From Escherichia coli phage KS_S14: a stretch of 64,000 nt of DNA. The DNA is taken from sequence record LC788706.1. The stretch is one strand, 5' to 3'. The translations under genes were made by a program, and so were the position numbers. The notes beneath the pieces were generated by a model, which worked only from the letters and a program-made list of their open reading frames with translations, did no database searches and had not been told where the DNA came from. Of the stretch, positions 1 to 64,000 are shown in pieces (position 1 is the stretch's first letter; the number at the start of each line of letters is the position of its first letter).

Positions 1-36
1 AGATACAAAATTAAGGTTAATCAAGGAACCTAATAA

Positions 37-522
37 ATGGATCACAGAACAAGTATAGCACAAGCTCTGGTTGATCGAATAGCCAAACAAATGGATGGCT
101 CTCAACCAGATGAATATTTTAATAACTTGTATGGAAACGTCTCACGTCAAACTTATAAGTTTGAGGAGATACGAGAGTTTCCTTATGTTGCAGTTCATAT
201 CGGAACTGAAACTGGGCAATATCTTCCCTCAGGTCAACAGTGGATGTTTTTAGAACTTCCTATCCTGGTGTATGATAAAGAGAAAACAGACATTCAAGAG
301 CAACTTGAAAAACTCGTAGCGGATATAAAAACCGTTATTGACACAGGTGGAAATTTAGAATATACTGTTAGTAAACCTAATGGATCGACCTTCCCATGTG
401 AGGCGACTGATATGAGCATTACATCAGTTAGTACAGATGAGGGTCTACTGGCCCCATATGGTTTAGCAGAAATAAATGTAACAGTGAGGTATCAGCCTCC
501 ACGTAGGTCACTTCGCAGATAA
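37..522 (+). CDS. tail completion / tail terminator-like protein (position of T5 p142-class gene)
   Basis: 161-aa ORF ending 27 nt upstream of the tail tube gene; assignment by synteny only, no motif recognised. Confidence 0.45.
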   Translation: MDHRTSIAQALVDRIAKQMDGSQPDEYFNNLYGNVSRQTYKFEEIREFPYVAVHIGTETGQYLPSGQQWMFLELPILVYDKEKTDIQEQLEKLVADIKTVIDTGGNLEYTVSKPNGSTFPCEATDMSITSVSTDEGLLAPYGLAEINVTVRYQPPRRSLRR

Positions 523-548
523 GTTACAGATTAGGAGAAAATAATTAA

Positions 549-1946
549 ATGTCTTTACAACTATTACGTAATACTCGAATCTTCGTGTCTACGGTTAAGA
601 CTGGTCACAACAAGACCAACACGCAAGAGATTCTAGTTCAGGATGATATTTCTTGGGGTCAGGACAGTAACTCAACAGATATTACTGTTAACGAAGCTGG
701 TCCGCGTCCTACTCGTGGTTCTAAACGATTTAACGATTCCTTAAACGCAGCTGAGTGGAGTTTTTCTACTTATATCCTGCCATATATCAATAAAGATGAT
801 CAGAAGCAAATCGTTCCTGACTATATGTTATGGCATGCACTTTCTAGTGGTAAAGCTATTAACTTAGGAGGTAATACAGGAGCACACAATAACGAAGCTA
901 ACTTCATGGTTAACTTCAAAGATAACTCCTATCATGAGTTAGCAATGTTACATATTTATATTCTGACTGATAAAGCATGGAGTTATATCGATTCCTGTCA
1001 GATTAACCAGGCAGAAGTTAACGTTGATATTGAGGATATTGGTCGTGTAACTTGGTCCGGTAATGGTAATCAGCTTATTCCTCTGGATGAGCAACCATTT
1101 GACCCAGATGAGTTAGGTATTGATGATGAAACTTATATGACTATCCAGGGTTCTTATATTAAGAACAAACTAACGATCTTGAAGATCAAGGATATGGATA
1201 CCAATAAGTCTTATGACATACCTATTACTGGTGGTACTTTCACTATTAATAACAACATCACGTACCTAACCCCGAATATTATGTCTCGTGTTAATATTCC
1301 GATCGGTTCATTTACTGGCGCATTTGAACTAACTGGTTCATTAACTGCTTATCTGAATGATAAATCTCTTGGTTCTATGGAGCTATACAAAGATCTTATC
1401 AAGACTCTGAAGGTAGTTAACCGCTTCGAAATTGCTCTAGTACTTGGTGGTGAATACGATGAAGAACGTCCTGCGGCTATTCTGGTAGCTAAACAAGCAC
1501 ACGTTAATATTCCTACTATTGAAACTGATGATGTACTTGGTACTTCAGTAGAGTTTAAAGCTATTCCATCTGATCTGGATGCTGGTGATGAAGGTTACTT
1601 AGGCTTCTCTAGTAAATATACCAAAACAACTATTAATAACTTGATTGTTAATGGTGATGGTGCTACTAATGCTGTAACCGCAATTACTGTTAAATCTGCT
1701 GGTGATGCTACTACAGTAAATAACTCGGCTACTCTTCAAATGAGTGTTGAAGTTACTCCTTCTTCCGCAAAGAATAAGGAAGTTACTTGGGCTATCACTG
1801 CCGGTGATGCAGCTACAATTGATCCAGAATCTGGCCTATTAACTGCGGACACCACTAAAACTGGTGAAGTAACTGTAGAAGCTACTGCTAAAGATGGTTC
1901 TGGAGTTAAAGGTACTAAACAGATTACTGTAACAGCAGGTGGCTAA
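549..1946 (+). CDS. major tail tube protein (T5 pb6-like) with C-terminal Ig-like (Big_2-type) domain
   Basis: 465 aa; C-terminal ~85 aa Thr/Val/Ala-rich beta-sandwich-like segment (TVKSAGDATTV...EVTVEATAKDGSGVKGTKQITV) typical of Ig-like decoration domains; RBS aggag upstream; position before chaperones and tape measure. Confidence 0.75.
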   Translation: MSLQLLRNTRIFVSTVKTGHNKTNTQEILVQDDISWGQDSNSTDITVNEAGPRPTRGSKRFNDSLNAAEWSFSTYILPYINKDDQKQIVPDYMLWHALSSGKAINLGGNTGAHNNEANFMVNFKDNSYHELAMLHIYILTDKAWSYIDSCQINQAEVNVDIEDIGRVTWSGNGNQLIPLDEQPFDPDELGIDDETYMTIQGSYIKNKLTILKIKDMDTNKSYDIPITGGTFTINNNITYLTPNIMSRVNIPIGSFTGAFELTGSLTAYLNDKSLGSMELYKDLIKTLKVVNRFEIALVLGGEYDEERPAAILVAKQAHVNIPTIETDDVLGTSVEFKAIPSDLDAGDEGYLGFSSKYTKTTINNLIVNGDGATNAVTAITVKSAGDATTVNNSATLQMSVEVTPSSAKNKEVTWAITAGDAATIDPESGLLTADTTKTGEVTVEATAKDGSGVKGTKQITVTAGG

Positions 1947-1950
1947 TTAA

Positions 1951-2850
1951 ATGTACTACTCTCTAATGAGAGAGTCAAAAGTTATAGTTGAGTATGATGG
2001 TAGGGCATTTCATTTTGATGCCCTATCAAACTATGATATACAGACTTCCTACGAGGAATTCAAGACTCTTCGTAGGACTGTTCATCGTAGAACTAACTAT
2101 GCAGACTCTATTATAAATGCTCAAACCCCTTCTTCTATCTCTCTAGCAGTAAATTTTAGTAATACTCTTACTGAAGCTAACTTCTTTGAATGGTTAGGTT
2201 TTGATAGAAAAGGTAATACTTTCTTACTCCCATTATATAGTAATAATATTGAACCTATTATGTTCAATATCTATATAGTAAACAAAGATAATAACTGTGT
2301 ATATTTTGAAAACTGTTATGTATCTACAGTAGATTTTTCTTTAGATAAGAATATACCAATTCTTAATATTGGTATTGAGTCTGGGAAATTCTCAGAAGTA
2401 TCTACCTATAGAGAAGCAGCTTCTATTATACAGGGTGAAGTAATGTCTTACAGCCCAGTAATAGCTTCTACTAATGGCAGCATCTTACCCGGTCTTATCT
2501 CTGCTTCCTTATCTTTCCAACAGCAGTGCTCCTGGAGAGAGGATAAGAGTGTTTTTGATATAAATAAAATTTATAATAATAAAAGAGCCTATGTAACTGA
2601 AATGAATGCTTCGGCAACCATTTCTCTATACTACTTAAAACGTTTTGCAGGAGATATGGTTTACAATATCGAACCGGAGACAGATGTACCTTTAAATATA
2701 AGAAATAATAATATTTCTATAGATTTTCCTTCAGCACGTATTACAAAACGCCTAGAGTTCTCAGATGTGTATAGAGTTGAGTGGGATGTTATACCTACTG
2801 CTTCTTCAGACCCAGTGAGAATAGATTTCTTTGGAGAAATTAAAAAATGA
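1951..2850 (+). CDS. hypothetical tail-region protein
   Basis: 299-aa ORF, AT-rich codon usage, start 5 nt after tail tube stop, stop overlaps next start (ATGA). Confidence 0.55.
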   Translation: MYYSLMRESKVIVEYDGRAFHFDALSNYDIQTSYEEFKTLRRTVHRRTNYADSIINAQTPSSISLAVNFSNTLTEANFFEWLGFDRKGNTFLLPLYSNNIEPIMFNIYIVNKDNNCVYFENCYVSTVDFSLDKNIPILNIGIESGKFSEVSTYREAASIIQGEVMSYSPVIASTNGSILPGLISASLSFQQQCSWREDKSVFDINKIYNNKRAYVTEMNASATISLYYLKRFAGDMVYNIEPETDVPLNIRNNNISIDFPSARITKRLEFSDVYRVEWDVIPTASSDPVRIDFFGEIKK

Positions 2851-3251
2851 TTAATTTAAAAGATATTACTCTTGATACTCGTACTATTACTCTTTCCTAC
2901 CCAGGTATGCCGAATTTTAAACTAGAACTTAACTATATGTCTCGTGCTACCTCTAAACGTGTTATTTCTTCTGCTAAACGTGATGAATGGGTTAATGGTA
3001 CGCTGATACAAGTACAGGATGATGATAAGTTTATTGAAGCCTTTGTTGATGCAGCTATTAAAGGCTGGACTGGCTTAACTGTTGGTGACGTTGAAAAACT
3101 GATGCTGATTGAAACTGATGCTGATCCTGAAACTGAAGTTCCTTTTAGCCGCGACAATGCTGTAATGCTTATGCAGAACTCTGCTGCGTTTGATTCTTGG
3201 ATCAACCAGACAGTGTTCCACTTAGACACTTTTCGTAGCCCAAAAGCGTAA
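2847..3251 (+). CDS. putative tail assembly chaperone
   Basis: 134-aa acidic ORF, first of two small ORFs immediately upstream of the tape measure gene (conserved G/GT-like arrangement). Confidence 0.5.
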   Translation: MINLKDITLDTRTITLSYPGMPNFKLELNYMSRATSKRVISSAKRDEWVNGTLIQVQDDDKFIEAFVDAAIKGWTGLTVGDVEKLMLIETDADPETEVPFSRDNAVMLMQNSAAFDSWINQTVFHLDTFRSPKA

Positions 3252-3312
3252 AGAACTCCTAGATGCTGTTGCTGATTTTGCAGATAAGTGTATTAAAAGC
3301 TCAGCATCTAAA

Positions 3313-3681
3313 ATGACTAAACAACAATATTTAATACTTTGTGAATCAATGGGTATAGAGCCTGATCCTAAGGCCATACCTGTTGAACTTGAAGACTTTC
3401 CACCTATTGTAGCTACTAGTATGAATATTTATAATAGTCTAATTGACTGTTTCATACCTGGTGACTTCCCTATCTTTATAGGTAAAGACAAAGCTGCTCT
3501 AGGTGTTTTATTTGATATTTATGGGATTACTGATCCTATAGAAAAAGAATTTGTTCTACACATTATCAATATATTTGATGCTAAAGCTGTAGATGCTGCA
3601 CGTAAACGTGCTGAGAAGCATAAACCGCAAAACGGAAGGATTCCTAACGTTAAGCCACATGCTAGATCTCGTGCACGGTAA
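3313..3681 (+). CDS. putative tail assembly chaperone extension ORF (possible frameshift fusion partner)
   Basis: 122-aa ORF in +1 frame relative to upstream ORF; its frame is open from 3226, overlapping the end of the upstream ORF; weak own RBS. Confidence 0.45.
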   Translation: MTKQQYLILCESMGIEPDPKAIPVELEDFPPIVATSMNIYNSLIDCFIPGDFPIFIGKDKAALGVLFDIYGITDPIEKEFVLHIINIFDAKAVDAARKRAEKHKPQNGRIPNVKPHARSRAR

Positions 3682-3765
3682 AAGTTTCCTCCAATGGGCG
3701 TTCCACGATGAGGCTTGGCTCTGGGTGATTTGCCCAGAGCCTTTTTTTATTGGGAAAAATAAAAC

Positions 3766-6700
3766 ATGACTGATAAGCTAATACGAGAATTACTAATAGA
3801 CGTTAAACAGAAGGGGGCAACTCGTACTGCAAAGTCTATTGAAAACGTATCTGATGCGTTGGAAAATGCTGCTGCTGCTTCCGAACTGACAAATGAGCAG
3901 TTAGGTAAAATGCCCAAAACTCTTTATTCCATTGAGAGGGCAGCAGACAGAGCAGCAAAAAGTCTTACTAAAATGCAAGCTAGTAGGGGTATGGCTGGTA
4001 TCACCAAATCTATTAATGATATTGGTGATAAACTAGATTACCTAGCTATCCAACTTATTGAAGTAACAGATAAACTAGAAATTGGATTCGATGGAGTTTC
4101 TAGATCTGTTAAAACAATGGGCAATGATGTTGCAGCTGCAACAGAGAAAGTTCAAGATAGGTTATACGATACTAATAGAGTTTTAGGCGGTACAACCAGA
4201 GGTTTTAATGATACTGCTGGTGCCGCTGGTAGAGCGTCTAGAGCCATTGGTAATACTTCTGGTTCAGCACGTGGTGCAACTCGTGATTTTGCAGCAATGG
4301 CTAAGATAGGTGGTAGTTTACCTATTATGTACGCAGCTCTTGCTTCCAACATCTTCGTTTTGCAATCAGCATTTGAACAACTTAAACTAGGTGATCAGCT
4401 AAATCGTTTAGAAAAATTTGGTGTTATAGTAGGTACTCAGACAGGTACTCCTGTTCAGACCCTTGCTAGATCACTACAAGAAGCTGCTGGATATGCTATT
4501 TCTTTTGAGGAAGCAATGAGACAGGCATCTTCAGCATCAGCTTATGGGTTTGATGCCGAACAACTTAATAAATTTGGTTTAGTAGCTCGTCGTGCGGCTG
4601 CTGTTCTTGGCGTTGATATGACTGATGCACTTAACCGTGTAATTAAGGGCGTATCTAAACAAGAAATCGAACTTCTGGATGAACTTGGTGTCACCATTCG
4701 TCTTAATGACGCATACGCTGATTATGTTAAACAGTTAAATGCTGCAAACACAGGTATAACATATAATGTTAATAGTCTTACCACTTTCCAGAAGCAACAA
4801 GCATACGCTAATGCGGTAATTGCTGAATCTACTAAGCGTTTTGGCTACCTAGATGAAGTACTACGTGCAACTCCATGGGAGCAATTTGCTGCTAATGCAG
4901 ATGCTGCACTAAGAAAAATACAACAAGCTGCTGCTAAGTATTTAGGGCCAGTAATTGATGCTATCAACACAGTATTTTATACATCTCAGGCTTCTATATC
5001 TGCTGAGGCAGCTAGGGCCCAAGAAAAAACTAATAGACAGATAGACCCTACCAACGTTGGTGCTGTTGCTTTAAGTTTAGCTGCATCTGAAGAAGGCTAT
5101 AATAAAGCTCTAGATATGTATAAGGAATCTCTTGATAAGCGTAATAAGCTAAAATCTGAGTTCGATAAACGAATGGAACAAGCAGATTTCTATACAAAAC
5201 TAGCTATACGTCAAGTTGGTGAAGGTATTCCTATTGGTCTTGCAGCAGCAGGTGCCTCGGAGGCCAATAAGCAATTTGTAGCAGAAACTGCAGCTATGGG
5301 TCTACAAGTAACTAGACTTGGTAAGGAAGTAGAGGATTCTACAGAGAACCTCAATGCTTGGAAATCAGCGTATCAAGCTGCCGGGGCTGCTGCTGCAAAG
5401 GCTAGTCCAGAGTTTCAGAAGCAAATTAATCTACAGAGAGATACTACTGATCCTGGTGCTGTATATGATTTTAACTCTACTGTATTAAAAGGACTAACTG
5501 AGCAGCAGAAAGCATACAATCAGACTAAGAAAACTGCTAGTGACTTAGCTAATGATATACAGAACGTTGCTCAGAATACAGATACTGCTGCTAAAACTAG
5601 TGCTACTTTAGCAGATGCTATAAAAAACATAGAATCTCTATCTCTAGGTACTGGTAAGAGTGCTGATGAATACGTTAAAAATCTTAACCTAGGCTATAAT
5701 ACTCTGTCTGAAATGAAAACTGCGTCTCAGGCCTTATCTGAGTACGTTAAACTAACTGGTAATGAGACTAAGAACCAGTTAGCAGTTCAACAGAAGATAG
5801 CTGACGTATACAACCAAACTAAAGATAAAGAAAAAGCACAGGAAGCTGGTAGGCGTTTAGAACTCCAACAGTTAGAAGAGCAAGAAGCTGCTTTACGCCG
5901 TGTACTTCAAACTAATCAGGGAAATAAAGCTGTTGAGAAAGAAATTGAAAAAATTCAGCTGGAGAAACTTAAACTTACTAATCAGGGTATGGAGGCTCAG
6001 AAGAAGGTTAAGGATTATACAGATAAAATCCTGGGTGTAGATCGTGAGATAGCTCTCTTAAATAACCGTACTATGACAGATACTCAGTATCGTCTAGCAC
6101 AGTTAAATCTTGAATTGACCATTGAAAAGGAAAAGTACGAATGGTATACAAAACAAGCTGATAAACAGAAAGAGGCTGAACAGTCTAGACGTGCTCAAGC
6201 CCAAATTGAACGTGAAATCTGGAAATTCCGCCAAGATCAGATTGCTTCAATGGCTGCTGGTAGAGAGGAAGAACAGCAAAGACAATTTACTGCTAAACCA
6301 CTAATGGGAAATGCGGAGCGCTTACAGGAACAGCTAAAATTATATGAAGACTTAAAGCAGAAAACATTAGGTAATGCTGCGGCACAAGCGGAGTATAATA
6401 AAAAGATAGCTGAAACTAGGGCACAACTAGCAGGTTTAAGGGCACAGAGAAATGCGGAGATGCAAGCTTCTGTTGGATCTTCTTTAGGTGCTGTGTATAC
6501 TCCTACAACTGGACTATCTGGAGAAGATAAAGATTTTGCTGATATGGGAAATAGAATGGCTTCTTATGATCAGGCAATTTCTAAACTATCTGAGTTAAAT
6601 TCCGAAGCAACTGCTGTAGCTCAAAGCATGGGTAATTTAACCAATGCTATGATTCAGTTCTCTATGGGGTCTTTAGACACTACTTCCACGATCGCAGCAG

Positions 6701-7446
6701 GTATGCAGACTGTAGCCTCTATGATTCAATATAGTACTAGTCAACAGGTTAGTGCGATTGATCAGGCTATTGCAGCAGAGCAGAAACGAGATGGTAAATC
6801 AGAAGCATCTAAAGCTAAGTTGAAGAAGTTGGAAGCTGAAAAGCTGAAGATTCAACAAGACGCAGCTAAGAAGCAGATTATCATCCAAACTGCAGTAGCT
6901 GTAATGCAGGCAGCCACCGCTGTTCCATATCCGTTCTCTATTCCACTAATGGTTGCGGCAGGTTTGGCGGGTGCCTTAGCTCTTGCTCAAGCATCTTCTG
7001 CTTCTAGTATGTCAAGTATTGCTGATTCGGGAGCTGATACAACTAGTTACTTAACCTTAGGAGAGCGTCAGAAGAATATAGATGTGTCTATGTCTGCTAA
7101 TGCAGGTGAACTATCTTATATTCGTGGAGATAAAGGCATAGGCGGTGCTAACTCTTTCGTTCCTCGCGCTGAGGGTGGTAATATGTACCCTGGGGTTAGC
7201 TATCAAATGGGTGAGCATGGTACAGAAGTAGTTACCCCTATGGTTCCTATGAAAGCTACACCTAATGATGAGCTAAAAACCTCATCTAACTCAACTTCAG
7301 GAAGACCTATCATCTTGAATATTAGTGCTATGGATGCTGCAAGTTTCAGAGAGTTTGCTTCTAGTAATAGTAGTGCTCTAAGAGACGCAGTAGAATTAGC
7401 TCTGAATGAGAACGGTGCTAGTTTGAAAACATTAGGAAATTCTTAA
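3766..7446 (+). CDS. tail tape measure protein (T5 pb2-like)
   Basis: 1226 aa, long Ala/Gln/Lys-rich coiled-coil, hydrophobic segment near C-terminus (VPYPFSIPLMVAAGLAGALALAQA); size and position as tape measure. Confidence 0.85.
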   Translation: MTDKLIRELLIDVKQKGATRTAKSIENVSDALENAAAASELTNEQLGKMPKTLYSIERAADRAAKSLTKMQASRGMAGITKSINDIGDKLDYLAIQLIEVTDKLEIGFDGVSRSVKTMGNDVAAATEKVQDRLYDTNRVLGGTTRGFNDTAGAAGRASRAIGNTSGSARGATRDFAAMAKIGGSLPIMYAALASNIFVLQSAFEQLKLGDQLNRLEKFGVIVGTQTGTPVQTLARSLQEAAGYAISFEEAMRQASSASAYGFDAEQLNKFGLVARRAAAVLGVDMTDALNRVIKGVSKQEIELLDELGVTIRLNDAYADYVKQLNAANTGITYNVNSLTTFQKQQAYANAVIAESTKRFGYLDEVLRATPWEQFAANADAALRKIQQAAAKYLGPVIDAINTVFYTSQASISAEAARAQEKTNRQIDPTNVGAVALSLAASEEGYNKALDMYKESLDKRNKLKSEFDKRMEQADFYTKLAIRQVGEGIPIGLAAAGASEANKQFVAETAAMGLQVTRLGKEVEDSTENLNAWKSAYQAAGAAAAKASPEFQKQINLQRDTTDPGAVYDFNSTVLKGLTEQQKAYNQTKKTASDLANDIQNVAQNTDTAAKTSATLADAIKNIESLSLGTGKSADEYVKNLNLGYNTLSEMKTASQALSEYVKLTGNETKNQLAVQQKIADVYNQTKDKEKAQEAGRRLELQQLEEQEAALRRVLQTNQGNKAVEKEIEKIQLEKLKLTNQGMEAQKKVKDYTDKILGVDREIALLNNRTMTDTQYRLAQLNLELTIEKEKYEWYTKQADKQKEAEQSRRAQAQIEREIWKFRQDQIASMAAGREEEQQRQFTAKPLMGNAERLQEQLKLYEDLKQKTLGNAAAQAEYNKKIAETRAQLAGLRAQRNAEMQASVGSSLGAVYTPTTGLSGEDKDFADMGNRMASYDQAISKLSELNSEATAVAQSMGNLTNAMIQFSMGSLDTTSTIAAGMQTVASMIQYSTSQQVSAIDQAIAAEQKRDGKSEASKAKLKKLEAEKLKIQQDAAKKQIIIQTAVAVMQAATAVPYPFSIPLMVAAGLAGALALAQASSASSMSSIADSGADTTSYLTLGERQKNIDVSMSANAGELSYIRGDKGIGGANSFVPRAEGGNMYPGVSYQMGEHGTEVVTPMVPMKATPNDELKTSSNSTSGRPIILNISAMDAASFREFASSNSSALRDAVELALNENGASLKTLGNS

Positions 7447-7450
7447 AACT

Positions 7451-7480
7451 GGAGGAGGACTTTGAGTCCTCCTTTTCTTT
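7451..7480 (+). terminator. rho-independent terminator after tape measure gene
   Basis: GGAGGAC-TTTGA-GTCCTCC followed by TTTTCTTT. Confidence 0.7.
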
Positions 7481-7555
7481 ATGGAAAAATAAAAATTTCT
7501 TGATAAAATTTTCTAATACTATTATAATATTGTTATTAAAGAGGAGAAATTAACT

Positions 7556-8170
7556 ATGAGATTACCAGACCCATACACGAATCCAGAACTTTCAGGCTTA
7601 GGATTCGAAAGTGTTAACCTGATTGATAATGACCCAGTAATTCGTGATGAGTTACCAAATGGTAAAGTTAACGAAGTTAAGGTATCTGCTCAATACTGGG
7701 GTATAAATATTTCTTATCCAGAATTATTTCCAGATGAATATAGTGTTCTAGATGCATTTATTCTAGAATACAAAAGGACTGGTGGTTATATAGATGTTAT
7801 ATTACCACAATACGAAGCTTTTAGAGTTAGAGGTAATACTAGCCTAGTAAATATACCTGCTGGACAGAAGGGTTCTAATATAACTATGGATACAAAAGGA
7901 CTTCTCACAGGTATTCCAAAACCAGGGGATCTATTTAAGCTATCTAACCATCCAAAAGTATATAAAATAACATCATTCAATAAATCAGGCAATACGTGGT
8001 CTATAAACTTATACCCTGATTTATTTATAACTACTACTGGGGCTGAGAAACCAGTGTTTAACGGAATACTATTTAGAACAAAACTCATGAATGGTGATGC
8101 TTTCGGATCTACATTAAATAATAACGGAACATATTCCGGCATCTCATTAAATTTACGGGAAAGTTTATGA
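7556..8170 (+). CDS. distal tail protein (T5 pb9-like Dit)
   Basis: 204-aa ORF directly after tape measure; RBS gaggag; size and synteny. Confidence 0.55.
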   Translation: MRLPDPYTNPELSGLGFESVNLIDNDPVIRDELPNGKVNEVKVSAQYWGINISYPELFPDEYSVLDAFILEYKRTGGYIDVILPQYEAFRVRGNTSLVNIPAGQKGSNITMDTKGLLTGIPKPGDLFKLSNHPKVYKITSFNKSGNTWSINLYPDLFITTTGAEKPVFNGILFRTKLMNGDAFGSTLNNNGTYSGISLNLRESL

Positions 8171-11016
8171 AGAAAATACTAGATAGTGCTAGAAACTACT
8201 TAAAAAATAATAGCAGAATAAAAACTGCTAGTCTAATTTCCCTAGAATTACCTGGCTCTACTGGTACTAGTACTGCTTTTATTTATTTAACTGATTATTT
8301 TAGAGATGTACTATATAATGGTATTTTGTACCAGGCCGGTAAGGTTAAGTCCATTAGCACACATAAACAAAATAGAGATTTATCTATTGGCAGTCTATCT
8401 TTTACTATTACGGGTACAGCGCAGGATGAAGTACTGAAATTAGTGCAGAATGGTGTGTCCTTTTTAGATAGAATAGTAACAATCCACCAAGCAATTATTA
8501 CAGAGGATGGTTCTATTTTACCTGTAGACCCAGACACAAATGGCCCTTTATTATACTTTAGAGGGAGAATTACCGGTGGGGGTATTAAGGACAACATTAG
8601 TACTTCTGGGGTTGGAACCTCCACAATTACTTGGAATTGTTCTAACCAATTCTATGACTTTGATAGGGTTAACGGTAGATTTACTGATGATGCTTCTCAT
8701 AGAGGGCTTGAGGTTGTAGCAGGGCAATTAGTTCCATCTAACGGGGCTAAAAGACTTGAGTACCAAGAAGATTATGGGTTCTTTCATGCTAATAAAAGTA
8801 TCTCTATTTTAGCAAAATATCAGGTACAGGAAGAGAGATACAAGCTAAAGTCTAAGAAAAAGCTATTTGGCCTATCTAGAAGCTATAGTCTTAAAAAGTA
8901 TTATGAGACTGTTACTAAAGAAGTAGATATAGATTTTAACCTTGCTGCTAAGTATATACCAGTAGTTTATGGTGTACAGAAAATACCAGGAATACCTATT
9001 TTTGCGGATACGGAACTACACAATCCTAATATAGTTTATGTAGTATACGCCTTTGCTGAAGGGGAGATAGACGGTTTTCTTGACTTTTCCTTCGGGGATA
9101 ACCCTATGATTTGTATGGACTCTAATGATAGCTCTGCTAGAACCTGTTTCGGTGTTAAAAAAGTAGCAGGAGACACCATGCAAAGAATAGCATCAGGAAT
9201 ATCTTCTAGTAGTCCTTCTGTGCATGGTCAGGAATATAAGTATAATGATGGTAATGGTGATATAAGGATTTGGACTTATCATGGAAAAGCTGATCAAACG
9301 GCTTCTGAAGTATTAGTAGACATAGCGAAAGAACGTGGGTTCTACCTTCAGAATATGAATGGCAATGGACCGGAGTACTGGGATGCTAGGTATAAACTAC
9401 TAGATACTGCATACGCAGTGGTGCGCTTCACTATTAATGAAAATAGGACTGAGATTCCTGAAGTTAGTGCTGAAATTCAAGGTAAAAAAGTAAAAGTCTA
9501 TCATTCTGATGGTAGAGTAACTGCTAATAGTACTAGTTTAAATGGTATTTGGCAAACACTTGACTACTTAACCTCCGATAGATACGGTGCTAATATTACC
9601 ATTGATCAGTTCCCTCTTCAGCAATTAATACAGGAAGCAGCTATTTTAGATATTATAGATGAATCCTATCAGGTATCTTGGCAGCCATATTGGAGATACG
9701 TTGGGTGGACTGATCCACTAGCAGAAAATAGACAAATAGTACAAATGAATACTATTCTGGATACATCTGAATCAGTATTTAAAAATGTGCAAGGTTTATT
9801 AGAGTCCTACGGTGGGGCTATTAACAACTTATCTGGCCAGTACAGGATTACTGTAGAAAAATACTCTAATACTCCATTAGAGATTAATTTTCTAGATACT
9901 TACGGTGATTTGGAGCTATCAGATACTACTGGTAGAAATAAATTCAACTCAGTTCAAGCATCTATCGTAGATCCAGCCCTTAGCTGGAAAACTAATTCCA
10001 TTACATTCTATAACTCCAAGTATAAGGAACAGGACAAGAACCTAGACAAAAAATTACAATTATCTTTTGCAAATATAACTAACTACTATACTGCTAGAAG
10101 TTTTGCAGACAGAGAACTTAAGAAATCTAGGTATTCTAGAACCCTCTCATTTTCTTTACCATATCAATTCATTGGTATTGAGCCTAATGATGCTATTGCA
10201 TTTACATACGACCGTTACGGATGGGATAAGAAGTACTTTTTAGTAGATGAAGTCGAAAACTCTAGGGAAGGAAAGATAAATGTTACTCTACAGGAGTATG
10301 GAAAAGATGTATTCATCAACTCTGATCAAGTAGATAATAGTGGTAATGATATACCAGATATTAGTAACAACGTTCTTCCTCCTAGAGATTTTAAGTATAC
10401 TCCTACACCCGGTGGCTTAGTTGGTTCTATAGGTAAAAATGGTGAGTTATCCTGGCTTCCGAGTCTAACCAATAATGTAGTTTATTACTCTATTGTGCAC
10501 TCAGGCCATGCCGAACCTTACATAGTACAACAGTTAGAGACCAATCCTAACGAACGTATGATCCAAGAAATAATTGGGGAACCAGCAGGTCTGGCTATAT
10601 TTGAGATAAGAGCAGTAGATATTAATGGTAGAAGAAGTTCCCCGGTGACTCTGTCTATAGAACTTAACTCTGCTAAAAACCTTAGTGTAGTATCTAATTT
10701 TAGGGTAACTAATACTGCTTCTGGAGATGTAACTGAGTTTGTTGGCCCAGATGTAAAACTAGCTTGGGATAGAATACCTGAAGAAGATATAATAGAGAGT
10801 ATATTTTATACACTTGAAATACACGATTCGCAAAATAGGATGTTAAGAAGTGTACGTATTGAAAATCAGTATACTTATGACTATTTATTAACATATAATA
10901 AGGCAGACTTTGCTCTCCAGAACAGCGGTGCTCTAGGTATAAATAGAAAATTGTATTTTCGTATTAGGGCTGAAGGGGATGATGGAGAACAGTCTGTGGA
11001 GTGGGCATCCATTTAA
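8167..11016 (+). CDS. baseplate hub protein (T5 pb3-like)
   Basis: 949-aa ORF following Dit homologue, start overlaps upstream stop; size and synteny. Confidence 0.6.
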   Translation: MKKILDSARNYLKNNSRIKTASLISLELPGSTGTSTAFIYLTDYFRDVLYNGILYQAGKVKSISTHKQNRDLSIGSLSFTITGTAQDEVLKLVQNGVSFLDRIVTIHQAIITEDGSILPVDPDTNGPLLYFRGRITGGGIKDNISTSGVGTSTITWNCSNQFYDFDRVNGRFTDDASHRGLEVVAGQLVPSNGAKRLEYQEDYGFFHANKSISILAKYQVQEERYKLKSKKKLFGLSRSYSLKKYYETVTKEVDIDFNLAAKYIPVVYGVQKIPGIPIFADTELHNPNIVYVVYAFAEGEIDGFLDFSFGDNPMICMDSNDSSARTCFGVKKVAGDTMQRIASGISSSSPSVHGQEYKYNDGNGDIRIWTYHGKADQTASEVLVDIAKERGFYLQNMNGNGPEYWDARYKLLDTAYAVVRFTINENRTEIPEVSAEIQGKKVKVYHSDGRVTANSTSLNGIWQTLDYLTSDRYGANITIDQFPLQQLIQEAAILDIIDESYQVSWQPYWRYVGWTDPLAENRQIVQMNTILDTSESVFKNVQGLLESYGGAINNLSGQYRITVEKYSNTPLEINFLDTYGDLELSDTTGRNKFNSVQASIVDPALSWKTNSITFYNSKYKEQDKNLDKKLQLSFANITNYYTARSFADRELKKSRYSRTLSFSLPYQFIGIEPNDAIAFTYDRYGWDKKYFLVDEVENSREGKINVTLQEYGKDVFINSDQVDNSGNDIPDISNNVLPPRDFKYTPTPGGLVGSIGKNGELSWLPSLTNNVVYYSIVHSGHAEPYIVQQLETNPNERMIQEIIGEPAGLAIFEIRAVDINGRRSSPVTLSIELNSAKNLSVVSNFRVTNTASGDVTEFVGPDVKLAWDRIPEEDIIESIFYTLEIHDSQNRMLRSVRIENQYTYDYLLTYNKADFALQNSGALGINRKLYFRIRAEGDDGEQSVEWASI

Positions 11017-13073
11017 TGATTTCAAATAATGCACCAGCCAAAATGGTCTTAAATAGTATAATGACTGGATATACTTTGGCTTATGTCCAGCACTCCATTT
11101 ATACTGATTATGATGTTATTGGTAGATCTTTTTGGTTAAAAATAGGAGAAAGTATAGATAGACGTGATTACACCGGTATAGATACTTTCTTCGTAATGAT
11201 TAATAATTTAACCCCCTCTACCTCCTATGAGATTCAGGGGGCTTTCTATGACTCAATTATTGACTCAGAGTTACTAGAAGCTAAGATTGGTATCAACCTC
11301 TCTAATGAAACTAACTTTAGAACAAAGGAAAAGCCAATAATTACTGCAGCAAGATCTGAATCAGAACCCGTTGACGTTGGTGTTGGTGCTCCAATAGTTG
11401 TTGTAGAGACTGCTGGTGAGGCTAGTTACTGCACTATTGAATTAAAAAGTACTGCATCAGAAGATAGTGAATGGGTTAAATATTACATAGGAGCACTGGG
11501 ACCTACTATCAAATTTGGTGGTGTTCCTGTTGGCAACTATAAGATCAGAATATCTGGTCAAGTTACTATGCCAGATGGTGTTACAGTTGACTCATCTGGC
11601 TATTATGAATATCCTAGCGTTTTCACTGTAGCTTATAATTTCGTACCACCTACTGCACCTACTAACATTGACTTTAAAGCTGCACGAATCGCAGACGGTA
11701 AGGAACGATATGATGTTAGAATAGAGTGGGACTGGGAACGTGGTGCTGGTGCTAATGTCCGTGAATTTCTGGTTACTTATATAAACTCTGAAGAATATTC
11801 TAAGACTGGCTGGGCTAAAGCTCAAAAGATAAACGTTGGTGCTGCCAGAGCCGCAACGATTATATCATTCCCATGGAAAGTTGAGCATACTTTTAAGGTA
11901 TCATCAATTGCCTGGGGACCAAATAAGCAAGATATAGCAGAATCAGCTCCTGTAACGTTTATACTTAATGAAGATACTCCTCTAGACAACAGCTTTGTCA
12001 ATGAGACTGGTATTGATGTTAACTATGCCTTTATTAAGGGCAGCATGAAAGATGGAGAAATCTGGAGACAGACATTCTTAATCGACGCAGCTACTGGTGC
12101 TATTAACATTGGTCTGCTAGATGAAGAAGGAAAAGCACCTATTTCTTTTGACCCTATAAACCGTGTTGTTAACGTTGATGGTAAAGTAATTACTAGAGAT
12201 ATTAATGCTGCGAACTTTATCATGACTAACTTATCTGGTAAGGATAATCCAGCAATTTACACTCAAGGTAAATCTTGGGGTGATAATAACTCCGGTATTT
12301 GGATGGGTATGGATAATACTTCTGCCAAAGCTAAACTAGACATTGGTAACGCCACACAATGGATACGTTATGATGGTGATGTGCTACGTATTTCTAGTGG
12401 AGTAGTTATTGGAACTCCTAATGGCGATGTAGATCTGGGTACTGGTATGCAAGGTAAGCAAACAGTATTTGTTTATAAGTTAGCAACATCTCTACCTGCT
12501 AAACCACTAGAACAAGATTATCCGCCTCCTGGTTGGTCAAAAACTCCACCTAACCGTACAGATATGACACAAAATATCTATACCACTACAGGTACGCTTG
12601 ATCCAGTTACTAATAGGTTATTAGAGGGTACTAGCTGGTCGGATGTAGTTCAGTGGAGTGGTACTGAAGGTACTATAGGGCATGATGGACAACGTGGTCC
12701 TGGGATGTATTCTGTAGGTATAGCAGGTTTAGGTGGTTGGGATGATGGACAAGCTAATTCCTTCTTTCAAAGTAACTTCGGTTCTCCACCAGTTAAATAC
12801 GATGTATTAACTGAATTTAATAGTAATGCCCCCCAATCAGCATTTACAAGGCAATGGAATGGGTCTGGTTGGGTTAACCCTGCAATGGTTCTCCATGGAA
12901 ACATGATTGTTAATGGGACGGTGACGGCAGATAAAATTGTAGCAGGAAATGCTTTCTTATCTCAGATCGGTGTTAACATCATTTATGATAGGAATGCTGC
13001 ATTATCGGGAAACCCTGAGGCATACTACAAGATGAAGATAGACCTAAATAGTGGGTATATCCATATAAGGTAA
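11016..13073 (+). CDS. central tail fibre / baseplate tube protein (T5 pb4-like)
   Basis: ~685-aa ORF; ATG at 11016 overlaps hub stop (TAATG); ORF track shows alternative GTG start at 11001. Confidence 0.55.
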   Translation: MISNNAPAKMVLNSIMTGYTLAYVQHSIYTDYDVIGRSFWLKIGESIDRRDYTGIDTFFVMINNLTPSTSYEIQGAFYDSIIDSELLEAKIGINLSNETNFRTKEKPIITAARSESEPVDVGVGAPIVVVETAGEASYCTIELKSTASEDSEWVKYYIGALGPTIKFGGVPVGNYKIRISGQVTMPDGVTVDSSGYYEYPSVFTVAYNFVPPTAPTNIDFKAARIADGKERYDVRIEWDWERGAGANVREFLVTYINSEEYSKTGWAKAQKINVGAARAATIISFPWKVEHTFKVSSIAWGPNKQDIAESAPVTFILNEDTPLDNSFVNETGIDVNYAFIKGSMKDGEIWRQTFLIDAATGAINIGLLDEEGKAPISFDPINRVVNVDGKVITRDINAANFIMTNLSGKDNPAIYTQGKSWGDNNSGIWMGMDNTSAKAKLDIGNATQWIRYDGDVLRISSGVVIGTPNGDVDLGTGMQGKQTVFVYKLATSLPAKPLEQDYPPPGWSKTPPNRTDMTQNIYTTTGTLDPVTNRLLEGTSWSDVVQWSGTEGTIGHDGQRGPGMYSVGIAGLGGWDDGQANSFFQSNFGSPPVKYDVLTEFNSNAPQSAFTRQWNGSGWVNPAMVLHGNMIVNGTVTADKIVAGNAFLSQIGVNIIYDRNAALSGNPEAYYKMKIDLNSGYIHIR

Positions 13074-13079
13074 TAAATA

Positions 13080-13502
13080 ATGAGTACTGAAAATAGAGTT
13101 ATAGACTTAGTAATAGATGAAAAAGTACCTTATGGTCTAATGATGCAATTCTTAGATGTTGATGATAGTACTTATCCACCTACAAATACCCCTGTTAACT
13201 TAACAGGGTATTCCCTAAGGGGTACTATAAAGGCGGGGCTTGATGAGAACGCGGAAACTTTGGCATCTTTTACTACTAAAATTATTGATGCTGCTCAAGG
13301 TGCTATAGCTATAAGTTTACCTGTAGAGGCGGTAGATAATATTGGTGAAAAAGCTACCAAAGAGAGAGATAAGTATAACCCTCGCCAACGTTTTGCAGGA
13401 TACTATGATATAATTATGACACGAGATGTCATAGGATCAGCTATTAGCTCTTTTCGTATAATGGAGGGTAAAGTATTTATCAGTGATGGGGTAACTAGAT
13501 AA
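13080..13502 (+). CDS. tail collar protein (T5 p132-like)
   Basis: 140-aa ORF between central-fibre and side-fibre genes; size and synteny. Confidence 0.5.
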
Positions 13503-15175
13503 TGGCAATAACTACTAAGATTATTGTACAACAAATATTAAATATTGATGATACTAAAGCTACTGCTAGTAAATTTCCTAGATACACAGTAACTCTTGGA
13601 AATTCTATTAGCTCTATTACTGCTAATGAGTTAGTATCTTCTATAGAGGCTGCTGCTAAATCTGCTGCGGCTGCAAAAGATTCTGAAATAGCTGCTAAAA
13701 CCTCAGAACTTAATGCTAAGAACTCTGAACAGAAAGCTGCTATTTCTGCTACTGAAGCAGGAAAACAAGCTACTAATGCTGCTAATAGTGCTAATACTGC
13801 TAAAACTGAAGCCGATCGTTCAAAAACTGAGGCTGATAGATCAGAAGCTGCTGCTAATTCTACCCCCGACATTCAACCTCTTCCAGATGTATGGATACCG
13901 TTTAACGATTCTCTAGATATGATCACCGGCTTTGCGCCAGGCTATAAAAAAATAACAGTCGGTGATGAGGAAATAACACTGCCCAGTGACAAGATTGTTA
14001 GCTTTACACGTGCATCAACTGCGACATATATTAATAAATCAGGTGTATTAACTGTTGCGGGGATTGATGAACCTAGATTTGAAAAGGATGGTTTGCTCAT
14101 TGAGGGGCAAAGAACTAACTATCATCTTAACTCACTTACGCCATCTAAGTGGGGAGCTACAACAAGTGTAACTATAACAGAAAGTGGTGTTGATGAGTTT
14201 GGATTTACTTATGGGCGGTTTCAAATAAAGGACGAAAAAATTGGGACAAATACGGCAATGAATATCGCTGCGATTTCAGGAGGAAGAGGTGTCGATGTTA
14301 CCGGAACTGAAAAGTATGTTACAACATCATGTCGTGTAAAAAGCGATAGTGCTAATATACAATGTCGTATAAGATTTGAAAGATATGACGGATCCGCATA
14401 TTTTTATCTAGCAGATGCATATCTTAATATAACAGATATGTCCATTAGAAAAACGGGAGTAGGGGCTGCAAGAATAACCGCCCGAGCGGAGAAAGAATCT
14501 AATGGATGGATTTATTTCGAGGTTACATATCAATCTGAAGCTATTGATAATATGGTTGGCTCTCAGATCCAAATTGCTCCACCTGTTTCACCTGGCACTT
14601 ATTCTGGTGGAGAGTACTTACAGGTAGCTACCCCTCAAGTTGAAGGCGGGGCGTGCGCTTCATCGTTTATTATTACAGAAGCGACTCCAGTAACACGGGC
14701 AAGCGATATGGTCACATTACCAATAAAAAACAACCTTTACAATTTGCCGTTTACAGTACTTGTGGAAGCTCATAAAAACTGGAGTATAACGCCAAATGCA
14801 GCGCCACGTGTTTTTGATACCAGCGGTCATCAAACCGGAGCGGCTATTATTCTTGCTTTCGGATCTGCCGAAGGCGATAATGATGGTTTCCCTTATTGCG
14901 ATATAGGTAAATCAAACAGAAGGGTTTACGAGAATGCAAAACTAAAAAAGATGATCATGGGAATGAGAGTAAAGAGTGATTACAATACTTGCTGTGTAAG
15001 TAATGCCAGAATATCAAGCGAAACAAAAACGGAATGGAGATACATACAATCAACGGCTACTATAAGGATTGGAGGACAAACAACTACGGGCGGACGTCAT
15101 CTTTTCGGGCACGTTAGAAACTTTAGAATCTGGCATAAGGAACTAACTGATAGACAAATGAAGGAGTATGTATGA
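13502..15175 (+). CDS. L-shaped side tail fibre proximal subunit (LtfA-like) with C-terminal LamG/ConA-like lectin domain
   Basis: 557 aa; N-terminal Ala/Lys/Ser-rich coiled region; C-terminus ends RHLFGHVRNFRIWHKELTDRQMKEY, resembling the terminal strand of LamG-type jelly-roll domains. Confidence 0.6.
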   Translation: MAITTKIIVQQILNIDDTKATASKFPRYTVTLGNSISSITANELVSSIEAAAKSAAAAKDSEIAAKTSELNAKNSEQKAAISATEAGKQATNAANSANTAKTEADRSKTEADRSEAAANSTPDIQPLPDVWIPFNDSLDMITGFAPGYKKITVGDEEITLPSDKIVSFTRASTATYINKSGVLTVAGIDEPRFEKDGLLIEGQRTNYHLNSLTPSKWGATTSVTITESGVDEFGFTYGRFQIKDEKIGTNTAMNIAAISGGRGVDVTGTEKYVTTSCRVKSDSANIQCRIRFERYDGSAYFYLADAYLNITDMSIRKTGVGAARITARAEKESNGWIYFEVTYQSEAIDNMVGSQIQIAPPVSPGTYSGGEYLQVATPQVEGGACASSFIITEATPVTRASDMVTLPIKNNLYNLPFTVLVEAHKNWSITPNAAPRVFDTSGHQTGAAIILAFGSAEGDNDGFPYCDIGKSNRRVYENAKLKKMIMGMRVKSDYNTCCVSNARISSETKTEWRYIQSTATIRIGGQTTTGGRHLFGHVRNFRIWHKELTDRQMKEYV

Positions 15176-15450
15176 GAGATATAATCCTAAAATTCACGGA
15201 TAAATCAGCATATAAAGATTTTCTCTTAAAAATAGAGTGGGATACTAATGAAAATTTGCAAAACCAAATAATGCTTGACGAAATTGGATATACTTATACT
15301 GAAATCTCTCCGCTAGGTGATGAGGAACCTAGATGCATCCGTAATGAAGGGTATTATATTAATGTAAGGATTCTTGATGAATCCTTTACTTACGAATCCT
15401 TCGAGCCTTTTATAGTTCAGCTAGAACAGCCTCTTAGAGTATGGGCATAA
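15172..15450 (+). CDS. hypothetical small protein in tail fibre locus
   Basis: 92-aa ORF translationally coupled (ATGA overlap) to the LtfA-like gene. Confidence 0.45.
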   Translation: MRDIILKFTDKSAYKDFLLKIEWDTNENLQNQIMLDEIGYTYTEISPLGDEEPRCIRNEGYYINVRILDESFTYESFEPFIVQLEQPLRVWA

Positions 15451-15459
15451 GGTTTTATA

Positions 15460-17228
15460 ATGGTAACTAAAACAGTAATTCCTACGGATATTACAAAACT
15501 TAAAAATGAGTCACTTAATAAAAATAATAACCTGAGTGACTTAGCAGACCGTGCAGCAGCATGGCTAAATGTGCGTCCTATTGGATCTACCCCTCTTGCT
15601 GGAGATCCTGTTAGTGACTATGATGCCGCAACTAAGCGTTGGGTGGAGAACAAACTTAATACTGGCACAGTAGGACCCACAATGAATGGTGTTATGAACT
15701 ACGGGGTGGGGGATTTTCATCTTCGAGATAGCCGTGCGTATATTCAACCTTATGAGGTAGTTTCTGATGGGCAGCTTCTTAACAGGGCTGACTGGCCTGA
15801 ACTTTGGGCGTATGCACAAATGGTTGGAGCTATAGATGATTCAGTTTGGTTAGCAGATGTAGGACAACGTGGGAAATATTCTACGGGAGATGGTACCACT
15901 ACTTTCCGCGTCCCAGATCGTAATGGTGTGCAACTAAATTCAATCAAAGGGTTATTCGCTCGTGGTGACGGTGGGGGGATGCTGGTCAAGCTGGTTCAAT
16001 ATCAGAAGCTGCAGCACCCAATATTACTGGTAGTTTTCCTGGCGCTATTGCTGGTGCATATGAAGAAGCGCTTAATAGATATTCATCTAGATTTGGTCTT
16101 ATTGGGGCGATTGGTGGTGAAAACGGCTTAGGTGCCGCTCCTGGAGGTGCATCTAAATCATTCGCCGTAGTTAATCCTGATAACCAATACGGATTTAGTT
16201 TTGATGCAAACTTAGCGGACCCTGTTTATGGGCGTTATGGAATAAAAGGTACTATTATTCCAAACAGCTTTATAGGTGTCTGGGTAATCCGTGCTTCTGG
16301 TGGGTTCGTGGCTGCAAAGACTTCGTGGAGTGTTATTAGTGGTGATGCTGTCAAACCTAATACTGGTACTACTGTTTATGGCGGGAGTGTACTATCTGAG
16401 TATAAAGTAGGTACTAGTAGTGAGGCTGTAAGTACACTACGAGCTAAAGCTACTATTGGTGGCACCTACTCTACTGAACTACTAATAGACAATAAATCTA
16501 CCGGTAAATCGAATTCCGCCCAGCTTGTAGATAATGGGGATTTTGTAACGGATCGTTTTAAAGCTAGATTAGTTACTGGCATGGCGTGGTCTCAGACTGG
16601 CTGGGTACAAGGTACTCTTTCTCAGAACGAGGTCAATATAGGTAGTACATTTAACTTTAATAGTATATTGAGCGGTTCCCAGTCTTCTTCCGCAGGGTAT
16701 AAGACATCTGCACATTTTGGATTAATTCATAATGACTTAGGCTCATTTGCAGATTCTTGTTGGCAGGTAGCGGGAGATGATGATAATAAATTTGGTGTGC
16801 GTTTAAAAATTCAGCCGAATAATAATAGTATTTATTTTTATTCTTGGTGGCCAGGTGCTTCAGCAACCTATACTTTGCAATTAAATGCTGTATCTGATTC
16901 TCGCTTAAAGCATGATATTAAGGCTATAGACGCAACTAAGTCCATCGAGGTATTAAAAGGATTAGAATTCCAATCCTTTGTATATAATAACGATGAAAAA
17001 TCTCGTGTCCGACGTGGGGTTATTGCTCAGCAAGTAGAGACTATAGAACCACTTTATGTAAAAACTAGAAAATTTTATAATGATGACGGAATAGAGCAGG
17101 AGCAAAAGGAATTAGATACAACTCCAATGCTTCTTGACACTATGCATGTTGTGCAAGATCTTATTAAACGGATTGAAGATCTAGAGAAAGAGCTTGAGCA
17201 ATTAAAGGTACAATTAGTATCACAATAA
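15460..17228 (+). CDS. side tail fibre distal subunit (LtfB-like): tail-collar domain + C-terminal S74-type intramolecular chaperone; reading frame interrupted at a G6 run
   Basis: Frame 1 (15460-15977) encodes collar-like motif (SDGQLLNRADWPELWAYA...TTFRVPDRNG); frame 0 opens after TGA at 15966-68 and continues to 17228 with Gly/Ala-rich fibre sequence and C-terminal chaperone-like block (SDSRLKHDIKAIDATKSIEVLKGLEFQSF...). Junction is GGGGGG at 15973-15978. Confidence 0.55.
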
Positions 17229-17231
17229 AAG

Positions 17232-17270
17232 AAAACCCCAGTGGACAAAATCCACTGGGGTTTATTATTT
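17232..17270. terminator. bidirectional terminator between convergent tail-fibre and dut genes
   Basis: 10-bp stem CCCCAGTGGA/TCCACTGGGG, loop CAAAA, A/T runs on both sides. Confidence 0.75.
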
Positions 17271-17284
17271 ATTTTATATGTAGA

Positions 17285-17731
17285 TTACTTACTTCCTGAA
17301 CTTCCAAATCCTCCTTCTCCACGTACAGTCTCTTCTAACTCATCAACGATTTCAAAATTATGAGTTGAGTAATGTGGCAATACCACTAGCTGACAAAGTC
17401 TCTCGAAATTCTCCAGAGTTTGCATTTCAGAACCGTAATTATAGAGGTTCATCTTAATAGTACCACGATAGTCTGAGTCGATCACCCCTGCGGTGTTTGC
17501 AATCATCAAATAGCGCTTACCTAAAGAGCTACGAGGAACCACCAAACCGAACCAACCTCGCGGAATTTCTACCGCGACACCGGTGTCAATCATTAGGGAT
17601 TTGCCTGGCGCAATAGCACGTAAATCTGCGGCAGGGTTTGTACCAAAGAATGCTCGCAGATCCATACCTGCGGCATCTTCGGAACCAATCTTAGGCATAC
17701 AATCTGGATTAGTTAATTTAATTTTAATCAT
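17285..17731 (-). CDS. dut: dUTP diphosphatase
   Basis: 148 aa; dUTPase motifs (AGMDLRA, AGVIDSDYRG, C-terminal GGFGSSG). Confidence 0.85.
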   Translation of the reverse strand: MIKIKLTNPDCMPKIGSEDAAGMDLRAFFGTNPAADLRAIAPGKSLMIDTGVAVEIPRGWFGLVVPRSSLGKRYLMIANTAGVIDSDYRGTIKMNLYNYGSEMQTLENFERLCQLVVLPHYSTHNFEIVDELEETVRGEGGFGSSGSK

Positions 17732-18603
17732 TGTTCTGCAATCTCCAAAATATCTTTTGTAAACTTATCTAATACATCTTGACCTACAGCAGCAATAGCG
17801 TCCACACAGTAGGTAGGTAAATCAACTAAAATTAGGTTTCGATAAAGCAATTCTTCCGAAGCATTTAAATTCTGTATATATTTCTGTTTTCCAGGTAGTG
17901 GAAGCTGATCAATAATATCCAGAACGTTACCAAATTCACGAATAATATTATACCCGCGTTTTGCCCCAATACCTTCAACACCACGGATATTATCCCCTAA
18001 ATCACCCATAATTGCTTTCAGAGAGATAAACTGCTCTACATCGTCAACATTATGGTGCTCATACATATCACGAAGATGATATTCACGACGTGTTGTAAAA
18101 GAGAAGCGAGAAACTTTATCAGTTAATAAAGTATCCCAGTCACCATCGGTAGAAATTAGCCAAACATGATCATATAGATGCCCAATCAGCTTAACAATAT
18201 AAGCTGCCATATCATCTGCTTCTACACCACGAATAGTGAAGGTTGGGAATGTAGTTTCACATAGTTCGAAAGCATCTTTCAAATACTCGAAAAACTGCTC
18301 ATCTAACGCTTTTTCCTCTTCCGTACGCTGAGAGTATTTCTCATCTCGATTCCCTTTATACTCTGGAAGATGCTCTAGGCGGAATGCAGACTTTCCTTTA
18401 TCCCCTAAAACTATTGTAGTTCTAGCAGAATAAGATTTTGCTAGAGACTGAATAGTGGAAACATAACTTGAGGCAAATGGTTTTTTACTATTGTTATGTT
18501 TGAAGCGGAAGCCTAAGTTAGTTCCATCAACAATCATTAGGTTACGACGGGAAGCCATTTCAGCTTCCTCTTCTTCAATAAATTTTCCCCAGGATTTACT
18601 CAT
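17728..18603 (-). CDS. flap endonuclease / 5'-3' exonuclease (T5 D15-like)
   Basis: 291 aa; N-terminal MIVDGTNLGFR nuclease motif; acidic clusters typical of FEN family. Confidence 0.85.
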   Translation of the reverse strand: MSKSWGKFIEEEEAEMASRRNLMIVDGTNLGFRFKHNNSKKPFASSYVSTIQSLAKSYSARTTIVLGDKGKSAFRLEHLPEYKGNRDEKYSQRTEEEKALDEQFFEYLKDAFELCETTFPTFTIRGVEADDMAAYIVKLIGHLYDHVWLISTDGDWDTLLTDKVSRFSFTTRREYHLRDMYEHHNVDDVEQFISLKAIMGDLGDNIRGVEGIGAKRGYNIIREFGNVLDIIDQLPLPGKQKYIQNLNASEELLYRNLILVDLPTYCVDAIAAVGQDVLDKFTKDILEIAEQ

Positions 18604-19085
18604 TATTTAATTAAGTCCTCAACAGATGCATGATGTAGCCACGGTTCAAATAAACCAATTACGATTTCCATGTCTTTCTTATTTAACACCATATGGGTAC
18701 GACTCATTAAGTTGTCAACCATCGGGTCTGCGCTATCCAAAGCTATTAACCACTGTCCTCTGTCTTTTTTGAATATTAATGCAGACTTGGAGTTCATCTG
18801 CTCACCTTCACGTGAGCATTGCTGCCACCACTTCTCTAGAGTGGATTCACCGACATTAAATAAATTACTTGATATATTATCATCTTTATACCACTTAACT
18901 TCGAAGCAGTATTTACTAATGTGTCCGCTTTGTGGTGGAAGGTAGATGTCACCTTTCAGTCCGTGGCTCTGGCCAAAAGCACCAGAGCCAGGAACACGTT
19001 CCCACTCAAGACCTGTACGCTCGCGTAGAATATCTCTTACCTGATATTCACCACGTTTACCTTTCTCTCTACTATCTACAGCCAT
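18603..19085 (-). CDS. hypothetical protein (D14 position)
   Basis: 160-aa ORF between FEN and SbcC-like genes. Confidence 0.5.
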   Translation of the reverse strand: MAVDSREKGKRGEYQVRDILRERTGLEWERVPGSGAFGQSHGLKGDIYLPPQSGHISKYCFEVKWYKDDNISSNLFNVGESTLEKWWQQCSREGEQMNSKSALIFKKDRGQWLIALDSADPMVDNLMSRTHMVLNKKDMEIVIGLFEPWLHHASVEDLIK

Positions 19086-19088
19086 GTT

Positions 19089-20927
19089 TTATTCTAAGTA
19101 GGAAAATCCTTCTGCATCTTTTTTGACAGTAATCTTATGGGCCAATGGATGCGTATGCCCATGAGAAACAATGATAGAGTTTAGACTTTCTTCCTCATTT
19201 AATAATTCAACAAGGGTGTCAAGTCCTTTCGTATCAATAAAGCTAATTACTTCATCAAGGAATAGAAGATTAATATTAACTTTACTAATAGATGTTAGTA
19301 GCATTCGAATAGCTAACAGAGTTGCTAGGTTGATTCGACTTTGCTGACCAGTAGAGCAGTTCTCCATACTGGTACGGTTTCCATCATTGAAGATTACTAC
19401 TTGTAATTTTGTTTCATCAAGTTCAAATCCAAGTGCGAACTTACCACCAGTCATAATGGAAAGGTATTTATTAATTAGTTCTTCAAATACTTTCACACTA
19501 TGCTCTAGCTTATACCCTACCAGATTTTTCAATGCGGCGATCAGAATATCGAGATCAGCAACAGCTTCTGATACTTCATCCAGTTTGGAAGTAATCTCAG
19601 ACATTTCTGCCTCAGCTTTCTCAATCTGTTCTAGTTTCGCTTTATATTTTGCATTGGCTAATTCAACATTTGCATTATGCTCTTTGGCAATTGCAACCTT
19701 AGAACGTCCATCAGCAATTTCCTGTTCTAATTGTCGTATTTGCACCTGTAGGTTTTGCACATTGAGTTCTTCAAAAGAAGCATCACTCATTGAATTTTTG
19801 AACTCGTCTCTAGCTGCTACTGCTTTATCCAAAGCATCCTTTGCTCTAATATACGTAGTGTACTCAAGTTGTTCTTTCTTCAGCTGTTCTAGCTTGGTTT
19901 CAAGAGATTGCTTCTCTTTGAACAGAGGATCATATTCTGTTCTAGCCATATCCATTGCTTTTTGAGCAGCAGTTGTATCCAGGTGAGTACCACAAGTAGG
20001 ACATTCAGTATTTGAAGCCTCTTGCTTGAACTTCTGATAACGTTTCTTGACTTCGCCCGCACGTGAGGTCACAATCGTTAGGTCACGCGTAACACTCGAG
20101 ATCTCTTCATTTTGGTCGGTGGGCGCAGGCAAATTTTTGAAAGGCTCGAAAGATTGTTCGGCAACTTGTACAGCTTTGTCCAAATTACGCAATTTAGTAA
20201 TATTAGCCTCTTGAGACTTGGCTAATGCCGCCTTAATTTTCGATTCTGTAAGTTCTTGTGCTAATGGTTCTTCATCAAATTCTGGTACTTCGACTGGTTC
20301 TTGTAAGGTTCCCAAGTTATTCTTTCCATTAAGGATTTTTGTAATTACAGCCATTTGGCCCTGCAAATTATTTAAGGTATTTGCTATTTCTTTACGGTCA
20401 GCCTTAATAGTTTCTGACATTTCTTTATACTGTTCTTGATTGAACAAGTTAACAAGAAAAGCCTTACGTGTTGCATCTGTTGCTTTGAGGAAGTCTAGAT
20501 TGGAACCAACAGATTGATAGATTAGTTTAGTGAATGTTTGGAAGTCACCACCCATAATCTCTTCAATCATCTTGTACGTTTGAGTTGCTGTGTGTCCACT
20601 GATATCTTCTCCATTCTTAATCAGTGTAACCTTAGCAGTTGATTTAACTACTTTATGCAATTCATACTCATCTTCATCTTTCGAGAAGTAAGCATGCATA
20701 TCATACTCTTTCTTCGGAGAACCCCAAGAGAATAGGGCGTCCTTCTTGATACCACGTGAGTTCTTGTTATAAAACAATTCCTCAATAACAGTAGCAATAG
20801 TGGACTTCCCTAGACCGTTTCCTCCGATTAACTGAGTAACTGGATTCTTATCGAAATGAATTACGATGTCCCTACCGTAAGACATAACGTTACTAAATTT
20901 TAGTGTCTTAATTGTAATCTTTGACAT
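19089..20927 (-). CDS. SbcC/Rad50-like ATPase (T5 D13-like)
   Basis: Walker A GGNGLGKST, long coiled-coil, signature-like STGQQ and Walker B LLFLDEV; start taken at MSKITIK (ATG 20927) rather than the longer ORF-track start at 21002. Confidence 0.75.
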   Translation of the reverse strand: MSKITIKTLKFSNVMSYGRDIVIHFDKNPVTQLIGGNGLGKSTIATVIEELFYNKNSRGIKKDALFSWGSPKKEYDMHAYFSKDEDEYELHKVVKSTAKVTLIKNGEDISGHTATQTYKMIEEIMGGDFQTFTKLIYQSVGSNLDFLKATDATRKAFLVNLFNQEQYKEMSETIKADRKEIANTLNNLQGQMAVITKILNGKNNLGTLQEPVEVPEFDEEPLAQELTESKIKAALAKSQEANITKLRNLDKAVQVAEQSFEPFKNLPAPTDQNEEISSVTRDLTIVTSRAGEVKKRYQKFKQEASNTECPTCGTHLDTTAAQKAMDMARTEYDPLFKEKQSLETKLEQLKKEQLEYTTYIRAKDALDKAVAARDEFKNSMSDASFEELNVQNLQVQIRQLEQEIADGRSKVAIAKEHNANVELANAKYKAKLEQIEKAEAEMSEITSKLDEVSEAVADLDILIAALKNLVGYKLEHSVKVFEELINKYLSIMTGGKFALGFELDETKLQVVIFNDGNRTSMENCSTGQQSRINLATLLAIRMLLTSISKVNINLLFLDEVISFIDTKGLDTLVELLNEEESLNSIIVSHGHTHPLAHKITVKKDAEGFSYLE

Positions 20928-21885
20928 ATTTCGCAGCTCTAGCCAAGATTCTATCAATGTCGCCTTGAGACAGCTTCTCGACTTCACGGAAGTAAAGTTC
21001 AAGTTCCCCTAACATATCAAGATCAACAAGATTTAACTTAGCGTCTTTAGTAACTCGATGGTTAATCTTCTTATCTAACAAATCAGAGTCTTTAATAGAC
21101 TTTAATTGAACAACGTCACCAGTAACTTCATAGACTACACGATCATAATCACTAGGTTCCATCTCTTCACCTGCTCCGATTGTTTTACGAATCAGTTGTG
21201 GTAAATCACCTAGTTCAATCCATTCTACTTTTAATGTGTCGGTATCAATGATAAAGCAACCATTTGTACCTTTTGTGCGTTCTCTATGGAACGATGTAGT
21301 TAATGGAGATCCTGGGTAGAGAAGTCTAGTAGATCCGATAGTCTGGCTATTAGTATAAGAATGTAAATCGCCAGCAATTACAGTATCATAACAGTTGTAC
21401 TTAGTTAGATCAATTTCTGGTTTTACATGTGGAGGGATTTCACCACGAACATGCGTGAAACATAGTTTTGATACAGGAGGTTTCCACTTAGATTTATGGA
21501 TTTCGTCATATGGAACAATATCAAATTCAGGGGAACGATATGGTTTGGTAATTACTTCCCACTTACCACTCGTTACTTTATTAATAACTCCTGCATAATG
21601 ATATAGGCATGAAATAGTCTTAGTTATTAATTCATGATTACCTGTAAATACCATTCCTATATGATCTAGCCTAGACATAAATTTTTCTAGAAGTTCTACT
21701 TCTTCCGACGACGGGTCGGAATGATCAAATAAATCACCACCAATAATATGCAAATCACAGTTATGATTATGGAATATATCATTTAACCGTTCTCCTAGCA
21801 TCAGGAAGCGACGCTTCTGCCATTCTTTGGGTATCTTATCTTGGCCCAGCTTAATATGATGATCAGCACTAAATAATATTCTCAT
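20908..21885 (-). CDS. SbcD/Mre11-like nuclease (T5 D12-like)
   Basis: 325 aa; calcineurin-like phosphoesterase motifs (SADHH, GGDLFDH, TGNHE). Confidence 0.8.
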   Translation of the reverse strand: MRILFSADHHIKLGQDKIPKEWQKRRFLMLGERLNDIFHNHNCDLHIIGGDLFDHSDPSSEEVELLEKFMSRLDHIGMVFTGNHELITKTISCLYHYAGVINKVTSGKWEVITKPYRSPEFDIVPYDEIHKSKWKPPVSKLCFTHVRGEIPPHVKPEIDLTKYNCYDTVIAGDLHSYTNSQTIGSTRLLYPGSPLTTSFHRERTKGTNGCFIIDTDTLKVEWIELGDLPQLIRKTIGAGEEMEPSDYDRVVYEVTGDVVQLKSIKDSDLLDKKINHRVTKDAKLNLVDLDMLGELELYFREVEKLSQGDIDRILARAAKYVKDYN

Positions 21886-21897
21886 AAGTTAAAAAGA

Positions 21898-21916
21898 AAG
21901 GGGCCGAAGCCCCTCT
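21898..21916 (-). terminator. hairpin terminator after D11-position gene
   Basis: GGGGC-CGAA-GCCCC; T-run on minus strand. Confidence 0.55.
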
Positions 21917-21921
21917 ATTTA

Positions 21922-22695
21922 TTAGTCGTCCAGATCGCTTGCAGCTTCTGTGTCAATACCTTTCTGGGAGCCTGCATTGCTATTACCAGATTTGGCATCA
22001 TCATCTTTATTCTCACGACCCTCCATGAAGGCTTGAATTGCTTCTTTCTGCTCTTCATAGGTAGGAACCGGATAGGTTTGTTCCAGAGAAGGAACTTTTT
22101 CGAACTTAATGATGTCGCCATCTTCATCACACATAGCTTCACCGATCAGATCTACATCTGCAGCATATTGCTTAGATTCTGCACTGTTAGGATCTTGCAG
22201 CTTAATCTGGAACTGCATAGCAGCAATCTGCTGTACATCATACTCAGTATCGAAACCTTTACCTTTTTTCTCGATAGAAATATCAATATCAAACGGAGTT
22301 GCCAGATTCAACTGCTTCATGATAGACTGGATGCCTTTCAGAATAGTAGCCTTGACTTCCATTACTTTCAGTTTGTTATCAGAACGGTCGATAACAAAAG
22401 CGATATAGTTTTTCTTCGGTTTCAGCGGAACACGATTACCGTCTTTATCCAGCTCTTTCTCGAAGAAGCCCATCTCATGAACCGGATCAGCTTTACCACG
22501 AACAAAGCTCTCTTTGTCACGGTTAAAACGGAGACATTCAAAAGGAGCTACGTTACCCTCTTTATTAGTCAGCCAATAGACATAACGTGGAAGAACACCA
22601 GAAACGATACGGACACGAGTGATACCGTTGTTGAACTTCAGGAATTCGATTTTATCGTTAGAACCGCCAGTAGTTTCGCCCCAAGACTTAGCCAT
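21922..22695 (-). CDS. hypothetical protein (D11 position)
   Basis: 257-aa ORF, RBS agagga; followed by hairpin terminator. Confidence 0.5.
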   Translation of the reverse strand: MAKSWGETTGGSNDKIEFLKFNNGITRVRIVSGVLPRYVYWLTNKEGNVAPFECLRFNRDKESFVRGKADPVHEMGFFEKELDKDGNRVPLKPKKNYIAFVIDRSDNKLKVMEVKATILKGIQSIMKQLNLATPFDIDISIEKKGKGFDTEYDVQQIAAMQFQIKLQDPNSAESKQYAADVDLIGEAMCDEDGDIIKFEKVPSLEQTYPVPTYEEQKEAIQAFMEGRENKDDDAKSGNSNAGSQKGIDTEAASDLDD

Positions 22696-22972
22696 ATTTT
22701 ATTTCCTCTTTAAAGATTAATTTCGATTTGTTAATTGCGATTAGTGGGTTAGTGTCGATTACTAAACGTGGTATCCATACTGGAACATATTGTATGTTCA
22801 AACTAGGATCGTTTGTAAACTTGTATTCGGCATAATTTCGTAGACTTAAAATTCCTAGATATTCTGCCAGTTGTCTATTAGACAATTTATTTGGATTATC
22901 AACTATTGTTGACTCATTCAAAATGAATGAGTAACCGACCAATAATTGGTGAACATCAGGCTCTATGAGCAT
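22688..22972 (-). CDS. hypothetical protein
   Basis: 94-aa ORF downstream of tandem promoter copies. Confidence 0.4.
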   Translation of the reverse strand: MLIEPDVHQLLVGYSFILNESTIVDNPNKLSNRQLAEYLGILSLRNYAEYKFTNDPSLNIQYVPVWIPRLVIDTNPLIAINKSKLIFKEEIKYG

Positions 22973-23039
22973 TCTTTTGAATAACTTAATAATTAGGTCG
23001 GAATTTCCTCTAGCTAGTAAGTATAGCTTTTCATAATCG

Positions 23040-23230
23040 AAGAATTTAATTTTTGTTTTCTCCTCGAATTTATGTATATATTATACTAGATTTCGAGAGA
23101 ATTTAGCAACTAAAATTTTTATTTTTCTGCTTCGGACTTTCTTATCAATCCGAAACTTTCTCTCTCAAATTTATGTATATATTATACATCATTTATGAGC
23201 TGTTGCCAAATGCAATTTTAGCTAATTGAA
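23040..23230 (-). promoter_or_regulatory. two tandem promoter copies on minus strand
   Basis: Repeated block GAATTTATGTATATATTATA at ~23066-23085 and ~23168-23187 (plus-strand view), each with -10 TATAAT on minus strand and upstream TTGCTA / TTGGCA. Confidence 0.5.
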
Positions 23231-24545
23231 CTGCTTTCTCAGGAGTCATGGTAATAGTTTTCCACCCATTGTTACGATATACTGCCATACGTCCAGAAGC
23301 CTGCCTTAGTCCAGTGCCACCTTTCATAATTAGATCTACAACAATAGGGTCGAGTTTACCATCGACAATACGTTGAACACGTCCTGCAAGCTGTTCAATG
23401 AGAGATTCATTATTAATGAGGCTTCCCATTATTAAACAAGACAGCTCATTAAGGGAAATACCTTCAGAGAAGATACTTTGAGCTGCTGCAAGTACACAAG
23501 GCCCACCTTTTGCTATATCTTCCTGAATTTTTAATCGGTCATCCAAGTGAGTTGCCCCTATAATTTCATATGTTGTAACACCACGTTGTGCAAGAGCTTC
23601 TAGTACTGTTTGGATTAACTCTGTTCTATCACTTACAATGAGTACTTTATGTCCCATATTCACATATAAATGTGCTAGGTTTATAATAGTTTCTCGATAT
23701 TCAGGATGATTATACACATCATTAGCACGTAATGCCCACGGTACGTTTTGGTTTCCAGACAACTCAACTGGTACGGAGTACCTGTGGATTGTAGGTGCAA
23801 CAGTATTATTAACCGGTGGGCTAAAGATCTTATATCCAAAGAAATCTTTGAACATAACTTGTAGACCATCTTTACGTTTTAATGTTCCAGATAGCCCAAT
23901 CTTATAGCGAGCACATGATATTTCTAGGAAGTTAGTGAAAGTTGTAGCCACACAATGGTGAACTTCATCAACTATAACAGTACCGAATACTTTAGAAAGA
24001 TTATTCGCATGTTTATTCACTGTTTGAATATTACTGACTACAATTGGTGGATCAATATTGTATTTCCCAGAACCTATAATACCTGGCTCAAATCCAAACC
24101 ATTTACGAACTTCTGCTGCCCACATCTCACGAATAGATGTGTTAGTACAAATTACCAGAGTTTTCTGGCCAAATTTATACGCAAGTGCAAGGGCTAGGAT
24201 AGTTTTGCCAAATCCAGGCTTACCATTAATAATACAGGTATCATCACACTCTTCATATATTGGGAGCTGGTCTTCTTCACGCAGCTTGAACTTAGGTTTT
24301 GGTATATCTACCGGAGCTAATGTGCGTTTATCGACTAATTCGTATTTTACTCCTTTAGCATCTAGTAAGTCCAGACGCGTAATAGGAATCCACTTAATCT
24401 CTTTGGCAACAACACCACTATTCTTATACATAATAGGGTATTTACTAGTCATTGTCTCAATGTGATAAGTGGTTTGCTTACTACAATAATCCCAAAGTTC
24501 ATCATCGGGCTTGAAATAGGCTTTATTAGATATAACAACCTTCAT
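23193..24545 (-). CDS. SF2 DNA helicase (T5 D10-like)
   Basis: 450 aa; Walker A GKPGFGKT, DEVHH box. Confidence 0.75.
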   Translation of the reverse strand: MKVVISNKAYFKPDDELWDYCSKQTTYHIETMTSKYPIMYKNSGVVAKEIKWIPITRLDLLDAKGVKYELVDKRTLAPVDIPKPKFKLREEDQLPIYEECDDTCIINGKPGFGKTILALALAYKFGQKTLVICTNTSIREMWAAEVRKWFGFEPGIIGSGKYNIDPPIVVSNIQTVNKHANNLSKVFGTVIVDEVHHCVATTFTNFLEISCARYKIGLSGTLKRKDGLQVMFKDFFGYKIFSPPVNNTVAPTIHRYSVPVELSGNQNVPWALRANDVYNHPEYRETIINLAHLYVNMGHKVLIVSDRTELIQTVLEALAQRGVTTYEIIGATHLDDRLKIQEDIAKGGPCVLAAAQSIFSEGISLNELSCLIMGSLINNESLIEQLAGRVQRIVDGKLDPIVVDLIMKGGTGLRQASGRMAVYRNNGWKTITMTPEKAVQLAKIAFGNSS

Positions 24546-25039
24546 AATTTTATTCTAAGTCTAGGAATTTCAGGCTCCTCTTGATGGACTTGATAAATAA
24601 CAGGGCTATTATTTACCAGAATATAGCTTATATAAGCTGGAACATAGGATAATACAAATGGATAAGGAACTTTAGCCACATAGCATTGGTATTTTCCATT
24701 ATAAATTCTAGCTGAATGCAAAACTTTAGAGGTGACAACATCATAGAACGTAGTTTTCTTCCAGTTAATAAGATTTCCATCAGAATCTATAAATTGGCTA
24801 CGCTTTGACCCAACTAATTGAGACAACATTGATATTCTACCTCTAATAGGGTAGAGCTTGTATGGTAATTCTTTCCGTTTCTCAAATAGAATAAGTCTAC
24901 GTTGAGAAAACGTGCCAGGCAACTTCCTGTTATCTAGCACATATTTATTATATCTTGTTGTAATTACGGAATAATCACCTTCTTGCTCAATTGATACAAA
25001 CGCCCGTAAAGCATATACGGGCAATTTGAAATTAAGCAC
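24542..25039 (-). CDS. hypothetical protein
   Basis: 165-aa ORF coupled to polymerase gene. Confidence 0.45.
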   Translation of the reverse strand: MLNFKLPVYALRAFVSIEQEGDYSVITTRYNKYVLDNRKLPGTFSQRRLILFEKRKELPYKLYPIRGRISMLSQLVGSKRSQFIDSDGNLINWKKTTFYDVVTSKVLHSARIYNGKYQCYVAKVPYPFVLSYVPAYISYILVNNSPVIYQVHQEEPEIPRLRIKL

Positions 25040-27599
25040 CGAGAATCCTTCTCACGTTATCCAAATCTTTACATATAGCAATAAACTTATCATCCTTGTA
25101 CTTGCTATGATCTGGATGCTCTTTATCCATTGCAGCTAGTTTCTTATACTCGAACTCTGCATCAAGTAATACACCCTTGACATAACGAGTATATTCATCA
25201 TCATCAATACAAGCGATTGATGGGTGCTGTTTCTTCATCTTACCACAAGAATAGTCACGAGAACCTCCTGCTTCAGAATCTGAATCAATACCAATCGGAC
25301 AGCCAGGAATACTAATACCACGGTCTTTCTGAATATTACGAATCAGGATTTCATTGTATTGGTCGATCAAGTCTTCACGAACAATAGCAACTACGGAGTC
25401 ATGAACTAGCATAACAATCTTCATCTCTTGTTCTAGGCCAAGAGAAATGATCTCATTATCTGCATCTACAGCACCTAAAAGGAGACTGTCGGAAGAAGCA
25501 GACTGAATGATTGCGTTAAATCCAGAACGGATTTCTTCACCCTGAACACCACGGTCTTCGGAATGGATATTATGCAGACGACGTTTACGACCAAAGTGAC
25601 TATAGATAAATCCATGATTCTTGATCTGGTCGTGACACTTATCAATCCAACGCTTAAGCTGCGGGAACTGACCGAAGTAAGTTTCGATATAGTCCTTCGC
25701 ATCCGCAACAGTACACTCTACAAACGGTTCACCTGTCTTAGCAGCCTGTTCCAGAAGAGCTTCGTTAACAGAATGAGCTACTTTAGCCGGGCCAGAACCA
25801 TACAGAATACCAAAGGTGATTGCTTTAGCAGCCTGACGCAGAGCTGGGAATAACTTTTTAACATCACGAGGCTCGCATTGGAGTTTAAATACCATGTGTG
25901 CGATGTTAGAGTGGAAGTCAGGGTATTTATCAGGTTCATTTCTCATGTTGATAAATACTTGTTGCATATTTCTATCCCCAGATAGAACAGCAGCATAATA
26001 AACTTCCGCAGTTGTTAAGTCCCATGCAATTACACGATACCCGGGAGGAGCTACTACACAACCCTTGATAATAGATTCATCACGAGGTAACTGTTGCAGG
26101 TTCAGTTTACCAGAAGAACTCAGACGACCAGAAGTAGTCATATGTTCATGGAAACCAGTACGAATGCAACCATCTGCATCAATACTCAGAAGAATCTTCT
26201 CAACATAAGTAGAGATCAGCTTAGTCAGCTTACGAATCTCTAGTAGAGTCTTAGCAATTGGATGCTGCGTAGCCAGTTCATTCAGAGCTTCTGCATCTGT
26301 AGAGTCTGCCCCAGTATCCGTCAATTTACCTGTTGGAGTTAAGCCAACATAATCAAACAGAAGAACACGCAGTTGCTTAACAGAGTTTGGGTTAAACGCC
26401 TCGTTCTGGTCTTTTTCTAGCTGAACGACTTCTGGATAAGTATACAGTTTCTCACGAGCCTTATTCAGATTATGGGTTAACTGGTACTGAGCTTCTTTTA
26501 AACGATCAATAGAAATAGGTACACCACGATCCTCAACACGCTGGAGAAATACACAACCAGGCATTAGGACATCATAATACAGACTGCAAAGTTTTTCATT
26601 CTTCTCAATTTTTGGTAAGAAGAAGTTGTGCAAACGTATGGTGGCATCGGTATCTTTTGCAGCGTAAGGCCACATAATATCAAACGGAATTAAATCATAG
26701 GTGAAATCTTCTTTCTTGATTTTATGTGCTTTGCAGTAATCCTCCTTGAACTTATCTAGTTCAAAGTCATAGTCGCCCATATCGGTATACTTCATTGCTA
26801 GAGATTTCAAGCCATGAGTACCACGACGCTCATCTAGAACATAATGCTGCAACATGGTATCATGGAGCCTGCGTTCTTTATGTGCTTTATCAAAAGTAAG
26901 TCCCAGATGGTACTTATAAAAGTGCATATCAAACTTCAAGTTGTGAAAAACAATAGTGTGGTTTTCACTATCCAGAATTTTCTGGAGATAATATACTGCA
27001 ACCTCTGTGAGACAATCAGAATCGATATATACACCCTGATACTCTTGGTGAGACATAGAAACACCAAGCAGATAACCATCTCGACAGTATAGTGCTGAGG
27101 TTTCGGAGTCGAATGCGACAGGTCCGATAACCATATTATACACCATCTTGATATATTCTTCCGCCTCGTCAGGGTCAGTAATAGGACGGTAATCACCAGC
27201 TTTTGCAATCTTCTCACGACCATTGATAATATCGTGGATATTCTCTACTGTTGCATCGAAAACTGGTTTCATTTCAGGCTTAAAGTGTAACTGGGCGGGG
27301 CTGATACTCGCAATCCAGTTAGCATATCCATTATACTCTACACGTTTACCAGTATAGTCACCAATGCCTTTCTTACCTGCAAAGTACAGGAAAGGCTCGG
27401 CACCTACCAGTATAACAAAATCATAATCATTCGGGTCAAATGGGTTTTCCGGAGTCCCGATAGTAATATGCTTTTTGAGCAAACGACCGGATAACTTCTC
27501 GTTACACATATGGAATACATCAACTTCCTCGCCGTATAGCTGGAAATGTTTATCATAACGAGTGTTATTTAGAGCTTTATCAACTACTGCGATTTTCAA
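25032..27599 (-). CDS. DNA polymerase, family A, with 3'-5' exonuclease domain
   Basis: 855 aa; motif B RQAAKAITFGILYGSG, motif C LVHDS; N-terminal exo region. Confidence 0.9.
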   Translation of the reverse strand: MKIAVVDKALNNTRYDKHFQLYGEEVDVFHMCNEKLSGRLLKKHITIGTPENPFDPNDYDFVILVGAEPFLYFAGKKGIGDYTGKRVEYNGYANWIASISPAQLHFKPEMKPVFDATVENIHDIINGREKIAKAGDYRPITDPDEAEEYIKMVYNMVIGPVAFDSETSALYCRDGYLLGVSMSHQEYQGVYIDSDCLTEVAVYYLQKILDSENHTIVFHNLKFDMHFYKYHLGLTFDKAHKERRLHDTMLQHYVLDERRGTHGLKSLAMKYTDMGDYDFELDKFKEDYCKAHKIKKEDFTYDLIPFDIMWPYAAKDTDATIRLHNFFLPKIEKNEKLCSLYYDVLMPGCVFLQRVEDRGVPISIDRLKEAQYQLTHNLNKAREKLYTYPEVVQLEKDQNEAFNPNSVKQLRVLLFDYVGLTPTGKLTDTGADSTDAEALNELATQHPIAKTLLEIRKLTKLISTYVEKILLSIDADGCIRTGFHEHMTTSGRLSSSGKLNLQQLPRDESIIKGCVVAPPGYRVIAWDLTTAEVYYAAVLSGDRNMQQVFINMRNEPDKYPDFHSNIAHMVFKLQCEPRDVKKLFPALRQAAKAITFGILYGSGPAKVAHSVNEALLEQAAKTGEPFVECTVADAKDYIETYFGQFPQLKRWIDKCHDQIKNHGFIYSHFGRKRRLHNIHSEDRGVQGEEIRSGFNAIIQSASSDSLLLGAVDADNEIISLGLEQEMKIVMLVHDSVVAIVREDLIDQYNEILIRNIQKDRGISIPGCPIGIDSDSEAGGSRDYSCGKMKKQHPSIACIDDDEYTRYVKGVLLDAEFEYKKLAAMDKEHPDHSKYKDDKFIAICKDLDNVRRILGA

Positions 27600-27654
27600 A
27601 TTTAATCTCCTCTTGGTAAGTAAGTATAACTTCAGTGTTTCTTCTCTAACTTAC

Positions 27655-27695
27655 CAATATATTATATCAAAATATTGGGATAATAGCAAATACTA
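27655..27695 (-). promoter_or_regulatory. T5-type promoter (minus strand) upstream of DNA polymerase gene
   Basis: Plus-strand attata 27661-66 and tagcaa 27684-89 = minus-strand TATAAT and TTGCTA, 17-bp spacer. Confidence 0.55.
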
Positions 27696-28022
27696 TTTAT
27701 AGGTGTGAAGTAATTTACGCATTTCATTGCGCTGCTTTTCTAGTACCCGAAATTCTTCATCTATACGCAGAAAAGCATCTAGCGCTTTCATAGATTGCTC
27801 AGTATTTTCTACAACAGCCCAATCATATGTTAGGTATACCTCTTGACCTGTATCTTTTACTTTAAAGTAAATATAAGATGCAGGTAATTTAGGATCACCA
27901 AATAAATGGAAATTCTTTCGTTTATTAAGGGACTCCAGTGTTGTAAACCGCTCTAGTTTAACCTCTTTGTGTGTTACACTATCATACACTGGAACATCCG
28001 CATAAATATATACATATTCCAT
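27693..28022 (-). CDS. hypothetical protein
   Basis: 109-aa ORF. Confidence 0.45.
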   Translation of the reverse strand: MEYVYIYADVPVYDSVTHKEVKLERFTTLESLNKRKNFHLFGDPKLPASYIYFKVKDTGQEVYLTYDWAVVENTEQSMKALDAFLRIDEEFRVLEKQRNEMRKLLHTYK

Positions 28023-28048
28023 AGTAGCTCCTCAGTTATTTAGGACTA

Positions 28049-28939
28049 TTATACCAAATCTTTAAGCGATTCAGCAACTAAAATTTCAATACGTTTTGCT
28101 AACATATCAATTTCATCTTTGTTTAAATCACCTGGATCTTTGCCTTCAGGTAGGAGAAAGTTAGCAACTACAGGTGTTAAACGCGTTTTTGTACGAATTA
28201 GCTTAGCCAATGCTTGTGCAGCTTTATTACCAGAAGCATCATTATCTAGTAAGATAACAACAACTTTTACACCAGCAATAATATAAGGACTGAACTTATC
28301 TGCAATGTTATCCGAAGTAAACTGATGTGTACCAAAGCAGCAAGAAGCATAGTCTATACCATTATCCTCTAGGTTCAGCATATCAAAGATACCTTCAACT
28401 AGAATAAGAACTGGAGTATTATATCGTACAGGGAAAATCGGTGGTGAAACTTGTTTTGGTTTTACTAAGTATTTAGGAGGGGCAGAACTGTTTATAGAAC
28501 GACCCAAAAATAGGATATTGCGTCCAACAGCATCTGTGATTGGGAATACAATTCTGCCTTCCCAGTCTGCTTGGTGTTGGAAAGCAAAATATTTCTTCAA
28601 GGTCTTAGAACTTATACCTCGGAAATCACCTTCGAAAAGGTAAGCAGATTCAGGAATTGCAAGATTCGTAGATCCATTCCTAATCTCTGAAATCTTTTTA
28701 CGTACCTGCGATAGTCTTGGAGACTGTCGGTACTGAGTCTCATTAAAATAATGGTAAATGCTCGGTATACCTTTACCGAAGCCACAACTCAAGCAGTGCA
28801 TAATACCTGTTTCAGGGTCAATACGCAAACTTGGGTGTTTATCGTCATGATCTGGATTGAGACAACAGATGAGGATGTCCCCACCTGTGTCTTTATATTC
28901 AATGCCTTTCAGATCAAGTAGTTCTGTTATTCTACTCAT
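28049..28939 (-). CDS. DNA primase (zinc-binding + Toprim)
   Basis: 296 aa; Cys/His cluster CLNPDHDDKHPS...HCLSCGFGKG and Toprim-like VLILVEGIFDMLNLEDNG. Confidence 0.75.
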   Translation of the reverse strand: MSRITELLDLKGIEYKDTGGDILICCLNPDHDDKHPSLRIDPETGIMHCLSCGFGKGIPSIYHYFNETQYRQSPRLSQVRKKISEIRNGSTNLAIPESAYLFEGDFRGISSKTLKKYFAFQHQADWEGRIVFPITDAVGRNILFLGRSINSSAPPKYLVKPKQVSPPIFPVRYNTPVLILVEGIFDMLNLEDNGIDYASCCFGTHQFTSDNIADKFSPYIIAGVKVVVILLDNDASGNKAAQALAKLIRTKTRLTPVVANFLLPEGKDPGDLNKDEIDMLAKRIEILVAESLKDLV

Positions 28940-30408
28940 ATATCGCTGGCCTGTTCACCTGTTGAATTTTCAGCTTTGTCTTTCTTAGCACGTTTAGATT
29001 GAGCCGGCTTATCCTTCTCAATAGGGATAACGAACTCAGCTTCCATTTGAGATATATCTTCCATTGCTAGGTTGGTAGTGTTATCCATCCGCAGGGTTTC
29101 CCAGTTCATTTTAGGCATAAACTTCACGCTATCAGAAGAACGAGTCTTAACGAAGTCAAACATAATAGCACCTTGACCATTATCAGCTTTTGCAGCATTA
29201 AGATTAGCAGCCATGTCTGCAGAATCAAGAATCCCCTTTGACATACGTGTTCTACCATCTTGATCGATCTGGTAAGGAGCTACACCAGCCACGTTATGTT
29301 TCTGGCAGATGGATTTGAAAGACGAGCTAACAACCATCTGTTCTTTCCAGTCATACATATCAATGGTTTTAGAGTCTGGAAGTCTGGTTTGGTTAATATA
29401 GTCCAGTAAAGCTACTGTAACTTTATCCCCATATCTAGCAACTAATTTATTTAATTCTACATCAACTGTTGTAATAGACAGCTCAGGGTCATAAACAATA
29501 ATCATAGGAGTATGTAGCTCATACCCTTCTATTAGCTTACTCTCCATATCGTAGAAATCACTCATCTTAGCCATTGTGTACTGTTTAACGAAGTTGTCGA
29601 AAAGCTCTTCACCACCATTAAACATTCTAGCTCTAGTTCTGGCTAATCTCAACAGAGCTGCACCTTCTAGAGTATTATTACGCATTGCTAGTGCTGATAC
29701 ACCAGCTAACATGGCTAGATTACGTCTAAATACTTCATGTTCTTTCATTTCAATTGAGAAGTATGGAGCAATATCTCCATTCAAATATTGCTGAACCTGT
29801 ATGTTTGAACAGATAATGGATTTACCAGTACCACGCCAACCACCAAGCAGTAACGTTTCTGTGCGAGCTAAACCAATTTGAGCGTCGAACTCATTACAAA
29901 TACCAAGAGCGATTAAGTTCAGTTTGGTATCTTCTTCTCTCTGGAAAATACGCATGTTATCTGCGTTGAATACTTTTCCAGTATTCGTTACTTTCTCTTC
30001 TAATTTTAAGTGAAGGGAGGCAACTCGGTTGAGAATTTCTCCCTGATCCAGCATTGTTAAATCTTGAAGCACGTCTGTTTCTAGAAGCTTCAGGAATAAA
30101 TCCTGTGTATATTCAGCCTCTAGGACTTCAAGTGCCTGTTCCATGCTAACTTCTGGAATTTGAGTGTTAGCTAAAACGACTAGAGCTTGAGAAAGGCGGG
30201 CGTTCCTATTAGCCTCAAGCATCAGTGCGTCAATGGACGGCATTGTGTTATATTTTTTATAATAATTCTGGACGGCTTGGTAAATTGAGGAGAAAGCGTC
30301 ATTAAAATGATCTTTATGCAGTTTTGAGAATGTTTCCAATGCTATTTGCTTCTGTTCGGAAGCTAGAAGCATCTTCAACACTACAGCTTGCACGTTAAAC
30401 AAGGTCAT
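28936..30408 (-). CDS. replicative DNA helicase (DnaB-like)
   Basis: Walker A GGWRGTGKS; start taken at MTLFNV with RBS aaggag (ORF track gives longer 30459 start). Confidence 0.75.
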   Translation of the reverse strand: MTLFNVQAVVLKMLLASEQKQIALETFSKLHKDHFNDAFSSIYQAVQNYYKKYNTMPSIDALMLEANRNARLSQALVVLANTQIPEVSMEQALEVLEAEYTQDLFLKLLETDVLQDLTMLDQGEILNRVASLHLKLEEKVTNTGKVFNADNMRIFQREEDTKLNLIALGICNEFDAQIGLARTETLLLGGWRGTGKSIICSNIQVQQYLNGDIAPYFSIEMKEHEVFRRNLAMLAGVSALAMRNNTLEGAALLRLARTRARMFNGGEELFDNFVKQYTMAKMSDFYDMESKLIEGYELHTPMIIVYDPELSITTVDVELNKLVARYGDKVTVALLDYINQTRLPDSKTIDMYDWKEQMVVSSSFKSICQKHNVAGVAPYQIDQDGRTRMSKGILDSADMAANLNAAKADNGQGAIMFDFVKTRSSDSVKFMPKMNWETLRMDNTTNLAMEDISQMEAEFVIPIEKDKPAQSKRAKKDKAENSTGEQASDI

Positions 30409-30490
30409 TCTCCTTTGCACGCTTTCGTGCCTTCTAAATGCAAAAAGGGGAAGGAGCATAGCCCCCTCCCCTTAGGTTTAATTTACCAGA

Positions 30491-31258
30491 TTATTCAGCA
30501 GCCGCAGCTTTTGCATCCAGTTTAGCACGCTTAGCGGCACCATCATAGTCCTTAGCAACCAGACCACGACGAGACAACATAGATTTAACACCACGCTCAG
30601 ACTTACCAGTTTTCTCAGCGATCTCAGCAACGGTCATGTTAACCAGATCCAGACCTTCTAGCAGATCTTCACGAGTTTTAGCACTTGAAGTTTCCTGTAC
30701 CGGCATAGCAGCGATACGACCTTCACGAAGCAGGCTCAGAGCTTTACCACGGATCTGCTTGATATTACGACCGAAGTGAGCAGCGATAGCTTCAATAGTA
30801 GCTCCAGCAACAACCTGATTAACAAAATCGGTTTCTTCATCAGGAGTGAAGGAACGAACAGCAGCAGCTTTTTCAGTTGGTTTAACAGAGGCGGTCATTT
30901 CCAGACTCAGGATCTTACCCTGTACCTGCTTAGCACCAAATTGACCACCAACTACAGCAGCAGCGATTTCAGCATAAGTATACTGACCAGCATGAGCGTT
31001 CAGGAAATCAACCAGTTCAGCTTCCTGCTCAGGAGTCCATGGGGATTTCTGTACTTCGTTAGCTTTCTGTACTTCAAAACCTTCTTTACGCAGTTTAGAG
31101 CCAACAGAGCGAGCAGTAACATCTTTGCCAGTTTCAGCAGCCAGTTCAGCAGCAATAGCAGCTACTTGTTCTTGAGAGATTACAGAAACACCCAGAGCGG
31201 TGGCTTTTGCTTTCAGAGACTCGGTTACACCTTCTACGTTCCAGTTCAGTTTAGACAT
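30491..31258 (-). CDS. putative DNA-binding protein (D5 position)
   Basis: 255-aa Ala/Lys-rich ORF with repeated helix-rich segments; synteny only. Confidence 0.45.
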   Translation of the reverse strand: MSKLNWNVEGVTESLKAKATALGVSVISQEQVAAIAAELAAETGKDVTARSVGSKLRKEGFEVQKANEVQKSPWTPEQEAELVDFLNAHAGQYTYAEIAAAVVGGQFGAKQVQGKILSLEMTASVKPTEKAAAVRSFTPDEETDFVNQVVAGATIEAIAAHFGRNIKQIRGKALSLLREGRIAAMPVQETSSAKTREDLLEGLDLVNMTVAEIAEKTGKSERGVKSMLSRRGLVAKDYDGAAKRAKLDAKAAAAE

Positions 31259-32024
31259 TATTATTTTTCTCCAATAGTTCTTTAATCGACAGGATTTCTA
31301 TCCCATTCGTTTCGGCTTTCTTATAAGATGAGGAAGAACGCTTCGATTCATCCTCACAGATTAGGTATTTGACGTCTTTGGTAACGGATTTCTTAACCGT
31401 GTATCCTAGACCTTCTAAATAGTTTGTTGCATCCGTTCGGTTTGCAAAGTCTTGCAAAGATCCGGTAATACATACCGCGATTCCATTTGGCTGGGCAACT
31501 AAATCATCAGTAACGACGGTTTTAGCTTTAGCACCAGTTGAGAATTTCCACGGTAATTCGATAACATCCTTGCCTTGTGGGGAATTTAGCCAGGCTTTAT
31601 AGTTTTCTCCAGCCTTGCCGTCAGCCTTCACATCGTGAAAGCCAGTGCAATTTTGGGATAATTTCTTTGCTGCAACCTCTCCAATTAGAGGGATTCCTAA
31701 AGAACCGAGAACTGAACCAAAGTCAATGTCTCCGCGAACTTTAGTATTTAATTCGCTAATTAACTTAGCGGCAACCTTGCTACCCACGGCTCTAACCAAA
31801 TCTTCTTCGGTTAGGTAAAATAGTTCTGAAATCTTCGTCAGCTCCAGCTTCTCAATAGTTTTCGGGCCAAAGCCCTTTAACTTCATTTTTGTACAGAAGT
31901 TCTCAATTAACTTACTTGATTGCGCTGGACAGTTGGACTTATTCCGACAGAATAATTGTCCGTTGACAAGATCTAGCTTAGAACCACAAGAGGGACATTG
32001 TGTTGGAATTTCGATTTTCATCAA
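31251..32024 (-). CDS. NAD-dependent DNA ligase, C-terminal part (Zn-finger, HhH, BRCT-like)
   Basis: 257 aa; CPSCGSKL...C..C zinc-finger-like start, GFGPKT HhH-like motif. Confidence 0.75.
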   Translation of the reverse strand: MMKIEIPTQCPSCGSKLDLVNGQLFCRNKSNCPAQSSKLIENFCTKMKLKGFGPKTIEKLELTKISELFYLTEEDLVRAVGSKVAAKLISELNTKVRGDIDFGSVLGSLGIPLIGEVAAKKLSQNCTGFHDVKADGKAGENYKAWLNSPQGKDVIELPWKFSTGAKAKTVVTDDLVAQPNGIAVCITGSLQDFANRTDATNYLEGLGYTVKKSVTKDVKYLICEDESKRSSSSYKKAETNGIEILSIKELLEKNNNV

Positions 32025-32044
32025 ATTTCTTCCTTATCAATTTA

Positions 32045-32090
32045 TATAAATATTATAGCAAGTATTTAAGCATTTAGCAACTACAATTTT
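32045..32090 (-). promoter_or_regulatory. T5-type promoter (minus strand) upstream of ligase C-terminal gene
   Basis: attata 32052-57, tagcaa 32075-80, 17-bp spacer. Confidence 0.55.
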
Positions 32091-32139
32091 AACTAACTTT
32101 GCTTACCCTCGCCATAACTTTCTATCCCTCAACTGAATG

Positions 32140-32185
32140 ATAATAGTATATACCTAAGCGGCGAAAATGTCAATAACCACTTTAT
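32140..32185 (-). promoter_or_regulatory. sigma70 consensus-like promoter (TTGACA type) on minus strand in ligase spacer
   Basis: Minus strand reads TTGACATTTTCGCCGCTTAGGTATATACT (TTGACA, 17 bp, TATACT). Confidence 0.4.
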
Positions 32186-32223
32186 AATTCCGATATGGTA
32201 GATGGGTAGCAAAGGGTTATGTA

Positions 32224-33195
32224 TTAATCATATACTCGCTCTACTATGCACGGGATTACACCACCAGCACGAATCACTCGAATCTGGCAACCGATCTCTA
32301 GATCAAGAGAGTTAATATAATCAACGTTATTAAGAGTCGCTTTAACAATTGTAGCATCATCAATAATTACCGGTTCGAAATAACCAACTGGAGTTACTTT
32401 ACCAGAGGCCCCTACCTGCCACTCAACTTTAGTAAGAGTAGTAATCTCACCTTCTTCATCCTCTTTAATAGCGAATGCTCCACGAGGGAATTTATTAGTC
32501 CAGCCTTCTCGGAAGAATTTGTTGTTGTCATTAATACGAACAACTTTACCATCCGTTGGAATCCACTTAAAGAAGGAACGCACATTAACAACTGTTAAGA
32601 AATCTTCATTCTCTAGCCAAAGCATATCTTTTAAATACGTTTCTGTAATACCTACAGATTCAGCAGAACACTGGATACCATATGCAACGAAGATTAAACC
32701 ACCTTCCCCTATACGTTGTACGAAATCATCGCTATCTTTGAGGTTAATAGCACCAGAGGCAAAGTTACGTTTATTTTCTACTTCTTTTGTAATTAGAACT
32801 TCACCAGTGATTTGAGTAGGTACTTTTTGGGAAATCTTTTGAGGGATGTTCAGCAATCTTACGTTGCTTGTGACATCATTCCCTAGAATACCATTACCAC
32901 GAGTTAGTGCTTGAACAAATTCGCCATTAATATATAACAGAGAAATCGCACAACCATCTAACTTATCAGTTTCTACCTGACCTAATGGGTTAAACGGAGG
33001 TTTATCTCCACGATTATAATAAACTTTCTGTAAAGAATACATACGATACAGATGTGGAATATCGCCCTTAGGCCCGATCTCTTCTTCTAACGGAAATCTT
33101 TTAATCAGACGATCATATTCTTCGTCAGAGATTAAAGACATTCCCTGGTAATATGCTTCTTGGCAACGTTTAATAAAGTCTTTTACATTAGTCAT
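32224..33195 (-). CDS. NAD-dependent DNA ligase, N-terminal part (adenylation + OB domains)
   Basis: 323 aa; N-terminal Ia-like region and KLDG adenylation motif. Confidence 0.8.
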   Translation of the reverse strand: MTNVKDFIKRCQEAYYQGMSLISDEEYDRLIKRFPLEEEIGPKGDIPHLYRMYSLQKVYYNRGDKPPFNPLGQVETDKLDGCAISLLYINGEFVQALTRGNGILGNDVTSNVRLLNIPQKISQKVPTQITGEVLITKEVENKRNFASGAINLKDSDDFVQRIGEGGLIFVAYGIQCSAESVGITETYLKDMLWLENEDFLTVVNVRSFFKWIPTDGKVVRINDNNKFFREGWTNKFPRGAFAIKEDEEGEITTLTKVEWQVGASGKVTPVGYFEPVIIDDATIVKATLNNVDYINSLDLEIGCQIRVIRAGGVIPCIVERVYD

Positions 33196-33219
33196 TTATT
33201 TGTATCTCTCATTAATTTA

Positions 33220-33262
33220 TATAAATATTATATAACAAAACTGAGTTGAAAGCAAATACATT
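33220..33262 (-). promoter_or_regulatory. T5-type promoter (minus strand) upstream of ligase N-terminal gene
   Basis: attata 33227-32, aagcaa 33250-55, 17-bp spacer. Confidence 0.55.
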
Positions 33263-33282
33263 TATAAAGAAAAAGCCAAGAA

Positions 33283-33591
33283 CTAGGCATTCTTGGCTTT
33301 GAGTTCTTCAGCTCGTTTCTGTACTTCATGTAAAACCTCAGATTCGCTAAGAATCTGTGTAAACGCATAGAAAAGCTGCGATGTTGTTTCTAGGGTGTAA
33401 GGAAAAGAGAAGCCAGATTTCGTTGGAAACCATTCATCATTAATATCAAGAAGCCAGTAACGAATACCCATGTATAGATTCCCACGAAATTCAGATACTG
33501 TTAATCTTACTTGTTCTCCCTCCTTCTCCCAGAGTATGATGGACTGGTCATCAACGTGTCCTTCATAGTTTTGATTTACCTGTTCGCTCAT
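33283..33591 (-). CDS. hypothetical protein
   Basis: 102-aa ORF. Confidence 0.4.
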   Translation of the reverse strand: MSEQVNQNYEGHVDDQSIILWEKEGEQVRLTVSEFRGNLYMGIRYWLLDINDEWFPTKSGFSFPYTLETTSQLFYAFTQILSESEVLHEVQKRAEELKAKNA

Positions 33592-33607
33592 TTACATATC
33601 CCAAATA

Positions 33608-33632
33608 CACAAAAAGCCCCATATAGGGGCTA
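33608..33632 (-). terminator. rho-independent terminator (minus strand)
   Basis: GCCCC-ATAT-AGGGGC; minus strand followed by TTTTTGTG. Confidence 0.6.
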
Positions 33633-33641
33633 ATTGGTTTC

Positions 33642-33938
33642 TTATCGGCCTACTGGAGAAGCACGATCTAACTCTGATTGGAGGCTAGTCACACGACGGA
33701 CTTTCTCGACAGGAATAAAACGGAAGCTATCATTAGTACGAGAGAAGACAAGGATCTCATCATCTTTCGCTTTACGAATACGTTCACGTTTAATACGCTC
33801 AGCCAGATATTTATCTTGGGCTGGATCAAATTCCATCGTACCCTGAAGGTACGTGGTTCCTTTCTGACGAAGTTTCTCGTAATGAAGATAAAACTCACCA
33901 AATTTTTCACATTGTGCGATAATTTCAGCTTTGGTCAT
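33642..33938 (-). CDS. hypothetical protein
   Basis: 98-aa ORF followed by hairpin terminator. Confidence 0.4.
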   Translation of the reverse strand: MTKAEIIAQCEKFGEFYLHYEKLRQKGTTYLQGTMEFDPAQDKYLAERIKRERIRKAKDDEILVFSRTNDSFRFIPVEKVRRVTSLQSELDRASPVGR

Positions 33939-33974
33939 AACTGTGTTCCTTTTGTTGGTGGATTTATCTAAAAA

Positions 33975-34385
33975 TTACTTAGTGATAGCTCGGATTGCTT
34001 CTGCCAGATGAGCAGCCGCTTTACCAGTCAGTTTGTCGATAATTGCATCATCCAGAAAATCTGGTGCTAAGCCAGCATCAGAGAATGCTGAACGAAGATC
34101 GGCATGAGCTTGGGCTTTGGAAGTACGAGAACCACCAGAAGCTTTTTCTCCAGTAGATGCGCTAGATTTAGAAGCAGAGCCAGCAGCTTTCTTGATATAC
34201 ACACCTGCTTTAGTTAGCTTCATACGAAAACCGTTCGGAGTTACACCATTTTCCTGGGCAATTTCGCTAACAATTTCCATGCTAACACCCGGACGTTCAT
34301 CCTCTGGGAATTGCTCCATACGAGCAACGTATTCGGAAGACATTTTTTCGAACAGTTCATCAGTCCACTGAGTTGGAGTAGTCAT
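33975..34385 (-). CDS. hypothetical protein
   Basis: 136-aa ORF with T5-type promoter upstream. Confidence 0.4.
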   Translation of the reverse strand: MTTPTQWTDELFEKMSSEYVARMEQFPEDERPGVSMEIVSEIAQENGVTPNGFRMKLTKAGVYIKKAAGSASKSSASTGEKASGGSRTSKAQAHADLRSAFSDAGLAPDFLDDAIIDKLTGKAAAHLAEAIRAITK

Positions 34386-34434
34386 ATTTTATATTTCCTT
34401 AATTAATAATTAAACAGAATAGTTCTTTCAAACT

Positions 34435-34480
34435 ATGAGAATATTATATCAAGAATTATAGGATTAAGCAACTGAAATTT
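34435..34480 (-). promoter_or_regulatory. T5-type promoter (minus strand)
   Basis: attata 34443-48, aagcaa 34466-71, 17-bp spacer. Confidence 0.55.
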
Positions 34481-34491
34481 TTCTGTAATTG

Positions 34492-34779
34492 CTACACATC
34501 TAGCTCAACGATCTCCCAATCATCCGCCAGAGCTTCTTCTAGGGTTAGGGAGGAGGTTTTCCATGTTGCGTCTTTTATATCGAACTTGGTATACCCATCT
34601 TCATTGGGCCACCAGGTAAACTCGACAATATCATTATTATCAACATCTACTTTTATAATGGTAGAGTAATAAGTACGAGCGTCCCAATTACCCCAGCTAT
34701 CCCGCTGGAGATATTTTACATCTCCATCTTTAAGCAAATCTGTTAGCTTACTCACGGCGTTTTCCTTTTTCTTTATCAA
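34492..34779 (-). CDS. hypothetical protein
   Basis: 95-aa ORF. Confidence 0.4.
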   Translation of the reverse strand: MIKKKENAVSKLTDLLKDGDVKYLQRDSWGNWDARTYYSTIIKVDVDNNDIVEFTWWPNEDGYTKFDIKDATWKTSSLTLEEALADDWEIVELDV

Positions 34780-35452
34780 GCTTCAGGGCGGCCTTAACAG
34801 CTTCGTTAATCAACGTAATAATTTCTTCACGAGTCCACTTGTACCCTAGAGATTTTACGTCAACCCCTAACTTTTCTAGATGCTTAACAGAGGCCAACTC
34901 GTAATTCATATAATGGACGTTCTGTTGTTTGCCTTCCGATAGAAGCCATACACGGTAACAACCAACAGGATTATCCATTGCTTTTTTGATTTCACCGATA
35001 CACTGGTATCCAGGAACCCAAACAAGCTCACCAACTGCAAATTCTTCTGCTACAGCATCATCAGGAATAATTGGAGGATTCAATGGATCTACAATATCGT
35101 TCAAACGAAGTAGAGCACCATATCGTTCCAGAACAGATTTAACCATTGCTACAGAGCGGTAATTACGATCGGCAATTTCTTCAAAAGAATCACCAGATAA
35201 ATACTGCTCAATAACGTTAGCTAACTCAATGCCTTCAATGAGTGTGCCACGTTTCTTTTTCTTCATTTCGGCAACTTGAATCTGGCGGTCTTGCCATTCT
35301 TCAATCATTCTTTCCATAGTTGGATTAGATGATACGCCGAGCATTTCACATGCTGCTTTCTTAGTACCACCGTTCTCCAGATGCTCTATAACCTTTTTAA
35401 AGACTTCATCCGGGATTTCATGGATATGTTTCTTTCTACGAGAACCAGCCAT
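34748..35452 (-). CDS. putative HTH DNA-binding protein
   Basis: 234 aa; HTH-like segment GGTKKAACEMLGVSSNPTMERMIEEW. Confidence 0.45.
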   Translation of the reverse strand: MAGSRRKKHIHEIPDEVFKKVIEHLENGGTKKAACEMLGVSSNPTMERMIEEWQDRQIQVAEMKKKKRGTLIEGIELANVIEQYLSGDSFEEIADRNYRSVAMVKSVLERYGALLRLNDIVDPLNPPIIPDDAVAEEFAVGELVWVPGYQCIGEIKKAMDNPVGCYRVWLLSEGKQQNVHYMNYELASVKHLEKLGVDVKSLGYKWTREEIITLINEAVKAALKLDKEKGKRRE

Positions 35453-35474
35453 ATTTAAACTCCTCTCTCAAATT

Positions 35475-35520
35475 TATGAATCTATTATACAGAAATTTTT
35501 TGCACTATGCAAATAAATTT
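35475..35520 (-). promoter_or_regulatory. T5-type promoter (minus strand) upstream of HTH protein gene
   Basis: attata 35482-87, atgcaa 35505-10 (= TTGCAT), 17-bp spacer. Confidence 0.55.
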
Positions 35521-35763
35521 TTACGATTCCTTGAGCAAAGAAGCAAGTTCAGCATAGACTTTATCTAATTCAAAGCCGATGCGAAGAGACACGTTTGTTT
35601 TCCGTTGTTTAAGTAACCACTCGGATATGTTAGGGATGCCAGCTAATCTATGCGGTACCACCCTACATAGCTTTTCCGAAGTGTCGTAAACAGGAACTTT
35701 ACGTTCTTTTACTGGAAACTTCCTTGTTTCCCATTTTTTATTCTTCACTGTCATTTCTAGCAC
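35521..35763 (-). CDS. hypothetical protein
   Basis: 80-aa basic ORF. Confidence 0.4.
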   Translation of the reverse strand: MLEMTVKNKKWETRKFPVKERKVPVYDTSEKLCRVVPHRLAGIPNISEWLLKQRKTNVSLRIGFELDKVYAELASLLKES

Positions 35764-38605
35764 CTAGCTCTGCCATTGCTTCATCATGCATATGTTTCTC
35801 CTCATCAGTCATAAACTTATACGGGATTGGCATACACTCGATTTTACAATAGGTTCTGTACCAGTCTACAATATTCTCCGTGTTCATATCCTTACCAATA
35901 CCCATCATACCAAGATACATTCTAGCATATTTTGGGTTAGCACTCTGACCTGTTTTAAGGAAGAAATCTTTCTTCTTACCTTTCAGAGCTTCTATAAATG
36001 GTTTGATAGTGACATTTGAACACTTCTTAATATCTTCCCAGAACATCTCGTGCATTTTATGGAAAAATGCCGCTCGATCATTCGGTTTATCCTTAATATA
36101 TTGTTCAACATGCTCAACTGTTACATCTTTAATAGACTCAAGATGATAATAGCGAACAAGAAGTAGTTTAGCTTCATACGCATCAGCATGGCGTGGAGCA
36201 CAATAATCAGGGGTTGAATATAAAATAGCTTTGATTCGCTCTTCCGTATATTCCTTCCCAGCACCTTCGATAGTTCCCCAGCTTTCACTGAAAATATCAA
36301 TAGTTGCACCCTGATCAAGCAAGTAATAACGTAAAGTACTAGTATAGTTCCTAGATTCCAGCTCTCTACGACGTGCGTATAATTGCTGTGCTAACTCCAG
36401 CCAACCTTCATCAATGTTATATTGCTCAGAACCTGCGGAGAATCCACTCGTAGATTTATCAATAAAATAATAAATGTTCTGAGCGCCACGGTCGCGCCTG
36501 ATTGCTTGAAAACGCATGTTTGGCGCTTGGTTGCTGGTTCTAGTAATAACGAATACGTTATCAAAATAGTTGAAGTCAACACCACTAGTTACGGAGGGAC
36601 TACATAATAAGCAATCAATTTGTTGATCAATTAGCTCATTAGTTGTGTAATCCAGAATACGTCGAATATCTACATCAGACGTAGAGTTTGAGTGGATTTC
36701 CTTAACTAACGCACCCGTATTACGACGCAGCGCCATACCCTTCTCATTCAGTTCATCCGGGCCACAATCAGATACCAGAATAGATTTCTCCCCCATTTCT
36801 AGAGAAGTCTGAAGTGCAACCCAAATACTGGATTCATCAGGGAACTCATAAGCATGAGCTTTTGACAGCATTTTACGGTGATGATTATAAAATGCAACCG
36901 GTTTATCAAACTCAATTAAAGAACCATATGCTTCAATTGTTTCTGCACTAATATCCCCATCAGATAATATAATAATTTTTGCAGTTGCAAGAATGTCACG
37001 TAGAACTTGAATACATTCGCGACGTTGTTTAACAACCGGGGCGAATAATAGGTCATTCATTACAGCATCACATTCATCGATAAAGATTGCATCAATTTGA
37101 CCAATAAAACTCTTGAACTTATGCAAAGAGTGAATAGTTGTGGACATACGGTCAATAGCACCACGCTTAAAATTAAGCATATCTACAGACTTATCATATT
37201 GTCCTGCACTAAATTTCTTAGCATTTGAAGATACCAGTGCTCGAGTATTGGTAATTGCTAAGAAATTACCTTTAATAACTCCTGAATCTAACCAACGCAC
37301 AACCGCCGTAGTTTTACCTGTACCTAGACTTGCTTTTACAAAAGTCATATAACCTTCTGGTGGTACAGTATTTAATTTCAAGAAGTTATCAGTTTCTAGA
37401 GAATTAGTTTCTAGCTTTTTAAGTGGAATACCTTTTAAAACATCAGGTATATCGCGTTTAGAATTATTAACAAACGCTTTCAGAGCCTGTTTACGGCCGT
37501 TATTAAAGTAATCTTGAATATTACGACTATTATCTTTAGTTGCAATATATTCTGATAAGGCTGGACGGATTTCTTTTTCTAGCCATGCAAAATCAACACC
37601 ATCCTCCAAAGCTCTATGATAGAGTTTAGGTATAATACGTAGATACACCCCATCCTCAGCTTCTTCTAGTTCGCTGATAGTTTCCTCTACTTTATCAGAG
37701 GCAGCTTTTTTACCTTTAATTTGATCGAGTAAAGAGTAAAACTCCTCCTTAAACTCACCTCTAGTTGTTTCATAGTCAACCAGATTATTGGGTAAATTTA
37801 CTTTAGAACCCTTAACAAATACCAGACGTGAAGCACCCTCCGCTTTAAACGGATCTACTATACCATCGGTAAATAACGGATCTGCAAAATAATGGAGCTG
37901 TACGGAAGAGTAATACGCTAAGTCGGCAATATCAAAGCCATACTTTTGTCTACTACTTTCGTTGATAGATGTAAATAAGAATTTGATTTGACCCTGAGTT
38001 ACTTTAACATTAGATTCTAGTATTAAGTGCATTCGGATACCTGGTTTTAGCCCAGACGAAGACGATGCATGAGCGATAAACCCTGCATCAAGAGGAAACA
38101 TATCCTCACTAATACTATTTAACATTCTAATAATATGTCGAGCCATGCCAACAAGATCAAACTTGTTACAACCACCTGTATCTACAATACCATCCACGTC
38201 CATTGCAATTATATGACTTGGGTTAGATACATTAAAGTTGCCCTTCTTACGTCGCACATTATTTTTAGGTGCAAGACATCGACCTCGTACCGCAACGATA
38301 TGAGGGTCAGACGTTAAACGTCTCATAAGAGGGAGCATTTCTACTAGGGTTTGAGGATCAACTTCATCAATTACATCAAACTTGAAGGGCATTGAAGCTG
38401 GTTTACCTTCAGGATGCTTTGAGGAAAATCTTTTAGCAAAAAGATAGTCTTCTGCTTTAACTTCTCGCCAATTGCCTGTGGCTAAATCGCGATGAAATCC
38501 TGCATGACCTTGTAGGATTGAGAACACAACGATACTCCTGTGTTGGAAATGAAATAAGTTTTCTTTAGGACTATTCAGAAAGAATAGAACAACTGTTACT
38601 GTCAA
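35738..38605 (-). CDS. large P-loop ATPase, putative origin-binding / helicase-like replication protein
   Basis: Walker A SLGTGKTT, Walker B-like FIDECD; start uncertain (ORF track start is TTG at 38605; an internal ATG near 38400 is possible). Confidence 0.6.
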   Translation of the reverse strand: MTVTVVLFFLNSPKENLFHFQHRSIVVFSILQGHAGFHRDLATGNWREVKAEDYLFAKRFSSKHPEGKPASMPFKFDVIDEVDPQTLVEMLPLMRRLTSDPHIVAVRGRCLAPKNNVRRKKGNFNVSNPSHIIAMDVDGIVDTGGCNKFDLVGMARHIIRMLNSISEDMFPLDAGFIAHASSSSGLKPGIRMHLILESNVKVTQGQIKFLFTSINESSRQKYGFDIADLAYYSSVQLHYFADPLFTDGIVDPFKAEGASRLVFVKGSKVNLPNNLVDYETTRGEFKEEFYSLLDQIKGKKAASDKVEETISELEEAEDGVYLRIIPKLYHRALEDGVDFAWLEKEIRPALSEYIATKDNSRNIQDYFNNGRKQALKAFVNNSKRDIPDVLKGIPLKKLETNSLETDNFLKLNTVPPEGYMTFVKASLGTGKTTAVVRWLDSGVIKGNFLAITNTRALVSSNAKKFSAGQYDKSVDMLNFKRGAIDRMSTTIHSLHKFKSFIGQIDAIFIDECDAVMNDLLFAPVVKQRRECIQVLRDILATAKIIILSDGDISAETIEAYGSLIEFDKPVAFYNHHRKMLSKAHAYEFPDESSIWVALQTSLEMGEKSILVSDCGPDELNEKGMALRRNTGALVKEIHSNSTSDVDIRRILDYTTNELIDQQIDCLLCSPSVTSGVDFNYFDNVFVITRTSNQAPNMRFQAIRRDRGAQNIYYFIDKSTSGFSAGSEQYNIDEGWLELAQQLYARRRELESRNYTSTLRYYLLDQGATIDIFSESWGTIEGAGKEYTEERIKAILYSTPDYCAPRHADAYEAKLLLVRYYHLESIKDVTVEHVEQYIKDKPNDRAAFFHKMHEMFWEDIKKCSNVTIKPFIEALKGKKKDFFLKTGQSANPKYARMYLGMMGIGKDMNTENIVDWYRTYCKIECMPIPYKFMTDEEKHMHDEAMAELGARNDSEE

Positions 38606-39019
38606 TTTCTCAACAAATTAATTGCAAATACTGAAGTGGGGTGGCAACTTCCACTTTCACGCTACACTGCCGCTTCACTATACCGCACAAATCCTTGAGG
38701 ATGGCCGCTAAGCCAGATTTGCTCACCTAATGCTTCATGTACTAGCTCATACTAGATGTAGTATACCTTACGTCATCACTTCTCAGAGTTTTTCACTCTT
38801 CCCGTCTCACTTCACAACCACCTCACACTAGGTTGCTTCGAGGCCTTACCAGGGTTCCTACGGGATGTAGATCGCTAAGTATTCTATTAATTATTTGTTT
38901 AAAAACTAACACGTAACAGTTAAAACAACCCTTAATGGGGCAGCCTAACTGTTCCGTATCGCGGATTGTAAACAAGAAAAATTAGCAAAATCAATTTTTA
39001 CTAATGTCTCTCAATTCAA

Positions 39020-39065
39020 TATAAATATTATATCAAGATTTTGGGCATCCTGCAAGTAAAATTTT
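39020..39065 (-). promoter_or_regulatory. T5-type promoter (minus strand) ~400 nt upstream of large ATPase gene
   Basis: attata 39027-32, ctgcaa 39050-55 (= TTGCAG), 17-bp spacer. Confidence 0.55.
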
Positions 39066-39131
39066 CCGGATGGTGCTATCATTGGTCTTGAGTACGGATA
39101 AAACCGAGCCAAAATGACTCGGTTATGTGGA

Positions 39132-39329
39132 TTAGACACTTAAAATACTTCTAATCTCTTCTATATACTTATCTACTTTTTTAGCATCTACTTTACTTAG
39201 TTTTCCTATGTCAAAATCAGGATCAGTAAACATTCTAGCTATCTCTATCTCTAGAGACTTACTAATTTTCCCTGTAGTATTCCACTTAGAAATCTTCCCT
39301 TTTATTTTCCAAAATTCCTTATTCATCAT
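39132..39329 (-). CDS. hypothetical protein
   Basis: 65-aa ORF, last gene of coupled operon. Confidence 0.35.
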   Translation of the reverse strand: MMNKEFWKIKGKISKWNTTGKISKSLEIEIARMFTDPDFDIGKLSKVDAKKVDKYIEEIRSILSV

Positions 39330-39711
39330 TTAATCCCGGAACATATACCCCAACACGATTTAATTGTTCTTTAGCTTCTTTGAGAATATCTGGAGTGTAC
39401 TCCCAAATATCATCTTCCACCTGTAAAAGATGGGGCGAACAACTATCATCAGGCACACGACATATGGCCAAACCACGTGGATGGAACAAAGAGAAGTTTA
39501 GGGCAACAATCAAGCCCATAGCAGACAACTCATTCCAATCCAGTTCCCATTCCCCGGCGTATCCAGACAGGAAAACGCCAATGCATGGATCATCTATTTG
39601 CTGCTCAGGAAAAGTGAAGGAGGCTTGTCTTACCCCCAACCAACGTTGTAGCAGCTTCTCCGCACGTTTCACCAAACTAGGGTCAATCTGACGCCAATAT
39701 ACTTGTTCCAT
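39319..39711 (-). CDS. hypothetical protein, paralogue of adjacent 142-aa ORF
   Basis: Shares PCIG, MGL..ALN..LF.P and C-terminal PGL motifs with 39721-40149 product. Confidence 0.5.
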   Translation of the reverse strand: MEQVYWRQIDPSLVKRAEKLLQRWLGVRQASFTFPEQQIDDPCIGVFLSGYAGEWELDWNELSAMGLIVALNFSLFHPRGLAICRVPDDSCSPHLLQVEDDIWEYTPDILKEAKEQLNRVGVYVPGLNDE

Positions 39712-39720
39712 TGTGCCCCC

Positions 39721-40149
39721 TTAGGCGGTTAAACCCGGAATTTGATAACCAAAACGACGAAGTTTTTGGATACCATCATTTACTTCTTCTGGTGAGTAAG
39801 ACCAACCATACCGTTCATTAACTTGAAAACCAGGAGATTCGTTGGTTTTATAGTTAACAACAATACGGTGTTTATTAGGCATAAACAGCCTATAGTTTAA
39901 CGCAAAAACCAAGCCCATTTCATCCAACTCTTTCCAGCCAACAATCTCTTCAAGACCCTCCTCTACCTGCACAATTAAACCAATACAGGGAGCTTCTTCA
40001 ATCTCGCCTTTAAAAGCAAAGGAGATTTCATTATTCTCACACCATATTTTCAGAGCATTAATAGCCTCATTGTACAGGTTGGCTGGAAGAGTACGCCAAA
40101 AATTAACCAATATCGGGTTAGCCTCTTTAGAGAATACATTATTGAACAT
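39721..40149 (-). CDS. hypothetical protein, paralogue of adjacent 130-aa ORF
   Basis: See paralogue; tandem duplication. Confidence 0.5.
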   Translation of the reverse strand: MFNNVFSKEANPILVNFWRTLPANLYNEAINALKIWCENNEISFAFKGEIEEAPCIGLIVQVEEGLEEIVGWKELDEMGLVFALNYRLFMPNKHRIVVNYKTNESPGFQVNERYGWSYSPEEVNDGIQKLRRFGYQIPGLTA

Positions 40150-40151
40150 AT

Positions 40152-40658
40152 TTACACCTTAAATTGTTGTAGGGCTTTACACATTTCAAGATCTGGGCTA
40201 AATTCTAACATATAGCTAACAGCTCTTAAATCTTGAAGATTTATTCCAGTTCTACCATTGACTATAACCGTTGGATACTGATACATCATAGCACCAGCAT
40301 CATCCAGCACACACCAATGTTTGAGCCTATGCTTTTCAACGAAGCGAAGAACAGAATTACCCCTAGATAATCCACCACCAGTAAAATCCGTTGTACCAAG
40401 AAAACGATCAATAAGATCTAATCCGGTCATAATCTGAACGTTCTCCATCTCATTCCTGACAGAGAACCATGAAGATACTCCAACAATCATTATTGGGGAA
40501 GGACGAATAAAGTCCTGAAAAGCCTTGAGAAGCGGTTTAAAAACCCAGTCACTTCCAAAGAAAATCTTTTCATCATCAGGTGCATGGTGATGGGAGATGC
40601 TCGAGTTGAGCACCCCATCAATATCTAGAAAAATAATTGGAGTATTACTTATTTCCAT
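40152..40658 (-). CDS. HAD-superfamily phosphatase-like protein
   Basis: N-terminal IIFLDIDGVLN (DxDG motif I) and later VLDDAG. Confidence 0.5.
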   Translation of the reverse strand: MEISNTPIIFLDIDGVLNSSISHHHAPDDEKIFFGSDWVFKPLLKAFQDFIRPSPIMIVGVSSWFSVRNEMENVQIMTGLDLIDRFLGTTDFTGGGLSRGNSVLRFVEKHRLKHWCVLDDAGAMMYQYPTVIVNGRTGINLQDLRAVSYMLEFSPDLEMCKALQQFKV

Positions 40659-40827
40659 TTTTGTCCCTTTCTAAGAACGTATCATACTCAACCGTATCAA
40701 CATATATGACACCATAGTCATCGGATTTATAGTCCATTTCCCATAGCTCACACCGATAGCACCAACTACCATCCGCCCATACAAATATATCATCTGGATG
40801 TGTATACACAGATTTAACTATGGACAT
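40645..40827 (-). CDS. hypothetical small protein
   Basis: 60-aa ORF overlapping both neighbours. Confidence 0.3.
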   Translation of the reverse strand: MSIVKSVYTHPDDIFVWADGSWCYRCELWEMDYKSDDYGVIYVDTVEYDTFLERDKNGNK

Positions 40828-41642
40828 ATTTGTTTTCCCGGCATATAAGGTCTACCCTCTAAATGGGCTTCCACACGAGCAATAAAACCAGGGTCACTGA
40901 AAGCATCTACCGCACCTTTACTCCAGTAAGAAATACCCCGATCTTCCAGTTGGTACATATCACTACGAGTCATGCCTTGATAGCCTGGTTCTGCCGCTAG
41001 GGCACTATCGTAGTAGTTAACCACCATAAGTTTCGCAGCAGTCAAATTAAGAATAGGAAATAATTCCCAGTAGAAGTTAATTACTTGGTTAGAGCAACCA
41101 ACTACAACGATCATATCTTGACTGGTAATACCATCAAAAATATTGTACATTTCTGCGTACGCTGGAGCATGCTCACCAAAGAAGATTACATTAGGTTTAA
41201 CCCATTTATAATCATCTGGGTCAATAGAGCTATACCCAACATCAATAACTCGTTTATTGCTACTATTGTAGCTGTCAGCTACAACAACCTCTTTTAAATA
41301 CCCATGAATATGCAAAATGTCACTATGCGGAACACCAGCACGCTCAATAAGGTCATCAACGTTAGTAGTCAAATTTACTACTTGACCCGGATATTTCTTA
41401 TACCATTCACCAATACGCAAGTGTGCAAGATTGGGTTCAACAGTTTTTAGCTCTTCACGTCGCTTGTTGTAAAACATATGGGTTTTATGATAAAAATTAC
41501 CACGAAAGGCATGAATATTACATACCTCTTCTAAGTCATACTCATCCCACAATGCTTTACCACTGGCAGTATCAGTACGGAAGGCTCGTACACCACTTTC
41601 GACACTCAAACCCGCACCGCTAATAATAATTAATCTACGCAT
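40818..41642 (-). CDS. Sir2-family (sirtuin-fold) NAD-binding protein lacking the zinc ribbon
   Basis: ISGAGLSVESGVRAFR (GAGIS.ESGI..FR motif), TTNVDDLIERAG, HIHGYL catalytic-His motif; no CxxC...CxxC pair. Confidence 0.7.
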   Translation of the reverse strand: MRRLIIISGAGLSVESGVRAFRTDTASGKALWDEYDLEEVCNIHAFRGNFYHKTHMFYNKRREELKTVEPNLAHLRIGEWYKKYPGQVVNLTTNVDDLIERAGVPHSDILHIHGYLKEVVVADSYNSSNKRVIDVGYSSIDPDDYKWVKPNVIFFGEHAPAYAEMYNIFDGITSQDMIVVVGCSNQVINFYWELFPILNLTAAKLMVVNYYDSALAAEPGYQGMTRSDMYQLEDRGISYWSKGAVDAFSDPGFIARVEAHLEGRPYMPGKQICP

Positions 41643-41856
41643 TTTTCACCTGTTCTCTGAAGTTTTGCCCAATACTGTCTAATAGCTCAGCTAATTCTTT
41701 ATTGCCTTCCTCCATTAAGGTATTAGCAATAACTTCTAGCATAGTAGCGCAGGATTCAACACCATCCTTATAGCCAGTTTCCCAGTGCTGCATTAATGCG
41801 TTTTCCAAAGCGGCGTTTAAACCCTTATCTGGTAGCATCGGCTTCGAGAATGCCAT
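41635..41856 (-). CDS. hypothetical protein
   Basis: 73-aa ORF. Confidence 0.35.
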   Translation of the reverse strand: MAFSKPMLPDKGLNAALENALMQHWETGYKDGVESCATMLEVIANTLMEEGNKELAELLDSIGQNFREQVKNA

Positions 41857-42028
41857 AAAGTTTCTCCTCTAGTTCCATAACACGATTTTCATAAGAGGCA
41901 CGCAACTTTTCAATTGCCAGCGCACGCACTGTAACCTCATTAGAATTAATAGCTAACTGGGCCAGATCTTCTGTTTCCATACGTCCGTTGTAAATTAAGC
42001 GATATTTAAGATGTTTTACGTTTTTCAT
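41825..42028 (-). CDS. hypothetical protein
   Basis: 67-aa ORF. Confidence 0.35.
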   Translation of the reverse strand: MKNVKHLKYRLIYNGRMETEDLAQLAINSNEVTVRALAIEKLRASYENRVMELEEKLYGILEADATR

Positions 42029-42037
42029 TCTTGTTCC

Positions 42038-42319
42038 TTAGTTCTGTACTGTAAATTCATTCTTATCACAGTGAGCATAATAATACCCATACATACGATA
42101 AATTTTCACAGCCTTAGTAGACCCCTTCGATTCTTCATAATCAATCCAGAGCCACTTGTCTTTACCTACATAATGTACCCGAAACTTCTTAACTTTCTTA
42201 TCATTCCATGTTGCAACAACACGACGATAATCAAATCCGCCCAACCAATCTAGAGCCTTACGTTCTTCACTAGGCCCCCCAAGATGGGAGACATCTACTT
42301 TAGGAAGCAATTCGCTCAT
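42038..42319 (-). CDS. hypothetical protein
   Basis: 93-aa ORF, first gene after T5-type promoter. Confidence 0.4.
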   Translation of the reverse strand: MSELLPKVDVSHLGGPSEERKALDWLGGFDYRRVVATWNDKKVKKFRVHYVGKDKWLWIDYEESKGSTKAVKIYRMYGYYYAHCDKNEFTVQN

Positions 42320-42339
42320 AGCTTTCTCCTCTCAAATTT

Positions 42340-42385
42340 ATAAATCTATTATATATAAATTTTTGGCTGAAAGCAAATAAAATAA
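42340..42385 (-). promoter_or_regulatory. T5-type promoter (minus strand) heading the Sir2-containing operon
   Basis: attata 42348-53, aagcaa 42371-76, 17-bp spacer. Confidence 0.6.
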
Positions 42386-42418
42386 AAGCCAGGTCGACTA
42401 GCAACCCGGCTGATTAGC

Positions 42419-44293
42419 TTATTTAGCTCGAATATCCTGATGTTTCACCCTGCCCATAACCTCGTGCTGTTTGCCGGGGTTAAATGGACGAGCACCTGGA
42501 TTTCCAAGATACCCACAAACTCGACGAGTTACTTCAAGAGTTTCGGGGTCATGATTACCACAGATAGGGCACTTAAATCCATCTTCGGATGCTACTGTTT
42601 CACCTAAGAATCCACATTTACCGCAAGAATCCACTGGAGTATTAATACCGAAGTAATGAACCTTACTAGCAGCATAATTAATAACCCATTCCAGTGCATC
42701 TGGGAATCGTTTCATATCTGGTAGTTCTACATAAGAGATACACCCACCAGAAGCAATCGGAGTAAAGTTAGATTCATAATCAAACTTCACGTTAGGAGCA
42801 ACTTTTCGTTCCACATCAAGGTGGTGAGAGTTAGTGTAGTATCCTTTGGACAGAATATCTTCATGCTCCGGGAAATATTCACGGTCTAGACGACAAAAAC
42901 GGTCACATAGGGATTCTGATGGTGTAGCATACAGGCTATAACCTAACTTAGTTTCTTCCTTCTTCTGATCGACTCTATCCCGCATGTACTGCAATACACG
43001 CTGAACAAACTTGATGCAGGTCTCGGACATTGTGTCTACATCTTTGCCAAACATGAACTGTAGCATTTCATGGCAACCAATATACCCCAGAGATACAGAA
43101 GCACGGTTATAAAAATGATCAAATACATATTCATCAGGCTCCAAGCGTAACCCAAAGGCTCCTGACATATAGAGGATGGGTGCAGCTTTAGCTTGGATGT
43201 ATTTTAAGCGATCAACTCTCCACTCCAATGCTTTTAACGCTGTATCCACACGTAGCTCAAGCAAATCAAAGAATAGATCAATATTTCCTTCAGCTTCGAT
43301 AGCAATTCTAGGCAAGTTTACAGAAACAACACCTAAGTTATTACGGCCAGCAGTTTCACCATCTTCTGCAGCAGCTAGGAATGAACGGCAGCCCATAGAA
43401 ACTTTGTAGTCTCCAGTAACTTCTACAACTTTGTCATAGCTGATATAATCTGGATACATACGTTCAGCAGTACATTTCATAGCTAACTTCTTGATGTCAT
43501 AATTAACATCTCCTGGTTTCATATTTACGCCATCACGAAGTACAAATACCAGTTTCGGGAAGATAGCTGTACGTTTATTGATACCTAAACCATCCATGCG
43601 TACTTTCAGTATTGCCCTCTGTACTAGACGTGCTTCCCAAGAAGTTCCTAGACCAAAACCAAAGGTAATAAATGGACTCTGACCATTAGAGTTGAACATG
43701 GTATTGATTTCATATTCTAAACCCTGACAAGCGTCATAGACTTCTTTTTCAGTCATCTCCGTAGCCATTACGGATGCTTTGGCTTCATCCTTAGTCCAAC
43801 GTTTTGCAAACGCATGATTTTTATCATAGGACTTACGAACATAAGGGGCTAATACTTCATCTAATCGGTCTACAGAAGTACCACCATACTGATGGGAGCT
43901 AACCTGTGTGATAATCTGAGCTGTAATAGCAGCAGCAGTAGTGATAGAGTTTGGAGTGCTAATTTCAGCATTACCAACCTTCATACCATTCTTCAACATA
44001 TCTTCCAGAGCTACCAGACAACAGTTAGTCATGCCTAATGCGGCATAATCAGCATCATGGAAATGAATATCTCCAATCATATGAGCATTTCGAATCTGAA
44101 TTGGCATTTCTTCTAGAATCAGATACTTACTCAATTCACCTGCAAGCATATCCCTTTGTGTAGGGAAACGTTCTGAGGGTTTATTGGCATTATTAAACAG
44201 CAGCTCTTCATCTGCTGATCCTTCGATAATCTCTTTGCAGTTTCTAATTAACGCCTGCATTTCTTTATACTTTAGTTCTTCATTACGATTCAT
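42419..44293 (-). CDS. nrdD: anaerobic ribonucleoside-triphosphate reductase
   Basis: 624 aa; C-terminal zinc ribbon CGKCGF...CPICGN and glycyl-radical motif RRVCGYLG; strong RBS. Confidence 0.9.
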   Translation of the reverse strand: MNRNEELKYKEMQALIRNCKEIIEGSADEELLFNNANKPSERFPTQRDMLAGELSKYLILEEMPIQIRNAHMIGDIHFHDADYAALGMTNCCLVALEDMLKNGMKVGNAEISTPNSITTAAAITAQIITQVSSHQYGGTSVDRLDEVLAPYVRKSYDKNHAFAKRWTKDEAKASVMATEMTEKEVYDACQGLEYEINTMFNSNGQSPFITFGFGLGTSWEARLVQRAILKVRMDGLGINKRTAIFPKLVFVLRDGVNMKPGDVNYDIKKLAMKCTAERMYPDYISYDKVVEVTGDYKVSMGCRSFLAAAEDGETAGRNNLGVVSVNLPRIAIEAEGNIDLFFDLLELRVDTALKALEWRVDRLKYIQAKAAPILYMSGAFGLRLEPDEYVFDHFYNRASVSLGYIGCHEMLQFMFGKDVDTMSETCIKFVQRVLQYMRDRVDQKKEETKLGYSLYATPSESLCDRFCRLDREYFPEHEDILSKGYYTNSHHLDVERKVAPNVKFDYESNFTPIASGGCISYVELPDMKRFPDALEWVINYAASKVHYFGINTPVDSCGKCGFLGETVASEDGFKCPICGNHDPETLEVTRRVCGYLGNPGARPFNPGKQHEVMGRVKHQDIRAK

Positions 44294-44314
44294 TATACTC
44301 TCCTTCTCTAACTA

Positions 44315-44360
44315 AGACTACTATTATAACTCATTCGAGGGCGGATGTCAACAATATTTT
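44315..44360 (-). promoter_or_regulatory. sigma70 consensus promoter (minus strand) upstream of nrdD
   Basis: Minus strand TTGACA (plus 44346-51), 17 bp, TATAAT (plus 44323-28). Confidence 0.6.
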
Positions 44361-44529
44361 ACTATAAAGTTCTGTAACATGATCTGAGTCAAAAAATTTT
44401 ATTTGCCAATCTCTATTAAAAATTATATAATCACGCACTCGTGCACGCGATATAAAATGATTATCTAGTATCACACATCTCACGTTAAAAGCAAGCAAAT
44501 TTTTTATTTAAATGCAATATCATAGGCTT

Positions 44530-44580
44530 ATTTAAAATTGTAGTTGCTTTTTACTGTATATATTGGTATAATATATTTGT
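44530..44580 (+). promoter_or_regulatory. sigma70-type early promoter upstream of phoH
   Basis: TTGCTT (44545-50), 16 bp, TATAAT (44567-72), AT-rich upstream. Confidence 0.55.
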
Positions 44581-44645
44581 AAGTTGATAAACAAGATCTT
44601 TTTGTTGATCCTCTGTTAGCGAAGTACACTATAGGAGTGTTATTT

Positions 44646-45398
44646 ATGGGAAAAGCACGTCAAAAAAGAGAGAACCGCAATGGTTCAAGAAAGCGTGGCA
44701 ACAAATATGAGAATAACGTAATTCAGGCTGATTTTTCTAATGATTACGCTAACCCAGTTGCTAAATCCCTAGTAGGTAAAAACCGCGAGCAAAAATCATA
44801 TATCAATATGATCAAGAACAACACAGTGACTGTGGGTATTGGTGAGCCAGGTACTGGTAAAACCTTTATCCCGTCTGTTCTTGCAGCTCAGGAACTCGTA
44901 GACATTCACTCAGATATTGAGCAAGTGATTCTCGTACGTCCTAATGAACCTCTAGGTAAGTCTCTTGGTATGCTTCCTGGTGATCTAGCAGAAAAGCTAG
45001 AGCCTTGGTTAGAGCCAATAGCTGATGGTATGAAATGGGCCATCGGTGATCATGCGTATAAAGGATATGTCGAACGTCAGAAAATTAAATTTTTGGCTAT
45101 AGAACATGCTCGTGGCAGAACTTTCAACAACTCCTATGTAATTGTCGATGAAGCTCAGAATATTTCCGTTGAGGCAATGGTTTGTCTCCTAACTCGTGTA
45201 GGACAAGACTGCCGTTTAATTATCTGCGGAGATATAGCTCAGAAGGACATTAAAGGTGACTCAGGTCTAGCACTTCTTATGGAAGTTTATGAGAAATATG
45301 AAAATGCTCCATTCTCAATGATCGAATTGATTGATAACGTTCGTTCTGCTGAGTCTAAAGCATTCTACGATATTTTTAAAGACATGGGAAAGGTGTAA
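44646..45398 (+). CDS. phoH: PhoH-like ATPase
   Basis: Walker A GEPGTGKTF, Walker B VIVDEAQN; ATG 44646 preceded by RBS taggag. Confidence 0.85.
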   Translation: MGKARQKRENRNGSRKRGNKYENNVIQADFSNDYANPVAKSLVGKNREQKSYINMIKNNTVTVGIGEPGTGKTFIPSVLAAQELVDIHSDIEQVILVRPNEPLGKSLGMLPGDLAEKLEPWLEPIADGMKWAIGDHAYKGYVERQKIKFLAIEHARGRTFNNSYVIVDEAQNISVEAMVCLLTRVGQDCRLIICGDIAQKDIKGDSGLALLMEVYEKYENAPFSMIELIDNVRSAESKAFYDIFKDMGKV

Positions 45399-45399
45399 T

Positions 45400-45621
45400 A
45401 TGGGAAACGTCGTTCATCTGAGCCGTAAAACTAAAATACATCGTACTTCACTGAGTGCTGCTAATATGATTACACGTAAGGAAGGGGAAGAAAGTCCTAA
45501 GACAACCCTAGCGTGGAAAATTGTAACCTCAAATCCAAATAAACCATTCAATTATAACGAGCTGAGCACCTCCATAGATATTCTATTAAAAGAAGTAGCT
45601 AGAGCTAAAGTAATTGAATAA
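45400..45621 (+). CDS. hypothetical protein
   Basis: 73-aa ORF from ATG 45400 (ORF-track start 45331 overlaps phoH). Confidence 0.4.
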   Translation: MGNVVHLSRKTKIHRTSLSAANMITRKEGEESPKTTLAWKIVTSNPNKPFNYNELSTSIDILLKEVARAKVIE

Positions 45622-45689
45622 GCTAAAAAGCTAGACTGGTAATACATAAGGCCTGGGTATGAAAATACTCGGGCCTTTTCTATCAGAAA

Positions 45690-45730
45690 ATTTTATTTGC
45701 CTAATGACCAATAATAAAGTAGAATATTCC
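45690..45730 (+). promoter_or_regulatory. early promoter upstream of nrdA
   Basis: TTGCCT (45697-45702), 17 bp, TAGAAT (45720-25). Confidence 0.5.
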
Positions 45731-45763
45731 TTAAATCCTGATAACTATAAAAAGGAAAGCCAA

Positions 45764-48094
45764 ATGAGCCATCGCATTGAAAAAGTAATTAAACGTGACG
45801 GTACTGTAGAAGACTTTGCTCCTGAAAAACTCAATGGTTGGGCGGAGTATGGTTGCAAAACAGTTGATGTAAGTTGGTCAGCCATTACTATGGCTGCTCA
45901 AAAAACTCTGCCTAAAGGGGTTGTAGATTCCGATACTCTGATGGATGCGTTAATTAAAGCTGCTGAAAGTCTTATCAAAGATAATCCAGCATACGACGTA
46001 CCAGCAAAGGAACTACGTCTTGCGCAGATGCGTAAACGTCTTTATGATTCCTTCGAACCACCTTCTCTACGCTTCTTCCACGACCATATGGTTAGTGTAG
46101 GTGCATGGGAAGACATGAGTGCATGGATTACCGATGAGCAGTTTGAGGCTTTGAATCAGGTTATTGACCATGATCGCGACCGTCTTTTCACTAGCGGAGG
46201 ATTGAAACAATTCTTTGATAAGTATTCCCGTCGTAATATCGCAACTGGCGAAATTTACGAAACCCCGCAATTTGCCTATATGGGCATGGCAATGGCGATG
46301 TTATCTCAACCTAATTGGACAATTCTAGATGCAATCGACCTCTACAACGCAATGTCGCTACACAAAATCAACATTCCTACGCCGCCATTGGTTGGCTTGC
46401 GCTCTAGTGACCGTGGATTTGCTAGTTGTTGCCTCGTTGATTCCACTGACACATTGGATTCAATCGACACAGCCGAACACATCGTCTTCAAAATGGTCGC
46501 AGCCAGAGCGGGAATCGGGTATCATCTTGAAAGCCGATCAATTGCTGATCCGGTGCGAAATGGGGCATTCCCGCATTCCGGAAAACTGCCATATTATCGA
46601 CACATTGACCGTTCAGTAAAGGCTAATACTCAGCAAACTCGTGGTGGTTCTGCTACTGTATCCTATCCTTACTTTGACCCTGAAATCATTCAATTGATGC
46701 AGGTTAAGCAACAACGTGCTACAGATGAGAATAAAATCGATAAGATGGATTATTCTCTGAGCTTCAACAATCTTTTGTTAAAACGTTATCTGAAAAATGA
46801 AGATATTACGCTAATGTCATACTTCTATGCTCCAGAAGTTCATGAAGCGTTTTATAGTGATGACGAGGCTAAATTTGAAGAAATCTATGTGGCAGCGGAG
46901 AAACGTGTGGCATCTCTTACAAAGATCGACCACGAAGGAAAAACAGTTCCAGCAGCTCCTAAAGTCTCTGCAAAAGAAAGCCTAGATACTTGGCTACGTA
47001 TCCGAATGGAAACAGGACGTATGTATGCTCACCACATCGGGGAATCTAATCGTCACGGTAACTTCCTTGATCCGATCCGTATGACAAACCTTTGTGTTGA
47101 AATTACTCAGCCTACACGTCCGTTCCATCATATCACGGAACTGTATAAAACAAAAGAACAACTTGATCAAATGAAGCCGGAGGATATTGGTGAAGTATCT
47201 CTGTGTAACTTAGGTGGTGTTGTACTAGGACGCATGGAATCTCTGGCTGAGTGGGAAAAGACTTGCTATATTCTTCTGAAATTCGTTGATACCATCATTG
47301 AAATTCAGGACTATCCGTTCCCAACTATGGAATATACAGCTAAGAAACGTCGTAACGTTGGTATTGGCCTTATGAACGCAGCAGGTGCAATGGCAGCAGA
47401 AGGTCTGGCTTATGAAGGCGTTGAAGCACGTAACTGGATCCATCGTGAAGCTGAAAAACTGTCTTACTTCCTGCATAAAGCCTCTGTACGTCTAGCCAAA
47501 GAGCAAGGTGCATGTGAATGGTTCGATCGTACTAAACCATCTAAAGGAATACTAGTAATCGACACGTACAAGAAAACTGTTGATGAACTGGTATCAGTAG
47601 GTCTAGAAATGGACTGGGAATCTCTGCGTGCAGATATTTTGAAATACGGTATGCGTAACTCTGTTCTGACTGCGCAGATGCCGGGAGAGAGTTCTTCCGT
47701 TCTGTTAGGGGTTACAAACTCAATTGAGCCACCTCGTAAGATTGTATCTATCAAGGGTAGTGCAGTGAATAAAGTAATTGCAATTGCTCCAGGTGCAACT
47801 GACTGGGATACTCTCATGAGCTATAAACTGGCTTATGATGTGGATCGTATTGAATGGATCAAATGGGTAGCAACTATGCAGAAATTCTTCAGCCAGTCTA
47901 TCAGTACTAATATGTACTACGACTACACCAAGTTTGAGAATGAAATCATTCCTGGCCCGGTAGTAGTTCGTGATTTCATGACTGCTGTTAAATATGGTTG
48001 GAAGACTTGGTACTACGCAAACTTCAACACTGCAAATGGTGGTGGGGCTGGAGAAGAAGCAGCTGGTTGTGCTTCTGGTGGTTGCCAGTTATAA
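45764..48094 (+). CDS. nrdA: ribonucleoside-diphosphate reductase alpha subunit
   Basis: ATP-cone N-terminus (RIEKVIKRDGTVEDF), class I RNR length; ATG 45764 with RBS aaaggaaag (upstream part of ORF-track ORF contains the promoter). Confidence 0.9.
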   Translation: MSHRIEKVIKRDGTVEDFAPEKLNGWAEYGCKTVDVSWSAITMAAQKTLPKGVVDSDTLMDALIKAAESLIKDNPAYDVPAKELRLAQMRKRLYDSFEPPSLRFFHDHMVSVGAWEDMSAWITDEQFEALNQVIDHDRDRLFTSGGLKQFFDKYSRRNIATGEIYETPQFAYMGMAMAMLSQPNWTILDAIDLYNAMSLHKINIPTPPLVGLRSSDRGFASCCLVDSTDTLDSIDTAEHIVFKMVAARAGIGYHLESRSIADPVRNGAFPHSGKLPYYRHIDRSVKANTQQTRGGSATVSYPYFDPEIIQLMQVKQQRATDENKIDKMDYSLSFNNLLLKRYLKNEDITLMSYFYAPEVHEAFYSDDEAKFEEIYVAAEKRVASLTKIDHEGKTVPAAPKVSAKESLDTWLRIRMETGRMYAHHIGESNRHGNFLDPIRMTNLCVEITQPTRPFHHITELYKTKEQLDQMKPEDIGEVSLCNLGGVVLGRMESLAEWEKTCYILLKFVDTIIEIQDYPFPTMEYTAKKRRNVGIGLMNAAGAMAAEGLAYEGVEARNWIHREAEKLSYFLHKASVRLAKEQGACEWFDRTKPSKGILVIDTYKKTVDELVSVGLEMDWESLRADILKYGMRNSVLTAQMPGESSSVLLGVTNSIEPPRKIVSIKGSAVNKVIAIAPGATDWDTLMSYKLAYDVDRIEWIKWVATMQKFFSQSISTNMYYDYTKFENEIIPGPVVVRDFMTAVKYGWKTWYYANFNTANGGGAGEEAAGCASGGCQL

Positions 48095-48101
48095 TAAAAA
48101 C

Positions 48102-48130
48102 AAGGAGATCTTCGGGTCTCCTTTTTCTTT
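48102..48130 (+). terminator. rho-independent terminator after nrdA
   Basis: AGGAGA-TCTTCGGG-TCTCCT then TTTTCTTT. Confidence 0.7.
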
Positions 48131-48134
48131 GAAA

Positions 48135-48172
48135 TTTTACTTGCTAATCGCTACCTGATTTGCTATAATATT
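48135..48172 (+). promoter_or_regulatory. T5-type early promoter upstream of nrdB
   Basis: TTGCTA (48141-46), 17 bp, TATAAT (48164-69). Confidence 0.65.
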
Positions 48173-48200
48173 CCTGAAATAGTGAGAAAGAGGAAAATCA

Positions 48201-49346
48201 ATGACTACTTTATTAAACCTGAATTGGGATCATACTAACGCTGATCTTTTCCTGGGCGATTCTCTAGGTATCGCAGATTATGTACGCGTAGCACATCCAG
48301 AATTAGAGCGTCTGGCACTTCTGCAACGCTCTCAATTTTGGACTGAAACTGAAATCAGCCTGGAAGCAGATAAGAAACAATGGCCTAACCTCCCACGTGA
48401 AATTCAGGAAATTACACTTCTGAATTTAGCATGGCAGACTCAAACTGATTCCTTTATCAGTCGAGCACCTGAAGCAGCTATTATGCCACTTGTAAGTCGT
48501 CCAGAATTGGAAGGTATGCTAAAGCAGTGGAGCTACTTCGAAGACCTGCATAGTCGTGCCTATAGCAATATTATTCGTAATGTGCTGACTGATCCAGCAG
48601 AATTTATTGATTCTGTAACTAAAAACCAAGAAGCATTTGCACGTATCGCAGATTCTGTTGAACTGTTCGATGAACTGTACCAGTTAGGTCAGTATTTCAT
48701 CGCAGTACGTGATCATCGTGGTGACAATACATATCCAGAAACTGAGTTCCCTGAAGTTAAGCGTGAAACTCAGGCTAAACTGTTAGATGCTTATTTTGCA
48801 ATCTACGGTCTGGAAGCAATGCAGTTCTACGCATCCTTTGCATGTACTTTTGCTCTAGCAGAGAACGATATTCTGCAAGGTATTGCTAAAAATCTGCAAT
48901 TAATCGCTAAAGATGAGGCTCTGCACACCCAGATGTCTAAAGCAATCATCCAGATTATGTTCCAGCAGTTTGATAAAGATCTGGTAGATGAAGCAGTGGC
49001 TAAAGCACCAGCACAGCTCCTGAAAACTCTGAAAACTGAAATTGAATGGGGTCATTTCATTTTCAAAGGTCGTAGTCTGATTGGTTTGAATGCAGAACTT
49101 CTAGAAGAATACTTGTACTTTGTGGGACGTAATGCATTTATGCACATTGGTGTAGAATGGCCTAGTCACTTACCAGTAATCACCAAAAACCCTATTCCGT
49201 GGATCATGAACTGGTTGGATACTACTTCTCTACAGCCTGCTCCACAAGAAATCCAGATTGGTGCAGCCTACCGTGTAGGTCAGGTAACTGAGACCTCTAC
49301 TGATACTCTGAAAGATCTGGGCAATGAATTTGGAGATTTCCTATGA
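48201..49346 (+). CDS. nrdB: ribonucleoside-diphosphate reductase beta subunit
   Basis: 381 aa; di-iron ligand motifs (E..H pairs), C-terminal tail. Confidence 0.9.
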   Translation: MTTLLNLNWDHTNADLFLGDSLGIADYVRVAHPELERLALLQRSQFWTETEISLEADKKQWPNLPREIQEITLLNLAWQTQTDSFISRAPEAAIMPLVSRPELEGMLKQWSYFEDLHSRAYSNIIRNVLTDPAEFIDSVTKNQEAFARIADSVELFDELYQLGQYFIAVRDHRGDNTYPETEFPEVKRETQAKLLDAYFAIYGLEAMQFYASFACTFALAENDILQGIAKNLQLIAKDEALHTQMSKAIIQIMFQQFDKDLVDEAVAKAPAQLLKTLKTEIEWGHFIFKGRSLIGLNAELLEEYLYFVGRNAFMHIGVEWPSHLPVITKNPIPWIMNWLDTTSLQPAPQEIQIGAAYRVGQVTETSTDTLKDLGNEFGDFL

Positions 49347-49876
49347 TTACAGCAATGTACGCAGTTGGGCCGAATGGAGAGTTCGGCCTCCGAGGTAAGC
49401 TTCCCTGGGGTTCTTTTAAAGAAGAACTAGATGCTTTTTATTCACAATTAGATGTACTAAATCCTGATAATATTATTATTGGGGCAGGTACTTATTTAGC
49501 TCTTCCATACGCCGTTAGGGAACGTATGATTGGAGCTTCTGACCTATTTATTCGTGCTGATCGTCCACTGCCAGATGATATTACACACGATATTTACACT
49601 CCCATATCAATGATAGGTGATACATTACCTACTTTTCTAAAAGATCAGCAAACAGTAGTTCTAGGTGGAGCTAATCTTCTTCTAGAAATGTACCAACATG
49701 GACATATTGAAAGTGCTTTTGTATCTACAATTTTTAGCGAGCAGAAGCTAGAGGCAGATACACACCTAGATAGTATGATACTGGATTATAACTATGAATC
49801 CACTCGATTAGTCTATGCAGTTGGCGCAAACAGTGATAACAGCCTGCGATTTGTACAGGAATTGGTTACTTATTAA
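49343..49876 (+). CDS. frd: dihydrofolate reductase
   Basis: 177 aa; N-terminal MITAMYAVGPNGEFGLRGKLPW. Confidence 0.8.
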   Translation: MITAMYAVGPNGEFGLRGKLPWGSFKEELDAFYSQLDVLNPDNIIIGAGTYLALPYAVRERMIGASDLFIRADRPLPDDITHDIYTPISMIGDTLPTFLKDQQTVVLGGANLLLEMYQHGHIESAFVSTIFSEQKLEADTHLDSMILDYNYESTRLVYAVGANSDNSLRFVQELVTY

Positions 49877-50715
49877 TGCAACAATACTTAAAAATTTTGA
49901 CAGATGTAATTTTACTAGGTGAACCCCGTAATGACCGTACAGGAACAGGCACAGTTTCAATTTTTGATTCCTATGCTAAGTTTGACCTACGTGAAGGGTT
50001 CCCGGCTGTAACTACTAAACGCCTGGCCTGGAAATCAGTAGTAGGAGAACTTTTATGGTTCTTGTCTGGTTCCACAAATCTTCATGATCTACGTGTATTC
50101 ACATTTGGGCGTGACGAAGGACAGTGGACCATCTGGACTCCAAATTATGAAGACCAAGCCATAAGTATGGGGTATGATAAGGGTAATCTAGGACCAGTAT
50201 ATGGTAAACAGTGGCGTAACTTTGGTGGGCGAGATCAGATTCTAGAACTTATTGAAGGACTCAAGAATAATCCTCATGGCCGCAGACATCTAGTTTCTGC
50301 GTGGAACGTAGCTGAACTTGATAAAATGGCATTACCACCTTGTCACTACGGCTTCCAGTGTTATGTAAGTAACGATGGATACCTAGATCTTAAATGGACA
50401 CAACGCTCTGTGGATTGTTTCCTCGGTTTACCTTTCAATATTGCTAGTTATGCTTTATTAACGCATATATTAGCAAAACTGACAGGATTAAAACCTCGTT
50501 ATCTTATCTTTAGTGGCGGTGATACTCATATCTATAATGACCACATGGAACAGGTAGAAGAACAGGTAAAACGCAAGCCACGCCCTCTGCCAACTCTAGT
50601 AATGCCAGAGTTTGTAGATCTTTACGATTTATTAGAAAATAATACAGCAGCTTGGTCATTCCATTTAGAGGGGTACGATCCTCATCCAGCTCTTAAAGCT
50701 AAAATGTCCTCTTAA
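49876..50715 (+). CDS. thyA: thymidylate synthase
   Basis: 279 aa; active-site PPCHYGFQCYV. Confidence 0.9.
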   Translation: MQQYLKILTDVILLGEPRNDRTGTGTVSIFDSYAKFDLREGFPAVTTKRLAWKSVVGELLWFLSGSTNLHDLRVFTFGRDEGQWTIWTPNYEDQAISMGYDKGNLGPVYGKQWRNFGGRDQILELIEGLKNNPHGRRHLVSAWNVAELDKMALPPCHYGFQCYVSNDGYLDLKWTQRSVDCFLGLPFNIASYALLTHILAKLTGLKPRYLIFSGGDTHIYNDHMEQVEEQVKRKPRPLPTLVMPEFVDLYDLLENNTAAWSFHLEGYDPHPALKAKMSS

Positions 50716-50719
50716 CTTA

Positions 50720-50745
50720 AATAGCCCTTCGGGGCTATTATATTT
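50720..50745 (+). terminator. hairpin after thyA
   Basis: ATAGCCC-TTCG-GGGCTAT, weak U-tract. Confidence 0.5.
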
Positions 50746-50790
50746 AAAATTTCATTTGCTTATTTAGTGAAATTTTAAATATAATATACT
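50745..50790 (+). promoter_or_regulatory. T5-type early promoter
   Basis: TTGCTT (50756-61), 18 bp, TATAAT (50780-85), AT-rich UP region. Confidence 0.6.
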
Positions 50791-50816
50791 AAATCAACCA
50801 ATATGGACAAACAAGA

Positions 50817-51203
50817 ATGAGCAAAGATATAGAATTAGAACACGCCCTGCATAATTATACCTCTTACTTGGAGGGTAATGAAGTAAAAGAATTAACTAAG
50901 GAACAAATCCTACTAATTCTAGATTCTCTAGTTTTAAAGTTTAAAAAACTAGAGGAATACTACTCCGTAGGTAATGGGGATGAAAGAGTAGAACTATCTC
51001 TAAGTCTTCTAGAAGATATGGGGTGGGATGAAGATGACCAAGTAGGGTACTTGGGGATTTCTGTAGAAATCTTAGAAAACACAGAACATGAAGATATTTT
51101 AGAAGTGAAAAGTAGAACAGCTATTCGTTATGGTACTTATGGAAGTGGAATAACTGGATTAAAAGCGCTTCTTAGTATGGATCTAGGATGGTTAGATGAG
51201 TAA
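50817..51203 (+). CDS. hypothetical acidic protein
   Basis: 128-aa ORF after T5-type promoter. Confidence 0.4.
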   Translation: MSKDIELEHALHNYTSYLEGNEVKELTKEQILLILDSLVLKFKKLEEYYSVGNGDERVELSLSLLEDMGWDEDDQVGYLGISVEILENTEHEDILEVKSRTAIRYGTYGSGITGLKALLSMDLGWLDE

Positions 51204-51741
51204 ACAACCGACACTAGAGAGATTAAAAGAACTTCTAAATTATGATCCTGATACCGGAATATTTACTAATAAAATAAGTAGAGGTAGGGGAGGTAAAGCC
51301 GGAGCAGTTGCTGGTTATTTAAGAAAAGATGGTTATATAACTATAAAAATAGATAAAGTAGATTATCTAGCCCATAGACTGGCATTCCTGTATATGACAG
51401 GGAGTATTCCTGACTTAGTAGATCATATAAATCGTATACGGTCAGATAATAGATGGAAAAATTTAAGAGAATCTACTAGTCAAATTAATAATAGAAACTG
51501 CACTGCCTCTAGCAAATCAGGGTACTTAGGGGTACATTGGAATAAGCAACTACAAAAGTGGCAAGTACAGATAATAAACTGTGAGGGTAAGAATATTTAT
51601 GGTGGAATATTCGAATATCTAGACTTAGAGAACGCCGTATTAAAAGCAAATACCTTGAGACACGAGTTACATGGTAAAGATGCTGTAGAAGAAATATTTT
51701 ATAATAACTATTATCCTACATTAGAGGATCTTAATAAATGA
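51196..51741 (+). CDS. HNH homing endonuclease
   Basis: 181 aa; AHRLAFLYMTG...VDHINRIRSDNRWKNLRE HNH motif. Confidence 0.7.
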   Translation: MSKQPTLERLKELLNYDPDTGIFTNKISRGRGGKAGAVAGYLRKDGYITIKIDKVDYLAHRLAFLYMTGSIPDLVDHINRIRSDNRWKNLRESTSQINNRNCTASSKSGYLGVHWNKQLQKWQVQIINCEGKNIYGGIFEYLDLENAVLKANTLRHELHGKDAVEEIFYNNYYPTLEDLNK

Positions 51742-52214
51742 GTACATTCCACATTTACACAGATGGTGCATGTAAAGGCAATCCGGGTTTAGGTGCTTGG
51801 GGTTTTATTGTCTATGATGATAACGACGATCGTTTAGGTTCTAAATCTGGATATAGTCCTAAAACTACAAATAATGAGATGGAACTCACGGCTATTGTAG
51901 AAGCTCTACGTTGGTCTGTTAAAAAAGATAATAGACCAATTGCTATCTATACTGACTCTGCTTATTGCAAAAATGGCATGGAAAGTTGGATGTTTTCTTG
52001 GCAAAGAAAAGGCTGGAAGAAAGCAGATGGTGAAGTTCCACTTAATCTAGAACTTTGGCAGGAAGCATTTAAATTAACACAGCAGTATATCAACTTTCAT
52101 AATACTAACCCTACCTTTATTAAGGTTAAAGGACATTCTGGTATTAGTGGTAATGAAGCTGTAGATGCATTGTGTAATACTGTTATTACTGAAGCTGAAA
52201 TGGCTGAGATGTGA
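51738..52214 (+). CDS. rnh: ribonuclease H
   Basis: 158 aa; TDGACKGNPG, TNNEMEL, YTDSAYC motifs. Confidence 0.85.
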   Translation: MSTFHIYTDGACKGNPGLGAWGFIVYDDNDDRLGSKSGYSPKTTNNEMELTAIVEALRWSVKKDNRPIAIYTDSAYCKNGMESWMFSWQRKGWKKADGEVPLNLELWQEAFKLTQQYINFHNTNPTFIKVKGHSGISGNEAVDALCNTVITEAEMAEM

Positions 52215-52224
52215 TAAATAAATT

Positions 52225-52270
52225 AAAAATTTTCTTGCTTAAAGCCCTCTAATTTAGTATAATATTCGTA
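52225..52270 (+). promoter_or_regulatory. T5-type early promoter
   Basis: TTGCTT (52235-40), 17 bp, TATAAT (52258-63). Confidence 0.65.
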
Positions 52271-52290
52271 TTGAAAGTGAGGAGGGCTTT

Positions 52291-52575
52291 ATGCGAATTT
52301 ATAACTCAAATTCATCAGGATTTAAACCATTGAGAAAACGTGCACAATCACCTCGTCAAATAAGAAAGGCTAATATTGGTGAGCCAGAGACACGTCTTCC
52401 ACCTCCTCCAGAACAACGTTTAGTTTATCTGGACGAAGAATTAGCTGAACGCGAAAGAAAAGCTCAAGAAGAGATTGAGCGTAAGAAAATGTGTACTGCT
52501 CCAGCCTACTCCAAAGGGGCTTATCAGTATATTTATACAGCCGAGGAGGCTAAAGATGCGGGGCGTAAAAAATGA
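52291..52575 (+). CDS. hypothetical protein
   Basis: 94-aa ORF, RBS gaggag. Confidence 0.4.
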   Translation: MRIYNSNSSGFKPLRKRAQSPRQIRKANIGEPETRLPPPPEQRLVYLDEELAERERKAQEEIERKKMCTAPAYSKGAYQYIYTAEEAKDAGRKK

Positions 52576-53021
52576 AGATTACTGAATTTAAAGGTGCTTA
52601 TAGTTTCTTATCAAACTTTTATTTATCACCAATTACTTTCGAATATCTAAATGAAATATGGCATGCTGATACTGTAGAACATGCTTTTCAGGCTATGAAA
52701 TCAGACCAAAAAGATGATGTAGCTCATGTACTACGATCTCTAAACGCAGGAGTTGCCAAACGTAGAGGACGTAAATTAACTCTACGCTCTGACTGGGATA
52801 AAGTAAAAGATGATGTAATGCTAGAACTTTTACGGTTAAAGTTCGCAATCCCTGATTTGAGAGACAAACTGTTAGCAACAAAAAATGCAACTTTGATTGA
52901 AGGAAATACCTGGGGAGATACATATTGGGGTGTTTGCCGAGGCATCGGGGATAATACTTTAGGAGTTCTTTTGATGCAGGTAAGGTCTGAAATTAAAAGA
53001 AGCTTACAGTTAATAAATTAA
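52572..53021 (+). CDS. NADAR-family (YbiA-like) protein
   Basis: 149 aa; FLSNFYLSPI, HADTVEHAFQAMK, EGNTWGDTYWGV. Confidence 0.65.
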   Translation: MKITEFKGAYSFLSNFYLSPITFEYLNEIWHADTVEHAFQAMKSDQKDDVAHVLRSLNAGVAKRRGRKLTLRSDWDKVKDDVMLELLRLKFAIPDLRDKLLATKNATLIEGNTWGDTYWGVCRGIGDNTLGVLLMQVRSEIKRSLQLIN

Positions 53022-53055
53022 AAATTCATTTGCTAAACGCTTCAAATTCTCGTAT
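53010..53055 (+). promoter_or_regulatory. T5-type early promoter
   Basis: AAAATTCATTTGCTA with TTGCTA (53019-24), 18 bp, TATAAT (53043-48). Confidence 0.65.
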
Positions 53056-53096
53056 AATATACTTCATAAATTGATAAACAAAAAGGAAAACAAATA

Positions 53097-53612
53097 ATGG
53101 CTAAGCAGAAAAACGCAAAAACTCAAGCAGCTCCGGCAGTTAAAACTTTCCCGAAGACTGAGGCTAACCGCAAAGCTCGTCTGGAACGTCACCTGCGCAA
53201 GCATCCTACTGATGCTCAAGCTGCACAGGCACTGAATCGTCCGGCTCCGATTCGTCAAAAGCCGAAGGCTAAGAATGCTACTCGTTCTGTAGCCCGCCTT
53301 GTGACCTATGTACAGGGTTATGGTCACAAATCTGTTCCAGTAACACTGAGTTTCAATGCTGGAGCTGAATTGTTCTCTCGTAATGGTATGTCTATGAAAG
53401 ACTATGAGAAGGCAGTTAACCAGAAGCGTAAACCAACAGCAGATGTATTGCGTGATACTCGTGGACAGTTTGGTTCTGTTAAGCCAAATATCTTTGGCGT
53501 AGAGTATAGTAAAGATAATGTTCGTGCTCTGTGTTACGGTGTAGGCATTAAGTTCACGGGTGATTCTGCTCGTAAATCTGCTAAACCAGCTCGCAAGCGT
53601 AAAGCGAAGTAA
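53097..53612 (+). CDS. highly basic hypothetical protein
   Basis: 171 aa, Lys/Arg/Ala-rich termini, codon usage resembling highly expressed enterobacterial genes. Confidence 0.5.
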   Translation: MAKQKNAKTQAAPAVKTFPKTEANRKARLERHLRKHPTDAQAAQALNRPAPIRQKPKAKNATRSVARLVTYVQGYGHKSVPVTLSFNAGAELFSRNGMSMKDYEKAVNQKRKPTADVLRDTRGQFGSVKPNIFGVEYSKDNVRALCYGVGIKFTGDSARKSAKPARKRKAK

Positions 53613-53620
53613 TAGATAAA

Positions 53621-53637
53621 TAGGGGCGAGAGCCCCT
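53621..53637 (+). terminator. GNRA-tetraloop hairpin after basic-protein gene
   Basis: AGGGGC-GAGA-GCCCCT, no clear U-tract. Confidence 0.4.
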
Positions 53638-53676
53638 ACAATCTACTGATTCTCTAACTAATCAAGGATATTTTTT

Positions 53677-53892
53677 ATGTTCTCTAAGAAACCACGTTCC
53701 GTTACTGAAATCGTTGCTTCCTTTACCACTATCACTGATGAGCTTCAAGCTCGTATTGAGGCTGATCAAAAAATTGCTGCGGATATTCAGAAACAGCAGG
53801 AAGAACTCGCTTTAAAGTTGGCTGAAACCAACAAGAGTGAAAAATCTGCCCAAACTATTATGGAAAATATCCTTAAACTGCTGGGCAAGTAA
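53677..53892 (+). CDS. hypothetical coiled-coil protein
   Basis: 71-aa ORF bounded by hairpins. Confidence 0.4.
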   Translation: MFSKKPRSVTEIVASFTTITDELQARIEADQKIAADIQKQQEELALKLAETNKSEKSAQTIMENILKLLGK

Positions 53893-53900
53893 TTTAAATC

Positions 53901-53925
53901 AGGGGGCGAAAGCCCCTCTTATTTG
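53901..53925 (+). terminator. GNRA-tetraloop hairpin / terminator
   Basis: GGGGGC-GAAA-GCCCCT then CTTATTT. Confidence 0.45.
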
Positions 53926-53933
53926 GAGAAACT

Positions 53934-54170
53934 ATGCGTAATTTTGTAGCAAAGAATGATTTTAACCGTGCTAGCACCCATAAGTCAGCTAGGGATTATA
54001 CACGACTTTCTAGTCATGAGGTAATGGATACCTGTTATGAAGAGCTGGAAGGTAGCTGGAATGAATGGCCCGACTTCTCTATGGAAGAGAACTGGGATGT
54101 CAGTGAGGATATGCTTCCTGGTTTTAAAGACCCCAAGAAGTGGGAGTCTATTAAAGAGACAGCTCTTTAA
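53934..54170 (+). CDS. hypothetical protein
   Basis: 78-aa ORF. Confidence 0.4.
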   Translation: MRNFVAKNDFNRASTHKSARDYTRLSSHEVMDTCYEELEGSWNEWPDFSMEENWDVSEDMLPGFKDPKKWESIKETAL

Positions 54171-54198
54171 TAGTTTTCTACACAATAAAGGATAAGTT

Positions 54199-54900
54199 AT
54201 GAAAGTAAAACCATTTGGTATGCTAGATATTGAATCTCTAGGAACTCCAGGAGATTGTGGTACTACTCATATCGCAATGCCTTCTTTCGCCTTTGTAGCT
54301 ATGCATGGGATTGATAAAGACCCTGACTTAGTATTTGTTACTTTGGATGTGCAGGATCAGCTTAATTCTGGTGCCAAAGTTACAGCATCTACTCTAGCAT
54401 TCTGGATGGATCAGGCTAAACATAGCCCGTCTGCTATCCACATTATGGAAGCTATGAATGAGCGTAATCCAAAACTGATTGCCTTCCAAAATGGTAAACA
54501 TCATTGCACTAATAAACTTGGCTCTAACCATGCTGCCTTCTCTATGGCTCAAAATATTATGGAGTTGGCTCTAGGCGAAAATGCTTTGTATTATGGCAAT
54601 GGCCCAGAGTTTGATATGACTATCTACTCTGCAAACACTTTCCATGCTGGAACCAATGAAGAAATAGTTCCGTGGAAATTCTGGAACTTGGGTAATGTTA
54701 GATCTCTTCGTAATCTCTGGATGCAAACTGGCTATAGTTATAAAGCTCTAGAAACCGAAGGTATTAGCTGGGCAATAGCTAAAATGGAGAAGATGGACAC
54801 CATTCGTTATGGGATCTATCCGGTTAAGCACGACCCAGCATTCGATGCCTTAGTTGAGAGCTATTGTGTTGCAGCTATGATCGAAAAAATGAAAATTTGA
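54199..54900 (+). CDS. DnaQ-fold 3'-5' exonuclease (T4 DexA-like)
   Basis: 233 aa; N-terminal LDIESLGT (D.E motif), KFWN, C-terminal HDPAFDAL. Confidence 0.55.
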   Translation: MKVKPFGMLDIESLGTPGDCGTTHIAMPSFAFVAMHGIDKDPDLVFVTLDVQDQLNSGAKVTASTLAFWMDQAKHSPSAIHIMEAMNERNPKLIAFQNGKHHCTNKLGSNHAAFSMAQNIMELALGENALYYGNGPEFDMTIYSANTFHAGTNEEIVPWKFWNLGNVRSLRNLWMQTGYSYKALETEGISWAIAKMEKMDTIRYGIYPVKHDPAFDALVESYCVAAMIEKMKI

Positions 54901-54935
54901 TTTGCTTCCGGCTCCAAAATTCTGTATAATATATT
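54890..54935 (+). promoter_or_regulatory. T5-type early promoter
   Basis: TTGCTT (54902-07), 17 bp, TATAAT (54925-30), conserved downstream ATATATTCATAAATTTGAGA. Confidence 0.65.
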
Positions 54936-54970
54936 CATAAATTTGAGAAAACAATAAAAGGAAAACAAAT

Positions 54971-55153
54971 ATGCCAGTATCTAAAAATGTTCGTAAAAAT
55001 GGTAAGAAAGCTACTCGTAATCTGGGTATCCGTCGTATGGCTGAACGTCAATCAGGTATCCAGAAAATCTTTGATCTGCTAAATCGTGCTAATCCTAAAA
55101 TTGATAACAGTAACGATACTGTTCTGCGCACTCTGCTGGCAATTGGTCTGTAA
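54971..55153 (+). CDS. hypothetical small basic protein
   Basis: 60-aa ORF with T5-type promoter and RBS. Confidence 0.4.
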   Translation: MPVSKNVRKNGKKATRNLGIRRMAERQSGIQKIFDLLNRANPKIDNSNDTVLRTLLAIGL

Positions 55154-55206
55154 TAGACCAAATTTAAACAAATTCAAATCTCAAACTTCATATAAGGAAG
55201 CAAATA

Positions 55207-55845
55207 ATGACTACTCGTATTTCTAAAACTCGCGCTCTGGCAACTATCAAATCTCTGGAAGCTAAAATTCGTAAAGCTACTGAACAACAGCTCCTGATTG
55301 CTGTTGGTGAAGGTAAGGATAAAAACCAGGTTGTAGTTGGCGCTGCAATCGAAGTAGATGCCCTGTCTACTCGTATTAAGACTGATTTCCAATCTCTGCT
55401 GGATATGATGTCTAAGCGTGATAGTATCAAATCTGCTCTGATTAAGAGCAATGCAGAAACAATAGTTGAGATCGGTTCTCGTAAAATGACTGTTGCGGAA
55501 GCAATTGAAGCTAAGCGTTCTATGGAACTTAAAGCCCAACTGCTGGCTAACATGCGTAAGCAGTTCCATGCCGCTACGGTTAAGTTTAATACGCAGAAAG
55601 CACAGTTTGATGCTAAATATGAGCGTTTGCAGGATAGCATGGCTACCCGCGATAAGAAAACTTCCGAAGATGAAGTTAAAATGCAGCTCAACCTGTTGGA
55701 ACTCAAGAATACTCCATTCTTGATTGATCCGCTGGAGCTGGAGAAGCTGATTAAACAGCATGACGAGGAATACCAGGACTTTGCAACAAATGTTGACTTT
55801 GTTCTGTCCGAGTCTAACGCCTCTACTTTCATTGAAGTAGAGTAA
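55207..55845 (+). CDS. hypothetical protein
   Basis: 212-aa ORF, RBS aaggaag. Confidence 0.5.
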   Translation: MTTRISKTRALATIKSLEAKIRKATEQQLLIAVGEGKDKNQVVVGAAIEVDALSTRIKTDFQSLLDMMSKRDSIKSALIKSNAETIVEIGSRKMTVAEAIEAKRSMELKAQLLANMRKQFHAATVKFNTQKAQFDAKYERLQDSMATRDKKTSEDEVKMQLNLLELKNTPFLIDPLELEKLIKQHDEEYQDFATNVDFVLSESNASTFIEVE

Positions 55846-56219
55846 TAATTTAAAAGCTAGTAAATCGGTAGACGAAAGCCCAAGCATCTTACCTCGCAGC
55901 AGCGGTTGAAATACGAGGTTAAATAAGACCGCTGACCATACTATAAAGTATAATCTATTGGAGATTATGTTTATTACATCAGACATTTAATCTGACACGT
56001 AAAAACAAAGAGTCGTTGATATTACCGACACAACTTCAAAGATCAACATTTAAGTATGAAAGCTGAAAAGTTTAAAGAACTCAAACTTCTAAACTTCTAA
56101 AGCTAAAAGATGCAAAGTATTCGTTGATGATTCAAATCCTAGATCAAAGGTACATGGCTCGTAAGATATGGCCTGTGGCGCCTCTAGGCTGTTTATCGGT
56201 TTACTAGTTTCACAATTTA

Positions 56220-56262
56220 AAAATGTATTTGCTAATTTATTAAGTTATCTGTATAATATATT
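56220..56262 (+). promoter_or_regulatory. T5-type early promoter
   Basis: TTGCTA (56229-34), 17 bp, TATAAT (56252-57). Confidence 0.65.
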
Positions 56263-56287
56263 TTTAAATTGATGAAACGAGGCTATT

Positions 56288-56605
56288 ATGACTTTTCATA
56301 TTTTGATTGATGATGTGCGTAATCTTCACGGAATGGACATTATCATTCGAACCCCAGAAGCCGCTGTAGAGTTTCTGAATAAAACTGATACTACAGGCCA
56401 TTTCGTTTATATGGATAATGACTTGGCTGTAGATGGTATGGAAGGTTATCAAATTCTTCGTTTACTCTTAGAATTTGGGCAGAGACCAAAGAAAGTGGTA
56501 CTAGTAACCTCGAACCCAGTAGCTAAGCAAAATATGCGTAATGATTTGCTTGACTTAGGGTATAAAGAAAATCCCAATCGTGTTGAGTATGATTGGCAGG
56601 AGTAA
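56288..56605 (+). CDS. hypothetical protein
   Basis: 105-aa ORF after T5-type promoter. Confidence 0.4.
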   Translation: MTFHILIDDVRNLHGMDIIIRTPEAAVEFLNKTDTTGHFVYMDNDLAVDGMEGYQILRLLLEFGQRPKKVVLVTSNPVAKQNMRNDLLDLGYKENPNRVEYDWQE

Positions 56606-56610
56606 AAAGA

Positions 56611-57060
56611 ATGAAGGCAGCTTTGCTTTTAGTAGCTGCCCTTACCTTCAGCTTTAGTAGTCAGGCATCGCACGATGCAAAAGAAATAGATTGCATTGCT
56701 AAAAATATCTATTTCGAGAGTCGTGGTGAGGGCATAAAGGGAATGACGGCGATTGCACATGTTACTAAAAACCGTGTAAACTCTGGTAAATTCCCAGATT
56801 CCTACTGTAAAGTAGTATATCAGTCTAACCAGTTCTCTTGGGTATCTAAGAGACCAAAAGTTGATAAAACCGATGAGGCTTGGCAAACTGCTAAGAATTT
56901 AGCTAGAGTGATATACTACGTTGATTTACCACAAGATCCTACACATGGAGCACTATACTTCCATAGTGGTAAAGATAAACCTTACTGGACAAAGAAATTT
57001 AAGAAAACAACTAAGATTAAGGGACATACGTTTTATAAACCTGTTGTCACTAAAACTTAA
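56611..57060 (+). CDS. SleB/CwlJ-type cell wall hydrolase with N-terminal signal peptide
   Basis: MKAALLLVAALTFSFSSQA signal-like N-terminus; IYFESRGEG...AIAHVTKNRV...DPTHGALYFH...GHTFY match Hydrolase_2 pattern. Confidence 0.6.
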   Translation: MKAALLLVAALTFSFSSQASHDAKEIDCIAKNIYFESRGEGIKGMTAIAHVTKNRVNSGKFPDSYCKVVYQSNQFSWVSKRPKVDKTDEAWQTAKNLARVIYYVDLPQDPTHGALYFHSGKDKPYWTKKFKKTTKIKGHTFYKPVVTKT

Positions 57061-57102
57061 AAATTTACTTGCTTAAATACTTAAATTTCTGTATAATACT
57101 TC
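57060..57102 (+). promoter_or_regulatory. T5-type early promoter
   Basis: TTGCTT (57069-74), 17 bp, TATAAT (57092-97). Confidence 0.65.
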
Positions 57103-57128
57103 CATAAACTAATGAGAGGAAGCGAAAT

Positions 57129-57299
57129 ATGAAATCAGTTGTAATTATTGGTGTTAACACTCGCGGTATTCGTACTACGAAAACTGTTAAAACATCTAAC
57201 GTGGCTGAAATTACTACTAACCCTAAAAAGTTTGATTTCGCCAAAGTCTCAGCAGTTATGACAGAACAATCTTTTAACCAAGCGTTAGGAATGAAATAA
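57129..57299 (+). CDS. hypothetical small protein
   Basis: 56-aa ORF below ORF-track cutoff, RBS gagagga. Confidence 0.3.
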   Translation: MKSVVIIGVNTRGIRTTKTVKTSNVAEITTNPKKFDFAKVSAVMTEQSFNQALGMK

Positions 57300-57742
57300 T
57301 GGAAGAGAATATTTTAGATGTTTTGCGTAGAGCTTTGCAGGATTCTAAGTTTAATGGTTCTGATAAAGAAGTCGCTAAAAGCTATCAGACCATAATCGGG
57401 GATCTTCAGCGTATTAATAAAGATTTCATCACTTCTGAACAATTTGTGTCTTATCTCAAAGCTCAACTAAAAAGCATTAACCAGATGAAAGCTAAACTTC
57501 ATGGTCAAGATCTTGATAGTTATAGCTTGCAGTCCGCTCAGTATGAATACATTCTAAATAAGTGGTTGCAGGAGTATCTGCCTCCTCAGTTATCTGATAC
57601 TGAGATTCGTAAATACTTTGCAGAATTAGTTAAGCTAAACCCTGGAATTACAAAAGGTATGCTAATGAAAGCGATTAAGGAAGAATTTCCTGGGCGTTAT
57701 GATGGTGGTACTGCTGCTCAGATTGCTGGCGAATTTAATTAA
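57299..57742 (+). CDS. GatB/YqeY-domain protein
   Basis: 147 aa; C-terminal KGMLMKAIKEEFPGRYDGGTAAQIAGEF typical of YqeY family. Confidence 0.55.
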   Translation: MEENILDVLRRALQDSKFNGSDKEVAKSYQTIIGDLQRINKDFITSEQFVSYLKAQLKSINQMKAKLHGQDLDSYSLQSAQYEYILNKWLQEYLPPQLSDTEIRKYFAELVKLNPGITKGMLMKAIKEEFPGRYDGGTAAQIAGEFN

Positions 57743-57785
57743 AAATTTATTTGCTAAATGCTTATAAATTCTGTATAATATATTC
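57740..57785 (+). promoter_or_regulatory. T5-type early promoter driving tRNA/structured-RNA region
   Basis: AAAAATTTATTTGCTA with TTGCTA (57751-56), 17 bp, TATAAT (57774-79). Confidence 0.65.
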
Positions 57786-58017
57786 ATAAATTAGAGAACA
57801 GCGAGCCGATTACGCTGAACTTGTCTTAATGTAAGATGCGTCAAGCACTAAGATTCGTTGAATAGAGTCGGTGGGTTAGTTGTAAAACTAGTACACAGGG
57901 GGCGGCAATCCCGGTTAGTGGCTAGAACGTGTAAAATGAGGCGTCTGAAACCTCTCCCCTAAACTCTTCTCTAATTTATAAATAGTGGGGTGTGGAAATC
58001 ACTTATGTAGTAACACT

Positions 58018-58089
58018 GCCGTCCTAGTATAATTGGTATTATCAAGCCGTAACTGGTGGAAGATGTAGGTTCGAATCCTACGGTCGGTA
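58018..58089 (+). tRNA. tRNA-like element, possibly degenerate tRNA
   Basis: Perfect T-arm GTAGG-TTCGAAT-CCTAC and acceptor pairing with one U-U mismatch, but no convincing anticodon stem and no encoded CCA. Confidence 0.3.
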
Positions 58090-58591
58090 AGAACTGGATA
58101 ACTGATGCTTTTAACGTAAAAGCTTCCGAGGTTAGTTGCGCACTGCCTAAACCACGCGGTAGTTGGTTCCAGACTAACCAACCAGTCTGCTGAATAGTTT
58201 TATTACGATTTAACTATGTCCAGGCTAAAGAAGAACTTTAGAAGGTATTCTAGGATAGTGAAGTTCTTTCTCCATATCGGAGTAGTTTTTCAAGCTATCC
58301 ACAAAGTGGGAAATGCTGACATGAGAGATGTCACTAATGGTGCACAATAGCACAGGTAATTCGCGATAACTCCTGTTGAGTAGCAGCAAAAGGCGGGAAG
58401 TCATGACCCCAAGCCTAACCGAGTCCTCAATATACCGCAGGACATAACCACTAAGTCACCCTGACTTAAACTGGAAAATAATAGACGTTACTGTATTTTG
58501 TCTTGAAATACTTAATGAGCGAGACTTATGACTCTCCCGGTATCGTCTGTATTTTTAAGAGCTTTTATAAGAGTTCTTAAAAATGCCTAAA

Positions 58592-58666
58592 CGGGGTGTA
58601 GTCTAAGGGAGAGGCAGGAGTCTTCTAAATTCCTTTATGCAGGTTCGAATCCTGTCACCTCGGCCA
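58592..58666 (+). tRNA. tRNA-Arg (anticodon TCT)
   Basis: Hand fold: acceptor CGGGGTG/CACCTCG, anticodon stem GGAGT/ATTCC, loop CTTCTAA, T-arm GCAGG-TTCGAAT-CCTGT, encoded CCA. Confidence 0.6.
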
Positions 58667-58700
58667 ATTTTATTAACTGTAACTAAAACAAAGGAAACAT

Positions 58701-59648
58701 ATGTTTAATACTAAAAATATGAAAGAACTGACTTCTGAGCAGAAAGTAATTCGTACTATTAAACGTTGGGGTATTGGTGCTGTAGTTGGTTTAGCAGGCT
58801 TGATTCTAGCTTTTAATTCATATACTATTGTTTCTGATGGTACGGTTAAAACCCAAACATTCCTGGGTAAAGTAGATCCTAATCCAGTATTGCCTGGTTT
58901 CCACCTTGTAAACCCGTTTGCATCTTTCGATACTTTTAGTACAAAAGATATTGCTGTAAAATTATATAAACTTCAGGTTCCTAGCCAGGATAAGTTTAAA
59001 TCCACTGTTGACCTGACTGTTATGTTGCAGTTTGATGGTTCTAAGGCACCGATTAACCGTATTAACGCAGGTACTCAGGATCAGGCACTAGACAAGTATG
59101 TAACTGAAAAATTACTGTCTACTATTCGTGAGTTTGGTAAGTCTGTACCTAAAGCACAAGATTTATTTGATGCTAAAATTCAGGCTCAATTGCAAACTGC
59201 AATTCAACAGGAAGTTGAAGAGTATGCACGCCCATATGGTTACACAGTTAAGCAGGTGTTCCTTCAGGATATTACTTTGCCACCGGTAATCATGGAACAG
59301 GTACAGAATACCAAAGTTCGTGAAGAACAGGTTAATGCTGCGAAAGCTGAACTGGCTCGCGTTGAACAAGAAGCTCAGCAGAAAGTCAAACAAGCAGAAG
59401 CAGACCGTGAAGCTCGCAACAACCAAGCTATTGCCAATGAACGTGATGCAGATGCTAAACTGTACGCAGCTAAGAAAGAAGCTGAAGCTAACGCCGCATT
59501 GCAACGTACCATTACTCCTGAGATGATTCGCTGGAAGCAACTGGAAGTTGAAATGATTCGTGCTCAGAAATACCAAGGTGGTGTACCGCAGACTGTGGTT
59601 GGCACTGGCTACGATGGTCAAATGATTATGGATATGCGTAATAAATAA
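58701..59648 (+). CDS. SPFH / band-7 (prohibitin-like) membrane protein
   Basis: 315 aa; N-terminal TM helix (GIGAVVGLAGLILAF), SPFH-like core, Ala/Glu/Gln-rich coiled-coil. Confidence 0.65.
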   Translation: MFNTKNMKELTSEQKVIRTIKRWGIGAVVGLAGLILAFNSYTIVSDGTVKTQTFLGKVDPNPVLPGFHLVNPFASFDTFSTKDIAVKLYKLQVPSQDKFKSTVDLTVMLQFDGSKAPINRINAGTQDQALDKYVTEKLLSTIREFGKSVPKAQDLFDAKIQAQLQTAIQQEVEEYARPYGYTVKQVFLQDITLPPVIMEQVQNTKVREEQVNAAKAELARVEQEAQQKVKQAEADREARNNQAIANERDADAKLYAAKKEAEANAALQRTITPEMIRWKQLEVEMIRAQKYQGGVPQTVVGTGYDGQMIMDMRNK

Positions 59649-59672
59649 TATCCACATGTAACACCTGAAGTA

Positions 59673-59708
59673 AGCCCTGCGTTTCCTGGAGAGCGCAGGG
59701 CTTTTCTG
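59673..59708 (+). terminator. rho-independent terminator after SPFH gene
   Basis: AGCCCTGCG...CGCAGGGCT then TTTTCTG. Confidence 0.7.
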
Positions 59709-59724
59709 TACTTAAGATAAAAGA

Positions 59725-59755
59725 AAAGCCCCTAAGTCTTTCGACTAGGGGCTTT
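59725..59755 (-). terminator. terminator for convergent minus-strand Q-rich gene
   Basis: GCCCCTA(A)GTC...GACTAGGGGC; minus strand followed by TTTTCTTTT. Confidence 0.6.
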
Positions 59756-59972
59756 ATTGTTTGGTTCTTCAGAACCATATACTCTTATTACAGCAACCAC
59801 CCATACGGGAGGCCAATCTTGACTGAAAATCTACTCTAGGGGGCAGGATAAGAGTAGGCTTAAAGGCAAACGGATTGAACGCCGGTATTTGCGTAAACAT
59901 TGCTGGAGAGCAACAACGTGCTACAGGCATTGGGCAGCACGAAACAGATTTTCTGCAACACATAATTCCTCC

Positions 59973-60389
59973 TTAGGAGTTATTACCACTATTTTGAGCT
60001 TTTGCAACCTGGCTTTGGCAGAAGCTATTAAACTTACCCATAAGTGATACAAGCTGTTTACCATCCTCTGTCTTTGCGAAGTCTTCGAAAAGGGCTAGTA
60101 CTGCCTGTCCTTCCGCAGAAACCTGCGGTTGTTGGGTTTGCTGCTGAGCTTGCTGCTGCGGCACCTGTTGCTGCATTTGTTGAGGCATTTGCGACTGCCC
60201 GCTCATTTGCTGCATCATTTGCATAGGACTCACACTTCCAGGGTTTTGCTGGAGTTGTTGCTGCATCTGTTGCGCTTCTGCTAAACGCTGTTGCAATTGT
60301 TGTAAGTAGGGGTTATCCAGACCAGGAATGGGCTGCTGGGAGCCCATACTTTGATTAAGTCCGTTATTTACAAAACCATATTTACTCAT
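59973..60389 (-). CDS. Gln-rich low-complexity protein
   Basis: 138 aa, central Q/M/P-rich tract. Confidence 0.5.
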   Translation of the reverse strand: MSKYGFVNNGLNQSMGSQQPIPGLDNPYLQQLQQRLAEAQQMQQQLQQNPGSVSPMQMMQQMSGQSQMPQQMQQQVPQQQAQQQTQQPQVSAEGQAVLALFEDFAKTEDGKQLVSLMGKFNSFCQSQVAKAQNSGNNS

Positions 60390-60410
60390 AATGGGCTCCT
60401 CCCCTTAATA

Positions 60411-61398
60411 TTAAGCCGGCAGTTTAGCCTGCAGACCAGCCAGAGTCTGAGTGATAGCACCAAGACTTACAGCGATTTGATTAATTACCTGACCGTTAGC
60501 ACCGGTACCCGCAGCGATTGCTTCACGTAGGCGACATGCATCTAACTCATCCTGAATACGCGCAGTAGTTACACCAGCGATCGCAGTCTGAAGTTCACAG
60601 CAACATTCAGCGATCTGACGTTCCAGAGAGTTCTGGTTAGCACACATCTGAGCCTGAACAGCGACAAACTGGTTATTAGTTTGTAAAGTCTGCTGGAAAG
60701 CGATCTGTGCAGAATCAAACTTATCTTGTGCACGAGCTATCTGGTTAGCTGCGAAAGATTGATCGATCTGGCGAGAAAGATCGAACTGACCCTGAATAAC
60801 GTTGCGGGTTTCCTGGCAGATCTGATTAGACAGATTAGCACCTGTACCATAGATCGTAGTTAGTACAGACTGAGTATCACGGCTCTGGTTTTGGGATGTC
60901 TGGCTAAAACCATTGTTAACTGCGCTTAAAACAGCTCCAGTACCCTGGTTAGCTTCTGTACGAGTAGTGTTAATAGCTGCTAGAATACTAGCGGTATCTT
61001 GGTTCTGAAGTACTGCATCAACTGCGGTACCTTCACCAACTACACCACGTCCACCGAATCCACCGAAACCACCGAATCCGCCTGTTAATAGAGCACCGAT
61101 TAGGATAGCTCCGAATAGACCCATACCTTCCCCACCGAAAGCACCTGCGTTTGCTGGATAACCACCCAGTAGGCCAGGGAAGCCACTAGTGAATACGTTT
61201 ACTGGTTCTTGCATTTTATGTTTTCCATATTTATGACAATGCTCATCATCGTCATCTTCTTCATCATCGTGTTCACGATGTTTTTCTTCGTAGGCTCTGA
61301 CCTTCTCCCACTTTTTCTTATCTGATTCCTCGTGACGGTGCAGTTCTGCTGCAACGCTAGCGACGGTCTCAGGACTCTTAGCTACTTCTTCTGTCATT
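60411..61398 (-). CDS. glycine-zipper membrane protein with acidic/His-rich N-terminus and Gln/Asn/Thr-rich C-terminal region
   Basis: Start taken at MTEEVAK with RBS aggagg (ORF-track start 61457); GMGLFGAILIGALLTGGFGGFGGFGG segment. Confidence 0.5.
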
Positions 61399-61469
61399 TT
61401 TTGACACCTCCTAGTATATAGAAAATGTGTGTCTCTTTGATCACTCATCCATAACATATACTTTACACT

Positions 61470-61515
61470 ACCCCAGCGAAAATGTCAAGGGGTCTTTAAA
61501 AATTGCCCCCGGATT
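61470..61515 (-). promoter_or_regulatory. sigma70-like promoter (TTGACA type, minus strand) upstream of Gly-zipper/Q-rich gene pair
   Basis: Minus strand reads CCCTTGACATTTTCGCTGGGGTAGTGTAAAGTAT (TTGACA, 17 bp, TAAAGT). Confidence 0.4.
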
Positions 61516-61594
61516 TTTAGTGGGGTCACAAATTTTGGTCCTCACCACTTATCTGCTACCCTTAAGTGCCCTATGATTTTCCTCTAAAAAGTTA

Positions 61595-61640
61595 AAAAAT
61601 TTGATTGCTTGAATGCTAAATTCTCTGTATAATATATCTA
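61595..61640 (+). promoter_or_regulatory. T5-type early promoter
   Basis: TTGCTT (61605-10), 17 bp, TATAAT (61628-33). Confidence 0.65.
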
Positions 61641-61663
61641 TAAATTTGAGAGAGGAACCAAAT

Positions 61664-62182
61664 ATGAATGTTGATGAACTAACAGAACATCTCTTATCTA
61701 GAGGGTTTGATACAGATAAATATCACTGCTGGCTAAGCCCAGAAGGATGGCTAACAGTCCCATTGTATGACTTCTCTGGGATGTTGAGAGGCTATCAGAC
61801 TTATAATCCTTCTGCTCCAAAAGGTCATGGTAAACGCCCCTTTGAAGCTAGATATTTTACTTATTCTACTACACAGTGTGTAGGGGGACTAGAAACTCTC
61901 AATGGAGACGAAAAAGTAGTATTGATTGCTGAATCTGTATTTAAGGCAGTTGCGTTACATAACGCTGGTTATCCAGCCCTGGCAATGTTGGGTTCTTCCC
62001 CTGGAAAAGCGTTGTTAAAGCAATTGAAATTACTACCTTTTAAATTGGTAGCTGTTGGGGATAATGATCCTGCTGGTGAAAAATTTGCTAGACAATTAAA
62101 TGGATTTGTTTCTCCTGTAGATGTGGATGAGATGTCTACCGAAAACTTGAAAAATTTTCTTGCTATGAAGCTAAATTTCTAA
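61664..62182 (+). CDS. Toprim-like small protein
   Basis: ATG 61664 with RBS gagagga; IAESVF (Glu) and VGDNDPAG (DxD) Toprim-like. Confidence 0.45.
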   Translation: MNVDELTEHLLSRGFDTDKYHCWLSPEGWLTVPLYDFSGMLRGYQTYNPSAPKGHGKRPFEARYFTYSTTQCVGGLETLNGDEKVVLIAESVFKAVALHNAGYPALAMLGSSPGKALLKQLKLLPFKLVAVGDNDPAGEKFARQLNGFVSPVDVDEMSTENLKNFLAMKLNF

Positions 62183-62195
62183 TATAATATATTTA
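62155..62195 (+). promoter_or_regulatory. T5-type promoter immediately upstream of tRNA-Ser
   Basis: TTGCTA (62160-65), 18 bp, TATAAT (62184-89); lies in 3' end of preceding ORF. Confidence 0.55.
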
Positions 62196-62202
62196 TAAAT
62201 TC

Positions 62203-62291
62203 GGAAGAATAGCATAACGGTATTGCAGCAGATTGCTAATCTGTCGGTTTGAAATATAGCCTTGTGGGTTCGATTCCCACTTCTTCCGCCA
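62203..62291 (+). tRNA. tRNA-Ser (anticodon GCT), long variable arm
   Basis: Acceptor GGAAGAA/TTCTTCC, 3-bp D-stem, anticodon stem GCAGA/TCTGT, loop TTGCTAA, long variable arm, T-arm GTGGG-TTCGATT-CCCAC, encoded CCA. Confidence 0.7.
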
Positions 62292-62297
62292 AATTCT

Positions 62298-62375
62298 GGT
62301 TCTCAAGCTCATATGGTATGAGCACCCGGCTCATAACCGGAAGGTACGTAGGTTCGAATCCTCGGGGAGCCACCA
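62298..62375 (+). tRNA. tRNA with CAT anticodon (Met or Ile2-type), weak T-stem
   Basis: Acceptor GGTTCTC/GGGAGCC with G-U pairs, D-stem GCTC/GAGC, anticodon loop CTCATAA, TTCGAAT T-loop but only 3 T-stem pairs; encoded CCA. Confidence 0.45.
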
Positions 62376-62395
62376 ACTTAATTAGGGGATTACAA

Positions 62396-62584
62396 GTGGA
62401 ATTATACATAGTTTATGTTGTGTTTATTCAAGATAGAGAATACCCTGATGAATATAAAAAAGGATATAGGTTAGCCAGAGCTACTTCTGAAGCCCAAGCT
62501 ATGGATAAAGTGGCAGATTATATGCTTACAGTAGAAAACGTACACTACATCGACTACCTTGAAGCCTCAAAAGTAATTGACTAA
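62396..62584 (+). CDS. hypothetical small protein
   Basis: 62-aa ORF from GTG 62396 after RBS aggggat; the longer ORF-track ORF from 62249 overlaps tRNA genes. Confidence 0.3.
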   Translation: MELYIVYVVFIQDREYPDEYKKGYRLARATSEAQAMDKVADYMLTVENVHYIDYLEASKVID

Positions 62585-62591
62585 ACTACAC

Positions 62592-62668
62592 GGGGGTGTA
62601 ATCGAATTGGCATAGGTACTGGACTTAAAATTCAGGTTTTGTGGGTTCGAATCCCACCACCCCTACCA
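62592..62668 (+). tRNA. tRNA with TAA anticodon (Leu-like) and short variable loop
   Basis: Acceptor GGGGGTG/CACCCCT, anticodon stem CTGGA/TTCAG, loop CTTAAAA, T-arm GTGGG-TTCGAAT-CCCAC, encoded CCA; short variable loop is atypical for Leu. Confidence 0.5.
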
Positions 62669-62843
62669 AATTAAGGAAATAAGATGTATAGACACCCACC
62701 TCCGCCAACACGTCGTTCTAGAGAAGTTATCCTCATGGAATTGACTAAAAACTTCAAGGCAACTCTTGAGGATAGAGATTTAGGCACGGATGAAGACATT
62801 GATTTTATTTGTAGACTATTAAAGATGAAACTGGAGAAACAAC

Positions 62844-63050
62844 ATGGCTAATCCTGAAATTACCATGCAACGATTCATGGCTAAAGGCATGATAGCTGAG
62901 GCAGGCATTGAACAAGAAGTAAAAAGTTATTACGAACAGATTAAGGGTATTGTAGACTCGGCTAAAAACACCGGAGAAAAAGAACATGGTGCGGCAATTA
63001 TGGCTATAACTCTTATTAGTCTAGACTTGGCCGAAGAATCTGGAGTTTAG
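62844..63050 (+). CDS. hypothetical protein
   Basis: 68-aa ORF, RBS ggaga. Confidence 0.4.
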   Translation: MANPEITMQRFMAKGMIAEAGIEQEVKSYYEQIKGIVDSAKNTGEKEHGAAIMAITLISLDLAEESGV

Positions 63051-63069
63051 CTCCTCCAAACAGAATTTT

Positions 63070-63115
63070 TAAAAATGTACTTGCCTTTTGCTTTAAATTT
63101 CTGATATAATAGTTG
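63070..63115 (+). promoter_or_regulatory. T5-type early promoter
   Basis: TTGCCT (63081-86), 18 bp, TATAAT (63105-10). Confidence 0.6.
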
Positions 63116-63140
63116 TATAAATTGATGAAGGAGTTAACGA

Positions 63141-63416
63141 ATGCAAAATCGTGTTATAGCAACTGGTATTGAAAGTGCAATCTGCAAATCCTGGGAAGAC
63201 TGGGAAGGTGAGATTGAGTGGCTCTATCTCTATAACGTAGAGCTTTTACCAGAAGTTAAAGCTGAATGTATTGAAGCTGGCATGGCTCCAGATGCAAAAG
63301 CTGATATTGATATTTTAATGTCTGAACTTAAAGGTCGTGTAGTTACTGTTAGTACTGAGGGTGAAGAAGTTTTTGAACTTCCGTTCTCCTTAACTGTCAC
63401 TCCTAAGTTCGACTAA
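63141..63416 (+). CDS. hypothetical acidic protein
   Basis: 91-aa ORF, RBS gaaggag, T5-type promoter upstream. Confidence 0.45.
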   Translation: MQNRVIATGIESAICKSWEDWEGEIEWLYLYNVELLPEVKAECIEAGMAPDAKADIDILMSELKGRVVTVSTEGEEVFELPFSLTVTPKFD

Positions 63417-63424
63417 CTAATACA

Positions 63425-63463
63425 GCACTGAGCAAGTTCTTCAAAATTTGACTTGCTCAGTGC
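63425..63463 (+). terminator. inverted-repeat hairpin overlapping promoter -35
   Basis: 12-bp arms GCACTGAGCAAG / CTTGCTCAGTGC. Confidence 0.45.
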
Positions 63464-63485
63464 CTTAAAACTTGGTATAATAGTT
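63440..63485 (+). promoter_or_regulatory. T5-type promoter upstream of tRNA-Tyr/Glu cluster
   Basis: TTGCTC (63453-58), 17 bp, TATAAT (63476-81); -35 lies in 3' arm of an inverted repeat. Confidence 0.55.
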
Positions 63486-63544
63486 ATCTAATTCGGAAAC
63501 ATATTTAAAAGTGTTTAAACTAGTATTTGAATACTTTTAAATAT

Positions 63545-63635
63545 GTTGGATTAGTATCGTAGAGGTAGCGAAGCAGACTGTAAATCTGCCGACTCGGAAG
63601 GGTCTCGGGTGGTTCGACTCCATCATCCAACACCA
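63545..63635 (+). tRNA. tRNA-Tyr (anticodon GTA), long variable arm
   Basis: Acceptor GTTGGAT/ATCCAAC, anticodon stem GCAGA/TCTGC, loop CTGTAAA, long variable arm, T-arm GGTGG-TTCGACT-CCATC, encoded CCA. Confidence 0.7.
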
Positions 63636-63642
63636 AATTTAA

Positions 63643-63719
63643 GTCCTGTTAGACAAACTGGTAAAGTCACTACCCTTTCAAGGTAGGGTTTGCGGGTTCG
63701 ATCCCCGCACAGGACCCCA
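63643..63719 (+). tRNA. tRNA-Glu (anticodon TTC)
   Basis: Acceptor GTCCTGT/ACAGGAC, anticodon stem CTACC/GGTAG, loop CTTTCAA, T-arm GCGGG-TTCGATC-CCCGC, encoded CCA. Confidence 0.7.
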
Positions 63720-63728
63720 ATTAATAAT

Positions 63729-63796
63729 TGGGGTACGCATAGGTTGCAAATGGGCCTCCAAAACCCATGAAAAGGTTTCGAATACCTTTACCCCTG
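63729..63796 (+). tRNA. tRNA-like element with 9-nt anticodon-like loop, no CCA
   Basis: Perfect T-arm AAGGT-TTCGAAT-ACCTT, acceptor-like GGGGTA/TACCCC, 5-bp stem ATGGG/CCCAT enclosing 9-nt loop CCTCCAAAA, minimal D-arm. Confidence 0.3.
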
Positions 63797-63805
63797 CTAA
63801 AATTT

Positions 63806-63880
63806 GCACCTTTAGCTGAGATGGATTAGCGCTTGCCTGAAGAGCTTGAGAGGTTCGTTCGATACGAACAGGGTGCACCA
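63806..63880 (+). tRNA. tRNA, anticodon ambiguous (GAA or CTG)
   Basis: Acceptor GCACCTT/AGGGTGC, D-stem GCTG/TAGC, T-arm GTTCG-TTCGATA-CGAAC, encoded CCA; anticodon stem has two alternative registers. Confidence 0.5.
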
Positions 63881-63892
63881 AATTGAAGGAGA

Positions 63893-64000
63893 TGCTGATG
63901 CATCCTGAAAACTTCTTTATTTACTGCGCGGATAAGTCGCTGAAACGTAGAATTAACAAAGTCTATCATTATCGTGTTAGTCAACAGCCTTATGTATACG
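63893..64000 (+). CDS. hypothetical protein, 5' partial at window edge
   Basis: ATG after RBS aaggag, open to window end. Confidence 0.3.

Follow-up and report, generated by a model that had tools for sequence, protein, structure and literature searches.

Tail assembly chaperones of the G/GT type are made in a fixed ratio of a short to a long product, both of which are needed for tail assembly and both of which are absent from virions. G binds the tape measure protein and T binds the tail tube protein, and the lambda gpG/gpGT pair is produced through a −1 frameshift at the heptamer G_GGA_AAG. The frameshift of these chaperones is reportedly conserved, as Xu, Hendrix and Duda are said to have described in 2004. 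Recoding in non-canonical directions is also found in tail genes of phage Mu (gpGT, −2), Listeria phage PSA and Bacillus phage SPP1 (+1). Outside phages, the +1 site of influenza A PA-X is UCC_UUU_CGU (PMC5009743, PMC3498833), and sites of the form UUU_Ynn are especially prone to +1 shifting in bacteria, where the Yersinia YopN-TyeA site is a likely case (PMC5009743). Here we compare with these systems a pair of small genes in a window of 64,000 nucleotides from Escherichia coli phage KS_S14 (LC788706.1).

The window belongs to a T5-like phage of the Demerecviridae; positions 2700-3800 are 97.5% identical to Escherichia phage TrudiRoth, and 444 T5-like phage records match this segment. A tail terminator-like ORF (37-522) is followed by the gene for the major tail tube protein (TTP, pb6-like, 549-1946), the presumed partner of a T domain. 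Next come a p140-like gene of 299 aa (1951-2850, with PF23779 assigned to 1951-2847) and the two genes of interest, ORF1 (2847-3251) and ORF2 (3313-3681). ORF1 encodes a G-like short tail assembly chaperone of 134 aa (15.2 kDa) by standard decoding in frame 0, and ORF2, usually annotated as 122 aa, a T-like C-terminal domain. After a terminator-like hairpin (3717-3741) lies the gene for the pb2-like tape measure protein (1226 aa, 3766-7446), which is so annotated in relatives and is the presumed client of the chaperones. The TTP gene, ORF1, ORF2 and the tape-measure gene are on the plus strand, as are the +1-frame stop, slip site, A-run, linker and hairpin discussed below. The pair thus lies between the TTP and tape-measure genes and adjoins the latter, the gene order of G/GT modules, with one extra gene, the p140-like one, after the TTP gene and before ORF1. 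As in lambda, the two ORFs immediately precede the tape-measure gene, standard decoding yields the short product, and the second ORF has neither a start codon nor a ribosome-binding site of its own. Unlike in lambda, the p140-like gene separates the tail tube gene from the first ORF, and profile searches against Pfam, NCBIfam and PDB entries found no detectable similarity for either ORF1 or ORF2.

The frame relation between the two ORFs was confirmed: as the original prediction had stated, ORF2 is in the +1 frame relative to ORF1, and this frame is open from 3226, immediately after the TAG at 3223-3225 that sets the 5' limit for a productive +1 shift. It therefore overlaps the end of ORF1 by 26 nt, corresponding to its eight last sense codons plus the stop. 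The −1 frame is shut by TAG at 3236-3238 and again at 3260-3262, so that only a +1 or a −2 shift would join ORF1 to ORF2. No canonical −1 heptamer of the form X_XXY_YYZ leads into ORF2 in the window, in contrast to lambda, where the shift is −1; heptamers of this kind occur only in an environmental sister clade, described below. By a rough estimate, the open stretch of 29 codons in the +1 frame could on its own be explained by chance in AT-rich DNA (P ~0.1-0.15); its conservation and codon periodicity are beyond chance.

The two ORFs match the two halves of one family profile. ORF1 matches PHROG 313, 'tail assembly chaperone', over profile positions 12-139 of 258 (E 8e-34), and ORF2 matches PHROG 3914, which carries the same label, as well as positions 171-258 of PHROG 313. 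When the conceptual fusion is used instead, it aligns to PHROG 313 as a single stretch, residues 1-262 against positions 12-258 of 258 (181.5 bits), and the fusions of nine lineages align collinearly through the junction. A HMMER search with the +1-frame translation against 1.84 billion protein representatives returned 150 clusters of T-domain relatives, 60-178 aa long with a single exception, a match of 1455 aa (P0020) that we rejected as a repeat artefact. None of these 150 representatives is an in-frame fusion of G and T, and several predicted T-domain proteins reach upstream through 'xF(V/E)'. A protein homologue search with the fusion gave nothing above threshold despite 1128 word candidates, and a single-sequence AlphaFold2 model of ORF1 was unusable (pLDDT 34.5).

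We next consider how ORF2 could be translated. A weak ribosome-binding site had been proposed for it, and the duplex energy with the anti-SD 5' of ATG 3313 is indeed only −0.1 kcal/mol, whereas 44 gene starts of the window have a median of −5.4, and internal in-frame ATGs one of −1.5; the Shine-Dalgarno (SD) sequence of ORF1 is good (−6.4 kcal/mol). Between 3226 and 3312 the +1 frame offers no start codon (ATG, GTG or TTG). The ATG at 3313 is itself not conserved: Sugarlandvirus, KKP_3711 and Eos have ATT or ATA in its place, and the earliest ATG that Eos and several Vibrio phages have in the +1 frame is already within the conserved domain (in Eos 134 nt downstream).

The start-less segment between the proposed junction and this ATG, the +1-frame linker at 3235-3312 (VAQKRKELLDAVADFADKCIKSSASK), carries the signature of a coding sequence. 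Its first part, 3235-3251, is dual-coded with the tail of ORF1 (part of R, then SPKA and the stop). Over the remaining 61 nt, 3252-3312, variable columns among 32 distinct close relatives number 15/21, 5/20 and 2/20 at +1-frame positions 3, 1 and 2, respectively, so that position 3 varies in 15/21 columns against 7/40 elsewhere (Fisher p = 5e-5). The body of ORF2 has the same periodicity (76/123, 19/123 and 12/123), and in the body of ORF1 it is frame-0 position 3 that varies (89/128 columns). In the window's own lineage the periodicity changes frame between 3227 and 3240. The linker peptide can also be aligned across genera. The segment 3252-3312 evolves, then, as coding sequence in the +1 frame. 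Initiation at ATT 3292 was considered and rejected, the coding periodicity reaching further upstream.

These observations bear on the simplest alternative, namely that there is no programmed frameshift, that ORF2 is translated independently from AUG 3313 by weak initiation there or by re-initiation past the ORF1 stop and that the open +1 stretch is incidental. Such a reading agrees with current annotation, since the T5 RefSeq entry and most other records list two separate 'tail assembly chaperone' coding sequences (T5.143 and T5.142 in T5). It agrees also with the Sugarland genome paper (PMC6256483), which refers to Zivanovic et al. 2014 and states that Sugarland, 'similar to T5', has no predicted frameshift signal, and with our failure to find a stimulatory element at the locus. 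However, it leaves unexplained the periodicity and peptide conservation of the start-less 3252-3312, the uninterrupted alignment of the fusion to PHROG 313 and the canonical −1 heptamers that the sister clade has at this very position, and it would have to work without an SD sequence and from an ATG that is not conserved. We consider it quite improbable, and the production of some frameshift fusion, as judged from the comparative sequence evidence, very probable.

The +1 arrangement is widespread. It holds for ORF1 and ORF2 in 13 cultured lineages of the Demerecviridae, which are not phylogenetically independent: Tequintavirus, Epseptimavirus (two lineages), Sugarlandvirus, Novosibvirus, Pogseptimavirus and Thalassavirus, together with KEY, KKP_3711, Slocum, Eos, KIT04 and D378. 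All 28 of the close IMG/VR contigs have it too, and no more than five loci were gained from scans that used Vibrio and Proteus ORF1 as queries. A tblastn search with the conceptual fusion matched 909 phage records; in 60 rows sampled from these by 'spread', every one was in two pieces except for a partial BF23 fragment of 2.8 kb. Aeromonas phage AhSzq-1 counts as a fourteenth +1 lineage only on the assumption that TAG is a sense codon. The stops within both of its ORFs suggested an exception at first, but all of them are TAG, the phage encodes a tRNA with anticodon CTA, and its long open frames increase 2- to 5-fold with TAG as sense. Read in this way, it has the +1 arrangement and TTT CGA.

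To place the shift, we defined for each lineage a permitted window, bounded 5' by the last stop in the +1 frame and 3' by the stop of frame 0. In most lineages the +1-frame stop lies 2-5 codons 5' of a TTT codon, and the narrowest permitted windows span 14 nt in Vibrio phage D378 (ACAACTTTCGTTAA) and 17 nt in KIT04 and Eos. Five aligned codons, (L/I)-(N/D)-(N/T)-F-R, are shared by the windows of all lineages; within these codons the step from UUU to UUC is the sole re-pairing option, and UUU_CGN is the only element common to all the windows. In KS_S14 the tetranucleotide concerned is U_UUC at 3231-3234, a frame-0 UUU followed by C inside the productive window, and it is part of a proposed shift cassette ACU_UUU_CGU (3228-3236) that would occupy the E, P and A sites and reads Thr-Phe-Arg in frame 0. 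TTT CGN, at 3231-3236 in KS_S14, is invariant in the 32 close relatives and in the 14 lineages (AhSzq-1 again only if TAG is sense), and the codon preceding it is variable (ACT, ACC, ACG, AAC, TCA or CGA). The conserved CGN may be due in part to the constraints of two overlapping frames. UUU, CG and the next G could also be held by protein constraint, acting on Phe-Arg in G and on Phe-Val/Glu in GT. In the other long ORFs of the window, in-frame TTT_CGN occurs 3 times against 11.3 expected (Poisson 0.004), whereas TTC_CGN shows no depletion (9 against 9.0 expected); this fits the proposed site but is no more than suggestive.

A different slip site had been put forward in the original prediction, the run CCCAAAAG. 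The run is present, at 3239-3246 rather than from 3238 as stated, that is, displaced by one base; its proposed role found no support, and it is probably not the conserved shift site. Among the 32 close relatives, position 3240 is C in 17 and T in 15, and the latter, T5 included, carry TCAAAAG in place of CCCAAAAG. In other genera the run is broken or absent: phiR2-01 has CCCAAAGT (CCA AAG TCG) and Slocum ATC AAG TCG, both broken, only ACAAAAT is left in KKP_3711, and it is missing in eight lineages (KEY, Eos, Novosibvirus and all five Vibrio-phage lineages) because ORF1 ends there 0-2 codons past the Arg codon. A −1 slip on C_CCA_AAA, which would be in register, was also rejected: translation would end after five more codons, and relatives do not conserve the heptamer.

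There are nonetheless points that would speak for a frameshift at the A-run, by +1 or −2 on CCA_AAA_G (3240-3246). In the +1 case tRNA-Lys could re-pair from AAA to AAG, CAAAA(G/T) is kept in Tequintavirus, Epseptimavirus and Sugarlandvirus, positions 3241-3251 are invariant among the 32 relatives, and phage Mu gpGT is a known case of a −2 shift (PMC3498833). Moreover, Salmonella phages Shivani (AJA73579.1) and Sw2 (AXY85088.1), close relatives annotated by the Center for Phage Technology (CPT), carry a 'Tape Measure Chaperone Frameshift Product', and an exact-sequence look-up shows the Shivani product to be ...TFRSSK/KRKELL... (the slash marks the junction), a −2 join at TCA_AAA_G, which is the A-run chosen in the original prediction. 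This annotation joins the same two genes into one product as we propose, but places the join 10 nt (just over three codons) 3' of the UUU_C site. We found no published rationale for the Shivani and Sw2 join, and the Shivani announcement is silent on a frameshift. Against the A-run, besides its patchy distribution, stands the pattern of substitution. Position 3240 is the only polymorphic site in 3228-3251. Its C/T change swaps Pro and Ser in frame 0 but leaves the Ala of the +1 frame untouched, which is what one would expect of a segment already translated in +1; the argument concerns a single site. Likewise, the frame-0 third positions 3236, 3239 and 3242 are invariant, which suggests +1 selection upstream of the run, and four genera share 'F-V-A-Q/N' in the +1 frame but have different tails in frame 0. 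A Mu-type −2 event thus finds no A-run conserved across the family, a −2 step from UUU itself would land on CUU or ACU with poor pairing, and different sites would be needed in different lineages of one family. A shift at the A-run is accordingly unlikely, if a little less so than independent translation of ORF2, though in the window's own lineage it may still be the one in use.

Transcriptional slippage, in which RNA polymerase would gain or lose a nucleotide at the T-run (CTTTTC) or at the A-run, could draw on the short homopolymers present at both candidate sites. Yet these runs are only 3-4 nt long, and most lineages have TTT rather than TTTT. Productive polymerase slippage normally requires about 7 or more identical bases, and we regard this explanation as the least probable.

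We therefore return to a ribosomal slip on UUU_CGN and ask what might assist it. At +1 sites of the prfB type the shift codon lies directly 5' of a stop and an SD-like stimulator a few bases upstream. At the present locus the stop is five codons past UUU and no lineage has an SD-like sequence upstream; more generally, we found neither a conserved upstream SD-like element nor a 3' structure at fixed spacing, and the hairpins are lineage-specific. A slow or rare A-site codon is not seen either, CGT making up 46% of the Arg codons in the window. CGU is also common in E. coli (20.2 per 1000; Table 1, PMC3498833), so that the classical aid to +1 slippage by a slow A-site codon is not evident; in the Vibrio-phage lineages the A-site codon is CGA. 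A close parallel is to influenza A PA-X and the Amalgaviridae, with which the proposed site shares a P-site UUU followed by CGN, a +1 move of tRNA-Phe onto UUC, the lack of an evident stimulatory structure and the expectation of low efficiency. The differences are that a bacterial ribosome and a DNA phage are involved here, that CGU is not rare in phage or host, and that the E-site codon is ACU, ACC, ACG, AAC or UCA rather than the UCC of PA-X. Bacterial UUU_Ynn sites such as Yersinia YopN-TyeA (Atkins et al. 2016 review) share the tetranucleotide logic and the translation system; however, they are mostly adventitious or confined to a single gene, whereas the present site is conserved family-wide in a structural-assembly protein. 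As to the phage examples, Mu differs in its −2 shift, PSA in its use of CCC_UGA or a pseudoknot, and in SPP1 and PSA it is the major tail or capsid protein, and not a chaperone, that is recoded.

From the frames, the coding linker, the collinearity of the fusion with its profile and the invariance and position of UUU_CGN, we infer the slip, its +1 direction at UUU_C, its efficiency and the roles of the two products as follows. Most ribosomes would read ORF1 to its stop and yield the 134-aa chaperone, which presumably coats the tape measure protein. In a small fraction, tRNA-Phe(GAA) on UUU 3231-3233 in the P site would slip forward by one base and re-pair with UUC 3232-3234, exchanging a wobble G.U for G:C. 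Decoding would resume at GUA 3235-3237 in the +1 frame and continue through the start-less linker into ORF2. The product would be a fusion ...HLDTF/VAQKRKELL... of 277 aa (31 kDa; calculated, 31.1 kDa), longer than the roughly 260 aa originally predicted, and the T-like domain would be made mainly or only as its C-terminus. Given that no stimulator was found, a low, unstimulated efficiency is to be expected, probably of a few per cent; in lambda too, only a small amount of GT is needed, and a low efficiency here would be in line with this. We assign a probability of roughly 0.7 to this reading as a whole, that is, a G/GT-type pair with a +1 slip at UUU_C, 3231-3234. The interpretation offered in the original prediction is thereby supported in part, and its core, a G/GT-like pair joined by a programmed shift other than −1, is well supported by the comparative evidence, with +1 as the direction.

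A hairpin with a 9-bp stem, TAGATGCUG (3260-3268) pairing with CAGCAUCUA (3302-3310), can be folded at 3260-3310 within the linker (z = −1.9) and ends 2 nt 5' of AUG 3313. One relative (L032) has a compensatory pair of changes in the stem, T3267C and A3303G, and in two others A3306G turns a pair into G.U; the hairpins of other genera differ from it and lie elsewhere. The hairpin may mask the internal AUG, its role being uncertain.

The chaperone pair would appear to be of a known kind, and the recoding signal, conserved across the Demerecviridae, a new variant. Our literature search yielded no account of a +1 or UUU_CGN chaperone frameshift in T5-like phages, Zivanovic et al. 2014 being known to us through PMC6256483. 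Tail structure and assembly have been the subject of detailed work in T5, a model siphophage; should our reading hold, T5, reported to be without a frameshift signal, would have one, the missing GT-type fusion would be supplied, and the annotation of about 900 Demerecviridae genomes would need correction. It would also provide a family-wide bacterial example of UUU_CGN, a motif so far known mainly from eukaryotic RNA viruses, and make it a cross-kingdom +1 recoding signal.

Further clues come from 26 environmental contigs of up to 102 kb, which form an uncultured sister clade and whose ORF1 homologues are 31-40% identical to ORF1; no cultured phage more than 60% identical to the clade was found. 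In most contigs the homology to ORF1 stops at F129. The homologue of the T domain is in the −1 frame throughout the clade, and all 26 loci have a canonical X_XXY_YYZ heptamer 12-18 nt 5' of the ORF1 stop, G_GGA_AAC in 15 and A_AAU_UUU in 11. A recoding arrangement is thus found throughout the relatives at homologous codons, as +1 in the 14 lineages and as −1 in the 26 contigs. Since the heptamers lie at the homologous Asn-Phe codons, the position of recoding would be conserved, the direction alone differing, and recoding there appears to be ancestral to the family. The wider proposition that all T5-like phages (Demerecviridae) make a GT-type chaperone through an unstimulated +1 slip on UUU_CGN by bacterial ribosomes, and that the family has switched between a −1 heptamer and a +1 site at the same Asn-Phe codons, is in our judgement somewhat better than even. 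The two clades would then constitute a natural experiment in which the direction of recoding changes and the gene product is kept. The G_GGA_AAC of the sister clade is close to the lambda heptamer, and the two clades differ in the Phe codon at this position: 14/14 of the +1 lineages have TTT, and 11/15 of the G_GGA_AAC loci, for which a +1 slip is not required, have TTC (p = 5e-5, the lineages being not fully independent).

The codon pair at which tRNA-Phe(GAA) is proposed to slip from UUU to UUC, thereby joining ORF1 (2847-3251) to ORF2 (3313-3681) of the predicted chaperone pair through a +1 shift at UUU_CGN (3231-3236), is used sparingly elsewhere in the window. Within the window ORFs of at least 150 aa, in-frame TTT followed by CGN is depleted approximately four-fold (3 observed vs 11.3 expected), the three occurrences being found at 10957 on the plus strand and at 41507 and 59345 on the minus strand. 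TTC_CGN is undepleted in the same set of ORFs, with 9 observed and 9.0 expected. A cluster of phage tRNA genes spans 58592-63880 and comprises Arg(TCT), Ser(GCT), Leu(TAA), Tyr(GTA), Glu(TTC) and Phe(GAA); thus, the phage supplies its own copy of the tRNA proposed to slip.

The window also contains a canonical -1 heptamer in register, C_CCA_AAA (3239-3245), inside the A-run which the original prediction had put forward as a candidate slippery site. A -1 slip at this position would exchange the last residue of ORF1 for five others before reaching TAG at 3260-3262, and the heptamer is lost (T_CA) in about half of the close relatives. Canonical -1 heptamers, either G_GGA_AAC or A_AAU_UUU, do join the chaperone pair in an uncultured T5-like clade represented by IMG/VR contigs (loci L040-L064 and L069; e.g., IMGVR_UViG_3300047553_000733, 102 kb), where they occupy the codons homologous to those of the +1 site in cultured Demerecviridae. 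Among cultured phages, none was found to be more than 60% identical to this clade.

The segment preceding AUG 3313, the usual annotated start of ORF2, is predicted to fold into a 9-bp hairpin in which 3260-3268 pairs with 3302-3310, the 3' end falling 2 nt short of the AUG. One relative carries a compensatory double change in the stem (T3267C and A3303G), and two others have a G.U change. In phiR2-01 and Eos other stems are formed, likewise sequestering the segment directly 5' of the AUG/AUA position. The predicted hairpin may act as a mask against internal initiation.

The chaperone locus of the T5-like Aeromonas phage AhSzq-1 (Shenzhenvirus; NC_047949.1, 90895-92355) shows internal in-frame stops in its ORFs, all of which are TAG, and this codon appears to be decoded as sense in this phage. 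When TAG is read as sense, open frames of at least 300 codons go from 3053 to 6468 codons in the 1-50 kb segment of the genome and from 2086 to 10094 codons in the 50-100 kb segment. No comparable gain was observed in AhSzq-1 with TGA or TAA as sense, nor in the window, used as a control. Furthermore, the AhSzq-1 tRNA cluster includes a tRNA with anticodon CTA (locus L079, 12795-12869). The RefSeq annotation follows the standard code, with genes broken up such that RNR, ligase, TMP, portal and capsid are in pieces. Recoding is absent from the titles of the seven papers found by the name AhSzq-1, and recoding terms are absent from one of them, PMC6669705.

A strong terminator-like hairpin (3717-3741), with 11 pairs followed by a T-run, separates the chaperone ORFs from the tape-measure gene (3766-7446); the annotations of T5, KEY, Shiner and Slocum include this feature as well. 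Beyond its terminator, T5 carries the HNH endonuclease gene T5.141, on the flank at which the window has the tape-measure gene directly. In the RefSeq record of Salmonella phage GSW6 (NC_111398.1), the CDS lying upstream, labelled "baseplate tail tube protein", is merged or extended over ORF1 (positions 1-1042 of locus L001), in what looks like an annotation inconsistency, and ORF2 alone is annotated as chaperone.

Follow-up and report, generated by a model that had tools for sequence, protein, structure and literature searches.

A probable slippage allele of a length-variable G tract splits the ltfB-type tail fibre gene of the T5-like coliphage KS_S14

In the stretch of Escherichia coli phage KS_S14 analysed here (64,000 nucleotides of record LC788706.1; hereafter the window), a run of six G residues interrupts what reads as one tail fibre gene, which raises the question of whether a nucleotide is missing through sequencing error, through a genuine inactivating mutation, or through phase variation of a host-range gene. 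The run lies exactly at 15973-15978 in the context GGT GGGGGG ATG, as read from the KS_S14 sequence. The open reading frame starting at ATG 15460 encodes 173 sensible residues ending ...FRVPDRNGVQLNSIKGLFARGDGGG, passes through ...FARGDGGG and from there on is out of frame until it meets a stop at 16129-16131, giving a product of 223 aa, whereas the frame closed by TAA 17226-17228 is open from the tract onward. Addition of one G to the tract restores ...ARGDGGGDAGQAGSIS... and a product of 589 aa, which reads ...GDGGGDAGQAGSISEAAAPNITG... across the junction and is 100% identical to MAR004NP2_00162 (VCU43556.1) of phage vB_Eco_mar004NP2, where the tract is G7. When the mar004NP2 reading frame was compared with the window by tblastn, its residues 1-176 aligned to frame 1 (15451-15978) and its residues 176-592 to frame 3 (15975-17225), each at 100% identity. 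The original prediction, that G6 divides a single gene and that one inserted G would join both frames into a product of about 590 aa, was thus borne out. A compensating indel that restores the frame was ruled out, given that both halves match the reference at 100% identity and that the first frame stops at 16131. Since the two halves are 100% identical in protein to the intact gene, the frameshift is recent. The exact 223-aa product is present in NCBI (BEU75852.1) and in Logan contigs. The parts of the split gene are as follows.

15460 to 15978, + strand: 5' part of ltfB, codons 1-173 in the frame of ATG 15460, N-terminal region with a collar-like motif; 100% aa identity to mar004NP2 LtfB 1-176
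15973 to 15978, + strand: G6 homopolymer at which the frame shifts; the closest relatives, with the gene intact, have G7, and G8, G10 and G13 occur elsewhere
15979 to 16131, + strand: out-of-frame tail, 50 nonsense codons and stop, ending the 223-aa, KSS14E_0930-like product
15978 to 17228, + strand: 3' part of ltfB, codons 174-589 and stop, lying in the -1 frame with respect to the 5' part; matches mar004NP2 LtfB 176-592 at 100% aa identity
16893 to 17051, + strand: Peptidase_S74 intramolecular chaperone domain (PF13884), coordinates computed from the frame of 15978

The 3' part encodes the fibre body, the receptor-binding region and the chaperone.

The repaired protein matches tail-fibre PHROG 6921 and carries Peptidase_S74 (PF13884) at aa 479-531 with a Pfam E value of 3.4e-12, confirming the S74-type chaperone C terminus that had been proposed from the letters alone. 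It also aligns, unbroken across the junction, to residues 526-1072 of DT57C LtfA (PDB 8hqz_d, 1076 aa; E 6e-135); this homology was computed against LtfA, and the ltfB orthology is taken from Michniewski et al. 2019 (PMC6563131), in which MAR004NP2_00162 is called the ltfB orthologue. A proposed tail-collar-like motif fared less evenly: DGQLLNRADWPELW...GDGTTTFRVPD is visible in the 5' part and recurs in DT57C LtfA in the alignment, but the Pfam Collar family gave no score at E<=0.01 in the split gene, so the motif stands as a visual and alignment observation. An AlphaFold2 model of the repaired protein, built on a 35-sequence alignment, had a mean pLDDT of 44.6, with about 22 around the tract, values too low for placing the Gly run. 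In DT57C-type phages, LtfC anchors LtfA, and a second, distal branch, which has an O-antigen specificity of its own, is made of LtfB (PMC4728585, PMC10713586), which makes the earlier label of a distal side-fibre gene an apt one; position in the lateral tail fibre (LTF) locus, homology to the DT57C LTF and the 100%-identical ltfB orthologue all agree with it. The split gene is an LtfB-type distal subunit of a branched L-shaped tail fibre, as judged by sequence, with branch attachment and O-antigen binding as predicted functions.

The neighbourhood is a T5-like (Tequintavirus) late region, in which pb4, LtfC, an ltfA-type gene, a 92-aa open reading frame, the split gene and a terminator are followed by convergent dUTPase, flap endonuclease, D14 and D13. 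The split gene therefore occupies the position of ltfB, downstream of ltfC and ltfA and ahead of the convergent dUTPase/flap-endonuclease block.

13080 to 13502, + strand: ltfC, collar protein anchoring the L-shaped tail fibres, 140 aa, intact (PF23926 LtfC, E 8.4e-15; relatives' annotation)
13502 to 15175, + strand: ltfA-type proximal fibre gene, 557 aa, intact (PHROG 1419; T5 pb1-like N terminus, phrog_5481 and phrog_24369)
15172 to 15450, + strand: conserved 92-aa open reading frame between ltfA and ltfB (phrog_1361, E 1.9e-32; in all relatives examined)
17233 to 17263, either strand: bidirectional intrinsic terminator between ltfB and the convergent dUTPase gene (13-14 bp stem, T-runs on both strands)
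17285 to 17731, - strand: dUTPase, downstream of ltfB

The same order of ltfC, ltfA, ltfB and convergent dUTPase is found in DT57C and DT571/2 (Golomidova et al. 2016, PMC4728585; Ayala et al. 2023, PMC10713586), and the C-terminal S74 chaperone is common to the DT57C LTF and KS_S14, in keeping with the 8hqz_d homology; the KS_S14 lineage differs from DT57C in having a different ltfA and the extra 92-aa open reading frame between ltfA and ltfB. KS_S14 is a mosaic relative of mar004NP2, 91-99.6% identical by segment, with 99.6% identity across the 18.7 kb flanking ltfB and 91-98% elsewhere. The two phages differ at the fibre locus: mar004NP2 (orf135 / MAR004NP2_00162; PMC6563131) has an intact G7 tract and an ltfA of 796 aa, as compared to G6 and an ltfA of 557 aa in KS_S14, the latter being 717 nt (239 aa) shorter and in frame. 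The missing part of ltfA is an ASETNAK-like coiled-coil shaft segment, lost between imperfect 15-nt repeats, with the junction at 13736-13750.

Within the 18.7-kb segment, the G tract is the sole 1-nt indel relative to mar004NP2. Of 129 stop-to-stop reading frames of at least 100 aa, taken from the homologous mar004NP2 regions and compared with the 64-kb window by tblastn, ltfB alone was split between frames. Homopolymer error is therefore not pervasive in the record; the window holds 38 A/T runs of at least 6 nt and two C6 runs, and a platform generally faulty at homopolymers would have broken other genes among these.

Tract length was also compared across related phages, the values for KS_S14 and for the Logan G6 sets being at consensus or contig level. 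G6 was found in at least four other public read sets as Logan contigs, covering three ltfA structures and two ltfB haplotypes, and each Logan sample had a single tract allele among the contigs returned. The G6 samples are as follows.

SRR31518524: G6; 5 SNPs relative to KS_S14 and a different ltfA deletion junction
ERR11474195: G6; without the ltfA deletion and otherwise identical to mar004NP2
ERR4623046: G6; identical to KS_S14
SRR13300666 and one more sample: G6; a distinct haplotype with 54/450 upstream mismatches

The out-of-frame length G8 occurs in ERZ19211393, a 107.9-kb SPAdes contig of the mar004-type haplotype, and in SRR23801862, an 87-kb contig of a divergent haplotype in which the module lies within a single fused LTF gene truncated at 511 aa. 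Salmonella phage SPLA5b carries G10, which adds one Gly and is the sole indel in 8.1 kb. G7 is the common state, found in mar004NP2, PMBT29, phC17, phA11, an IMG/VR contig and several ENA and Logan assemblies; a pattern scan returned the one G7 contig in IMG/VR, one relevant G7 contig and two unrelated matches in JGI/ENA metagenomes, and no tract carrier in GTDB genomes. In JLBYU40, Lindwurm, WP85 and PH204, which make up 4 of the 11 database phages carrying the module, the tract is interrupted by a synonymous GGA (GGGGGAG) and is in frame in all four. Intact alleles form a clear majority, with one intact LtfB protein present in at least 40 index blocks, and the OFF fraction is itself inflated since frameshift products were deliberately looked up. 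Two records with several other homopolymer indels were discounted, CPL00229 (OR896837, G13; three further such indels within the 8-kb locus) and VSe12 (three indels). A literature search on the SRA/ERZ sample accessions and on KS_S14 found no paper. Judged from these alleles, a minimum of two independent -1, two independent +1 and one +3 events is required; because four of the G6 sequences lie on one ltfB haplotype, these may be identical by descent rather than independent.

As a control, unpaired indels were counted at ten homopolymers of at least 6 nt in the 8.77-kb neighbourhood among 13 independent close relatives.

G7 in ltfB: unpaired indels in 7/13 relatives
A7 in ltfA: A7 to A8, splitting the gene, in 1/13 (ERR5898689)
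(AG)4 in ltfC: (AG)4 to (AG)3 in 1/13 (PMBT29)
Eight 6-nt runs in various genes, nuclease-gene runs included: 0/13

With no change at the other repeats of the 13 relatives, every length change fell in one of the three lateral-fibre genes ltfB, ltfA and ltfC, a restriction that fits the unstable ltf locus described by Golomidova et al. 2016 (PMC4728585), in whose work LTF function had been lost in about 30% of the DT571/2 plaques obtained on rough E. coli C600. The two homopolymers hit by indels (G7 of ltfB and A7 of ltfA) are also the two longest, which a length-dependent sequencing error predicts likewise.

These data bear on how the G6 allele of KS_S14 is to be read. An artefact of sequencing or assembly, in which the phage really carries G7 and an intact ltfB, would be consistent with the tract being the longest G/C homopolymer of the region, with the absence of decay in both halves of the gene, and with the evident homopolymer errors in ltfB of other T5-like records (four in CPL00229; three indels in VSe12). 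However, the remaining 128 of 129 reference reading frames are unbroken despite the 38 A/T and two C6 runs, and at least four further read sets, of differing genetic backgrounds, each gave the identical G6 on independent assembly; G8 is also found. At a run of 7 nt, consensus errors of Illumina type would not be expected to become the majority, which likewise counts against an artefact. With no other broken gene and the same G6 in independent read sets weighing against a private error, we regard that explanation as unlikely. Recoding of the G6 message into full-length LtfB, by programmed -1 ribosomal frameshifting or by transcriptional slippage, appears very improbable. As read from the sequence, if tRNA-Gly in the P site slipped by -1 on GGG GGG and GAT were read next, the wild-type G-G-G-D would result, but the zero frame offers no canonical X XXY YYZ heptamer, and most relatives encode LtfB in a single frame, so that the two-frame arrangement, and with it any recoding, is not conserved. 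No stimulatory RNA structure was found in the 102 nt 3' of the tract (15979-16080), where the minimum free energy was -21.8 as compared to a shuffle mean of -26.5 (z = +1.44). Six G residues are short for RNA-polymerase slippage. It is similarly hard to credit that each half of the split gene yields a functional protein, the N-terminal one of 223 aa and the C-terminal one of 306 aa, the latter translated from GTG 16308 or from some other start within the gene. Both pieces were annotated by gene callers in KS_S14 (BEU75852.1 and BEU75853.1), and GGTGG stands just 5' of GTG 16308; yet the pieces are 100% identical to the single gene of relatives, neither would include some 110 intervening residues, the C-terminal piece would have no N-terminal attachment region, and the split arrangement is not conserved, ON alleles being dominant. 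The G6 of KS_S14 is thus probably a genuine, recent loss-of-function allele, produced by a slipped-strand -1 event at a recurrent mutational hot spot of a host-range gene. Among the three options of the original prediction, the private error is disfavoured and a genuine slippage allele favoured, which may reflect either adaptive phase variation or a hot spot under relaxed selection.

As a slippage allele, G6 would have arisen from G7 (GGT GGG GGG GAT, encoding G-G-G-D) by slipped-strand mispairing at replication; phage repeats of at least 6 nt mutate at about 3e-4 (bioRxiv 10.1101/2025.10.21.683753). Translation of the OFF allele would end after 173 native and 50 nonsense residues; the body and the receptor-binding tip of the fibre would be missing from the truncated product, as would the S74 chaperone on which trimer folding depends. 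Given the DT57C model and the known role of S74 domains as intramolecular chaperones, no LtfB trimer would be expected to form or attach, and virions would be without the LtfB branch. The phage would retain LtfC, the shortened LtfA and the central receptor-binding protein, and so would be predicted to keep growth on rough hosts while losing the O-antigen specificity conferred by LtfB. OFF alleles may reach consensus frequency where lateral fibres are dispensable or costly, that is, on hosts without a matching O-antigen. Reverse slippage would restore G7, and since slippage is bidirectional, a G6 stock would be expected to hold a minority of G7 revertants.

In DT57C-type phages, the LTF genes are dispensable on rough hosts, LTF-less mutants arise or sweep at high frequency, and the ltf locus also undergoes in-frame deletions and fusions (PMC4728585). 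The published mutants comprise a 3-bp deletion, large deletions and fusions and engineered nonsense alleles, with no homopolymer hot spot reported (PMC4728585), and a literature search on frameshifts and homopolymers in T5-like tail fibres found no prior description of the ltfB G run. Phage polyG and contingency loci, and frequent LTF loss in T5-like phages, are already known, the latter not through a homopolymer. For KS_S14 taken alone, this is a recent loss-of-function frameshift of an ordinary sort; what gives it wider interest is the recurrence of the polymorphism across public data.

A further possibility, which refines the slippage hot-spot explanation and is compatible with it, is that G7 is a selected contingency locus, a hypermutable tract kept for bet-hedging of host range and adsorption through LtfB ON/OFF and G7/G10 states, with G6 as one phase. 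We hold this only tentatively and consider it rather doubtful. As in a contingency locus, a homopolymer of at least 6-7 nt sets the reading frame, and variation recurs on several haplotypes as both gains and losses of G, independent events having given ON and OFF lengths; moreover, ltfB determines host range, and its loss is of advantage under some conditions (PMC4728585). There are precedents in the polyG tracts of Campylobacter phages (Sorensen et al. 2021, Cell Rep 35:109214, cited in PMC10877375) and in the contingency loci of T2 and T4 (Gomez, Barrick & Waters 2025, bioRxiv 10.1101/2025.10.21.683753). The tract length, however, is as expected by chance: one run of at least six G residues was observed in 64 kb as compared to about 2.8 expected, one GGG-GGG among 60 Gly-Gly pairs as compared to about 0.8 expected, and the ltfB tract is not over-represented beyond composition. 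What goes beyond chance is that the tract breaks an otherwise perfectly conserved gene. The tract is also confined to a single sequence module that recombines, and other LtfB alleles lack it; it is interrupted by the synonymous GGA in the four module-bearing phages named above, the carriers are too alike for a conservation test, and tail-fibre genes of BASEL phages are under-represented for repeats (10.1101/2025.10.21.683753).

The two precedents differ from the ltfB tract in several respects. In the Campylobacter phages, a length-variable poly-G likewise lies in a structural or host-interaction gene and gives ON/OFF variants and phenotypic diversity; there are several loci per genome, with within-population variation shown experimentally (Sorensen et al. 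2021, cited in PMC10877375). The KS_S14-type ltfB, by comparison, has a single G7 tract of chance-level length, known from comparison between samples. Campylobacter phage tracts of this kind are reportedly longer, at about 9-13 G. In T2 and T4, reversible single-base slippage at a short homopolymer likewise frameshifts a non-essential gene and makes populations heterogeneous; that study concerns agt, rIIA and many other genes, reaches T5-like phages only through the BASEL bioinformatic count and includes no survey of natural ON/OFF isolates (Gomez et al. 2025). If G7 is a selected contingency locus, T5-like populations would be kept mixed for O-antigen host range and adsorption behaviour, the tract would be the first such switch in the receptor-binding fibre of a siphovirus of coliphage type, and the "unexpectedly high rate" of LTF-less mutants would have a molecular explanation.

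Lateral tail fibres decide which O-antigen strains T5-like phages infect, and such phages go into cocktails for biocontrol and therapy. Among the relatives compared here, several are Salmonella or E. coli O157 candidates for such use. With ltfB turned on and off by a G run, stocks may silently shift host range when propagated on rough laboratory hosts, and "split tail fibre" annotations in genome records may be biology rather than error. The frequent fibre-less mutants noted in 2016 would have a simple, testable molecular cause, at least in this lineage, and with ON and OFF alleles already in public data, the ltfB tract offers a natural test case for phage contingency loci.

Two further features of the lateral-fibre locus of the window are located upstream of the distal fibre gene ltfB; the first differs from its counterpart in the reference relative, Escherichia phage vB_Eco_mar004NP2 (mar004NP2):

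Window 13502-15175, ltfA-type (proximal fibre) gene, 557 aa, as compared to 796 aa in mar004NP2
Window 15172-15450, conserved 92-aa ORF (phrog_1361)

Relative to mar004NP2, the window ltfA carries an in-frame deletion of 717 nt (junction 13736-13750), flanked by imperfect 15-nt repeats (GCTGCTATTTCTGCT / GCTGCTAATTCTGCT), and the missing segment is a coiled-coil shaft rich in Ala, Ser, Thr, and Lys. Among relatives, ltfA encodes 557, about 564, 685, or 796 aa, indicating that shaft length is variable too. The interval between ltfA and ltfB always holds the 92-aa ORF in the lineage of the window, with a 4-nt overlap at the stop codon of ltfA. The product of this ORF may act in fibre assembly or as an adaptor.

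Apart from the G tract that splits ltfB, single-base homopolymer length differences between the window and mar004NP2 were detected only at 2842, 3742, 50746, 50773, and 52225. All five fall within runs of A or T where the window is more divergent from mar004NP2, and none splits a reference ORF of at least 100 aa.

An ltfB of a different allele type is likewise split in the records of E. coli phage NG_A1 (LC788705.1; T6 to T5, ∼2358) and Salmonella phage VSe12 (three single-base indels); these changes may be real or may be sequence errors. In Salmonella phage phA11, ltfB contains G6 and G7 runs at nt 1237 and 1330 besides the G7 tract studied, both within the C-terminal, receptor-binding part.

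The collar gene ltfC is frameshifted in Salmonella phage PMBT29 (PP554579.1) by loss of 2 nt from an (AG)4 repeat (locus ∼473-480) and is annotated as two hypothetical proteins; this lesion is a further knock-out of the slippage type within the lateral-fibre locus. In a contig assembled from public reads (Logan ERR5898689_301), ltfA is split by an A7 to A8 change into genes at 2-496 and 462-1706, and ltfB on the same contig has G7 and is unbroken.

A second such contig (Logan SRR23801862_7840) exhibits a single-gene lateral-fibre architecture (691-2226), with an LtfA-like N terminus and shaft followed by an LtfB-like module. The tract studied in ltfB is also present in this gene, as G8, and the product is therefore truncated at 511 aa. 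That phage would thus be predicted to lose the whole lateral fibre.

Follow-up and report, generated by a model that had tools for sequence, protein, structure and literature searches.

Split NAD+-dependent DNA ligase genes of a T5-like Escherichia phage and the gap between them

The stretch of DNA analyzed here (the window, 64,000 nucleotides of Escherichia coli phage KS_S14, record LC788706.1) almost certainly carries the split NAD+-dependent DNA ligase of a T5-like phage, in which two adjacent genes, ligA and ligB, encode the two parts of the enzyme. At the DNA level, region 31100-33400 is 100% identical to that of Escherichia phage Baret (genus Tequintavirus); 80% or more of its length is covered by 430 phage records, and the Baret ligase region matched 473. 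The original prediction did not recognize that the feature had been annotated and published. The genes, their status as subunits A and B, and both promoters in the spacer between them are present in the T5 GenBank record, and the two-gene ligase, an ordinary feature, has been annotated since 2005. The split of the T5 ligase has been noted in the literature since the same year (PMC1684257), and ligA and ligB are given as subunits in PMC3632103. A literature search that covered T5 ligase biochemistry, PDB entries 9HU3 and 9I5I, and the P-K28 promoters returned only these two papers as mentioning the split or the two subunits, and none with assays of either the T5 or the Baret proteins. The present analysis adds a comparison: 87 split loci, variable gaps that bear cargo genes, an inserted gene shared by two Salmonella phages, and single-chain orthologues of the enzyme.

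Genes and domains of the split ligase

The original prediction that the two halves of the ligase are separate open reading frames was borne out, as both halves were located (Table 1) and have Pfam domains above the cut-offs. LigA consists of a shortened domain Ia, a nucleotidyltransferase (adenylation) domain (Pfam DNA_ligase_aden, 84.3 bits against a cut-off of 27) and an OB fold (DNA_ligase_OB, 78.5 bits against 32.9, residues 252-321). The catalytic Lys78 lies within the motif K-L-D-G (K78-L-D80-G81). In alignments, K78, D80, G81, R99, E132, R143, D215, K244 and R309 are invariant, the motif residues from K78 to K244 in eight genera-level sequences. The residues from K78 to K244 align, in order, to K115, D117, G118, R136, E173, R200, D285 and K314 of E. 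coli LigA, which we take to be among the essential residues of that enzyme, and R309, V313 and I314 in the OB fold align to R379, V383 and I384. Domain Ia is the NMN-binding element that confers specificity for NAD+. Its motif YY..(I/L)ISDEEYD is kept in the phage protein, where Y15, Y16, Y27 and D28 are invariant and position 24 is D or N, and the motif residues align to H23, D32, Y35 and D36 of E. coli LigA. LigA is 98.5% identical to its T5 counterpart and 54% identical to chain A of 9HU3.

The ligB reading frame extends over 31251-32024 on the minus strand if the TTG start of the original prediction is used, and the ATG annotated in Baret and T5, at 32021, is one codon further in. LigB contains a Cys4 zinc finger, a reduced helix-hairpin-helix domain and a BRCT domain. 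The zinc-finger residues C9, C12, C25 and C31 are invariant in 51 sequences, and the BRCT domain scores 32.7 bits against a Pfam cut-off of 21.3; the Pfam helix-hairpin-helix models score below their cut-offs on LigB, where the domain is reduced. A LigB family profile aligns to residues 402-666 of E. coli LigA (PDB 2OWO) with E = 4e-22. The AlphaFold model of LigB, which was built from an alignment of the protein with its matches in the representative library, has a pLDDT of 91.9 and 9hu3_B as its top PDB match (E = 4e-24), and the predicted fold matches the C-terminal regions of LigA enzymes. LigB is 96% identical to T5 LigB and 55% identical to chain B of 9HU3.

Table 1. Features of the ligase region in the window, in the direction of transcription
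Feature	Coordinates	Strand	Basis
Terminator-like hairpin 3' of the upstream PC4-like gene	33272..33300	-	12-pair stem followed by a T run
Candidate ligA promoter, -35 TTGCTT, 17-nt spacer, -10 TATAAT	33227..33255	-	Read from the sequence; T5 promoter at the equivalent L004 1921-1995
ligA, ligase subunit A, 323 aa	32224..33195	-	ORF list, Pfam and alignments
Spacer from ligA stop to ligB ATG, 202 nt	32022-32223	-	ORF list
Variable proximal part of the spacer, directly 3' of the ligA stop	32174..32223	-	Not conserved in a Sugarlandvirus; SP3 insertion aligns here
Candidate distal spacer promoter, equivalent of T5 P-K 28b, TTGACA-17-TATACT	32145..32173	-	11/12 consensus matches; T5 annotation L004 3003-3077
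Candidate proximal spacer promoter, equivalent of T5 P-K 28a, TTGCTA-17-TATAAT with extended -10 TG	32052..32080	-	10/12 consensus matches; T5 annotation L004 3096-3170
ligB, ligase subunit B, 256 aa from the ATG at 32021	31251..32021	-	ORF list, Pfam, alignments and AlphaFold model
Orthologue of D5, DNA-binding protein	30491..31258	-	T5 annotation 'D5 protein'; HTH and sigma-70 region 4 matches
Strong intrinsic-terminator-like hairpin	30445..30473	-	13 base pairs in the stem, 8 of them G-C, then a T run

Together, LigA and LigB hold the domains and catalytic residues of the LigA family (EC 6.5.1.2), and NAD+-dependent nick sealing is predicted for them. The order of the domains (Ia, nucleotidyltransferase, OB, zinc finger, helix-hairpin-helix, BRCT) is that of E. 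coli LigA, as are the catalytic and zinc-binding residues, although identity is only about 25-30%. By analogy, the phage enzyme would share with E. coli LigA the NAD+-dependent adenylylation of the motif I lysine and the clamping around nicked DNA. The E. coli enzyme is one chain of 671 residues, whereas the phage enzyme has two chains of 323 and 256 residues, with the break exactly at the OB-zinc-finger linker. The phage ligase is also compact in comparison, with a short domain Ia, the loss of two nucleotidyltransferase loops and a reduced helix-hairpin-helix domain.

The closest known relatives of the genes are T5 ligA and ligB (T5.116/T5.117, AAS77162/AAS77163; Wang et al. 2005, Virology 332:45), which are orthologous, are in the same order and belong to the same syntenic series of a PC4-like gene, ligA, ligB, D5 and a gene for a DnaB-like helicase. 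The products differ from those of T5 by a few substitutions and a three-residue indel where the helix-hairpin-helix and BRCT domains are linked (LigB has 256 residues here and 259 in T5), and nothing functional differs.

Promoters and transcription units

The reading frame upstream of ligA (33283-33591) has a PC4 domain according to Pfam, and the terminator-like hairpin after it closes the transcription unit that precedes ligA. The candidate ligA promoter was missed by a consensus scan since its -35 hexamer has only three of six matches. Its -10 element and leader are identical to those of the proximal promoter of ligB: exact copies of a 19-nucleotide motif, TATAATATTTATATAAATT, precede both ligA (33232-33214) and ligB (32057-32039), and there are 13 copies of the motif in the window at up to three mismatches, compared with 0.22 expected by chance. 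The generic promoter scan returned eight sites in the region versus 9.4 expected, and thus no overall enrichment; the two spacer promoters are the two best-scoring sites, are on the coding strand and lie in the only intergenic gap. Both a T5-type promoter and a TTGACA-type promoter had been predicted in the spacer, and both sites were found where they had been placed and match P-K 28a and P-K 28b of T5, respectively. Transcription would be expected to start near 32138 from the distal promoter and near 32045 from the proximal one.

The spacer is 100% identical to that of T5 over 205 aligned positions and 95% identical to that of an Epseptimavirus. It is more conserved than the synonymous sites of the flanking genes, and the conservation is centered on the two promoters. 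In a Sugarlandvirus, whose synonymous sites are saturated, the promoter cores have hardly changed, and the core of the distal promoter is invariant across four genera. The identity to T5 and the conservation of the cores despite saturated synonymous sites indicate that the spacer is a selected regulatory region, and promoter activity is suggested by this conservation along with the annotation of the T5 record. The coding strand of the spacer contains no reading frame of 30 or more codons. A mini-ORF of eight codons downstream of the distal promoter (ATGGCGAGGGTAAGCAAAGTTAGTTAA) was considered and rejected as a gene, given that neither its start codon nor its length is conserved in a Sugarlandvirus.

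The start codon of D5 overlaps the stop codon of ligB (31251-31258, ATGTCTAA), which suggests that transcripts from the spacer promoters carry D5 along with ligB, and the hairpin downstream of D5 is likely the end of the ligB-D5 transcription unit. No terminator-like site was found in the gap between ligA and ligB, and ligA transcripts therefore probably read through into ligB. The proposal that the halves are transcribed independently consequently holds in part: each gene has promoters of its own, those of ligB being named P-K 28b and P-K 28a in the T5 record, but run-on from ligA into ligB is probable as no terminator follows ligA. In the arrangement proposed here, ligA and ligB are early genes of the replication module, with ligA driven by its own sigma-70 promoter, and the tandem P-K28b and P-K28a promoters would boost transcription of ligB and the overlapping D5 as far as the downstream hairpin.

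The gap between the genes and the origin of the split

All 87 of the related Demerecviridae-like loci that were measured have the split arrangement, with gaps of 71 to 1359 nucleotides that contain varied cargo. Stand-alone LigB proteins account for 98 clusters among the best 150 representatives. The same inserted gene is carried by two Salmonella phages, SP3 and vB_Sen_SG_WM_RUS_R2 (90% identical). In SP3 the insert is a reading frame of 218 codons that matches the Pfam GIY-YIG family (26 bits against a cut-off of 22.6) and sits at the 3' end of ligA and the proximal part of the spacer, where the flanking 3' codons of ligA are recoded. Among the gaps searched for an endonuclease gene, SP3 alone gave a GIY-YIG match, the gene in vB_Sen_SG_WM_RUS_R2 being the same one, and none is present in the Baret spacer. 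Other cargo occupies the gap in Vibrio and environmental phages, and DprA-like, radical-SAM and other genes are among the cargo found outside Tequintavirus and SP3. Matches that fall into two pieces in some relatives had been considered as further spacer insertions, and were ruled out because the insertions are upstream of ligA.

Single-chain orthologues occur in environmental phage contigs that are syntenic with T5 (P0099, 557 aa; P0108, 566 aa; P0031, 568 aa), from which it follows that the split is not required for function. These ligases have the same compact architecture as the phage enzyme and about the same length (323 + 256 = 579 residues in the phage). Their neighbors include a PC4-like gene (in L095 only), a D5 orthologue 36-43% identical to Baret D5, and genes for DnaB, primase and PolA (the last identified in L093 only). 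They differ in having a single reading frame, in which a short peptide links the OB fold to the zinc finger, and are only 35-41% identical to Baret LigB. Their occurrence in the same synteny implies that a fission event, or re-fusions, happened in the group. A neighbor-joining tree of 118 LigB regions was star-like with the fused forms scattered, and gave no order of fission and fusion events.

The spacer had been proposed to be the scar of an excised mobile element. In its broader form, this explanation holds that an initially intact ligase gene was split when a mobile element, for example a homing-endonuclease gene, inserted into the OB-zinc-finger linker, and that the spacer is what the element left behind. 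A precedent is nrdA of Aeromonas phage Aeh1, where insertion of a homing endonuclease reportedly created 'genes in pieces', as described for T4-like phages. The ligase resembles that case in that an essential replication enzyme is encoded by two adjacent genes whose products reassemble and, in SP3, a free-standing endonuclease is present at the junction. It differs in that Baret and nearly all of its relatives have no endonuclease and conserved promoters occupy the junction. The gene shared by SP3 and vB_Sen_SG_WM_RUS_R2, the recoding of neighboring ligA codons in SP3, the use of the gap as a hotspot for cargo genes in other genera and the single-chain orthologues in the same synteny all speak for such an origin, and the mobile and accessory genes in the gaps of relatives make an ancient insertion conceivable. 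Against it, the present spacer contains no remnant of a nuclease, and alignment to relatives identified it as a promoter region whose conservation exceeds that of flanking synonymous sites, so that the scar found no support. The search for the endonuclease gene gave only three phage records, representing two phages, versus 473 for the Baret ligase region; the gene leaves the promoters in place next to it, as would be expected of a recent secondary invasion; the gaps are just 71-120 nucleotides long in the most distant relatives; and the star-like tree gives no order of events. An origin of the present spacer from a mobile element is consequently improbable.

A more general possibility, offered tentatively and itself rather less than probable, is that the gap is a long-lived 'landing pad' in T5-like phages. 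The ancestor would have been a compact single-chain ligase of the kind that T5-syntenic environmental phages still have, which may have been split once or more when mobile or cargo DNA inserted into the OB-zinc-finger linker; the gap would then have been reused for promoters, the GIY-YIG gene and cargo, and the split may also allow the clamping subunit to be dosed separately from the catalytic subunit.

Two probable subunits of one ligase

The original prediction that the two products assemble as a two-subunit enzyme agrees with both the T5 record, which names the genes as subunits A and B, and the structure of an orthologue. PDB entries 9HU3 and 9I5I each contain a chain of 339 residues named 'DNA ligase (NAD(+))' and a chain of 248 residues named 'DNA ligase subunit B', both were released 2026-01-14, and 9HU3 is entitled 'PR1 phage heterodimeric DNA ligase in complex with 21-mer nicked DNA containing phage nick sequence'. 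Chain B of 9HU3 is 100% identical to the protein of Providencia phage vB_PreS_PR1 over the aligned residues (245/248). The PR1 ligase has the same two-chain layout, likewise broken in the OB-zinc-finger linker, and its chains align end to end with LigA and LigB. PR1 belongs to another genus and infects Providencia hosts, and its enzyme has a structure on nicked DNA, whereas the search gave none for those of Baret and T5. Based on the 54-55% identity to the PR1 chains, Baret LigA and LigB likely form one heterodimer. LigA would be the catalytic subunit, adenylylated at Lys78, and LigB the DNA-clamping subunit; the two would associate non-covalently around nicked DNA and then seal the nick, with probable roles in joining Okazaki fragments and in repair during phage replication.

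Two alternatives to a functional pair of subunits are effectively refuted. One is that either half is a decaying, non-functional remnant and that ligation depends on its partner alone or on the host LigA. This notion draws on LigN-deltaC, a truncated LigA that self-adenylylates without its C-terminal domains (PMC1684257), and is very improbable here, since both halves are under purifying selection and have diverged at an equal rate at the protein level across six genera (identities of 98/85/73/58/52/51/51% for LigA and 96/94/73/56/55/47/54% for LigB). At the distance of Sugarlandvirus, dN is 0.217 and 0.218 for the two halves, and dN/dS is 0.03-0.28 overall (0.03-0.14 for LigA and 0.10-0.28 for LigB). 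Every catalytic and zinc-binding residue is retained, both genes are kept in 87 of 87 loci, and both chains are together on nicked DNA in 9HU3. As judged from dN/dS, residues and retention, neither half appears to be decaying. Joining of the two reading frames into one polypeptide by RNA splicing, trans-splicing of a split intein, stop codon read-through or frameshifting, prompted only by the fact that most LigA enzymes are single-chain, as are the orthologues of 557-566 residues in related phages, is scarcely credible: no intron or other Rfam family was found in 30400-34000 at E-values up to 10 (the two matches are at chance level, one of them being a terminator hairpin), the spacer RNA folds no better than shuffled sequences (z-score -0.83), seven stop codons in frame with ligA follow within the spacer, ligB is in a different frame with upstream stops of its own, the alignments of the halves to E. 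coli LigA meet at residues 391 and 402, with only about ten linker residues missing and none in excess of that enzyme or of the fused orthologues, so that an intein would have no space, the gaps of relatives contain unrelated genes and range from 71 to 1359 nucleotides, and the PDB entry has two separate chains. The reading of the locus as two genes for two subunits thus stands after the checks for splicing, read-through and a non-functional half.

For the window itself the split ligase is of little importance, since the T5 record covers the genes and promoters and the structure of an orthologous heterodimer was released in January 2026. The comparative results are of modest value for the question of why an essential enzyme stays in two pieces. 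If the gap is a landing pad, its reuses would include strong promoters for ligB and D5 in Tequintavirus, the GIY-YIG gene in SP3, and DprA-like and radical-SAM genes elsewhere, and the dose of the DNA-clamping subunit would be set apart from that of the catalytic subunit. The single-chain orthologues in the same synteny are ready-made natural fusion controls.

The ligA-ligB locus

Over positions 31100-33400 the window matches Escherichia phage Baret (OR896834; Demerecviridae, Tequintavirus) with 100% identity; 473 phage records match this region, 430 of them with at least 80% query coverage. The two halves of an NAD-dependent DNA ligase are confirmed as separate ORFs, with Pfam matches of LigA to DNA_ligase_aden (84.3 bits) and DNA_ligase_OB (78.5 bits) and of LigB to BRCT (32.7 bits), and with the LigB family profile aligning to E. 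coli LigA residues 402-666. The TTG start at 32024 originally chosen for ligB lies one codon upstream of the annotated ATG. The stop codon of ligB and the start codon of D5 overlap (ATGTCTAA), and this arrangement suggests that translation of the two genes is coupled. The D5 orthologue has weak matches to sigma-70 region 4 and HTH.

In some close relatives, 179 or 272 bp are inserted between the PC4-like gene and ligA; this extra stretch, absent from Baret, holds a small ORF of 62 or 90 aa, so that the module varies at a second intergenic site. The Baret record also has an HNH endonuclease gene (window 28406-28939, minus strand) flanked by the genes for the primase and the DnaB-like helicase; its ends overlap its neighbours, and it is another mobile-element-type gene of the replication module.

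Features of the ligase locus in the window, in gene order, and of loci in relatives (L numbers; phage records and environmental contigs)
Feature	Position	Strand	Remark
PC4-like gene	33283-33591	minus	
Terminator-like hairpin	33272-33300	minus	between PC4-like gene and ligA
PC4-like/ligA gap	33196-33282		compared with L002 2589-2777 and L003 2597-2869
ligA	32224-33195	minus	323 aa
ligA-ligB spacer			202 nt
Promoter-like site TTGACA-17-TATACT	32173..32145	minus	sigma-70-type scan
Promoter-like site TTGCTA-17-TATAAT	32080..32052	minus	sigma-70-type scan; upstream TG
ligB	31251-32021	minus	256 aa from annotated ATG
D5 orthologue	30491-31258	minus	start overlaps ligB stop
Strong terminator-like hairpin	30445-30473	minus	beyond D5 orthologue
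GIY-YIG endonuclease gene, Salmonella phage SP3	L036 5184-5840 = MG387042 64007-64663		218 aa, free-standing
Gap cargo, Proteus phage 2			60-aa ORF (annotated there as 55 aa)
Gap cargo, Vibrio T5-like phages	L008 3469-4448; L010 3469-4361; L039 4641-5844		1-3 genes
Gap cargo, environmental viral contig	L044 564-1568		334-aa radical-SAM protein gene, fills gap
Gap cargo	L055		cysteine-dioxygenase-like protein
Gap cargo	L042		crAss001_48-family protein
Single-chain compact NAD+ ligases, environmental phage contigs	L095 8001-9674; L093 5790-7490; L094 7151-8851; L092 2151-3857		557-568 aa; T5-like synteny of the replication module

A probable two-subunit ligase

The feature is the known, textbook-annotated ligA/ligB pair of T5 with its promoters P-K28b and P-K28a, and the split has been described in print since 2005. 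Baret and T5 are 98.5% identical in LigA, 96% in LigB and 100% over 205 aligned positions of the spacer, where the T5 record annotates 'promoter P-K 28b' and 'promoter P-K 28a'; counted from the ligA stop codon, both Baret hexamer pairs fall inside these two 75-nt features. An additional unnamed promoter is annotated in T5 directly upstream of ligA.

PDB profile searches led to entries 9HU3 and 9I5I, which contain a 339-aa 'DNA ligase (NAD(+))' chain and a 248-aa 'DNA ligase subunit B' chain. The chain B residues in the PDB alignment (245/248) all agree with the sequence from Providencia phage vB_PreS_PR1 (100% identity), which is treated here as a T5-like phage because its chain B is 62% identical to subunit B of Demerecviridae Proteus phages. 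The AlphaFold model of Baret LigB (pLDDT 91.9) has 9hu3_B as its top PDB match, and the title of 9HU3 (released 2026-01-14) reads 'PR1 phage heterodimeric DNA ligase in complex with 21-mer nicked DNA containing phage nick sequence'. End to end, Baret and PR1 are 54% identical in LigA and 55% in LigB. The two-subunit enzyme is thus structurally established for an orthologue. The original description of the locus is accurate, and its main interpretation, two genes whose products would form such an enzyme, is right.

In alignments with E. coli LigA, the LigA C-terminus (…VIPCIVERVYD) reaches residue ~391 and the LigB N-terminus (MKIEIPTQCPSC…) begins at residue ~402, so that only a short linker is missing between the halves and there is no space for an intein sequence. 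Counterparts of K115, D117, G118, R136, E173, R200, D285, K314 and R379, which published mutagenesis work marks as essential in E. coli LigA, are invariant across the family, as are all four zinc-finger cysteines in 51 stand-alone LigB sequences. Values of dN/dS are 0.03 (vs T5) and 0.14 (vs Epseptimavirus) for ligA and 0.28 and 0.10, respectively, for ligB; dN at Sugarlandvirus distance is equal for both halves (0.217 and 0.218). Judged from these residues and this selection, both halves appear functional, and pseudogenisation of one half was rejected. Splicing, read-through to a single polypeptide and frameshifting were likewise looked for and rejected, since no Rfam family matched at the locus, folding of the spacer RNA gave no unusual structure, and ligA is followed by seven in-frame stops with ligB in another frame.

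Promoters in the spacer

Both promoter-like sites predicted in the spacer were found; among the sigma-70-type sites of the region these two rank highest, and both lie on the coding strand. The spacer does not differ from that of T5, whereas ligA third codon positions differ at 15%. Compared with Epseptimavirus TrudiGerster, the spacer is 95% identical and third positions 66-80%; in Klebsiella Sugarlandvirus third positions are saturated (~40% identity), but both promoter cores and the initially transcribed regions are nearly unchanged. Variation is confined to the first ~45 nt past the ligA stop codon. The spacer is thus a conserved regulatory region, and the proposal that it was left behind when a mobile element was excised does not fit such strong conservation. 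The split itself may still go back to an ancient insertion.

An exact copy of the -10/leader motif TATAATATTTATATAAATT lies upstream of both ligA and ligB, and promoters are annotated in T5 at both positions. With up to 3 mismatches the motif occurs 13 times in the window (0.22 expected), and because it recurs ligA and ligB carry members of a window-wide promoter family. Two identical copies of the T5-type motif TATAATATATACATAAATT, 101 bp apart (23067-23085 and 23168-23186, minus strand), may form another tandem early-promoter pair like that of ligA-ligB. As the scan gave no terminator-like site between ligA and ligB, ligB is probably transcribed by read-through from ligA as well as from both spacer promoters, which we infer also serve the overlapping D5 gene.

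The split and its counterparts in relatives

The ligA-ligB gap was measured in 87 of 90 loci (7 of 10 annotated phage records and all 80 IMG/VR viral contigs), many of them environmental contigs merely 40-50% identical to Baret. Every measured locus has a ligA stop codon and a separate ligB, none is fused, and the gap ranges from 71 to 1359 nt; Baret and two close relatives lay outside the measurement and show the same split in their annotation. In relatives, mobile and cargo genes clearly occupy the locus. The SP3 endonuclease gene is inserted at the ligA 3' end, its start overlapping the last, heavily recoded ligA codons, directly upstream of the promoter region, which stays intact. Phage vB_Sen_SG_WM_RUS_R2 has a 90% identical copy, and the gene, labelled hypothetical or part of the ligase, occurs in only 2 phages (3 records), compared with the 473 records matching the Baret ligase region at the DNA level. 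One of the Vibrio phage gap genes encodes a 186-187 aa DprA-like protein (phrog_768), the rest small proteins of unknown function. In the jumbo Serratia phage 2050HW, a LigA-half match (MF285618 195532-196284) lies under two annotated features, 'DNA ligase' and 'NAD-dependent DNA ligase', a hint that splits or interruptions may also affect the NAD+ ligases of other phage groups.

A full HMMER search with LigB through 1.84 billion representative proteins yielded 3641 matches (E-value ≤0.001), of which the best 150 were classified as 98 full-length stand-alone LigB-like proteins (235-267 aa), 22 fused ligases and 30 fragments or other forms. Ten of the 22 are compact (555-578 aa) with a strong LigA-half match as well, and for three of these (proteins P0099, P0108 and P0031) the source contigs were identified. 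The neighbourhoods of P0099 and P0108 show T5 synteny (ligase, D5 orthologue, DnaB, primase, PolA), with a PC4-like gene before the ligase in L095, PolA identified in L093, and D5 orthologues 43% and 36% identical, respectively, to that of Baret; P0031 adjoins a Phage_T5_A2-domain gene. Because compact fused forms sit in T5-type neighbourhoods, unsplit orthologues exist in the wider T5-like group and are natural counterparts of LigA plus LigB. A neighbour-joining tree is poorly resolved as to whether the fused forms are ancestral or re-fusions. The L095 contig also has NAMPT/NAPRTase-like and PRPP-synthetase-like genes (59-2429), suggesting that a pathway for NAD+ salvage is encoded near the NAD+-dependent ligase.

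The T5 gene pair, its spacer promoters and the heterodimer structure of an orthologue were already known; what is added here is a comparative survey of the split, the cargo in its gap and the unsplit counterparts.

Follow-up and report, generated by a model that had tools for sequence, protein, structure and literature searches.

Introduction

ROOL and GOLLD are large 'ornate' RNAs, in many cases encoded by a phage or prophage, that form nanocages seen by cryo-EM (PMC12286853). Both are tailed-phage RNAs of more than 400 nt, multi-junction, strongly covarying and with no known biochemical function, and in all of these respects they are like the RNA described here. They differ from it in being free-standing genes, most often close to tRNA genes, in Firmicutes and lake metagenomes, whereas the present RNA belongs to Demerecviridae of Gammaproteobacteria and always lies directly upstream of one helicase gene.

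For 70 years bacteriophage T5 has served as a model, and annotation of its genome dates from 2004-2005; even so, a 455-nt RNA at the start of the replication gene cluster has gone unannotated. That the region upstream of the helicase gene encodes a large conserved structured RNA, and is not a spacer, is close to certain. This RNA is undescribed in Rfam 15, in T5 annotations and in the searchable literature. The gene behind it, T5.108, encodes the 'D2' bipolar helicase of Wong et al. 2013, a UL9-like helicase put forward as the T5 initiator (PMC3632103).

A transcription unit ahead of the helicase gene

The window, meaning the whole 64,000-nt stretch of DNA that was analysed, comes from a T5-like phage (Tequintavirus); its relevant features are collected in Table 1. 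The minus-strand promoter that a sequence-only reading had placed upstream of the helicase gene is confirmed. It is an early sigma-70 promoter kept in all Markadamsvirinae loci examined, and the two T5 reference records annotate the site as a promoter or as 'putative early promoter T5P32'. A simple consensus scanner overlooked it because TTGCAG fits TTGACA at just three of six positions. From its elements we infer a transcription start near 39020. The intrinsic terminator of the upstream gene corresponds to inverted repeat I14, carries the label of terminator in HASG4 and the two T5 records, and isolates the RNA and helicase from that gene; promoter and terminator thus bracket the transcription unit.

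Table 1. Coordinates in the window of the RNA, its parts and the neighbouring signals
Feature	Coordinates	Strand	Details
Helicase gene	35738-38527	-	SF2 helicase, 929 aa; 'replication origin binding protein', T5.108
Shine-Dalgarno and start codon	38525-38539	-	AGGAG 38539-38535; GTG 38527-38525
Whole structured RNA, ~455 nt	38558-39012	-	P1, outer helix, 5' domain, core, terminal hairpin
Terminal hairpin	38571-38587	-	CUAUUC-UUUCU-GAAUAG; covaries as CUAUC/GAUAG and CUUUCC/GGAAAG
Core domain, ~330 nt	38591-38921	-	multi-junction, closed by a long-range helix
Core closing helix	38921-38913 / 38599-38591	-	AACUGUUAC / GUAACAGUU; covaries in 8 lineages
Inner core	38655-38877	-	covariance model R1; 59 base pairs, 4 branch points
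Hairpin 2 of three-way junction	38673-38732	-	loop with invariant GGCUUAGCGGCC
5' domain, P3	38926-38968	-	CAAUCC/GGGUUG; P3 covariation
P1 hairpin	38974-39012	-	GAGAGAC AUUAGUAAAA ... UUUUGCUAAU UUUUCUU
Early sigma-70 promoter	39027-39055	-	-35 TTGCAG 39055-39050; 17-nt spacer
Extended -10 of early promoter	TG 39035-34; TATAAT 39032-39027	-	read from sequence
Intrinsic terminator of upstream gene	39099-39124	-	AACCGAGUC-AUUUU-GGCUCGGUU + UUUAU

Apart from the terminator of the upstream gene, no terminator-like site was found within 38300-39400, and in T5-likes no internal promoter is conserved from the RNA to the GTG; the helicase of these phages must therefore be translated from the transcript that carries the RNA. 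The RNA is evidently transcribed from the conserved early promoter and would form, in T5-likes, the 5' part of an mRNA for the helicase and for the replication genes that follow it. On the plus strand the single promoter-like site, a 9/12 match at 39140-39169, lies outside the RNA.

The start of the helicase gene required correction. The 955-aa ATPase of the earlier reading results from extending the ORF to its limit, TTG 38605, which puts the start about 78 nt too far upstream; annotated homologues all begin at GTG 38527. Consequently, the untranslated leader that had been proposed stands, but its length is about 490 nt (about 39020-38528) and not about 400. Helicase residues 394-533 match Pfam Herpes_ori_bp (E 3e-7), the protein falls in PHROG 3712, and its PDB matches are to UL9-type origin-binding proteins. 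For the N-terminal domain (390 aa) there were no Pfam or PDB relatives and only two fragments among protein database relatives, and its single-sequence AlphaFold model (pLDDT 35) was unusable. In every family member the helicase gene is the next gene downstream of the RNA, with replication genes following behind it.

Between promoter and helicase gene there is no ORF of at least 60 aa, which bears out the earlier description of the stretch as ORF-free. Short ORFs of 33-50 aa, mostly with GTG or TTG starts, do exist, and some GenBank records annotate two to four of them as 'hypothetical proteins'. That these are genuine small protein genes is barely credible, however: even close relatives differ in the strand, frame, position and length of these ORFs, so that none is conserved in any of these respects; most lack an ATG; substitutions follow a logic of base-pairing, not of codons; and 1-nt indels separate near-identical phages. 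A conserved protein-coding frame, which would have told against a non-coding element, was found in none of the relatives. Such spurious 'hypothetical proteins' fill the region in hundreds of phage genomes used for therapy and biocontrol.

A large fold maintained by compensation

The 455-nt RNA has a minimum free energy of -128 kcal/mol (z = -3.45), a stability reached by none of 100 shuffled sequences. P1 comes first in the fold, and an outer helix then gathers the 5' domain, the core and the terminal hairpin; the basal strand of P1, UUUUCUU (38980-38974), has as its alternative partner AAGAAAA (38565-38559), which is the outer helix. P1 covaries in the Klebsiella, L040, My1, AAS21 and L054 lineages. 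In the 5' domain, P3 occurs also as CCGAGCAU/AUGCUUGG, CAUAGA/UUUAUG and UAUAGA/UUUAUA, and surrounds the near-invariant element AUACGGAACAGUUAGGCUGCCCC (38959-38937) with its mini-hairpin CAGU-UAG-GCUG, in which an A-U pair is replaced by G-C in AAS21 and L054. Within hairpin 2 of the core, the loop element GCUUAGCGGC (38713-38704) forms a 3-bp mini-stem capped by UUAGCG (38711-38706) and followed by a conserved GAAG. It is invariant in all 50+ Markadamsvirinae loci, and by eye the mini-stem shows a G-C to A-U change in AAS21 and My1. The terminal hairpin has no U-tract after it and is hence not a terminator, and the Shine-Dalgarno sequence lies about 20 nt past the end of the fold.

Compensatory changes back nearly every helix. 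In a six-sequence MAFFT alignment, where 93.4% of cells were paired, both sides had changed in 26 of 102 pairs, against 13.2 double-changed pairs in shuffles (0/500 reached the observed count) and 2-6 in slid controls. In a model-fitted alignment of 12 distinct sequences the figure was 48 of 59 pairs, against 27.9 in shuffles (again 0/500) and 12-19 when slid. The P1, outer, P3, closing and terminal helices are kept despite different sequences in up to eight lineages. The fold is thus under selection, its helices maintained by compensation while the sequence drifts, and the 5' domain and loops are under strong purifying selection. The covariation support for this RNA is greater than that of many accepted RNA families.

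Two covariance models were used, R1 for the core (223 positions) and R2 for a hairpin (60 positions). R1 scores 254 bits in the window, 207 in Pantoea AAS21, 202 in L054, 95 in L040, 54 in Pectobacterium My1, 22 in Klebsiella (E 1e-5) and 19 in T5 type B (E 1e-4), and its matches to the core all fall at one equivalent position in the phages of Pantoea, Pectobacterium and Klebsiella and in T5/Epseptimavirus. The leader was found in 443-526 phage records, and each family member examined carries it as a single copy at one fixed position. A covarying structure at a fixed position upstream of the helicase gene in Tequintavirus, Epseptimavirus, Klebsiella, Pantoea and Pectobacterium phages is what defines the proposed new family, Demerecviridae helicase-upstream RNA, to which the Markadamsvirinae RNA belongs. 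The conservation analysis in related phages that the sequence-only reading had suggested thus yields a fold that is both conserved and covarying. A metagenome scan by helicase gained one new lineage, L054. Matches to ACRGAACAGTNNGGCTGC in genome contigs were put down to chance, none of those tested matching R1, as were nine extra matches in viral contigs. A blastn search of 5,426 E. coli genomes returned no similarity to the RNA.

The structured 5' UTR suggested earlier is strongly supported as a physical description, being contiguous with helicase mRNA in T5-likes. The alternative suggestion of a small RNA holds for 'RNA' but not for 'small', given a multi-junction molecule of about 455 nt that reaches about 1.25 kb in Aeromonas relatives. 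The earlier reading's inverted repeat ACAGTTA...TAACTGT does exist (arms 38911-38922 and 38946-38957), but evolution has not maintained this pairing. A G-to-A change disrupts it in T5 and Epseptimavirus and is compensated in a different partner 320 nt downstream (AACUAUUACUA / UAGUAAUAGUU), and the hairpin was rejected because of this distal compensation.

The invariant single-stranded and loop elements comprise ACGGAACAGUYMGGCUG (the consensus of the 5' domain hairpin), AAGYGAUCU, GAGAAGUG and the UUAGCG-capped hairpin. A pseudoknot between GGCUGC of the 5' domain and GCGGCC of the invariant loop was set aside, local hairpins being better supported for both segments; by visual inspection, pairings of the loop with P1 and with the Shine-Dalgarno sequence are not kept across clades. 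A second exact GCTTAGCGGC at 30529 (+), which would put the loop complement in another early mRNA, is compatible with chance.

Among 4227 covariance models of Rfam 15 only tRNAs pass the gathering threshold in the whole window. When 38400-39250 was searched at E up to 10, archaeal sR17 came closest, with 17.6 bits where the gathering score is 36, and ten related loci gave nothing relevant at E up to 1. Models for riboswitches, leaders, ribozymes, introns, ROOL, GOLLD, OLE, raiA, 6S and tmRNA do not match the RNA region. The weak sR17/sR12 matches, on CUGAGAAGUGAUGA (38745-38809), would imply a box C/D K-loop RNA and were rejected because the boxes vary among relatives: UGAUGA becomes GUGAUUC, GUGUUAC or AUGGGAG, and only GAGAAGUG is kept there. 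A group I or group II intron or self-cleaving ribozyme was dismissed for want of any Rfam match and because the element is not intragenic, lying between the terminator and promoter and the start codon. Rad, the anti-retron factor of the T5 family, is an unrelated 189-aa protein in the tRNA region.

Riboswitch aptamers are typically compact, spanning 35-200 nt with a conserved pocket; this fold has 455 nt, at least four junctions and invariant nucleotides. No expression platform for a riboswitch or attenuator was found, there being no terminator in T5-likes and no anti-SD pairing kept across clades as judged by eye. An anti-SD-like stretch in the hairpin-2 loop occurs in some clades only, also by eye.

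Interchangeable cores and the question of an origin

The core occurs in two types, A and B, that have been swapped for one another; identity between them falls to about 50%, in this domain only, between flanks of more than 94%. The core is exchanged as a cassette in two subfamilies, between types A and B in T5-likes and between Vibrio Achelous and Wyman, which hints at type specificity or an arms race played out on an RNA. Moreover, core types swap between phages without matching helicase changes, which argues against tight recognition between RNA and helicase. An optional 89-nt insertion between TTTTTCTT repeats is present in 51 records.

Cassette-like replacement between conserved flanks, the repeat-bounded insertion and the HNH homing endonuclease genes that lie directly upstream in several phages could all suggest a selfish or mobile non-coding cassette, perhaps a degenerate ribozyme or intron-like or homing-associated element, kept by the neighbouring endonucleases. 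This is nevertheless very improbable. The element is universal in the family members examined, at a fixed position and in single copy; no group I/II intron or ribozyme model matches it; the HNH genes accompany both core types; and purifying selection on the 5' domain and loops is strong.

An origin-associated element was among the functions first proposed for this stretch, and in its developed form the proposal would have the folded, G-rich transcript form a persistent RNA-DNA hybrid beside the initiator helicase gene and be processed into a primer for the family-A DNA polymerase of T5, on the pattern of ColE1 RNA II, T4 oriF/oriG or the T7 primary origin. The strong co-oriented promoter about 500 nt upstream of the gene for the UL9-like helicase, the proposed T5 initiator (PMC3632103), would suit such a role. 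So would a length close to that of ColE1 RNA II (555 nt), for which folding is essential too, a transcript with G in excess of C (core G 26%, C 16%), and an AT-rich stretch right after the promoter (GC 28% at 38950-39049). Early EM mapping reportedly put a main T5 origin near the genome centre, and in T5 the locus occupies 59074-59544 of 121,750 bp (48.5-49% of the genome).

Set against this, there are no iterons, only four two-copy repeats of 9-15 nt that form no array, and the minimum of cumulative GC skew falls at about 44 kb of the window, some 5 kb away, at a switch of gene orientation. The pyrimidine richness and strong skew once noted are themselves weak, since the core is 57% pyrimidine on the plus strand, and the flanking coding sequence is skewed at least as strongly as the core with its GC skew of -0.2 to -0.42. 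The editing bias of Recombitrons suggests that T5 replication is dominantly unidirectional from one genome end (PMC10055335), and gives no pointer to this locus. At least 14 covarying helices with invariant loops would be superfluous for a simple R-loop primer, no promoter for an antisense regulator of the RNA I type lies inside the region, and the core is freely swapped. The origin proposal is consequently without positive support, and an origin RNA is improbable.

Distant relatives and a possible stand-alone RNA

Beyond Markadamsvirinae, R1 with filters off finds nothing in Providencia, Proteus, Vibrio or Aeromonas loci. R2 scores 41 bits in Providencia (E 1e-9), 13.2 in Proteus (E 0.43) and 10.8 in Aeromonas (E 2.2), the latter two matches each lying at the expected place. 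The UUAGCG-capped hairpin occurs also in Providencia and Aeromonas phages. In a 1.6-kb Aeromonas region YTTAGCGG has three sense-strand copies against about 0.05 expected by calculation; the Vibrio relatives lack the motif. The Aeromonas RNA, about 1.25 kb long and with its own promoter, shares with the T5 RNA the 5' start UGAGAAA and the context GAAUC...GGUUC. Between two sequences of it, 28 of 145 pairs are compensatory and none is broken, and it ends in a covarying intrinsic terminator just ahead of the helicase gene. Attenuating leaders classically have this layout. The evidence that the RNAs of Aeromonas and Vibrio phages are homologous to that of T5 is no more than suggestive. In Proteus phage Stubb a full TTGACA-17-TATAAT promoter lies between the RNA region and the helicase gene, and it would uncouple the two there if the Stubb RNA is homologous.

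These relatives bring into view a stand-alone, trans-acting large ncRNA, released by processing from the 5' end of the early transcript or, in the Aeromonas and Vibrio relatives, by termination. It might serve, for example, as a scaffold or sponge for host or phage proteins, as an anti-defence decoy or as a self-assembling RNA like ROOL and GOLLD. Autonomous RNAs typically show such size and complexity and such a closed architecture, in which an outer helix joins the 5' end to the 3' end. In Aeromonas phages the RNA has a promoter and a covarying terminator of its own, and carries the UUAGCG hairpin two to three times, as protein-sponging RNAs do. Core cassette exchange in two subfamilies is usual for arms-race or type-specific molecules, and the Shine-Dalgarno sequence is outside the fold. 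Yet the T5-likes have no terminator or recognisable processing signal past the fold, the Aeromonas and Vibrio homology rests on shared motifs, position and an R2 score of 10.8 bits (E 2.2), and the RNA is without a known partner, likeness to an Rfam family or similarity to E. coli sequence. A trans-acting RNA is somewhat unlikely.

What the RNA may do

Most probably this is a new large phage RNA that is made as the replication operon's leader. A cis-acting, factor-binding mechanism for it is our tentative preference, at rather less than even confidence. The folded RNA would be a factor-binding leader of the replication operon, and a phage or host protein, perhaps the helicase encoded downstream, would dock on its invariant loops. 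Early in infection, such binding would determine how stable the replication-operon transcript is, how it is processed or how it is translated. The leader would be a very large, cis-acting ribonucleoprotein leader rather than a small-molecule riboswitch. Against this, a multi-junction RNA of 455-1250 nt looks more like a stand-alone 'ornate' RNA. To our knowledge no bacterial cis-regulator approaches 455-1250 nt in size.

More broadly, there is nearly an even chance that these RNAs constitute a new large 'ornate' class across Demerecviridae, from about 0.45 to about 1.25 kb, with an autonomous core that circulates as interchangeable alleles and a role beyond 5'-UTR regulation. Such a molecule might be a ribonucleoprotein or self-assembling RNA that takes part, together with the UL9-like helicase, in starting the replication of phage DNA; or it might serve early in infection to neutralise a host factor or to evade it. 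If it is true that the RNA regulates or assists the initiator helicase, it offers a handle on the start of T5 replication.

Comparison with known RNAs

The leaders of ribosomal-protein operons and the T4 gene 32 and regA operators share with the T5 RNA a structured 5' leader before the first gene of an operon, and its invariant loops resemble the protein docking sites of such autoregulatory leaders. These, however, are 50-150 nt long and overlap the ribosome-binding site, whereas the T5 RNA is 455 nt with the Shine-Dalgarno sequence outside. ColE1 RNA II, T4 oriF/oriG and T7 are alike in having a strong constitutive promoter about 500 nt before replication functions, a folded G-rich transcript and an adjacent initiator-type helicase. 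The T5 RNA differs in that no antisense partner like the RNA I of ColE1 was found, and in a structural conservation far more elaborate than those origins need.

OLE and raiA are in a similar size class, have conserved loops between covarying helices and are likely ribonucleoproteins. They differ as chromosomal genes of Gram-positive bacteria whose models do not match the T5 RNA, and allelic replacement of the core, as seen here, is not described for them. The likeness to ROOL and GOLLD would include production during lytic growth; in T5-likes it is fused to the helicase mRNA, in contrast to ROOL and GOLLD, and it has no match to their models. If the T5 RNA is trans-acting, it adds a Gram-negative, genetically tractable member to the few large phage RNAs typified by ROOL and GOLLD, and the combined genetics of T5 and E. 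coli could settle the role of such RNAs.

Evidence for a large structured RNA

The evidence strongly supports a new family of large structured RNAs, found in a classic model phage and bearing an exchangeable core. The region upstream of the SF2 helicase gene was collected from Tequintavirus, Epseptimavirus, a Klebsiella lineage (73% helicase identity), Pantoea phage AAS21 and its metagenomic relative L054, Pectobacterium phage My1, the lineage L040, and phages of Providencia, Proteus, Vibrio and Aeromonas. In every one, a promoter is followed by a long ORF-poor stretch 5' of the helicase gene, measuring ~480-530 nt in Markadamsvirinae, ~620 nt in Providencia phages, ~800 nt in Proteus phages and 700 to >1500 nt in those of Vibrio and Aeromonas. 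In alignments, invariant blocks alternate with segments whose changes preserve base pairs. Within a plain MAFFT alignment of six sequences (A3), for which RNAalifold gives 102 pairs in 14 helices, 93.4% of cells are paired and both-sided changes affect 26 pairs, against 13.2 +/- 2.4 in shuffles (0/500 reach the observed value) and only 2-6 after the 3' partners have been shifted by 1-3 columns. Matches to R1, a covariance model of the inner core (223 positions, 59 pairs), are all full-length and all at the homologous position, scoring 254 bits in the window, 207 in AAS21, 202 in L054, 95 in L040, 54 in My1, 22 in the Klebsiella lineage (E 1e-5) and 17-19 in the T5/Epseptimavirus form (E ~1e-4). 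In the R1-fitted alignment of 12 distinct sequences, which leans toward the model, double changes occur in 48 of the 59 pairs; shuffled controls yield 27.9 (0/500 as high) and slid partners 12-19. For the 455-nt RNA the folding energy is -128 kcal/mol (z = -3.45). The element exists at the level of RNA, and selection maintains its fold.

Given that Rfam 15 holds no match at any threshold, that 471 nt between promoter and gene bear no annotation in the T5 reference records (other records being blank or filled with ad hoc hypothetical proteins), that full-text searches returned no description of an RNA at this locus, that E. coli genomes have no similarity to it, and that its 5' motif gives only chance matches outside T5-like phages, the RNA is treated here as undescribed, a claim that extends as far as the openly searchable literature.

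Boundaries and coding content

A search with the 801 bases around the RNA region finds 526 phage records, with identities of up to 99.6%; without exception they belong to T5-like phages of Salmonella, Escherichia, Klebsiella and relatives (Demerecviridae, mostly Tequintavirus and Epseptimavirus). The sequence-only reading had placed a pyrimidine-rich, ORF-free leader of ~400 nt before a 955-aa ATPase gene. That ORF (35738-38605), opened at TTG 38605, is an over-extension running 26 codons into the RNA; annotated homologues all begin at GTG 38527, giving 929 aa, and 5' of this codon their sequences diverge with indels, so that the untranslated stretch comes to ~490 nt. The gene product is an SF2 helicase annotated as 'replication origin binding protein' (T5.108), a member of PHROG 3712 with a Pfam Herpes_ori_bp match at residues 394-533 and herpesvirus UL9-type proteins as PDB relatives; under the name D2 it has been characterised as a bipolar helicase and proposed as the T5 replication initiator (Wong et al., PMC3632103).

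The region does lack a conserved ORF. Short ORFs of 33-50 aa nevertheless exist, and some depositors annotate short ORFs here, but strand, frame, position and length are not kept even between near relatives, and that hidden small genes explain the region is highly improbable. The compositional argument proved weak, the core being 57% pyrimidine on the plus strand with a GC skew not above that of neighbouring coding DNA. The inverted repeat ACAGTTA...TAACTGT is present but is not the evolutionarily maintained pairing: its TAACTGT arm belongs to the closing helix, and T5 and Epseptimavirus, which alter this arm, compensate in the distal partner rather than the proximal one. The original observation was real but mis-measured and the features it quoted incidental; a structured RNA is of considerably greater interest than an 'ORF-free leader'.

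The minus-strand promoter is real: it is near-invariant in relatives and annotated in both T5 reference genomes ('promoter' and 'putative early promoter T5P32'), although the T5 'TTGC' type of its -35 box caused a simple promoter scanner to miss it. The RNA is transcribed from this early promoter and, in T5-likes, forms the physical leader of the helicase/replication operon: neither a terminator nor a conserved internal promoter separates it from the helicase gene.

Upstream, a 65-aa minus-strand ORF (39132-39329), ending at 39132, stands between the terminator and the DUF7415 gene (39319-39711). Pfam offers no match for it, and T5 itself lacks it: there, the terminator comes directly after T5.107. 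An HNH homing-endonuclease gene lies directly upstream of the RNA in Shivani and AKFV33 (L004:1-354, L006:1-354) and in loci L012, L019 and L025. Where it is inserted, the usual terminator and promoter are replaced by another promoter (TTGCAA-17-TATAGT/TATAAT), and beyond it conservation restarts with GAGAGAC of P1, a point that marks the RNA's 5' limit.

Anatomy of the RNA

Features of the RNA and its surroundings (window coordinates unless a related-phage locus is named)
Feature	Position	Strand	Remarks
Terminator hairpin	39124-39099	-	annotated so in three related records
Promoter	TTGCAG 39055-39050; TG 39035-34; TATAAT 39032-39027	-	17-nt spacer; sequence reading
P1 hairpin	39012-38974	-	
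89-nt insertion	L016:949-1045; L002		DT57C, SP3, Gostya9, phiR2-01, S126, others; insertion point window ~38974-38981
Outer helix	UUUUCUU 38980-38974 / AAGAAAA 38565-38559	-	full switch to AUUGCU/AGCAAU in My1
5' domain	38968-38926	-	contains helix P3
Closing helix	AACUGUUAC 38921-38913 / GUAACAGUU 38599-38591	-	eight sequence versions
Core, 330 nt	38591-38921	-	two three-way-junction subdomains, conserved junction AAGYGAUCU, conserved GAGAAGUG, hairpin 2
Invariant GGCUUAGCGGCC in hairpin 2 loop	38713-38704	-	3-bp stem, UUAGCG cap
Terminal hairpin	38587-38571	-	covaries; without U-tract
Linker, ~20 nt		-	between terminal hairpin and Shine-Dalgarno + GTG
Shine-Dalgarno AGGAG	38539-38535	-	5' of GTG 38527

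Since the 5' strand of the outer helix overlaps the base of P1, the two are possibly alternative pairings. P3 occurs as CAAUCC/GGGUUG, CCGAGCAU/AUGCUUGG, CAUAGA/UUUAUG and UAUAGA/UUUAUA, and the 5' domain displays a near-invariant AUACGGAACAGUUAGGCUGCCCC with a mini-hairpin that changes from CAGU/GCUG to CGGU/GCCG. Versions of the closing helix include GAUUAUUAUACAG/CUGUAUAAUAAUU and GGUUAUUAUAUAAC/GUUAUAUAAUAACC.

A second exact copy of GCTTAGCGGC lies at 30529-30538 (+), on the strand opposite to the RNA, so the minus-strand mRNA of a 255-aa gene (30491-31258) bears the perfect complement of the invariant loop; by rough estimate, ~0.1 exact 10-mers would be expected elsewhere in the window by chance.

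Core alleles and an optional insertion

Two versions of the core exist, type A (the window, DT57C, SP3 and others) and type B (T5, AKFV33 and Epseptimavirus, including loci L019, L026 and L030). Their identity is 94-100% across promoter, P1 and 5' domain, drops to ~50% exactly inside the core bounded by the closing helix, and recovers to 75-95% over the 3' end and helicase gene, yet the two are nearly equal in length (375 vs 373 nt), parallel in architecture, and R1 still detects type B. Because identity falls only in the core, and the type A core is nearer to the cores of Pantoea and Pectobacterium phages than to type B, the core behaves as an exchangeable cassette. The same pattern recurs in a different subfamily, in the Vibrio Thalassavirus phages Achelous (L044:960-1700) and Wyman (L221:1001-1870), whose promoter, first ~130 nt and last 40 nt are identical while their centres of 600-700 nt are unalignable (20-40% identity). 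An extra structured insertion of 89 nt, flanked on both sides by TTTTTCTT direct repeats, occurs at one point after P1 in 51 phages of both core types, once per genome and at this locus alone. That the RNA as a whole is a selfish cassette is very unlikely.

Reach into distant relatives

With R2, a small covariance model of hairpin 2, the RNA of Providencia phages scores 41 bits (E 1e-9). For Proteus (13 bits) and Aeromonas (10.8 bits), the model's best match in the locus lies in the expected place but is non-significant. Aeromonas phage TS3 carries YTTAGCGG three times, all on the sense strand of a 1.6-kb unannotated region, where an estimated ~0.05 would be expected by chance. Comparison of TS3 (L046:278-1525) with AhSzw-1 (L220:953-2252; 73% identity) reveals a structured RNA of ~1.25 kb with its own promoter in the corresponding position before the helicase gene, a 5' start of GAACUGAGAAA (T5 counterpart GAAUUGAGAGA), 2-3 UUAGCG-capped hairpins with covarying stems, and a covarying intrinsic terminator ~100 nt 5' of the helicase gene. 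For the first 500 nt of these two sequences, RNAalifold gives 145 pairs; compensatory changes affect 28, and no pair is broken. Given the R2 matches and these Aeromonas features, the whole family carries a large structured RNA upstream of the helicase; that the distant versions are strictly homologous to the T5 RNA is likely, if short of proven.

The 72-aa 'DUF91' CDS annotated in AhSzw-1, which overlaps with the terminator, may be spurious. Proteus phage Stubb (L042:705-1500) has an upstream region of ~800 nt that starts with its own TTGACA-17-TATAAT promoter; with a second full consensus promoter directly 5' of the helicase gene, RNA and helicase may be separate transcription units there. 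Within the window, a weak R2 match at 63202-63276 (+) (17.5 bits, E 0.02), in the tRNA cluster between tRNA-Leu and tRNA-Tyr, is probably chance, though small RNAs without an assigned function are known to be encoded in T5 tRNA regions. The 58-64 kb cluster holds eight tRNAs by the Rfam tRNA model versus six by ARAGORN, and the two extra ones, lower-scoring tRNA-like sequences at 58018-58089 and 62298-62372 (+) (35.5 and 40.3 bits), could be tRNAs that are degenerate or unusual.

Possible functions

Both neighbourhood and length fit a primer or R-loop origin RNA of the ColE1/T4/T7 type, but the locus has no iterons, the GC-skew minimum lies elsewhere and such a role sits uneasily with published evidence for replication from one end, leaving this explanation doubtful. 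Cumulative GC skew peaks at ~17,000 and bottoms at ~44,000, with a sign change there. Most ORFs listed between 28 and 44 kb lie on the minus strand, so the pattern looks like a gene-orientation block. Papers on T5-like genomes that place an 'origin' by skew (e.g. phiLLS, PMC5519627) may accordingly have marked an orientation switch and not an origin.

The reading tentatively preferred is a very large cis-acting ribonucleoprotein leader of the replication-operon mRNA, in which the invariant loops would serve as docking sites for a factor and the folded leader would set the stability, processing or translation of that mRNA. In Aeromonas, where leader, terminator and gene follow one another, the layout agrees with an attenuator form of this reading. 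However, T5-likes have no visible expression platform, the core is swapped without matching helicase changes, and the size is without precedent among cis-regulators. The closed architecture, the cassette exchange of the core and the repeated UUAGCG hairpins of Aeromonas are instead what favours the main rival, possible though somewhat unlikely: an autonomous trans-acting RNA, processed or terminated, of the ROOL/GOLLD kind, or else a protein sponge or anti-defence RNA.
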